Below, in pieces: positions 1 through 28,410 of a stretch of DNA of 28,410 bases. Under the pieces are notes generated by a model. That model ran no database searches. It was given only the letters and a program-made list of their open reading frames with translations, and had not been told where the DNA came from. The stretch is from the IMG/VR virus record IMGVR_UViG_3300011339_000072, positions 1 through 28,410 of that record, one strand, 5' to 3'. This DNA is from a virus. Taxonomy: Duplodnaviria > Caudoviricetes. How positions within the stretch are numbered: the stretch's first letter is position 1; the number at the start of each line of letters is the position of its first letter. The position numbers and the translations under genes were made by a program.

Positions 1-1
1 C

Positions 2-3000
2 ATTAAAGAAGTTACGGAAACCAACGTGCACGCCAATCTCGTGGAGCAATACGCCAAGGCCGTGGCCTTTACCAATGTTGTTAGCAAACAATACTGCACG
101 TTCATTTTCAGCAAAACCTTTGGCGTCCAAAGGAATCTTTTTTGCGTATTTGGGATTTTCTTTTATGAAAGCTTCAACACTGTTGTAGATTTTTACGTTG
201 CCGCGTGCGGTCACGTCGGTGCCCATGGCTTCGTCAAGCTCCGCCTTCAGGGTCTTGGCGTCTGTGCCTGTTGTTGACTCGCCTCGTGAGAAGTTAAAGT
301 CACCGCCAAAGTCAAAGCTACCTTGTGTCTTACCTTCACCTGCACGGCCTATGTCTGCTTCTTCACGATCAATTGAACCAAAGTCAAAGCGGTCAACAAT
401 TGTTTTAGCAGCAACAGGTTCAAACAATCGTTCAATACTCTTCTCAGACAGCGTGCCAGCACGCAACGGTTTGCCTTTGGCTTGGCCAGTGGAGCTTAGC
501 GTTGTTGCGGGTTTCTGTTTGCGTTTTGGTTTGCCCTCAATAAGCACGTCTGCCTGCGCTTCAATAGAAGCAATGGTTTGCAACACACCAACTTTTGCCT
601 GCGCGTTGATGACATCTTCTAATTCAGACTTAGGATCGTTAATGATTTTCTTAAGTTCAGCTTCAGTATCCGGGCCGGGAATACCTTCAGCCTCAAACAA
701 CAAATCAGCAATTTGGTCGCCGTATGTTTTAAATATCTGTTCCTTACGAGCAGTGCGCGTAAACGCGTCTTCTTCGCGCTCCATTGCTTCTGACGCTTCT
801 TTGCGCAAACGCTCTGCTTCTTTTTCAGCAGAAGTCTCAATGCGGTCGACTTTGCCTTCTTCACGCTTGATGCCTTCACCGCCCAGCTTGTCTTTCCAAA
901 ACTCTTCCATCTGTTGTTGGTCAGACTTAGCAACCTTGCCAAACTCTGTAGCTCGTTTCTCAGCAGCTTTAACAACGTCCTTCTGCGCCTTCATATTCTT
1001 TTCAGCTTGTCGGTACGCAAAAGGATACGAATTCGGATTGTCAAAAATGCTCTCCCCGCGCATGGCGGCAAGATTTGATTCTTGCATCTCCAAGTACTGG
1101 CGTTCAAATTTAACGTTGCTGTCAAGCATGGCTTGGACAACAACTGTTGCGCCATCAAACTCCCCATAACGTCTGAGCGTTAGTTTGGTTAAATCAAACG
1201 TCTGTGTTTTAACTTGCTTCTTGAGATCGTCAATGACATCTTTCTTTTCTTCGTACCGGAACAATTGGTACGTGGCCAACTCTGTGCGATTAGCGCCATC
1301 TTCTTGTGCTAACACTTCGTCAAAACGTTTTTTAATCTTGTCTAGTTCTGCCTGCTCTTTGTCAAGAGTCTTCGTAGCAGCTTCAAGGCTCTTGCTTACT
1401 TCGGCAATCTGTGGGTCAAGTAGTGCGGCGCGAGCAGCTTCCATATCACCACGAGCTTTAGCAATTCCTTTTTCTACAGCAGCTTGATATTCACTACGTT
1501 GTTTCTGAACAGCTTTCTCAGAGTTAATTAACGCTTTCTGTTCAGGGGATACAATTAAAGAGCCTTGCATAACATCTTTAAGCTGCTCAAGAACTTTACG
1601 CAATGGGGCTACACGATCGTCCAGTGCCTTTGCAGCCGCCCGAACATTTTCATTGGTGTCCTGCATAAACGCTAATAACTGATTGTCAGCATCTTGAAGA
1701 CGGCGTCCTTGAGCCAACAGTTGCACGGCTTCATCAAACTGCTGCTTATACTCCGTTAATTGTTTTGTATTAAAGGCTGTTACCAACCGCGAAGCGGTCT
1801 GTTCTTCTTTTCTGGTTAAAGGTTGACCTCTGCGATATTTTTCTAAAATGACTTTTTCTTCTGCAGTTGTGCCTGCTTCTGGCATACCTACAAATATTTT
1901 TGCCAACTGCTCATCAGTCCAACGGCTAGTGTCTTTCCAAAAGTATTGCGTATCTTGGACAATGCTGTCCATGCGGTCTTTGACTTTTTCAATAAACTGC
2001 AAACGTCTAGCCAATGTAGCTTTTTTGCCAAGACGTTGTTGTTCAGATTTAGCAAACAATGCCCGCGCTTTTTCAAGAGCCGCCCAAACAGGCTTGATGC
2101 GTGGAGAGTTAGCAAAGTTCTTTGGTGTTGCGCGGATGTAGCCAATATCTTTTTCCGTCTCAGGGAATAAAGCCTTCTGTCCTTCAGGCACAGTCTCAGT
2201 AGCGCGGATAGCGTCCTTGATGGCTTGAATGTCTACCTGCTTAACGTCGCGTCCTGCAACGATGGCGTCAACCACGGGCTCAACTTTGTCCAATAGATTG
2301 CGAGTAGCTTTGCCTGCGTCCATAATATCAACGGCAGCATTGAGCGCATCACGGGCACCGGGGCGCATACGCCCCATCTTAGACATCTTGTTGCGTACAA
2401 ACTCTGTACGGCGACGCAGTTCTCCGCCAAGCGTGGTGGCTGTCTCGCCGCGAGCTTCAGCAGTCTTCTTGGCTTCCTCCGAAGCAAACTGGACATTGAG
2501 CGGTTTGGCTTCTACTTTCTCAACTTTGCGCGGCGCTTCGTCTGTCAACTTGTTTCTGGCTGCAATGATGATTGCTCTGAAGTGTTTGATTTCAGCTTCG
2601 CTAATTTTAGAAACTTCATTTAAGCGGAGGTCTGCGGACGCAGTAGGAGTCCACTTCCAAAGAAACGGGGGCATCTTTTTAGACAGCTCCCGAATAGTGT
2701 CTTGGATAGCGGCGTTTGAACGCTTATCTAAATCGGCTGTAGCTGAACCTTCAACTATTGTAGTGATTTGGTCTTTTAACGCTTTTATTTTTGGCGTATC
2801 TATTTTTTTCCAACTACCACTGAACCCTTGTCCAGCCGGTGGTGGTGGTTTTATGTCGCTGTATTTACGTTCAGTAACAGCCGCACGCACAATCTTGTTT
2901 GCCCGCATTTGCGCAGGCTGAACAATCACGTTTTCGTATGTTGGCCGCTCAGTAATCTCAGCAACGGGCTTGGCTTTAGAACGCTCAATCCAGTTGTTAA

Positions 3001-5251
3001 AGGTATCATGAAGTTTAGACGCGGCAACGAGCGCTTCGTCTGTTGTCAGTGCAGGCTTGTTTAAAGCACGGCGGTGAATGGCAGCTTCTTGTAGAGCCGC
3101 TTTAATAAAATCAGCACGAGCGTCTTCTGCACGTTTAACCAAACCGGCTTCTGTATTTGCGCCAGTCATATCTCTGCCAAGCGTCTGCTCTGTCTTTACG
3201 CCAAGCGTTGCATCTTCTACTCTTGCCATGGCTTCTTGTTGCGCACGGCGAGCGTTGATAAGTTCACGAGCGTAAGACGCACGGGTGTCTTCTTCAGCAG
3301 GCCCGCGCTTCAACCCTTTGGTATCCGTACCGGCGGGTTTTTCTCGAACCATTGCGTTTAGCTGGTCGTTGGCAGCGCTGAGCTTTTGGAAAGCTTCCAT
3401 AGCCGCATCTCTATTGCCTTGACGTTTAAGCGCACGGTATTCGCTATCAGCCTTCTCCGCATTCTCAAGCAGTTGTTCAACTGTTCTGCGCACTGTAGAC
3501 GCTTCGCGTAGGGGCCTGAGGTTCTCACTTACCTTGACCGCAGACTGCCCTGACAAAGCTTGCTCAAACATTGGGTCAAGATAATCAAAGTTAGGCTCAG
3601 CCGTTCTCTTTTGCTCTTCAACTTGTTCTTCCGACGCACGCAACAAAGCAAACTGATCTTTTGGCGTAGTAAGTTTTTGTTGGTCAAGCGCCTGTTCTTG
3701 CGAACGTTGTTGCATAGCTGTCTTGGCTTCTGCGGCTATGCGAGATTTTAAAGAGTCGTAAATTTCTTCGCTGCGCAACAAAGGCTTGTTGTCCTTTGTC
3801 ATTGGAAGACCTTCTAGCGTAGGCCTTGTTTGTAAAAGCTGTTGTGCAGAAGCAAAGTCCTGCATCAAATAGTCTGTGTAGTCTTTAATAGCTTCCGACT
3901 TGTACTTGGGCGCGTAACTGGCCGCAGTATTCATCTGGTCATTGGCCAAAGCAATACGTTGATTGCCATACTCCGCAACTTGTTGTCGAGGAGTCAACTG
4001 CGCCGGTGGTCTTGGCGGTGTAGCAATCTGTTGCTCATACAACTCAGGCTCCAACGCTTTCTTCTGCTCTTCTGTCTCAGGATCCAGACCAAACGCGTAT
4101 TCTTGCGGTGTAAGCTTGGCAACACGCTCTTGCTCGGCCATCTGGCCAAGCATGCCTTTGGCTTTGTAGTAGTCGTCAGCCAACGGCTCAATTTCTTTAT
4201 TTAACTCTTTTATTTGTGCATTGATCTGCGTATTAAACGCTTTGTCCGCATCGTACGAGGGAGACGTTTTTTCAATCTTTTTAATCTGCGCAATTAGGTC
4301 TTGCTTTTGTTTAGCCAGTACGTCGTAGTCCTGCACAACTTTCTTAGCGTAGTCGGGCGATTCTTTAAACTTGCGCTCTTCTTCAAGGCGTTGCTCTTCT
4401 TCCGCACGAAGCTTTGCAAACTCTTCTTGTTGGGGTTTACCTGCACCTTTGGCACGACGACCAAGCGCTAAATCAAACAGGCCCTGCGCTAATCCACCGA
4501 CCGCGCCGCCATAAGCAGCAGACTCGCCAACGCCTTCAATGATTTCTTGGTCAGGCTTATAGATGCCTTTGGAGATTAAGTTTTGCGCAGCTTGAGACGC
4601 GGCTTCCTGTGCGGCTTCCTCACCACCAGCCATCAATGCCCGTTTGACATAGGATACAGCGCCATCTTTAATTGGTTCTGATATGCGTCCCAGAATACGG
4701 GCGGGGGCGAACATCTCGCTAATACCAACCACTGAACCCAAAGCTGTAGCGCCTGCACGTTGTTCGTCTGTTGCTCCGCCAGCTTCAGCACGAGTACGAG
4801 CTTCTCCGGCACCTGCGCCTGCACCAAGCGCACCCATACCAACACGGCCTGCCAAACCTAGTGGGCCAAGACCTAAGAACGGAATGATTGAACCGGTAGC
4901 TTCACCAAACTTGCGCCCAACAGTATCCTCATAGCCTGCGGAAGCTTCAAACGGTTTTTTGGCAGAACTGGCAAGACTTGCAATGCCAGCGCGAGCAGAT
5001 TTTTCGGTTTCTTCAGGGAGTAGCGCAGATGCGCCAATAGCCGCGCTTTCTACCAAATTGATAGCGCCGGGGGCTAGACCTTTAAAGAACTCTTTGGCTT
5101 GACCGCCAACCGTAACTTCTTTTTTCTCGGGTTCTTTGGTTTTAAAAGAATCTGGGAACTGGCGTTGCGCTCGCGCATAAGCTTCTTGAGGCGACTCCCC
5201 ATCCTTCATTAACAGCGAGTTTCCGTCTGGTAGGGGCAGGTATTGAGCCAT
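2..5251 (-). CDS. Giant putative ejection/large polyvalent protein (>=1750 aa, 3' end beyond the window) with a zincin-like metallopeptidase motif
   Basis: Manual translation from ATG at 5251 (MAQYLPLPDGNSLLMKDGESPQEAYARAQRQFP...) stays in the same frame to the window edge (...GLGVLLHEIGVHVGFRNFFN). Its absence from the ORF track fits having no stop in the window. It has a Gly/Ala-rich hydrophobic N-terminal part, long E/K/A-rich coiled-coil-like stretches, and HEIGVH at 26-43. It is the last gene of the putative ejection block. Confidence 0.85.
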   Translation of the reverse strand, partial: MAQYLPLPDGNSLLMKDGESPQEAYARAQRQFPDSFKTKEPEKKEVTVGGQAKEFFKGLAPGAINLVESAAIGASALLPEETEKSARAGIASLASSAKKPFEASAGYEDTVGRKFGEATGSIIPFLGLGPLGLAGRVGMGALGAGAGAGEARTRAEAGGATDEQRAGATALGSVVGISEMFAPARILGRISEPIKDGAVSYVKRALMAGGEEAAQEAASQAAQNLISKGIYKPDQEIIEGVGESAAYGGAVGGLAQGLFDLALGRRAKGAGKPQQEEFAKLRAEEEQRLEEERKFKESPDYAKKVVQDYDVLAKQKQDLIAQIKKIEKTSPSYDADKAFNTQINAQIKELNKEIEPLADDYYKAKGMLGQMAEQERVAKLTPQEYAFGLDPETEEQKKALEPELYEQQIATPPRPPAQLTPRQQVAEYGNQRIALANDQMNTAASYAPKYKSEAIKDYTDYLMQDFASAQQLLQTRPTLEGLPMTKDNKPLLRSEEIYDSLKSRIAAEAKTAMQQRSQEQALDQQKLTTPKDQFALLRASEEQVEEQKRTAEPNFDYLDPMFEQALSGQSAVKVSENLRPLREASTVRRTVEQLLENAEKADSEYRALKRQGNRDAAMEAFQKLSAANDQLNAMVREKPAGTDTKGLKRGPAEEDTRASYARELINARRAQQEAMARVEDATLGVKTEQTLGRDMTGANTEAGLVKRAEDARADFIKAALQEAAIHRRALNKPALTTDEALVAASKLHDTFNNWIERSKAKPVAEITERPTYENVIVQPAQMRANKIVRAAVTERKYSDIKPPPPAGQGFSGSWKKIDTPKIKALKDQITTIVEGSATADLDKRSNAAIQDTIRELSKKMPPFLWKWTPTASADLRLNEVSKISEAEIKHFRAIIIAARNKLTDEAPRKVEKVEAKPLNVQFASEEAKKTAEARGETATTLGGELRRRTEFVRNKMSKMGRMRPGARDALNAAVDIMDAGKATRNLLDKVEPVVDAIVAGRDVKQVDIQAIKDAIRATETVPEGQKALFPETEKDIGYIRATPKNFANSPRIKPVWAALEKARALFAKSEQQRLGKKATLARRLQFIEKVKDRMDSIVQDTQYFWKDTSRWTDEQLAKIFVGMPEAGTTAEEKVILEKYRRGQPLTRKEEQTASRLVTAFNTKQLTEYKQQFDEAVQLLAQGRRLQDADNQLLAFMQDTNENVRAAAKALDDRVAPLRKVLEQLKDVMQGSLIVSPEQKALINSEKAVQKQRSEYQAAVEKGIAKARGDMEAARAALLDPQIAEVSKSLEAATKTLDKEQAELDKIKKRFDEVLAQEDGANRTELATYQLFRYEEKKDVIDDLKKQVKTQTFDLTKLTLRRYGEFDGATVVVQAMLDSNVKFERQYLEMQESNLAAMRGESIFDNPNSYPFAYRQAEKNMKAQKDVVKAAEKRATEFGKVAKSDQQQMEEFWKDKLGGEGIKREEGKVDRIETSAEKEAERLRKEASEAMEREEDAFTRTARKEQIFKTYGDQIADLLFEAEGIPGPDTEAELKKIINDPKSELEDVINAQAKVGVLQTIASIEAQADVLIEGKPKRKQKPATTLSSTGQAKGKPLRAGTLSEKSIERLFEPVAAKTIVDRFDFGSIDREEADIGRAGEGKTQGSFDFGGDFNFSRGESTTGTDAKTLKAELDEAMGTDVTARGNVKIYNSVEAFIKENPKYAKKIPLDAKGFAENERAVLFANNIGKGHGLGVLLHEIGVHVGFRNFFN

Positions 5252-5317
5252 GGTGTTCCAAATTGTGCGGCTGTTGACAAATCTCCAATAAGGCCGAACT
5301 TACGGGAGGATGTAGCT

Positions 5318-5345
5318 ATTCTACTGACCTACAAGAACTTGTCCA
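5318..5345 (-). promoter_or_regulatory. Possible sigma70-type promoter for the giant ORF
   Basis: TGGACA (5345-5340), 16 nt spacer, TAGAAT (5323-5318), overlapping the upstream stop codon and preceding a 69 nt intergenic gap. Confidence 0.35.
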
Positions 5346-7096
5346 GTGGGTGTGCTTGTTGGTTTAAGCATGCGCTGCTTAATAATTGCATCAAACTGCG
5401 CCGCAAGGTCGGGGTTTGTGGCTTTGATTATCATTGGGTTTTTGAGATACGCTTGCAACTCAGCTTCAAACCCTTTAGCTTCTGGGCCAATAGACGCGTA
5501 GTTTTTATAGGACTCGGCAAACTTGGGATCCCTTGCCATGCGGTCAACAATCCTCTCAATACCGGAAGGCGCATTTACCTGCGCATTGGTACGCGCATTT
5601 GCGCTTGCAATTTCTGCTGCGGATTTATATAAGCCCGCAGACACTTCTGCACTCTTACCCGTGGCGTTAATAATTGCATCAATGCCGTGGCGCTTGGAAG
5701 CACGCAAATAGTCATTGGCTTTGTCTTCGTACATCTGCGTTTCTTTAAGATCGCCTTTAGCTTCTGCACGGCGAGCCTCCTCAATTGCCAACATACCTTT
5801 GTTGCGTTCTTTGGCAGATTTTTTAAATTCTTTAAGTGCATCACCGTAATCACCCAGACCAACCATAGCGCCCTTGGCAATGTTTGTAGCAGCGTTAGGA
5901 GATTCTCCAGCAGCCATGGCCAAGAAGCCCTTCATCAAAGACATCAAACCGGCCTTTTCTTTGTCAGTCGCGTCCTGCATTTCCTCGCCTTTGAGCAGCT
6001 TCTCGTAGCCCGCCATAGCAGGGCCTTGCGCTTTGTTAAACGCGGCTAGCTTCTCAGCACGGGCTTCTTTTTCGTTGAAGATGTCTTGACGGTCTTGAGC
6101 TTGCTGTTGCTCAAGCGTGCCTTTAATGCCCTTAAGATCAAAAAACTTATCGCCTAAATTCTGAGCATCTTTAATGGACGCCCCGCCTGTAGGCAAGTTA
6201 ATTTGAGGTGCAGGCGCAGTTGCTGGGGGTACTTTATTTGCCGCTGGCTTTGTGGCCGGATACCGATTAAGCATTGCGGCTTCTTCCGCATTTTTTGGCT
6301 CAGAAGGAGTTGTGTACCTAGCGTTTGTCTGTGCAAGCTTCTTAAGATTCTCTGTTGGGTCGTACGCCGTAGGTGCAGTGGGTGCAGTGGGTGCGGTAGG
6401 TGCAGTGGGTGCAGTAGGTGCAGTAGGTGCAACCATTGATGCTGAATCTTGTTTTTTATTACGTAACGGGCTTCCTTCTAACATTTGTTTCTGTTCTTCT
6501 TTTAGGTAGGAACTCTCTTGCGCAGCCTGAATCTTGCCCACAACGGCTTTTACGTCTGGGCTAAACTGCATTCTCGTGCCCATAGCCATTTCCGTGGCTT
6601 CCTGCTGGTATTTACTCAACAACTCAGGAGGAACGCCCGTGACAGACCCGGTCGCCCCGTTGTATCGAGCAACACCGCCCTCAGACATACGAACCACAGG
6701 CTCGCTTTGCTGAGCAAAGTTAAACATGCCGCCCATACCGCCCGTGGCCATACCTTCTTCATCGTCTGCGTATCCTGCAATACCGCCATCAGCCATGCTC
6801 TGCATATTGGGTGTGGGGATCTGTGCAATGCCTTGGTTCTCTGGAAGCTGTTGCTGAGCCATACCAGCAATGTTTTGATCTACAACAGTAGGCTGTTGGC
6901 CAACTTGTCCCTGCGCTGCCGTACGCAATTGTTTGCGGCGGTCTGATTCTGACTTTGCCAACGACAAAATGTACGGGTTGTTTTTATGCAACATTGCATA
7001 TTGCTGCAACGCGGAGTCCGGCTGTAAACCAGCCAACGTCTTTGTAATCAGGTTGACGTCAGGTGTGCCAATAGGCGTCTGTTGTGTGTAAGCCAT
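5321..7096 (-). CDS. Putative internal virion/DNA ejection protein (591 aa)
   Basis: Ala/Gln/Lys-rich, predicted helical, located downstream of the tail hub as P22 gp7/gp20/gp16 and T7 gp14-16 are. Three motifs MADGG, MATGG, MSEGG and an APT repeat linker. Confidence 0.65.
   Translation of the reverse strand: MAYTQQTPIGTPDVNLITKTLAGLQPDSALQQYAMLHKNNPYILSLAKSESDRRKQLRTAAQGQVGQQPTVVDQNIAGMAQQQLPENQGIAQIPTPNMQSMADGGIAGYADDEEGMATGGMGGMFNFAQQSEPVVRMSEGGVARYNGATGSVTGVPPELLSKYQQEATEMAMGTRMQFSPDVKAVVGKIQAAQESSYLKEEQKQMLEGSPLRNKKQDSASMVAPTAPTAPTAPTAPTAPTAPTAYDPTENLKKLAQTNARYTTPSEPKNAEEAAMLNRYPATKPAANKVPPATAPAPQINLPTGGASIKDAQNLGDKFFDLKGIKGTLEQQQAQDRQDIFNEKEARAEKLAAFNKAQGPAMAGYEKLLKGEEMQDATDKEKAGLMSLMKGFLAMAAGESPNAATNIAKGAMVGLGDYGDALKEFKKSAKERNKGMLAIEEARRAEAKGDLKETQMYEDKANDYLRASKRHGIDAIINATGKSAEVSAGLYKSAAEIASANARTNAQVNAPSGIERIVDRMARDPKFAESYKNYASIGPEAKGFEAELQAYLKNPMIIKATNPDLAAQFDAIIKQRMLKPTSTPTGQVLVGQ
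6365..6430 (-). repeat. 9-bp tandem repeat encoding (APT)x7
   Basis: Plus-strand units like ggtgcagta/ggtgcagtg; protein reads APTAPTAPTAPTAPTAPTAPTA. Confidence 0.95.
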
Positions 7097-7098
7097 GT

Positions 7099-8196
7099 TT
7101 AATCCTGACCCATTTGATAGATAGCCAAGTCAGCCAACCCAGAAGGACGGCGCTCCAAGTCGCCGGTAGCTCCACCAGCCGCACCAAACAACTTAGCACC
7201 AGTCAATGCCGCACCACCTAAACCAACCGCTTGAGAAATAGCTGACGGGGGTGTCTGGTACATAGAGCTTGATTGCTGAGTCAATGGCAGGCCGCGCAAA
7301 ATGTCAGACATGAAACCCATCTGTTTGTAAGGCGCGTTCTGGTAGTTCAGGAAGTCCTGATACTGATTGTTAAGAATGTTCTGCTGTTGCTGCTGTTGCT
7401 GCAAACCGTACTGGTTCTGCATCTGGTTGATGCCCATATTCTGCTGGTACTGCGTATTGCCCAACTGACCCAATGCGTTTGCACCAGTCAAAGCTGTTTG
7501 TAGACCTTGAAGTCCCAAGCCTGCGCCAAACTGACCTTGTTGTGCGTTTAGGTTAGCCGCCGCTTGTGTAGCGCCTTGTTCTTGGTTGAACTGCCCCATG
7601 CCTTGGGTGTACGCGGCTTGCTGGCCTTGGGCGTAAATATCTCCCAATTGACGGTTTAAGTTGCCCCTAGCCTGACCGCGCATCAGGTAGTCACCACTGC
7701 CACCAAACGCACCTGCGCGGGCGGCTTGCGCTCCTTGAGCCTGTTGTGCAATTTGGGATTGACGTACCGCATCTGCTTGTTGACGAGCAACAACTTCACC
7801 CATATAGGGGGACATGTAGCTTGCGGCCATGCCCGTACCGGGTGTGTATTTACCAGTAGCCTGATCGTAAGACCCTTGTGTGCCCCCAGTAAACGATTTA
7901 GTTTGGAATGGGTTGTATGTGTAGCCCGTATTGAGAGCACCCAGACCGGCAGAACCTGCCATAGCCGTTGCATCTTGCAACTGAGGGGCCCCCTGCATCA
8001 ATGCCGCATTGTCGTAGGAAAACTGTTGTAAAGGAGAGAACTGCGCTTGACGCTCACCCATGTACTGCTGATAGGGGGTCTGATAAGGGTCAGTGTAGCT
8101 TTGCGCTTGCCCCAGCAGGTTCTCGACGTACGGCTTAGCGTAGTCAGGGATTGAGGTCTGCGTCTGCGTTATCTGGGAAATTTGTGGATCAGCCAT
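7099..8196 (-). CDS. Putative DNA pilot/ejection protein, Gln/Gly-rich (365 aa)
   Basis: Very Q/G/A-rich, with AARAGAFGGSG and YMSPY segments and a hydrophobic C-terminal stretch (AISQAVGLGGAALTGAKLFG). AAGGA RBS upstream. Located in the ejection block. Confidence 0.65.
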   Translation of the reverse strand: MADPQISQITQTQTSIPDYAKPYVENLLGQAQSYTDPYQTPYQQYMGERQAQFSPLQQFSYDNAALMQGAPQLQDATAMAGSAGLGALNTGYTYNPFQTKSFTGGTQGSYDQATGKYTPGTGMAASYMSPYMGEVVARQQADAVRQSQIAQQAQGAQAARAGAFGGSGDYLMRGQARGNLNRQLGDIYAQGQQAAYTQGMGQFNQEQGATQAAANLNAQQGQFGAGLGLQGLQTALTGANALGQLGNTQYQQNMGINQMQNQYGLQQQQQQQNILNNQYQDFLNYQNAPYKQMGFMSDILRGLPLTQQSSSMYQTPPSAISQAVGLGGAALTGAKLFGAAGGATGDLERRPSGLADLAIYQMGQD

Positions 8197-8206
8197 GATC
8201 TATTCC

Positions 8207-11200
8207 TTATGCGGGAAGATATTTGTCAGCGCGGCTATTGGCCGCTACTTTGTTTTTGCCTGTGGTCTTACCCCGTGCACGTTGTACACGATCCAGCATG
8301 GCATAAAGCTTCTTAGCGCCTGCATCTGTTGAGCCATTACCCAACTCAGACACGATGCGTGCAGGCACTACAAACTCACCATCGGCAAGGCGTGCGGGTT
8401 GTTGCTTGCGGCCAATGGTTGCAGGGATGCTGTCAGACACACCATCGCCGGGGCCTTTGAGCAAACGACCACCATCAGAGTAACCACCCAGCGTACCCAA
8501 TCCGCCAAGGGCGTAACCCGTAGCACCACCCATAGCCATATTCTTAGCGCGGTAGTTAAGTTTGCCACGAGAGTAATAACCACCTACAGCATCTACAGCA
8601 TCGGCGGCGGGGCCTATACTTTCTGACGCTGTCGTAGACGCGGGGCCACCGGCACCACCAACACCTCCGGGGCCAGTACCGCTACCACCACCTCCTCCAC
8701 CGCCATCACTACCGCCAGCACTGCTATTGTCTACCAACGTATTTATACCAGCCGCTTTATCGTCTTCTTTCTTCTTAGCGGCGGCTTTTGAGCCTGCGCG
8801 GAAGTCAGAATACACGCTTGACAGTGATCTTCCTGTGGCATCAGCAATCTGTTGTGCAGAAAGGTTGTTACTTATTGCCCAGTCGTACAAAGCTTGGCCA
8901 GACATGGGGGTATCTGTCAACGACTTCTTGATGTCGTTCAGTGACATGCTGTAAGTTACATTGCCTGCGGAATCACGTCCGGGGGCTACGTAGTCAGGAT
9001 TGACATCCATCTTGCCTGTGGCTTTGTTATAGATATACGGCAGGTTACCCCTTGCTGGGTAGCCCAGTACGGCTTCATCGTATGCTTCTGAAATCCGACC
9101 TACACCAGATTTAGTTGGGTACTTAGCGCCGCCTTTACCTGTAAGGTAATCATAAGCCGCTTTAGAATCCCCACCCATACGGTTGAGGTATTTGGCGTTA
9201 AATTCTTCAATTGTTTTAAATGTTGGAGATGTGTAGCCCAGACTGCCACCACCCTTGGTGTACGTATCCCGTAGGTTCTGAGAACCTGTAAAGCCACCAA
9301 CTGGGATGCCGGGGATACGTGGTGAAGTTGTGATCGTGCCGTTGGGATTAACCGTTGCTCCGCCACCAATTTGAGATGGGCCTGTGTTACCAGACACGCC
9401 TACGGGCAATGATGATGCTGGCGCTGTGTACAGGTCTGTGGGTACAGTTACGTTAGTACCTGTGTTCTGTGTAGCGTTGATTACGTCCGTGCCACGGCCT
9501 GTGGCTGTATTTGTATTTGTATTTGTGTTTGTATTAGTGGTAGTGGTGGTAGTTTTTTTTGCGGGTTCTTCCCACTTACGGCCTTCGTATTTACCATAGC
9601 GTTGATAGTGCGTGTACGCAATATCGTTAATGTCAAATTGTGGGTTTGCTGCAAGATAGGCTTTGCCTTCAGCAGAATTTATCCAAGCCCTTACATCAAC
9701 GTTCATTGGGTCTGCTAAATAATTTGCTGCTTTAGCCATATCAGCCGCAGGTATTTGAGACCCGCCGCTAAGTGGGCTTTTAATATCGTCGTCACTTATA
9801 CCGTATCTTGCTTGATGAGTATCAATTTGAGCTTGCGTTAAATTAGGAGTTGCAAACCCCTTCATAATATTTGATTGCATTCCGGCCAAACCACCAGCCC
9901 CGGGCATTTCACTCGCGTGGGACAGTGCGTACCGTGTTGCGTCGGAAATATTTGTGTTAGCAGTCAAGTATGGATTAACGTCTGCTGGTGTTAAACCGGC
10001 AGCTTTAATAGCGTTGTTGATGTCCGCCGCCGTTGCAAACGGGTTGTCTTGAATCCATTTGTTGATGTTCGCACCCACATTAACGTTATTTGCAGCGGCG
10101 TACGCTGCCCCAGCGGACGTTGCCCCAGCGGTATTTGTAGCACCGGTATTTGTAGCACCGGTGTTTAAAGCCGCAAGCCCTGTGGCCGCTGGGGGCGTAT
10201 ATGCGATACCAAATTCATCGGCTCGGCTAAGGTCAGAAGTTAACGGAACGCCGCTACCAGAATAAAGCATTCCGCTCGTGCCCGTGTTGTCTAACTTAAC
10301 ATACCCAGCGTTCCCAGTTGGGCTGGTGTACATCTGCGATGTCGCTGCTTTAGCTGCCGCTACGGGGTCAGCCGAACTCATGATAGAACCCCAGTCACGT
10401 GTGTCTTTGTTAGAGCCGACTACGCCATATAGCAAATTAGACGCTTCGGTAGGGTCGGTTATGCCCGTTTTGTCCATCCACTCTCTCATGTTGGGCATAG
10501 CACCGCCCACAGCGTAACCGGGTACGCCGCCTTCAGCCAAAGCCACGATACCGCCACCATCTTTGTAGCCACGGTACAGATCAGAATAACTGCGCCCGCT
10601 TGTGTTGTACACATTAGCGTCTGTACTGGCAACATCTACAAACTGACGGCCATCCCAACGTTTCTCACGGATTCTGCCGGGACTCATAGGTGTCGGTGCT
10701 TGTCCGGGAGTCGTTGTGCCAATATCGCTTAGTACGGGTAGTGCAGCGGCAGCAATTGGTTTCCAGTTTTGTTTTGCAAAAGCCATGGGGTCTTTTAAAG
10801 CTGCATCAAAACCTGTTGACAACATACCTGTTGTAGAAGGCGTTGCGCCTGCGGCAACTTTAGCACTGTCCGCCAATCGTGTTAAACCTTCAGCACCAAA
10901 ACCAGCATTTTGTTCAGCCAACATAGCGGCTTGCGAACCTGCGCCAGTAGCCGCTCCTTCTACACCCATTGCTGCTGCATTGCTAGCCGCTGTCCCTGCA
11001 CCCGCGCCTATTAAACCTTCCCCAATACCAAAGCCACCATACGCACCCAGCCCGGCCATGAGGCCCTTAGACAAACTGCCAGTAGCAATACCAGTGATAC
11101 CGCCCACAATAGCACTAGCGCCCATAGCAGAACTAACAAGACCAAAACCGGCGGGGCCAAGCGCAAAGCCTGCCAATATTGGCAACAAAGACTTCAGGAA

Positions 11201-11365
11201 GTTAGCTTCGGGTAAACCCGTATCAGGATTAACAGTCAGTGATCCGCCATGTTTCATGGCCAAAGCCTGCAACCCGTGGACTTCGCCGGGCGTCATGTGA
11301 ACAAGCATTGAATCGCCGTCGCGACCCTTGGACGCCATGTGATTGGCTAGTACGTGAAGGCTCAT
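8207..11365 (-). CDS. Putative ejection protein (1052 aa), multi-module, with tape-measure-like C-terminal motif
   Basis: N-terminal GRDGDSMLVHMTPGE...TVNPDTGLPE module, then a Gly/Ala hydrophobic segment, six hydrophobic-x-x-GG motifs, and C-terminal GPGDGVSDSIPA...LADGEFVVPA. GAGAGG RBS. Confidence 0.7.
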   Translation of the reverse strand: MSLHVLANHMASKGRDGDSMLVHMTPGEVHGLQALAMKHGGSLTVNPDTGLPEANFLKSLLPILAGFALGPAGFGLVSSAMGASAIVGGITGIATGSLSKGLMAGLGAYGGFGIGEGLIGAGAGTAASNAAAMGVEGAATGAGSQAAMLAEQNAGFGAEGLTRLADSAKVAAGATPSTTGMLSTGFDAALKDPMAFAKQNWKPIAAAALPVLSDIGTTTPGQAPTPMSPGRIREKRWDGRQFVDVASTDANVYNTSGRSYSDLYRGYKDGGGIVALAEGGVPGYAVGGAMPNMREWMDKTGITDPTEASNLLYGVVGSNKDTRDWGSIMSSADPVAAAKAATSQMYTSPTGNAGYVKLDNTGTSGMLYSGSGVPLTSDLSRADEFGIAYTPPAATGLAALNTGATNTGATNTAGATSAGAAYAAANNVNVGANINKWIQDNPFATAADINNAIKAAGLTPADVNPYLTANTNISDATRYALSHASEMPGAGGLAGMQSNIMKGFATPNLTQAQIDTHQARYGISDDDIKSPLSGGSQIPAADMAKAANYLADPMNVDVRAWINSAEGKAYLAANPQFDINDIAYTHYQRYGKYEGRKWEEPAKKTTTTTTNTNTNTNTNTATGRGTDVINATQNTGTNVTVPTDLYTAPASSLPVGVSGNTGPSQIGGGATVNPNGTITTSPRIPGIPVGGFTGSQNLRDTYTKGGGSLGYTSPTFKTIEEFNAKYLNRMGGDSKAAYDYLTGKGGAKYPTKSGVGRISEAYDEAVLGYPARGNLPYIYNKATGKMDVNPDYVAPGRDSAGNVTYSMSLNDIKKSLTDTPMSGQALYDWAISNNLSAQQIADATGRSLSSVYSDFRAGSKAAAKKKEDDKAAGINTLVDNSSAGGSDGGGGGGGSGTGPGGVGGAGGPASTTASESIGPAADAVDAVGGYYSRGKLNYRAKNMAMGGATGYALGGLGTLGGYSDGGRLLKGPGDGVSDSIPATIGRKQQPARLADGEFVVPARIVSELGNGSTDAGAKKLYAMLDRVQRARGKTTGKNKVAANSRADKYLPA
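9506..9553 (-). repeat. Low-complexity microsatellite encoding TTTTTT(NT)x5 linker
   Basis: Plus strand gtattt/gtgttt hexamers followed by gtg/gta triplets. Confidence 0.85.
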
Positions 11366-11393
11366 GGTTGCCTCTCAAAATGGGGGTTGGTCG

Positions 11394-11422
11394 ATAATAT
11401 CATGGTGGGAGCGCAGACACAA
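11394..11422 (-). promoter_or_regulatory. Putative sigma70-type promoter upstream of the ejection-protein block
   Basis: TTGTGT (11422-11417), 17 nt spacer, TATTAT (11399-11394), with an extended -10 TG. It lies about 30 nt before the ATG at 11365. Confidence 0.5.
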
Positions 11423-12047
11423 ATGAAAGTGTGGCTACGACGGAAGCTGTGGACGGTTTAGTTGGCGTGCCCGAAGCTGGGTATGTCTGGATTGTTACGT
11501 CTACATTAGTAGTTGACCAGTAGATTTGAACGTAGTCGCCTGCATTCATATTTAGGAAATAGTTCCAGCCTTTAATGTCGTGAAACGGGACACCCACACT
11601 TTTTCTAGCGGGCAGGCCAACTAAACCAGTTGAGCCAGTAATGTCCGTGCCGTTTTGCTTTAACCAAATAAAAACATCTTGGGGTGCGTTATCTAAGTTT
11701 TGCAACTGCACACTAAACTGCAAGTTGTAGATACCTGCGTTTGCCACTGTTATTTTTGAACCCGTTTGAAGCGATACCTCGTTAGAGAAGTCCGTTACAG
11801 ACAACGCTATCAGCGTAGCGGTGTTAACAGTGGTTGTTTGGTCTGTAAAGTCAGAAAAAGCTCCATACGGAAACGCTAAGTACTTACCGCCCGCATTGCC
11901 TGTAATCTCGGTAAGAGCATTTTGTATTTGGTTAAAGTACAGACGTAAGATATTGGTAAACTGATCTTGGTAACGGCGTTCGTACTTATCCGTGCCCAGC
12001 GGTAAACTAGGTGGAGATGGGTTAATCAAGCGGTTGTTTGTTGTCAT
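11400..12047 (-). CDS. Putative tail-associated protein with C1q/BclA-like beta-sandwich C-terminal domain (215 aa)
   Basis: Short helical N-terminus (QFTNILRLYFNQI), then PYGAFSD...SKITVANAGIYNLQFSVQL...NAGDYVQIYW, a pattern resembling trimeric jelly-roll domains. Directly follows the tail hub gene. Confidence 0.5.
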   Translation of the reverse strand: MTTNNRLINPSPPSLPLGTDKYERRYQDQFTNILRLYFNQIQNALTEITGNAGGKYLAFPYGAFSDFTDQTTTVNTATLIALSVTDFSNEVSLQTGSKITVANAGIYNLQFSVQLQNLDNAPQDVFIWLKQNGTDITGSTGLVGLPARKSVGVPFHDIKGWNYFLNMNAGDYVQIYWSTTNVDVTIQTYPASGTPTKPSTASVVATLSFVSALPP

Positions 12048-14158
12048 TAACGCCTGCCGTCAGGTCTGATGTCAATACGTGGTGCGCCTAGTTGCCATGT
12101 TGTATTAACTTGGTTTGAACTAATCTTAAAGATCATCTGGCGACCACGCATACGTGTAAATATTGTGCCAGTGAACTGTTCTGTAATGACGTATGTACTA
12201 CTTTTAGCTACAGGTTGTGAGGCCGTACTTGTAACCCCAGAGCCAGAGTTAGCCAGTCCTTGCAGAGTCATTGACACCGAAGGCAAAGCGCCTGCGGGAG
12301 TGCTCGTAGCGTTTCCAAAAGTCAAGTCAGGTAAGACGCGCCACACAAAACCAAAGTTATGGCCGTCACCAATATCAAACTCAGACGAGCTAATGTAAGC
12401 ATCAATTGCAACAGCGGTGCCGGTCGTATTGTCATTTAAACCTGTTTCGTGGTTAATCAGGTTGCCTGTTAGCGTAGCCGTAGTGTAGTTCGCCGCAATA
12501 GGAACAGACTGCAAACCGGAGTCAAGCCAAGCAGTACGAGACATAGTGCCGTAGTACCAGATTTTTTCCATATAGTTGTAGATAACGTACTTGTCAATGG
12601 CCGACGCGTTGGCTGAACAGTAGAACCACCAGACCTCATTAAAGCCCTCGTTTGTGCCAGCAAACACTTGTAGTGCTTGCTCTTGGTTAAGGTCGCCAAA
12701 CACAAAGCGGCGCAGGTCGCAGTTTAAAGTATTTACACGGCCATCGTAGGAGTAGAACTTGTCCACACCCATCCAGTACACAATACCTGAAGCAATTACA
12801 GCCGCGTTAGGCCCCATGATTGAGATGTTATCACCGAGGAGTTGTGGCACCCAGACATATGGGGGGCCAAGGTACTGAAGCGAATATATGGCCGAGTCGG
12901 TAAACATCACAACTTCTTGACGAGTCTGAATCGTAGCCACAATCTCAGAGCCGTGAGAAATACGTATAAACCCCGCTTGATTAGTTGGGTCAGGTGTCCA
13001 GTTGTAAATATCGTCTTGCGCTGACCAGCGAATCAGCATGGGGTCAAGCACGCTCGAGCCATAGTCGTTACAGCCAAACGCAATTACAAAGCGTGATGTG
13101 TCAGAAACGGTCATGTTGTTCTGCACAGTTGGCACATCCACAATCAGGGATATATATACTCCTGTGCCCGTGGAAGTAGTATTAACCGCGTTGCCTGCGC
13201 TGTCTAAAAGCTTGAATGTCAACCCGTTAACTTCAAATACGTAATACGTAGTAGCCGCAGAGATGCCTGTAGGTAAAGATGTGGTGGCCGCAAACTGAAG
13301 CGCAGCGCCTTCTGTAAACAAAACAGTTGAAGTCACCACAGTCGGTGAAGCGTTGGTAAACGTTACATTACCGCCAAGCGAGTTGAGTAATACGCCCCGA
13401 GTAGTAACGCCGTTGTTGGCAGTCCAGTAGTAAATACCGCCTGTGCGGGGGCCATACACTAAGTCTTGGCCGTAGTTAATCTGGTTCCACAAACGCAGGG
13501 CAGACGTAGATGTCCCGCCGTTACCCCATGTTGTAGCCGCCTGACCCCAAGTACCAGCACCCCAACCAAGAAGCGGGACAGGAATAGCAGGGCCAACATT
13601 GATTTGGTATGTGGCTACAACAGAAGCACCACCTCCGCCAGTATCCGATGCGTTGGCTGTAGCCGAGGCTGTAAACGTGTAACTGTTAGCGTCAATAACA
13701 TTTAAGATTTGGTACTGTGCGTTTAATACCGTAGCCGTAATATTCCCACCAAGGCTAACAGCGCCACTGAACGTAACAAAATCTCCTGTCAGTGCGCCAT
13801 GCGATGTGTCTGTAACGGTGATTACAGCAGAGCCATTTGTAGCTGCAAACGGATTGTTGTTGATTGTGGAAGTTGCGCGGATAGGCGTGATGTCGTAGTA
13901 AAGCCCGCCTTGATTGATGTAGAACTTAAGGTTTGTGCCAACGCCAACCAGATTATCGCCACCCAGCGTTACCCAATTCCACAATGAACGGCATACGCCT
14001 TGGAAATAAGCAGCAGAGAAAGGTTGCCAGCCACCGATTACTTCGGGATTACCCTGACGAAAGCGTACCTTGTCGGCCTCGTACCAACCACCCTCGGTGG
14101 TGTAGCGGGTGTTCTCTTTATTCACCCCCGGCTTGAACAGGATTTTTTGTAATGGCAT
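12047..14158 (-). CDS. Tail hub/nozzle (P22 gp10-like DNA stabilization / T7 gp12-like) protein (703 aa)
   Basis: Likely start MPLQKILFKPG at 14158, just after the endolysin stop. Beta-rich, with IRWSAQDD, VYWMGVDKFYSYDG, EVWWFY and C-terminal RIDIRPDGRR typical of podoviral beta-propeller tail hubs. Confidence 0.7.
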   Translation of the reverse strand: MPLQKILFKPGVNKENTRYTTEGGWYEADKVRFRQGNPEVIGGWQPFSAAYFQGVCRSLWNWVTLGGDNLVGVGTNLKFYINQGGLYYDITPIRATSTINNNPFAATNGSAVITVTDTSHGALTGDFVTFSGAVSLGGNITATVLNAQYQILNVIDANSYTFTASATANASDTGGGGASVVATYQINVGPAIPVPLLGWGAGTWGQAATTWGNGGTSTSALRLWNQINYGQDLVYGPRTGGIYYWTANNGVTTRGVLLNSLGGNVTFTNASPTVVTSTVLFTEGAALQFAATTSLPTGISAATTYYVFEVNGLTFKLLDSAGNAVNTTSTGTGVYISLIVDVPTVQNNMTVSDTSRFVIAFGCNDYGSSVLDPMLIRWSAQDDIYNWTPDPTNQAGFIRISHGSEIVATIQTRQEVVMFTDSAIYSLQYLGPPYVWVPQLLGDNISIMGPNAAVIASGIVYWMGVDKFYSYDGRVNTLNCDLRRFVFGDLNQEQALQVFAGTNEGFNEVWWFYCSANASAIDKYVIYNYMEKIWYYGTMSRTAWLDSGLQSVPIAANYTTATLTGNLINHETGLNDNTTGTAVAIDAYISSSEFDIGDGHNFGFVWRVLPDLTFGNATSTPAGALPSVSMTLQGLANSGSGVTSTASQPVAKSSTYVITEQFTGTIFTRMRGRQMIFKISSNQVNTTWQLGAPRIDIRPDGRR

Positions 14159-14160
14159 TT

Positions 14161-14604
14161 TTAGTCCAGCAATGCGCACTCAGCAGTGCGCCGTTTAAGC
14201 AAGCCCGGCAACACCTTGCCGCCGCCTTTAGTCCAGAGCATCAGTTGTTCTTTTGCTCCTTCCCAATCATTGGCGTTGATTTTCCTCTTTAACGTAGATG
14301 TTTGCAAGCGGCCTGTGCCCAAATTATAAGCAAAGTCCACGATGGCGTTGCACTTACGTACGTCTGTAATCAGGCCGGGACAGTTACGCAGAACACCGGG
14401 TAGGTACGTGTGTTCAAGCTCAATCATTAAAAGGGTGTGAGCCTCTTCCTGACTCATTGGCGCGTCTTCTAAAGTCACCTTGCGTTTGTCTGCGTAGTAG
14501 GTAGAACCATAGCCAATCGTGGCTACGTTGGCAGGGCAAAGATACGGCTTGGAGCGAAAACCCTCAAACCGTCTGCACATCTCTGCGGCTAGTTCTAAGT
14601 TCAT
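14161..14604 (-). CDS. Endolysin, phage lysozyme (GH24/T4-lysozyme-like)
   Basis: FEGFRSKPYLCPANVATIGYG (E-x8-C-x5-T), AIVDFAYNLG, STLKRKIN, WTKGGGKVLPGLLKRRTAE. Confidence 0.93.
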   Translation of the reverse strand: MNLELAAEMCRRFEGFRSKPYLCPANVATIGYGSTYYADKRKVTLEDAPMSQEEAHTLLMIELEHTYLPGVLRNCPGLITDVRKCNAIVDFAYNLGTGRLQTSTLKRKINANDWEGAKEQLMLWTKGGGKVLPGLLKRRTAECALLD

Positions 14605-15092
14605 AGCCCGCGCTGCTTCAGAGTTCTATCGAGGAACCAATAGTTAATTGTTCCAGCCAAGAGTGCCGAGAAGTCAGGCGACATCATCATCTTGAAGACT
14701 TCCATAGGGGAAGCGCCTGCAATCCATGAGTTCCAACCAAACCACAAATGCACAAAAGACCAGACCAAAAGAATCCAGTATGTAACGACAGGGCGAACAG
14801 ATGCAGACAAACTAGCCGCCCAACCACCAGCAGCTTTGACCATTGTGGCTTGTTGCTCTATTGCAGAGTTAAAGGCGTCCATTACACCTACGTCAACAGC
14901 AGCTTCACGCTGCGCTCCAATCTCAGCCAGTTTCATCTGACCTCTGATTTGCTCTAGTTCACACTGACGGGAGAACATTGCCATCTCGTGCATGCGCTCG
15001 TTCTTCTTGTCAAAGAACTTGAGAACTTCTGGAGCCAAGCGAAAAATACCGCCTAGCGCCCCACCCAATATTCCACCAAATACTTCAAACAT
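14601..15092 (-). CDS. Putative holin-like membrane protein (about 3 TM segments)
   Basis: Hydrophobic N-terminus, SVRPVVTY motif, two further TM segments ending YWFLDR. Overlaps the endolysin start. Resembles the 3-TM GTA-holin-like family. Confidence 0.6.
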   Translation of the reverse strand: MFEVFGGILGGALGGIFRLAPEVLKFFDKKNERMHEMAMFSRQCELEQIRGQMKLAEIGAQREAAVDVGVMDAFNSAIEQQATMVKAAGGWAASLSASVRPVVTYWILLVWSFVHLWFGWNSWIAGASPMEVFKMMMSPDFSALLAGTINYWFLDRTLKQRGL

Positions 15093-15094
15093 AA

Positions 15095-15379
15095 TTATTC
15101 CTTACAAGTTTTTGATTTGTCGTCATTTTGCATGAGTTTGATACCAGACAGGAATCCAATCATGCCGCCGATAAGAGTAGAAAAAGCGGGTGAAATCATC
15201 TTAAATATTTCTGCGTTGTCCACTTCCTTGGCCCACAAACCTAACATGAAGCTGATTACCATAGCCAATACAGAGATGCACAGGGTCGTGCTTACCATAA
15301 GGGTGACCCACAGCGTCAGCTTGTCCTTGGTGTCCGGCGCAGGTTTCCTGACTGGTCTGGGTGGTGGTTTTCTGGTCAT
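15095..15379 (-). CDS. Two-TM membrane protein (holin/antiholin candidate)
   Basis: Basic N-terminus, two hydrophobic segments (LWVTLMVSTTLCISVLAMVISFML; AFSTLIGGMIGFLSGI). Located in the lysis cassette. Confidence 0.55.
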   Translation of the reverse strand: MTRKPPPRPVRKPAPDTKDKLTLWVTLMVSTTLCISVLAMVISFMLGLWAKEVDNAEIFKMISPAFSTLIGGMIGFLSGIKLMQNDDKSKTCKE

Positions 15380-15615
15380 ACAAGTTTGTCAATCTCGCGT
15401 TTAAGGTTTGTGATGTCAATGTTTACCGTTATCTGCCGCATCCTGTATTCATAAATTTCATACTCATACTGGTGAAACTTTTTTACCTGCTTGTCCACTT
15501 GTACTTGCACCGCACGTTCAGCGTCCAGCTTCTCTACCCGCTTGGCAAACACTTCTGCTTGCACATTGGCTTGGGGCTGGACAATCGGATACCACTTGTC
15601 GTAGCTGATCTTCAT
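15376..15615 (-). CDS. Hypothetical protein (79 aa, coiled-coil-like)
   Basis: 4-nt ATGA overlaps with both neighbours suggest translational coupling. Confidence 0.65.
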   Translation of the reverse strand: MKISYDKWYPIVQPQANVQAEVFAKRVEKLDAERAVQVQVDKQVKKFHQYEYEIYEYRMRQITVNIDITNLKREIDKLV

Positions 15616-15899
15616 TTCTTCTCTCGCTCAAGTGCATTTTTGTATCCATGAATGACTTTAGTTCTGAGTTCTGCTGAATCCGCCGCGCCCGCCCACTCTG
15701 ACAAGTTGTTCCATATCGCCACATAATCTTGGCTTCGGCAAAACTTTGCATTGTTTGTTAACCACACGGACATCTGCTGATGGCGCTCTGAAGGGTTGTG
15801 GATTGTCCAAGCAATTGACCAGAACTCGCGCACATGGCAGCCATTCTTGGCTACGGCTCCAACTAGCCCCAACAGTAGTAACAGAATGAGCCAACGCAT
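15612..15899 (-). CDS. Hypothetical exported protein with signal peptide (95 aa)
   Basis: MRWLILLLLLGLVGAVA signal-like N-terminus and two Cys. Coupled to neighbours. Confidence 0.65.
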   Translation of the reverse strand: MRWLILLLLLGLVGAVAKNGCHVREFWSIAWTIHNPSERHQQMSVWLTNNAKFCRSQDYVAIWNNLSEWAGAADSAELRTKVIHGYKNALEREKK

Positions 15900-15902
15900 T
15901 TA

Positions 15903-15995
15903 TCACACCATACTCCATGCAATTATGTACGTGCCATAGATGACGAAGGCCACTATACAGGCCGCCGCAATGAATGCTTCAGCCCAGTCCCACAT
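15903..15995 (-). CDS. 30-aa single-TM peptide (not in ORF track)
   Basis: MWDWAEAFIAAACIVAFVIYGTYIIAWSMV* fills the gap between 15998 and 15899 almost exactly. Confidence 0.55.
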   Translation of the reverse strand: MWDWAEAFIAAACIVAFVIYGTYIIAWSMV

Positions 15996-15997
15996 GG

Positions 15998-16999
15998 CTA
16001 GACCGTCACGGTTCCTGTGCCAGAGGTAAACGTATAAATGGTGTTACCGCCAGAAGTTGTCAGGGTGTAATTTAAGCCAACATCAATAGATGTTAAATTA
16101 GCAAATGTTGATGAGTAAGAAATAATAACTACGCCTGAACCACCAGCACTTCCATTTAAAGCAACTTGCGAACTTGTGCCAGATGCCGCACCACCTCCTC
16201 CGCCTGTATTTACAGTTCCCGCAGTTCCACTACTATTGGGTGATGTGCCGCCCGTACCACCACCGCCAGAACCTCCAGCACCACCAGCATACGACCCTCC
16301 ATTACTTGAACCACCGCCACCGCCACCGCCACCTCTGGTTACGGATGTTCCAGTAATGCTTGATGCCGTTCCTGCTCCACCTGCTGCGCCTACTGCGCTA
16401 CCTGAAGTTGAGCCAACAGCACCAGCACCACCTCCACCGCCTCCAGATTGACTGCCCCCAGTACCGCCATTATTTCCTTGAGATGGAGATGTGGATGGGG
16501 AGTTGCCAGAGCCACCACCATTGCCATTTGTGCCGCCTCCGCCAGAACCGCCAGAACCTACTGTGTATGGTTGTGTTGCACCATTACTGCCACCGCCACC
16601 GCCAGTAGATGTAATAGAAGAAAAAACAGAATTAAACCCTTGCCCTCCAAAACTACCGCCAGTTTGATTTACTGTGCCACCAGCACCAACTGTTACAGTA
16701 AATGATGCGCCAATAGCAAAAGATGCGCCTGTCCTGTAACCACCTGCGCCACCACCGCCGCCTCCGTCATACCAATATGTTCCAGCCGTTCCTGAACCAC
16801 CACCGCCACCGCCAGCAATAACAAGGTAATTGACTGATGATGGAGGAGCAACATTACCCGCTGTGGGCCATTGTCCTAGTTTGGCATACGCGGCTTGTTG
16901 GTCAAGCGTCCAAATACCTGAAGCTGTGCTTGTTTGGTACGGGCCACTAGGCACTACGGGTGTCTTAGTAATTAAACCACCCGGATACTGCTTAGACAT
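15998..16999 (-). CDS. Glycine-rich virion adhesin/fibre-tip-like protein (333 aa)
   Basis: YLVIAGGGGGG...GGGGAGG, NTGGGGG and GGSGVVII pattern of phage glycine-rich domains. N-terminal YPGGLIT and SGIWT...WP tags. Confidence 0.75.
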   Translation of the reverse strand: MSKQYPGGLITKTPVVPSGPYQTSTASGIWTLDQQAAYAKLGQWPTAGNVAPPSSVNYLVIAGGGGGGSGTAGTYWYDGGGGGGAGGYRTGASFAIGASFTVTVGAGGTVNQTGGSFGGQGFNSVFSSITSTGGGGGSNGATQPYTVGSGGSGGGGTNGNGGGSGNSPSTSPSQGNNGGTGGSQSGGGGGGAGAVGSTSGSAVGAAGGAGTASSITGTSVTRGGGGGGGGSSNGGSYAGGAGGSGGGGTGGTSPNSSGTAGTVNTGGGGGAASGTSSQVALNGSAGGSGVVIISYSSTFANLTSIDVGLNYTLTTSGGNTIYTFTSGTGTVTV

Positions 17000-17369
17000 T
17001 TGTTACCTCAACCCATGAAGTTGTTGGCTCGTCCCAGCGATAAAATTTACCCGCCTCAATTGGCATGGGTGTTGGGGCGTTCCAAATACATTTGGCTTCA
17101 TCAAGAACCCAAGATGCAAATGGCTTGGGTGCAATAAAAGCATCGCGGCCTGCATCGTATGTGTAGCCCATACCAGCGTAATTCTTACGATAAGGTATGC
17201 CGCCGTTGCTGTGAACGCCACCATAAGTGTTGTAACTTGTGCGTTTACACATTTGACCACGGAACTCGCCGTACCACTGCTCCCAATCAATACCGTCTTC
17301 GCCCTCGTTTTTGCCAACGATGACTTCTGTAACAAGATTGTTTGAATCTAAAAATGCGTAATGCGCCAT
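16992..17369 (-). CDS. Phage protein associated with glycine-rich fibre genes (125 aa)
   Basis: MAHYAFLD...KRTSYN...RKNYAGMGYTYD...DAFIAPKPFASW...WNAPTPMP...WDE. GGAG RBS. Possibly a fibre chaperone or accessory protein (inference). Confidence 0.7.
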   Translation of the reverse strand: MAHYAFLDSNNLVTEVIVGKNEGEDGIDWEQWYGEFRGQMCKRTSYNTYGGVHSNGGIPYRKNYAGMGYTYDAGRDAFIAPKPFASWVLDEAKCIWNAPTPMPIEAGKFYRWDEPTTSWVEVTNV

Positions 17370-17377
17370 GATTTCTC

Positions 17378-18523
17378 CTATGACAAAATAAATGTACCGC
17401 TACCAGCGGTAATGGTCGTGACTTTTTTGCTGCCAACCGTTACCGTGGACATTGTTAATCCTGATTGAGAAACAGTAAAGGTTGCTGGGCAGGAAATAAC
17501 AACAACACCTGAACCGCCAGCACCACCAACTCCAACAAGACCACACCCACCACCGCCACCGCCTGTATTTGCAGTTCCAGCAAAACCACTGCCGGTATCT
17601 CCACCATTACCGCCCCCACCTGTGCCGCCCGTGCCTCCATAGGCATTCGCACTGTGACGACCGCCACCTCCACCACCGCCGTAGTAAGTGCCACTAGATG
17701 CGGGCCACTCTATACCTACACCACCATTAGCAGAACTATTTGGAGTTGCACTACCGTTCTGACCTGCCGCACCCGCGCCACCGCCACCACCGATTCGGTA
17801 TGTTGCCGCCTGAGAACCTTCAACGTTTCCATACCCAATACCGCCACCGCTAGGGTTGGCTTGTGTCACAGAACCAGTAGGGAAGCCGTTTGCACCACCG
17901 GAACCCATAGAGCCACCACTTATCAGTCCAGCCCCACCTTGAGAATTATCACTGCCTCTACCGCCACCAGAAGCAGTAGATGTTCCAGCACCATGTGCAA
18001 AACTTGAATTTGACCCAGCGGTAGAACCCGGGCCACCACCGCCAACTGTTACCGCATAACTTGCCGCAGTAAAGGTAAAGCTATTGTAAATTACTAAACC
18101 GCCAGCACCACCCGCGCCACCGCCATCGTTAGCACCACCACCACCGCCGCCAGCCTGTACTACATACCAATCTGGAATATCAGGTGTCACACTGTTAGAT
18201 GCCGCGCTTGCAGAGCCAGTCCCACTTGCGTTTGTTGCGGTTACGGTAAATGTATAAGCCGTACCAGATGACAAACCAGAAACCGTAATTGGTGAAGATG
18301 CGCCTGTACCCGTAATTCCACCGGGGCTTGATGTAACTGTATAACCTGTAATTGTTGCTGGAATACCCAAGTTGCTTGGCGCTGTAAAAGTTACAGATAC
18401 CGATGTAGGACTAGCTTGTGTAGCCGTGCCAATAGTGGGAGCACCGGGAGGCGCAGGCCAAGTGCTAGCCGCAGTAGCTTGCATTTGCTGTCTTGATGTC
18501 CAAATTCCTGAATAATTAGGCAT
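17378..18523 (-). CDS. Fibronectin type III + glycine-rich domain protein, paralog A (381 aa)
   Basis: PGAPTIGTA...ITGYTVTSSPG...ITVSGLSSGTAYTFTVTATN...S is a clear FN3 pattern, followed by a Gly-rich domain. Confidence 0.85.
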   Translation of the reverse strand: MPNYSGIWTSRQQMQATAASTWPAPPGAPTIGTATQASPTSVSVTFTAPSNLGIPATITGYTVTSSPGGITGTGASSPITVSGLSSGTAYTFTVTATNASGTGSASAASNSVTPDIPDWYVVQAGGGGGGANDGGGAGGAGGLVIYNSFTFTAASYAVTVGGGGPGSTAGSNSSFAHGAGTSTASGGGRGSDNSQGGAGLISGGSMGSGGANGFPTGSVTQANPSGGGIGYGNVEGSQAATYRIGGGGGAGAAGQNGSATPNSSANGGVGIEWPASSGTYYGGGGGGGRHSANAYGGTGGTGGGGNGGDTGSGFAGTANTGGGGGGCGLVGVGGAGGSGVVVISCPATFTVSQSGLTMSTVTVGSKKVTTITAGSGTFILS

Positions 18524-18531
18524 TATTTATC

Positions 18532-19692
18532 CTATGACAAAATAAATGTACCAGTACCAGCAGTAATAATTGTTACCTTTTTGCTACCCTCTGTTACTGT
18601 CGTCATTGTTAATCCTGATTGAGAGACAGTAAACGTGGATGGGCAAGAAATAACAACAACACCTGAACCGCCATTGCCGCCAGCATTAGCACCGTTAATG
18701 CCACACCCACCACCGCCTCCACCTGTGTTTGCAGTTCCCGCAGAGCCGCTACCAGTGTTTCCGCCATTACCTCCGCCGCCTGTACCGCCTAAACCAAAGT
18801 TAGCCGCAGAAGAATGTCGTCCTCCTCCTCCGCCTCCGCCGTAATAAATACCAGAACCCGCAGGCCATTCTATGCCTGCACCACCATTGCCAGAACCATT
18901 TGCATTGACGTTACCATTTTGACCTGCCGCGCCAGCGCCACCGCCACCACCGGGACGATACGGGCTGAAATTCAAAGTACCTTGTATATTTCCATACCCG
19001 ATACCTCCGCCGCTAGGATTAGCTTGTGTTACAGTGCCAGTAGCCGGAGGTGCTCCTGATGAACCAGCAGAACCTACGGAACCACCACTTAGAATAGCAC
19101 CACCTTCAGAATTATTACCGCCTCTACCACCACCAACAGCAGTAGATGTACCCGCGCCATGTGCAAAACTTGACAGAGTTCCAGCCGTGGAGGCGGTGGG
19201 AGACACAGGAGAAGTACCGCCACCGCCTATTGATACTGAATAACTTGTAGCAGTAAAAGTAAAATTATTGTAAATTACAAGACCACCCGCGCCAGCCGCG
19301 CCACCGCCATCGCCATTACCACCACCTCCGCCGCCAGCTTGTACTAAGTAAAAATCTGTTGTGTAGTAGCTAACAGGAGTCACGCTGTTAGATGCCGCAC
19401 TTGCTGGGCCTGTACCAAAAGAGTTTGTAGCCGTAACTGTAAATGTATACGCCGTGCCAGTTGACAAACCTGAAACTGTAATAGGAGAAGATGCACCAGT
19501 ACCTGTAATTCCACCGGGTGATGAAGTGACTGTATAACCTGTAATGGCTCCGCCGCCCTGATTAGGCGCAGTAAAGGTTACAGATACCGATGTAGAACTG
19601 GCTTGTGTAGCCGCGCCAATAGTAGGCGCATCAGGTAATTTCAACCCGTTATAGGAAGCGGTAATAAACCCGCCGGGATAGCGTTGGGACAT
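18532..19692 (-). CDS. Fibronectin type III + glycine-rich domain protein, paralog B (386 aa)
   Basis: Same architecture and long identical stretches with 17378..18523, e.g. ITGYTVTSSPGGITGTGASSPITVSGLS and the GTFILS end. Confidence 0.85.
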   Translation of the reverse strand: MSQRYPGGFITASYNGLKLPDAPTIGAATQASSTSVSVTFTAPNQGGGAITGYTVTSSPGGITGTGASSPITVSGLSTGTAYTFTVTATNSFGTGPASAASNSVTPVSYYTTDFYLVQAGGGGGGNGDGGGAAGAGGLVIYNNFTFTATSYSVSIGGGGTSPVSPTASTAGTLSSFAHGAGTSTAVGGGRGGNNSEGGAILSGGSVGSAGSSGAPPATGTVTQANPSGGGIGYGNIQGTLNFSPYRPGGGGGAGAAGQNGNVNANGSGNGGAGIEWPAGSGIYYGGGGGGGRHSSAANFGLGGTGGGGNGGNTGSGSAGTANTGGGGGGCGINGANAGGNGGSGVVVISCPSTFTVSQSGLTMTTVTEGSKKVTIITAGTGTFILS

Positions 19693-19704
19693 CTTCTACC
19701 CCGA

Positions 19705-20103
19705 TCAGGAAATGACTTCGTACGAGATGCTGTATGTGATGCCGCTGGCTGTGCCAGATGTCACTGAAATTAATTGGTTTTCCATCAAATAAATGGCTGT
19801 TGTTTTATCCACAACAATAAGTGAAGCATCAGCAGGGACAGACACTGTAGATACAACCGGATAAGCTGTACCGCTTGCGGGGGCAGAGCCTTGCGTAGTA
19901 ACAGATGACCCAACATAAATAGATACCGTAGTATCTACCGCAGAAGTGCCGTTCACGTTGGCCGCAACGATCTGATTGATCTTAAAGACCTGACCGCTTG
20001 TAGAGGTGTTAGCCACCAAGATTACCGCAGTTATAGCGCTAGGTGTGAGATACGTTGTTGTGCCTGACGCTGTGGTCGCGGCGAAAAGATTTGGATTTGC
20101 CAT
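19705..20103 (-). CDS. Small beta-rich virion protein (132 aa), fibre-associated
   Basis: The real start is probably MANPNLF at 20103 with an AAGGAG RBS. The longer ORF-track start overlaps the upstream gene. Confidence 0.7.
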   Translation of the reverse strand: MANPNLFAATTASGTTTYLTPSAITAVILVANTSTSGQVFKINQIVAANVNGTSAVDTTVSIYVGSSVTTQGSAPASGTAYPVVSTVSVPADASLIVVDKTTAIYLMENQLISVTSGTASGITYSISYEVIS

Positions 20104-20113
20104 GTTTAACTCC

Positions 20114-20944
20114 TTAGAATCCGAAGACCATTGCGATTGCGGTAACTTTAGCCTGCGATACGCCTGCTGCCGCGAAAGAAAGATTACCAGTACCATCTGT
20201 AACAATGGCCTGACCAGCTGCGCCGTCTACACCGGGTAGTGTAAACGTTACATTAGTAGCAACCGTGCTGGGAGCTTGAAGCGCTACATACTGACCACCT
20301 GTTGTATCTTCAAAGCGAACATCGCCCTGTGCAGTGACGTTGACCTGCGTAGCTACAACTGTGCTTGGTGTGGTTGCACCAACAGAACCATTTAATGGGC
20401 CAGATAAACCTGCCGCAGTTAAGATAGTCCCGTTAAACGTCATATTGGCAGAACCTGCCAAGTTACCAGTACTGTTAAACTGAACCTGTGTATCAGAACC
20501 GCCAGCCGATGCGCCTACGCGCACGTAGTCTGTACCGTTAAACGCTACCAATGCTTTGTCAGCTACAGCAACCGTGACACCTGTCTGGCCACTTGCTTTG
20601 ATTGTGACTGAGCCGCCTGTAGCATCGTTAATTACAACGTAAGTTTTGCTGTAGCTTGGGGCTGTAATGACCTTGGTTGTAGTCAACGCACCCGATACAC
20701 GAACAACCGCGTGTTGGGCTGTAACTGTACCCGCACCCGCCAATGTAGACGTGATGTTGGAAGCACTGGCGCTACCTGTAGTATTTGCAAGAGTTACTGC
20801 GCCATCACCTGTCAGTGTCAGCGTAGCTGCAATAGCCAAGTTGGTATATTCAGTAATACCGTTATTAACAGTATCGCCCCACGTACCCGAGAGCGTGCCC
20901 TGCGTTGGGGTTAATAACCCTAGTTGTCCTGTCGTTGCTGCCAT
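20114..20944 (-). CDS. Putative tail fibre proximal protein (276 aa)
   Basis: N-terminal GTWGDTVN attachment-like motif, GGSDTQVQFN...LAGS fibre repeat, TFTLPGVDGAAGQAIVTDGTGNLSF repeat and C-terminal AIAMVFG. Confidence 0.65.
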   Translation of the reverse strand: MAATTGQLGLLTPTQGTLSGTWGDTVNNGITEYTNLAIAATLTLTGDGAVTLANTTGSASASNITSTLAGAGTVTAQHAVVRVSGALTTTKVITAPSYSKTYVVINDATGGSVTIKASGQTGVTVAVADKALVAFNGTDYVRVGASAGGSDTQVQFNSTGNLAGSANMTFNGTILTAAGLSGPLNGSVGATTPSTVVATQVNVTAQGDVRFEDTTGGQYVALQAPSTVATNVTFTLPGVDGAAGQAIVTDGTGNLSFAAAGVSQAKVTAIAMVFGF

Positions 20945-20953
20945 GTTCGTTCC

Positions 20954-21589
20954 TTACGAAGTATTTATATTCTGCCAAACTGTTGACTGTTTGTCATCAA
21001 TTAATTTCCAGTAAACAGCCACTACACTTCCAACACTGCCTGTTGCCCCGTTGCCCGTCAAACCAAACGTCCTAGGCGTGCCCATTGTTCCTACAGCGCC
21101 TGTTGAACCTATGCCAGACAATCCAACCGCTATTACGTAGCCTACGGTTCCAACAGAAGCCAACGCTTGGTTAGAGTTTAGCGGCACAATTGGCCCACCA
21201 ACAAAACCTTGCGCAACGTTACCTGTTATTCCTAAAGTGTTTGCAGCTACAACTGTACTTACATCCCCAATTGCCCCAATGCCTGACAGCGCTTTAGTAA
21301 CCGCATTTACTACAGACCCAACTTCACCAGAAGCTGCTACCCCTGTTAGCGCAAATGACAGGCCACCGGTTGAAACACTACCAACCTCGCCCGTAGCGCC
21401 TACGCCAGTAATTGCAAAGCCGTAACCAAACCCTACGTTAGTACCGCCCCAAACTCCGTCACCCCAAGCATCGCCACCCCAAGGTATACCATTTAAACCT
21501 GTCGCACTGACTCCCGTAAGCGCCAAACTAACGTCGTTAGTACCCCATGCGCCGTTGCCCCATGTTTCGGAACCCCATGCGACAGACAT
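20954..21589 (-). CDS. Repeat-containing virion protein (WG repeats plus about 8 LTGVxATGxVGxV repeats)
   Basis: Repeats are directly visible in the translation. Located in the tail module. Confidence 0.65.
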   Translation of the reverse strand: MSVAWGSETWGNGAWGTNDVSLALTGVSATGLNGIPWGGDAWGDGVWGGTNVGFGYGFAITGVGATGEVGSVSTGGLSFALTGVAASGEVGSVVNAVTKALSGIGAIGDVSTVVAANTLGITGNVAQGFVGGPIVPLNSNQALASVGTVGYVIAVGLSGIGSTGAVGTMGTPRTFGLTGNGATGSVGSVVAVYWKLIDDKQSTVWQNINTS

Positions 21590-21598
21590 ATACTACCT

Positions 21599-22099
21599 TT
21601 AAGATGTAGCGATACGCAACAACGCAGCAGCAGTGGTATTAGCAGGCATAGTCAGTGTGAACGTACCAGCGGTAATTGTTTGAGAACCAAAGGTATGAAC
21701 ACTGACAGCCGTATTGCCTTGCGTGGAGTTATAAATCAACAATGCGTCAAACGCAGTTGTCAAAGTCACGGTTGTGTACGTAATCGAAGCCGTAGGCGTT
21801 GTAAATGCAGTGCCAGCGGTTGTAGAGGTATTAGTAGCAGTTGGGGCATTCCATGCAGGAGAACCTGTAATCGTTACGCCACCAGCGGTATAACCTGTAC
21901 CCGACACTTCATTAGAAGCACTGTATGCGGTAGTACTTGCGTTCACCGTAGCAGAAGTTAAATACAAAGCCGCTTTAAACGTATCAACAGTGGGCGAAGT
22001 CAAACTGGCGCGCGAAACAAGCGTAATTGCTCCAAATTGATGCCCGCCATTGAGCAGTTGCCCCATAAACGAAGTGCACATTGCTTGTGTATTTGCCAT
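21599..22099 (-). CDS. Virion structural protein, paralog of 22294..22713 (166 aa)
   Basis: Shared TSF...G.H...D..K.ALY...TT.YSA.NE...G.Y.AGG...ALIYN.TQGN..V.V..FG...FT.TMPANT..A..IR. Confidence 0.7.
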   Translation of the reverse strand: MANTQAMCTSFMGQLLNGGHQFGAITLVSRASLTSPTVDTFKAALYLTSATVNASTTAYSASNEVSGTGYTAGGVTITGSPAWNAPTATNTSTTAGTAFTTPTASITYTTVTLTTAFDALLIYNSTQGNTAVSVHTFGSQTITAGTFTLTMPANTTAAALLRIATS

Positions 22100-22108
22100 G
22101 ATATTTCC

Positions 22109-22297
22109 TTATGTAAGAGACGCGGCTTCAGCCGAGAGTGTGACTGTTTGCTTTAACTGAACATGCGCCGAACGGTGGACAAGTTCGCCGTCCAACCAAT
22201 ACTCCACCCATGTGGTTGTTTCGTTGTCATTATCCAATGAACCTTCACGCTTTTCAAGCAATGATTCGTCCATATCACCTTTGGTTGTGGTAATCAA
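22109..22297 (-). CDS. Small acidic hypothetical protein (62 aa)
   Basis: AGGAG RBS; fills the gap between the two paralogs. Confidence 0.6.
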   Translation of the reverse strand: MITTTKGDMDESLLEKREGSLDNDNETTTWVEYWLDGELVHRSAHVQLKQTVTLSAEAASLT

Positions 22298-22713
22298 TTT
22301 GAACTCCTAATAAGAGCCGCCGTAGCGGTGTTGGCTGGCATTGTGATTGTAAACGTAGTAACAGATGTTTTGTCAGACCCAAAGTCCAACACAGCTACCG
22401 ACTTGTTACCTTGGGTGGCGTTGTAAATCAACGCGCATCTTGCGGTGATTGCGCCTGTCCAAGAGATGTTTGGGAAGCCCACATAGGCGGTGTATCCTGA
22501 AGACGACACCGTAATCGGTGTTAACTGCGCCCCGCCAGCAGAGTAAGTGCCTGTGTTAGCTATTTCGTTAGTCGCACTGTACACAGTCGTGTCTTCGTTT
22601 AAATCCGCGCTGGCTGTATACAAAGCAATCTTAATAACGTCAGTTGTCAAGTCGTGTATGCCTTGATACAACTGCGCCTTAAAACTGGTGGTTTGGGTCT
22701 GGATAATAGACAT
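22294..22713 (-). CDS. Virion structural protein, paralog of 21599..22099 (139 aa)
   Basis: Alignment by eye with 21599..22099. Directly follows the adaptor gene. Confidence 0.7.
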   Translation of the reverse strand: MSIIQTQTTSFKAQLYQGIHDLTTDVIKIALYTASADLNEDTTVYSATNEIANTGTYSAGGAQLTPITVSSSGYTAYVGFPNISWTGAITARCALIYNATQGNKSVAVLDFGSDKTSVTTFTITMPANTATAALIRSSN

Positions 22714-22714
22714 A

Positions 22715-23386
22715 TCAAGTTACCCTCTGACGGAACTGACCAGAACGGTACGCGTCTTGACGCTCCATACCATCACCCAAACGCTTGGCCAATGCAAGAG
22801 CTTCCATAAACTTCTGGTTGTATAGTGTCATCATGTCGGCCTCACCCTTCATGTAGGTGTAAGCCTCAACCAAAGACGCGTACAACAGCACCGTGTCAAA
22901 GTTATCACCCAACCATGTTTGGCCATCTACCGCAACCGTAATAGATTCTGGGTAGTAGTAATAGTGCAACTCAACACCGTAGCTTGCGTCGGCTGTCGGG
23001 CCAATTATGAACGAAAGCTCGTCATAAATTACAGAAGTTAATACCGTTGGGCCAAACAGTGCGTAGTACTTAGGTGTGCCTGTATCTGTGGGCTGTGGAT
23101 ATGCCTGACGAATAAAATTAACGTCTTTGTTAAGTAAGTACTCGTAGTTACCACTAGCGTCAATGACCGCCATAGAGTACACAGCCAAGAAGTCAAGGGG
23201 GCAGTCCAAATACTTTGTGTTTACCGCAATCGTGCTTGTCACGTTCTTGCGGATAGAGGGGAACTGAACCGAGTTATAAATACGCTGCTCAGCCTGCGTA
23301 ACGAACACGGGGATATTAGCCACGAAATCTGCTTCCGTGTTCTCCGTGTACGCTTGGATCGCGTTGCTGAGTGCGGTGTAATTCAT
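22715..23386 (-). CDS. Putative neck/head-tail adaptor protein (223 aa)
   Basis: MNYTALSNAI...FVTQAEQRI...GTPKYYA...GPTAD..Y...LLYASLVEAY. The helical ends around a beta core resemble podoviral adaptors. Confidence 0.6.
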   Translation of the reverse strand: MNYTALSNAIQAYTENTEADFVANIPVFVTQAEQRIYNSVQFPSIRKNVTSTIAVNTKYLDCPLDFLAVYSMAVIDASGNYEYLLNKDVNFIRQAYPQPTDTGTPKYYALFGPTVLTSVIYDELSFIIGPTADASYGVELHYYYYPESITVAVDGQTWLGDNFDTVLLYASLVEAYTYMKGEADMMTLYNQKFMEALALAKRLGDGMERQDAYRSGQFRQRVT

Positions 23387-23628
23387 GCCATCGGGCCTCT
23401 GGCAATCGTGCCTTTGGTTGCCGCGCCGTTACCACGGGTGACGATACCGGATGTCTTAGTGGTTTCGTTACCAGCCGCTTTGCTGATGTTGCCAATAGAC
23501 ATATTAACGGTGTCGGCTTTACTGCGGTTTGGGGAATTGCCGGGGTTTGTAGACGCAACAACAGGCGCACCACTCATGGTGTGGGGCTTGGCGTACGCAG
23601 AAGCAGGTAGATTGTTAATCTTGGCCAT
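23383..23628 (-). CDS. Small basic protein with C-terminal RGNGAATKG motif (81 aa)
   Basis: Start MAKINN at 23628, immediately after the upstream stop. ATGA overlap downstream. Confidence 0.7.
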   Translation of the reverse strand: MAKINNLPASAYAKPHTMSGAPVVASTNPGNSPNRSKADTVNMSIGNISKAAGNETTKTSGIVTRGNGAATKGTIARGPMA

Positions 23629-23629
23629 G

Positions 23630-23800
23630 TTATTTCCCCTGATTTGTAACTTTAGCCATACCGCGGCCATACTGAAGCATCATCTCATTGGTCTTACCAC
23701 CCTTGGCAAGCTTTGTGGGCTTTTTGCCGGGGTGCATATTCTTCTCGTGTTTACCAATGGCAGACTTCACCATCTTCTTGTCTTGTGTCATGTCTTTCAT
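23630..23800 (-). CDS. Small basic protein (56 aa, not in ORF track) with LAKGG motif
   Basis: MKDMTQDKKMVKSAIGKHEKNMHPGKKPTKLAKGGKTNEMMLQYGRGMAKVTNQGK*. AGGAG RBS; fills the gap exactly. Confidence 0.75.
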   Translation of the reverse strand: MKDMTQDKKMVKSAIGKHEKNMHPGKKPTKLAKGGKTNEMMLQYGRGMAKVTNQGK

Positions 23801-23809
23801 AACTAACTC

Positions 23810-24199
23810 CTAAGTAACTGTTACTGTAACTGTACCAACATTTGTTGTTGCCACCAAGTAATTCTGTGTCAAAGCAACATCAAAATTACTGGCCCCACCC
23901 ACAGGGTTCCAACCCCACTGAATATCCCGCGAACCGCCAGTCAAACTGCCACCAGCGTTAACACCTGCCGTAACGTACGTTGTGTCCTTGCGGGGATTAC
24001 GCACAGCCTGCGGATCATCCACTGGATACATACCCAACAACAACTGCGGCTGATCGGGATCAAAACACTGCGGGCACACAAGCAGATTATAAATCTTTGT
24101 CTTCTGTATCTCTTTACGCAGTGCCGTCAATTTGAACTGTTGGCCGCATCTATCGCACATGGCGATACTGTTTTTACCAGAAGCAAACCGATTGCCCAT
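23810..24199 (-). CDS. Putative zinc-finger protein (CxxC...CxxC), 129 aa
   Basis: CDRC and CPQC pairs, followed by D.PQ and a beta-rich tail. Confidence 0.7.
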   Translation of the reverse strand: MGNRFASGKNSIAMCDRCGQQFKLTALRKEIQKTKIYNLLVCPQCFDPDQPQLLLGMYPVDDPQAVRNPRKDTTYVTAGVNAGGSLTGGSRDIQWGWNPVGGASNFDVALTQNYLVATTNVGTVTVTVT

Positions 24200-25129
24200 T
24201 TACGTACCACTGCCAATAAACATTTGCCTCGGAACAAAACGAACCGAAGCCTTCTCACGATCTTCATCAGCGGCTAACTGCCAAGCTTCATCGTATTGTT
24301 GTTTCAAGACGGGCAGACGTTCAGCGCCATTCTCAATCTTAAGAGCCAAGTAATAGGCAAGACCTGCCACCATACAGGGCAGAAAACGGAAAGGTACGTC
24401 CATCGTGCGTACACCCCCGCCAGCATCATCAATACGGCGCATGCGCCAGTAAACAAACTGATACGTTACGCTGTTGTCTGGAGTTGGCCAGAGGGTCACA
24501 GAGGGCAGATTCTGCGTGAATACAGCCACACCTGTTAAATGCGTTGCAGCAGTCGTGCCGTTTTGCCCACGGAAGCAGTTATTAAGCACGTTGCCAGAAA
24601 TGTAACCGTACTGCACTGTCTCGTTTTCAATCAACAAGAACCCTGTAGCGGGTAATCCAACTACTGAAGTTAACGTAATTGTGGTGGCCGTAGCTGTAAT
24701 CCCGCCGTTAAGCGTGGTGCCAATGGAAGAAGTCTGGCCATCCAAACGCTGATACCACACCTGAATAGGGCGGGCTTGTTGCAGTTTGTTGGGGATTGTG
24801 GCGTACGTAGAAACACTGATACGCGTGATGGTTAGGTCAGACTGCGTGGATGCGCTACCCGCACCCGTGCGAATCACATGTTCCAGTAGATCCACCGTAT
24901 CTACGGGCAGTGCGTAGTTGTTTAGACCCGGAGTCAGGTTAATTGTCCCCTGCTCAAACGTCCACATATTGACACCACGGTTTGCCCAATCAGCAAACAT
25001 CAAGTTCAATGAACGACGTGCTGTACGTAAGTCGTAGCCCGTGCGCAACTCCGAACCGGCGCGTTCAAACGCTTCCTCAACCAACTCAGTGAGGTCAAGA
25101 TTAAACGCTGCGGTTCCTGAAGTGGTCAT
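24200..25129 (-). CDS. Putative head-tail connector (P22 gp4-like) with inserted beta domain (309 aa)
   Basis: ELVEEAFERAG...ARRSLNLMFADWANRG...WPTPD...VPFRFLPCMVAGLAYYLA is a connector-like pattern. Internal T/G-rich insertion. Confidence 0.6.
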   Translation of the reverse strand: MTTSGTAAFNLDLTELVEEAFERAGSELRTGYDLRTARRSLNLMFADWANRGVNMWTFEQGTINLTPGLNNYALPVDTVDLLEHVIRTGAGSASTQSDLTITRISVSTYATIPNKLQQARPIQVWYQRLDGQTSSIGTTLNGGITATATTITLTSVVGLPATGFLLIENETVQYGYISGNVLNNCFRGQNGTTAATHLTGVAVFTQNLPSVTLWPTPDNSVTYQFVYWRMRRIDDAGGGVRTMDVPFRFLPCMVAGLAYYLALKIENGAERLPVLKQQYDEAWQLAADEDREKASVRFVPRQMFIGSGT

Positions 25130-25362
25130 CTAAATCCTGCCGTTTTCTTTGCAATCGTTTTAGGTTGTGCTACGAATTGTTTACCGGCGGCTTTTCCGGC
25201 TCGCTTGGCTTTGGTCGTCGCAGCGTACTCACTAGCGCTGAGACTTTTGATCGCAGCTTTTGGAAGGTATCGTTCACCAGTGTCAGAAGATTTTTTACCA
25301 CTTTTGGTTGTCCAATCTTGTTTGCCCCAGTCTTTGAGGGACTGTTGCGGTTTTTTAATCAC
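25126..25362 (-). CDS. Small basic protein (78 aa), resembles second half of a DUF5872-like domain
   Basis: Probable GTG start at 25362 overlapping the upstream stop. Q.SLKDW..QDW.TKSG...ERYLPK.A...L...KQFV.QP. Confidence 0.65.
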   Translation of the reverse strand: MIKKPQQSLKDWGKQDWTTKSGKKSSDTGERYLPKAAIKSLSASEYAATTKAKRAGKAAGKQFVAQPKTIAKKTAGFR

Positions 25363-25642
25363 GGTAGCCACCACCTGCGGCTTTGTATCGTTTAGCCATG
25401 ACTTGCGCTTTTCTCGCGCTCCATTGCCCTGCGCCAGTACCAACAATTGCCGCAGCTTTGACGCTGTTAAAAATCCGTTTACGTAAACCGGGCTTGGTGT
25501 AGTTACCAGCTTCGTTTACTTTGGATTTGACCTTCCCACCCTCTTTATACTGGGTAAAGTCAGTGTCGTCCCGCCGGGCTTTCTTCTTGCCCTTGGGCAT
25601 CTTAGAGGGGGAGATGTCCCCCATACCACGGCTTGCCATCAT
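25355..25642 (-). CDS. Small basic protein (95 aa), resembles first half of a DUF5872-like domain
   Basis: Start MMASRGMG just after the upstream stop. YKEGG motif. NYTKPGLR...GQWSARKAQ...YKAAGGGY. Confidence 0.7.
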   Translation of the reverse strand: MMASRGMGDISPSKMPKGKKKARRDDTDFTQYKEGGKVKSKVNEAGNYTKPGLRKRIFNSVKAAAIVGTGAGQWSARKAQVMAKRYKAAGGGYRD

Positions 25643-25646
25643 GATG

Positions 25647-26213
25647 TCAGCACATCTTTCCGCGGGTCTTGCCTTTAGTGGCAATACCATCTGCACGTTT
25701 GGAAGCGGAGCTCACTGAACCGCCGGAAGCATAGCCTTTGACTGCGCCGCCTTTTTTGTAATAGGTATTAGCGCGTGGCTCGTTGCTAATTCCCCTATCA
25801 TATTCGGCACGTGTTGTGGGGCTGATGTTCGCTTCCTGAAACGCTGACTCTGCTGCCGCACTCATAGGGCGTGACTTAACAGCCGGTTTAGCAGGTGATG
25901 ACGCAGGTTTCTTGGTGGGGCTAACGGTCATGGACGTACCGGCTTCGCCATATTCTCTGGCGTTTGGGTTAGTCAACATGCGTTCAGTACGTCTGTTAGC
26001 CGCTTCCATTGCGTCCATGCCAGAGTCGTCTTCCATACTCTGAGGCGCTTTGCTAGCATCTCTATCAGCAGCTATGCGTCGTTCCGCCGCAGCGGAAGTT
26101 GACTTTTCGTCTTTTTCATCGCTTTTTTTGTCGCTTGCTTTGTCGCCTTTTTTAGACAACATGTAGCCCAATGTGCCAAGAGCGGCGAGCGAAGCTAAAT
26201 TTCTACGTGCCAT
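25647..26213 (-). CDS. Low-complexity protein (188 aa) with C-terminal GG and DGIATKGKTRG motifs
   Basis: AAGGAG RBS. Short hydrophobic N-terminus, disordered-looking middle, YKKGG and YASGG motifs. Confidence 0.75.
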   Translation of the reverse strand: MARRNLASLAALGTLGYMLSKKGDKASDKKSDEKDEKSTSAAAERRIAADRDASKAPQSMEDDSGMDAMEAANRRTERMLTNPNAREYGEAGTSMTVSPTKKPASSPAKPAVKSRPMSAAAESAFQEANISPTTRAEYDRGISNEPRANTYYKKGGAVKGYASGGSVSSASKRADGIATKGKTRGKMC

Positions 26214-26223
26214 GATTAACTCC

Positions 26224-26412
26224 TTAGCAGGCTTTGCCGCCCTTGTTCATCTTAATCATTGCACCTTTGGTTTTACCCTTGGTAGCAACACCGTCTTTGC
26301 TAGGGGCAGCCGTTTTAACTTTGCCCATTGCCATACCACCACCAGCCATTTTGCTAGCGCCTTTTTTCTTGGCCATCATTGCCATGAAGCCGGGATTCAT
26401 TTTGCTTGCCAT
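26224..26412 (-). CDS. Small Met/Lys/Gly-rich protein (62 aa)
   Basis: MAGGG, DGVATKGKTKG and MNKGG motifs. GGTGGTGA RBS. Confidence 0.7.
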   Translation of the reverse strand: MASKMNPGFMAMMAKKKGASKMAGGGMAMGKVKTAAPSKDGVATKGKTKGAMIKMNKGGKAC

Positions 26413-26442
26413 AGTATCACCACCTTTAGAAAATTTGCGGTT

Positions 26443-26649
26443 CTATTCCGCGTTTGAAGAATCTTTTTTCCTGCGAATCAACTCAGCAAAAGGTTTACCC
26501 GCAATCATCTCGGTGATCCGCATGCCTGTCCACACAATCGTAAACAGTGCGGCAACCGCAGGAAGTAATTGCATTACCGTACCAATAGCCGTAACAGCGG
26601 CAACGCCATCCGCTACATTCTTTAAGGTTTCGACGTTCTCTTGGTTCAT
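26443..26649 (-). CDS. Small membrane protein, holin-like (68 aa)
   Basis: Hydrophobic core GVAAVTAIGTVMQLLPAVAALFTIVW with basic C-terminal RRKK. ATGA overlap upstream. Confidence 0.55.
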   Translation of the reverse strand: MNQENVETLKNVADGVAAVTAIGTVMQLLPAVAALFTIVWTGMRITEMIAGKPFAELIRRKKDSSNAE

Positions 26650-26969
26650 ACCATTCGCCCTTTTGTCTTGCCCTTGGTGGCACAGCCATCAGCCGCAGTT
26701 ACATAGCCCCCGTCCTTACAGTTCCATGCCCTCAAAGACTTATTGATCCGTGAATCTGGATCGTTGGCAGTCTTGGCGCTTGTCAGCTTCTTCTTCATGC
26801 CACTCATCCTTGCACAGAAGGAGTCGCGCCGTGAGCCGCCCTCGGGTTGAGGACGTTTCAATCCGGGTTTCCCGGGGTTGGCCGCGTTGTACGAAGCCCG
26901 CCCCTTGGCGTTCAAGCCACCCTTCTCGGATTTGCCCTCTTTGCGAGTCCATGCTGGAGACTTAGCCAT
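26646..26969 (-). CDS. Basic phage protein (107 aa), DUF6321-like, with appended GG/DGCATKG tail
   Basis: GGLNAKGRASY...RRDSFCARM...DPDSRINKSLRAWNC. The family name is from recall only. Confidence 0.7.
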   Translation of the reverse strand: MAKSPAWTRKEGKSEKGGLNAKGRASYNAANPGKPGLKRPQPEGGSRRDSFCARMSGMKKKLTSAKTANDPDSRINKSLRAWNCKDGGYVTAADGCATKGKTKGRMV

Positions 26970-27267
26970 AAAAAATTGTGACCGAAGTTACGTTCGTCAC
27001 AGTTCCATGAATATTGGTGCTGAATAAAACACCCTCGCCCGGAAATATAAGATACGTAGGTTGCGTAGCAGAAGCCACGGTGTTAAGCGTCATAACGGTT
27101 GCGCCGCCTGACCCGCCATCTTTAAATATCACACTACCAGCCGTGGCTGACGGAACCATATAAACAGCTTTGACCCTTGCTCTAGCAAGAGCAGTGGGTG
27201 TTTGATTGGTAAATTGCCCCGTAGCAGTTAGCGGGACACTTGCCTGTACATCCGTTTGCATCGACAT
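26962..27267 (-). CDS. Small beta-sandwich virion protein (about 101 aa), head accessory candidate
   Basis: AAGGAG RBS before MSMQTDV. ARVKAV...IFPGEGVLF...VTIFYG. Confidence 0.65.
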   Translation of the reverse strand: MSMQTDVQASVPLTATGQFTNQTPTALARARVKAVYMVPSATAGSVIFKDGGSGGATVMTLNTVASATQPTYLIFPGEGVLFSTNIHGTVTNVTSVTIFYG

Positions 27268-27280
27268 AATCAATCTCCTT

Positions 27281-27303
27281 TAAAAACGGGGCCTAAGCCC
27301 TTT
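27281..27303 (-). terminator. Possible weak intrinsic terminator
   Basis: Minus strand GGGC-TTAG-GCCC-CG-TTTTT just after the stop of 27311..27853. Confidence 0.45.
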
Positions 27304-27310
27304 GGGTTGA

Positions 27311-27853
27311 TTAGGAGTTAGCGAATGGTGTGGCAACAGTGCCTGTGCCTAACACCGTGCCAGTAACCATGTACTTGTTAGCAGCAATGGCAACAATCTG
27401 TACCCATGAACCGGCAACACCGCCAGTGGTAGTGCCATTTAAGTTAATAAAGTCATTGGCAGCGGCGGCTGAAAAGCCAACCAAAGCGGCTCCGTCTGAA
27501 TCAACGTCATTCATAACAATTGTGCCAACGTATTTATCAGTGCCGTCTGTACCAATCTTCAAAGAGCTTGTAGAGATGGTAGTAGGAACCCAGATTGTGT
27601 AAACAACGCCTTCGTTATTGGCTGTGCTTGGGTCTTGACCGGGGCCAGATGTTGTGGAGTTAGCTGAAACATTAATTGCGGGCAATGTCAATGTCAGTGC
27701 AGCCGCTAAAGAACCGCCAACAGCAATGATACGACCGCCGTGAGCTTCGGGGGTTAATGTGGTGCTTGTTGTGATGTCAACAACAGCCGCTGGGCCTTGT
27801 TGATAAATGCCGCCCAATGAACGAATTGGGCCTTGAAACGTAGTGCGTGCCAT
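27311..27853 (-). CDS. Putative capsid decoration/head fibre protein (180 aa)
   Basis: First gene after the capsid gene. T/G/A-rich beta protein (TLTLPA, INLNGTTTGG, ATPFA). AAGGA RBS. Confidence 0.55.
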   Translation of the reverse strand: MARTTFQGPIRSLGGIYQQGPAAVVDITTSTTLTPEAHGGRIIAVGGSLAAALTLTLPAINVSANSTTSGPGQDPSTANNEGVVYTIWVPTTISTSSLKIGTDGTDKYVGTIVMNDVDSDGAALVGFSAAAANDFINLNGTTTGGVAGSWVQIVAIAANKYMVTGTVLGTGTVATPFANS

Positions 27854-27859
27854 GATTTT

Positions 27860-27935
27860 TCCTTACATACAAGTTAAGTGCATCAGTCTGTATGTCGTCA
27901 GCCGGGACTGTCTAATGCACCGGATAAGCCCGGAA
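27860..27935 (-). ncRNA. Candidate structured cis-regulatory RNA (double pseudoknot) in the 5' UTR
   Basis: Three interleaved helices: 27933-27929/27906-27902, 27920-27912/27886-27878 and 27895-27889/27871-27865. The last abuts the RBS. Confidence 0.55.
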
Positions 27936-27942
27936 TGGGGTC

Positions 27943-27971
27943 AATATACACCAAATAAAAAGGGGGCACAA
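27943..27971 (-). promoter_or_regulatory. Putative sigma70-type promoter overlapping the capsid terminator
   Basis: TTGTGC (27971-27966), 17 nt spacer, TATATT (27948-27943). Predicted start near 27936. Confidence 0.45.
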
Positions 27972-27980
27972 GGCCCCCTT
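27953..27980 (-). terminator. Rho-independent terminator after the major capsid gene
   Basis: Minus strand AAGGGGGC-CTTGT-GCCCCCTT followed by TTTATTT, about 20 nt after the stop codon. Confidence 0.85.
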
Positions 27981-28000
27981 CAAATATTTCCGAAGAAATA

Positions 28001-28410
28001 TTAGGTCGAACCGGGTGAACCGAAGACACCCAATGGATCGCTAAAGCCAAAGCTGTAACGCTCACGGGCTTTGTAACGAACGTTACCTGTATCAAAGTCA
28101 CCGTCCATGCCAGTAGTCAAGGCCATACGCTCAAAGTGCTTCAGGCCGTTAGGAACGTCTGTGCACAAGAACCAAGCATTGGTGTCTGTCAGGTAGTGGT
28201 TAATTGTGTAACCTTCAGGGATTGAACCGTTGTTCTTCAACGCGTTGATGTCGTTGTCAGCGGTACCAACACGGAGGTTAGTCTCGAGCAAACGAGTAGC
28301 AACGAACTGAAGTGCAGGAGGCACAACCAATTTTCTAGGTTTAGCGGCGATCAACAAGCCACGCTCATCAGTCCAAGCGGCGATCTGAATCACAGCGTTT
28401 TCCAACGATG
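28001..28410 (-). CDS. Major capsid protein, C-terminal part (5' end outside the window)
   Basis: DERGLLIAAKPRKLVVPPAL...NDINA...NHYLTD..AWF...GDFDTGNVRYKARERYSFG.SDP.G resembles HK97-fold (Mu gpT-like) capsid C-termini. Followed by a strong terminator. Confidence 0.85.
   Translation of the reverse strand, partial: SLENAVIQIAAWTDERGLLIAAKPRKLVVPPALQFVATRLLETNLRVGTADNDINALKNNGSIPEGYTINHYLTDTNAWFLCTDVPNGLKHFERMALTTGMDGDFDTGNVRYKARERYSFGFSDPLGVFGSPGST

Follow-up and report, generated by a model that had tools for sequence, protein, structure and literature searches.

A predicted double-pseudoknot leader ahead of a likely capsid accessory gene in lake and ocean phages shares its core with the Mu-gpT-DE motif

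Here we report a leader of about 70 nt, lying between the major capsid gene of a tailed phage and the likely capsid accessory gene behind it, that is predicted to fold as a four-helix double pseudoknot. Sequence comparison argues that the structure is real and conserved, as all four helices are preserved through compensatory base changes in well over 100 relatives from lake and ocean phages. The same comparison reveals its strand, its tie to the downstream gene, the contact of helix C with the Shine-Dalgarno (SD) sequence, and a core common to the Mu-gpT-DE motif (RF03012). Judged in this way, the leader is a rewired, larger class built on the Mu-gpT-DE core, and is not RF03012 by score or by architecture. 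We tentatively propose that it serves as a protein-stabilised translational operator, for which the accessory protein is the favoured ligand and the capsid protein the second candidate.

The window is the whole 28,410-nt stretch of DNA that was analysed, virus record IMGVR_UViG_3300011339_000072 (Caudoviricetes), which is 46% complete. The features discussed below are as follows.

28001-28408, minus strand: major capsid protein gene, 3' part, Mu-like gpT type, cut at the window end
27953-27981, minus strand: predicted intrinsic terminator of the capsid transcript (9-bp stem and T run)
27943-27971, minus strand: predicted sigma70-type promoter, -35 at 27971-27966 and -10 at 27948-27943, spacer 17 nt, from sequence and a peak in -10 position
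27929-27933, minus strand: helix A, 5' strand, 5 bp, pairing with the apical loop A' at 27906-27902 (pseudoknot 1)
27920-27923, minus strand: alternative partner of helix A (competing 5' hairpin)
27912-27920, minus strand: helix B, 5' strand, 9 bp, pairing with B' at 27886-27878; 94% of cells paired and two-sided changes at 9/9 pairs in relatives
27897-27911, minus strand: junction core, with unpaired A 27911, the 3-bp helix D and its 6-nt loop holding A', then AC; common to Mu-gpT-DE
27908-27910 with 27899-27901, minus strand: helix D, 3 bp
27887-27896, minus strand: 3' bulge, with the helix C 5' strand at 27895-27889, then a conserved GA (G 73/74, A 74/74)
27878-27886, minus strand: helix B, 3' strand, covarying
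27865-27871, minus strand: helix C, 3' strand (C'), 7 bp (pseudoknot 2), in contact with the first SD base
27860-27865, minus strand: Shine-Dalgarno sequence, with the ATG at 27853
27311-27853, minus strand: 180-aa gene that follows the leader, its product a likely capsid accessory protein of spike or decoration type with the common N-terminal arm, from a structure model, a fold match and annotation in a relative

Fold and conservation of the leader

The minus-strand letters at 27933-27865 agree with those quoted in an earlier sequence-only reading of this DNA, which had described interlocked helices of 5, 9 and 7 bp in the order A-B-A'-C-B'-C'. We recover that order and add helix D, absent from the reading, which presents A' as an apical loop. 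The fold may be viewed as a hairpin of B and D, its apical loop reaching back to the 5' end and its 3' bulge pairing with the tail. When the 82-nt leader was shuffled 5000 times with dinucleotides preserved, helices of 5, 9 and 7 bp never arose in this order, and a 9-bp helix of any kind appeared in 96 cases. Nearest-neighbour energies are -9.9 kcal/mol for B and -10.4 kcal/mol for B with D; helix D is energetically slight alone and would thus depend on stacking within the knot. The nested minimum-free-energy fold is unremarkable (z +0.56), as expected for a pseudoknot. Helix B holds one U-G pair, the sole non-Watson-Crick pair of the fold, which reads as A-C on the plus strand. A 70-nt double pseudoknot of four helices makes a good target for structure determination.

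Relatives of this architecture, hereafter the long class, were gathered as 164 descriptor matches, of which 80 were kept at <88% identity, four false matches having been removed before alignment (A1) and two rows with faulty coordinates before a second alignment (A2). When the sequences were aligned without structural information, 87% of cells were paired (64.5% after shuffling, 29-37% in slid controls), and two-sided changes are found at 20 of 23 pairs. MAFFT mis-registers helices A and C in this alignment, so that its counts for both are too low, and both were tested by partner swapping. Against nulls that ignore kinship, helix A (24 spellings, at least 5 bp in 79/80 relatives) reached an own-partner score of 14.7 with a swapped maximum of 11.8, and helix C (32 spellings, at least 5 bp in 78/80) reached 15.3 with a swapped maximum of 12.0; two crossed helix controls stayed within their nulls in the same 80 relatives. 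Within helix B, G-U outnumbers A-C by 37 to 2 in these relatives, and further counts of G-U against A-C are 48 to 2 and 41 to 8, a strand bias consistent with an RNA read from the minus strand.

Among 74 loci chosen by capsid homology alone, helix D is paired in 100%, its middle pair being A-U, U-A, C-G or G-C in 30, 37, 4 and 3 cases, and the core bases are A in 74, A in 73, C in 73, G in 73 and A in 74. The covariance model recovers 75 of 80 loci picked on the same basis, and four of the five it missed extend <700 nt beyond the capsid stop; the strict descriptor missed 17 of the 80. Core-only patterns applied out of sample fetched 119 metagenome and 120 viral loci. Once cut and duplicate rows were removed, the full fold was present in 85/102 and 104/107 of these, respectively, and 14 of the metagenome rows were chance core matches without helix B.

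The sequence-only reading had proposed a covariation check on the post-capsid regions of related phages. Covariation is found there in all four helices across the 80 non-redundant relatives and, together with the G-U bias, it bears out the claims of a structured minus-strand RNA, of interlocked helices and of a sole wobble that is G-U on that strand only. The unremarkable nested z-score would suit chance complementarity or a DNA-level signal, but such an origin is hardly credible in view of the shuffles, the covariation in all helices and the G-U excess in all three counts, and is refuted by the comparison among relatives.

A hairpin competing with helix A had also been claimed, and this holds for part of the family. 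It is present in 50/80 relatives (swap maximum 39) and tracks changes in helix A in some groups, but is missing in others and in 30/80 overall, being lost from whole groups that include the cultured phages HTVC023P and DSL-LC04. In all-against-all segment swaps, no alternative helix able to release the SD showed strong covariation, and the next signals after B, C and A have z of 6.4 or lower with kinship ignored.

Variant leaders were observed at L311:2198-2317, L313:2220-2339, L303:2268-2387, L351:2408-2527, L355:2464-2550 and L329:2771-2858. Variant features include a G replacing the junction A, the absence of helix A (L311) and a 2-bp helix D accompanied by a longer helix A (HTVC027P and 023Pt_psg01).

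Relation to Mu-gpT-DE

Rfam searches of the window and 20 related loci, at gathering and E-value thresholds, returned only terminator-level chance matches. RF03012 gave no match in the window at E 10, and plain membership was rejected on a best score of 15.3 bits against a cutoff of 49 in 55 related records; true members score 52-73 bits (19/20 tested). The sequence-only reading could not assign the element to a known family. This holds with respect to Rfam matches, but a relative does exist in the orphan motif Mu-gpT-DE, which has the same core and the same slot.

The Mu-gpT-DE motif, reportedly from Weinberg et al. 2017 and not named in the main text of that paper, is modelled in RF03012 over 53 positions and typed Gene; sRNA. 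We fetched members by a pattern in which the outer stem and some of the bulge were preset, so that their invariance follows from the search itself, and 105 of 120 pattern loci carry a Mu-gpT-type capsid match. The window shows the context that we read from the family name and its members, with a PF10124 gene upstream, and it has the junction of two nested helices, an unpaired A and an AC-bulge-GA strand. It lacks the RF03012 architecture, in which a 4-bp outer stem holds the SD, the inner stem is extended and the start codon lies at the model end; in the window the start codon lies 33 nt 3' of the core GA.

Mu-gpT-DE, hereafter the short class, and the long class occupy a slot after a terminator and promoter behind the same capsid family. 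They have in common an outer stem, the unpaired A, a CAG/CUG helix, AC, a 7-9 nt bulge and GA; in both the bulge pairs downstream and the same arm-type genes follow. The family of the window's own accessory protein has 26 long-class and 5 short-class leaders. The wiring around this core differs. In the long class the outer stem is 9 bp long and leaves out the SD, the inner helix is 3 bp with a loop that pairs with an additional 5' strand, and the bulge finds its partner immediately before the SD. In the short class the outer stem is 4 bp and contains the SD, the inner stem is 7 bp, the 5' strand is absent, and pairing of the bulge covers the start codon. The long-class covariance model (R1) does not recover the short class. 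Extended forms of helix D at two loci (L295 and L331) appear intermediate between the classes.

The short-class bulge can base-pair with the start codon and codon 2, which extend further than the Rfam model does. Its base opposite the middle position of codon 2 forms G-C in 73 and C-G in 32 of the loci, with no mismatch (105 scored of 107 distinct loci), and the next pair between bulge and start region holds in 82/105. This swap alters residue 2 between Ala and Gly, is seen across four protein families and, on the capsid tree, takes 11 changes, at least five of them forced by well-supported branches. Co-inheritance of one leader-plus-arm cassette could partly explain both the codon-2 swap and the co-occurrence of leader and arm. 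Taken together, C' at the SD in the long class and the codon-2 pairing in the short class indicate that in both classes the RNA folds onto the site of initiation. In the passages cited from PMC7657543, CaCoFold assigns Mu-gpT-DE 12 pairs against 9 in the Rfam drawing, and some of the start-codon pairing may already be among these extra pairs.

The order in which the classes arose could not be taken from the capsid tree, a candidate approach that we rejected: over 134 columns, 53 of 97 branches are open and the classes are interleaved (5-6 changes, 2 forced). The long class is not described in the literature searched. Among the candidates of PMC10690425, three of the six listed files were searched and gave no match, and the long class could be among the 8495 unreviewed candidates of that study.

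Transcript, gene context and the encoded protein

The capsid gene of the window matches PF10124 above cutoff (E 2e-4) and phrog_371 (major head protein, E 4e-9), and its last 135 residues are 60-71% identical to the capsids of HTVC023P, HTVC027P, CRP-901, CRP-902 and DSL-LC04. The terminator that follows was called by a scan at 27981-27959, and stems resembling it are visible after the capsid stop in relatives. Immediately before it, over the capsid stop codon, lies an A+U-rich 8-bp hairpin with a UUCG loop (27983-28002, minus strand), visible in only some relatives.

A promoter of its own had been claimed for the leader, with its -35 inside the terminator. The -10 part is supported by position, as -10-like hexamers in the 80 relatives peak 7-9 nt ahead of helix A (75 counts over three positions, at most 8 elsewhere). 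The terminator-embedded -35 is not general: the window's -35-like hexamer lies within the terminator loop (27971-27966), and this arrangement recurs in 6/72 relatives. TTG is found at -35 in 42/72 and many have a separate -35; the overlap is incidental. The promoter was missed by the scan's own calling, its score being under that scan's threshold. Transcription is predicted to start near 27936 on the minus strand, and from the -10 peak the fold would begin 1-3 nt past the predicted start and occupy the leader in full.

RNA runs containing the window stretch are lake and river samples. The leader is present in four plus two lake or river metatranscriptome runs, with exact pieces in X3 and X9. 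Summed depth of the RNA contigs is lower between capsid and leader, and two unlabelled runs keep coverage there. We rejected these contigs as a source of a start site or expression level, because they mix relatives and some pass through the promoter.

As the sequence-only reading had placed it, the leader belongs with the downstream gene. In 25 of 75 loci an insert of 286-1285 nt separates the capsid stop from the leader, which keeps its place next to the downstream gene. Every full fold from the core-only fetch precedes an arm-type gene (172 by pattern, 17 variants by eye), distant relatives without such a gene (MinM2, QDWS535 and Caulobacter RW) showed no leader, and each of 23 matching phage records has a single copy. 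The interval between capsid stop and leader appears to be an insertion hot spot (L007, L013, L028, L036, L047, L068, L072, L077 and others); judging by motif, several inserts are presumably GIY-YIG or HNH homing endonucleases, and others encode small acidic proteins.

The 180-aa protein is probably a capsid accessory, judging from its modelled fold, its gene position and one annotation. Pfam and PHROG gave no match for it and the ESM Atlas only unnamed clusters. Its model (pLDDT 79) is predicted to be a virion beta-sandwich and not an RNA-binding fold; it matches best, by fold, the C-terminal knob of the capsid spike of Pa223 (Foldseek E 6e-5; VIA Z 10.2, rmsd 2.3, 99 residues), nearly tied with tail(spike) and baseplate domains (Z 9.9 and 9.2). 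The gene in the equivalent slot of DSL-LC04 is annotated as a cement protein, in line with the earlier suggestion of a decoration-like product, and one of 20 downstream proteins has a sub-cutoff Bbp16 match in Pfam. The bodies of the proteins behind the leader fall into 23 mutually unrelated similarity groups, 11 of them with at least two members, and all that they have in common is an N-terminal arm, about 15 residues long and poor in basic residues. The gene is thus modular in appearance, with one arm and at least 11 recurring, mutually dissimilar bodies. The passages of 10.1101/2025.06.11.659172 cited here describe the Pa223 spike as anchored to the capsid through its N-terminal arm.

HTVC027P, which carries a variant leader, provides a view of transcript levels (PMC12753301, Table S3, with the time order taken from the text of that paper). 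Its leader-bearing gene is late, with a mean TPM 3-5 times that of the next gene, and its accessory/capsid mRNA ratio is 0.48, 1.23, 0.67 and 0.38 at 6, 9, 12 and 15 h, the rise beginning at 0.3. This course, from 0.3 to 1.2 to 0.4, means that transcript supply does not track capsid supply. The profile, which is at mRNA level only and does not report translation, agrees with a promoter of its own and with the two products having to be matched at a later step.

Could the leader be a riboswitch, its junction acting as a pocket for a small molecule or ion so that virion decoration is tuned to host or water chemistry? Its placement would suit one, in a predicted 5' UTR (the start site being predicted) and in contact with the SD, as would a compact pseudoknot, an unpaired core conserved in two classes and a two-state option in 50/80 relatives. 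In its compact pseudoknot at the SD it resembles the preQ1-type riboswitches, where a compact pseudoknot lies partly over the SD in the account cited from PMC9410914. Unlike them, it has no Rfam match, few invariant bases and no metabolic gene context, and it occurs only in phage context in the searched genomes. We sampled 151 Pelagibacteraceae-centred genomes and 151 genomes of the Methylopumilus-centred order; two and one of these matched, respectively, all three beside a phage capsid gene, and the 302 genomes held no host-chromosome copy outside phage context. No association with genes that make, move or use a ligand was seen in cellular genomes, the only neighbours being arm-type virion genes. 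With only five near-invariant unpaired bases, a single virion-gene context and no Rfam riboswitch match in the window or the 20 related loci, the ligand sensing entertained by the sequence-only reading receives little support if the ligand is a small molecule. We consider it distinctly improbable that the A/AC/GA junction is a ligand pocket and that Mu-gpT-DE and the long class form a two-class phage riboswitch family. If they did, phages of the HTVC023P type, among the most abundant groups, would adjust the coat of their capsids according to a host metabolite or an ion, and a riboswitch would sit on a virion structural gene.

Contact with the initiation site and a possible operator

C' overlaps the best anti-SD match in 54/80 relatives, abuts it in 9/80 and lies within 5 nt in 17/80, so that the earlier observation that helix C ends at the ribosome-binding site extends, by overlap or abutment, to 63/80. 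The overlap is a single base in 36/80, and most of the long-class SD is unpaired and followed by an A-rich spacer; C' lies 10-14 nt from the ATG in 63/80.

This constant ending at the SD, with no terminator after the leader, argues against a free-standing RNA that would leave this transcript, whether as a ribozyme that cleaves itself or as a multimerising RNA of the packaging type, which we regard as very improbable. Double-pseudoknot compactness would suit such an RNA, as would self-complementary 4-mers in helix A (59/80) and the C strand (46/80), compared with 25/80 in the longer B strand. Rfam showed no conserved ribozyme core (HDV-like, twister, hammerhead or pistol) in the window or 20 related loci. 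The window does contain a hammerhead-like heptamer, but it is not conserved, D' being CUG in 36/80; the helix order differs from that of HDV. Non-palindromic helix variants occur, and the self-complementary 4-mers could allow dimers or be ancestral.

The mostly free long-class SD and its A-rich spacer may be viewed instead as the mark of a translation enhancer, in which the pseudoknot would bring the 30S subunit or S1 beside the SD for an abundant virion protein, as in tisB and timP. Activating pseudoknots are documented (passages cited from PMC11295053), but short-class leaders, which precede the same families of protein, have both SD and start codon within helices, and in the preQ1 case a pseudoknot partly overlapping the SD opposes binding of the 30S subunit (PMC9410914, in the part cited). 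We hold an enhancer to be improbable.

Another possibility, rather unlikely in our view, is a ligand-free leader whose knot shields the 5' end from nucleases and fixes a moderate rate of initiation, thereby setting the accessory/capsid ratio. The first helix lies about 1-3 nt from the predicted start in the long class, and visibly so in the short class, no covarying ON conformation was found, and the unrelated protein bodies are explained without a ligand. A plain hairpin would suffice for this role, however, and a static leader leaves unexplained why an unpaired core is kept across two differently wired classes and why the short class combines a weak 4-bp outer stem with a start-codon pseudoknot.

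The translational operator that we tentatively favour accounts for these features as follows. Two differently wired leaders that end on the initiation site point to control of initiation, and an unpaired core present in both classes, together with the marginal fold of the short class, suggests a stabilising ligand. Of the protein features, the N-terminal arm alone accompanies the leader in every case, which favours feedback by the accessory protein. We infer that the folded state represses: the folded leader would cover the ribosome-binding site, unassembled accessory protein would stabilise it through the shared arm, and the stabilised fold would stop further accessory synthesis once the capsid sites were filled. 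Antagonism of 30S binding by a pseudoknot partly over the SD is known from the preQ1 case (cited passages of PMC9410914), and the P22 scaffold autoregulates through its N-terminus according to the passages cited from 10.1101/2022.12.13.520362. Opposed to an operator are the unrelated protein bodies, an arm with few basic residues, the non-RNA-binding fold, the 30/80 relatives without the competing hairpin, the lack of a covarying ON helix in the segment swaps and a long-class SD that is mostly unpaired.

A pseudoknot at a gene's own initiation region is also found in autogenous operators. The E. coli rpsO operator has a ribosomal protein as its ligand, and binding there mimics binding to rRNA. 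Like the leader, this S15 operator has a pseudoknot at the initiation region; its competing hairpin has a counterpart in 50/80 relatives of the leader, and repression there follows when the gene product binds the knot (PMC3985624, in the passages cited). Unlike the leader, which has no Rfam match, it contains a single pseudoknot. T4 gene 32 offers a phage leader pseudoknot through which translation is autoregulated when the protein exceeds its primary ligand (PMC3014915, as cited in part). Its operator is a two-stem pseudoknot well upstream of the ribosome-binding site with an unstructured tract, whereas the present leader ends at the SD, and its ligand is a nucleic-acid-binding protein, whereas the window gene encodes a predicted virion beta-sandwich. 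That 2010 review, in the passages cited, considers T4 gene 32 possibly the only viral example of translational autoregulation by a pseudoknot, and a capsid-linked case would thus be a new setting. An orphan motif filed as an sRNA becomes, with the long class, a two-class leader family on the translation start of one capsid accessory gene, and folding onto that start gives the family a direct functional hypothesis.

Other observations concern the phage setting. Three nearby genes of the window (15998-19692, minus strand) contain Gly_rich_2 domains, two of them with fn3 as well, and two phrog_644 paralogues stand in tandem at 21599-22713. Within the otherwise proteobacterial set of capsid relatives, three GenBank phage records (L349), alike in length (65,014) and in their capsid match, carry three different cyanobacterial host assignments.
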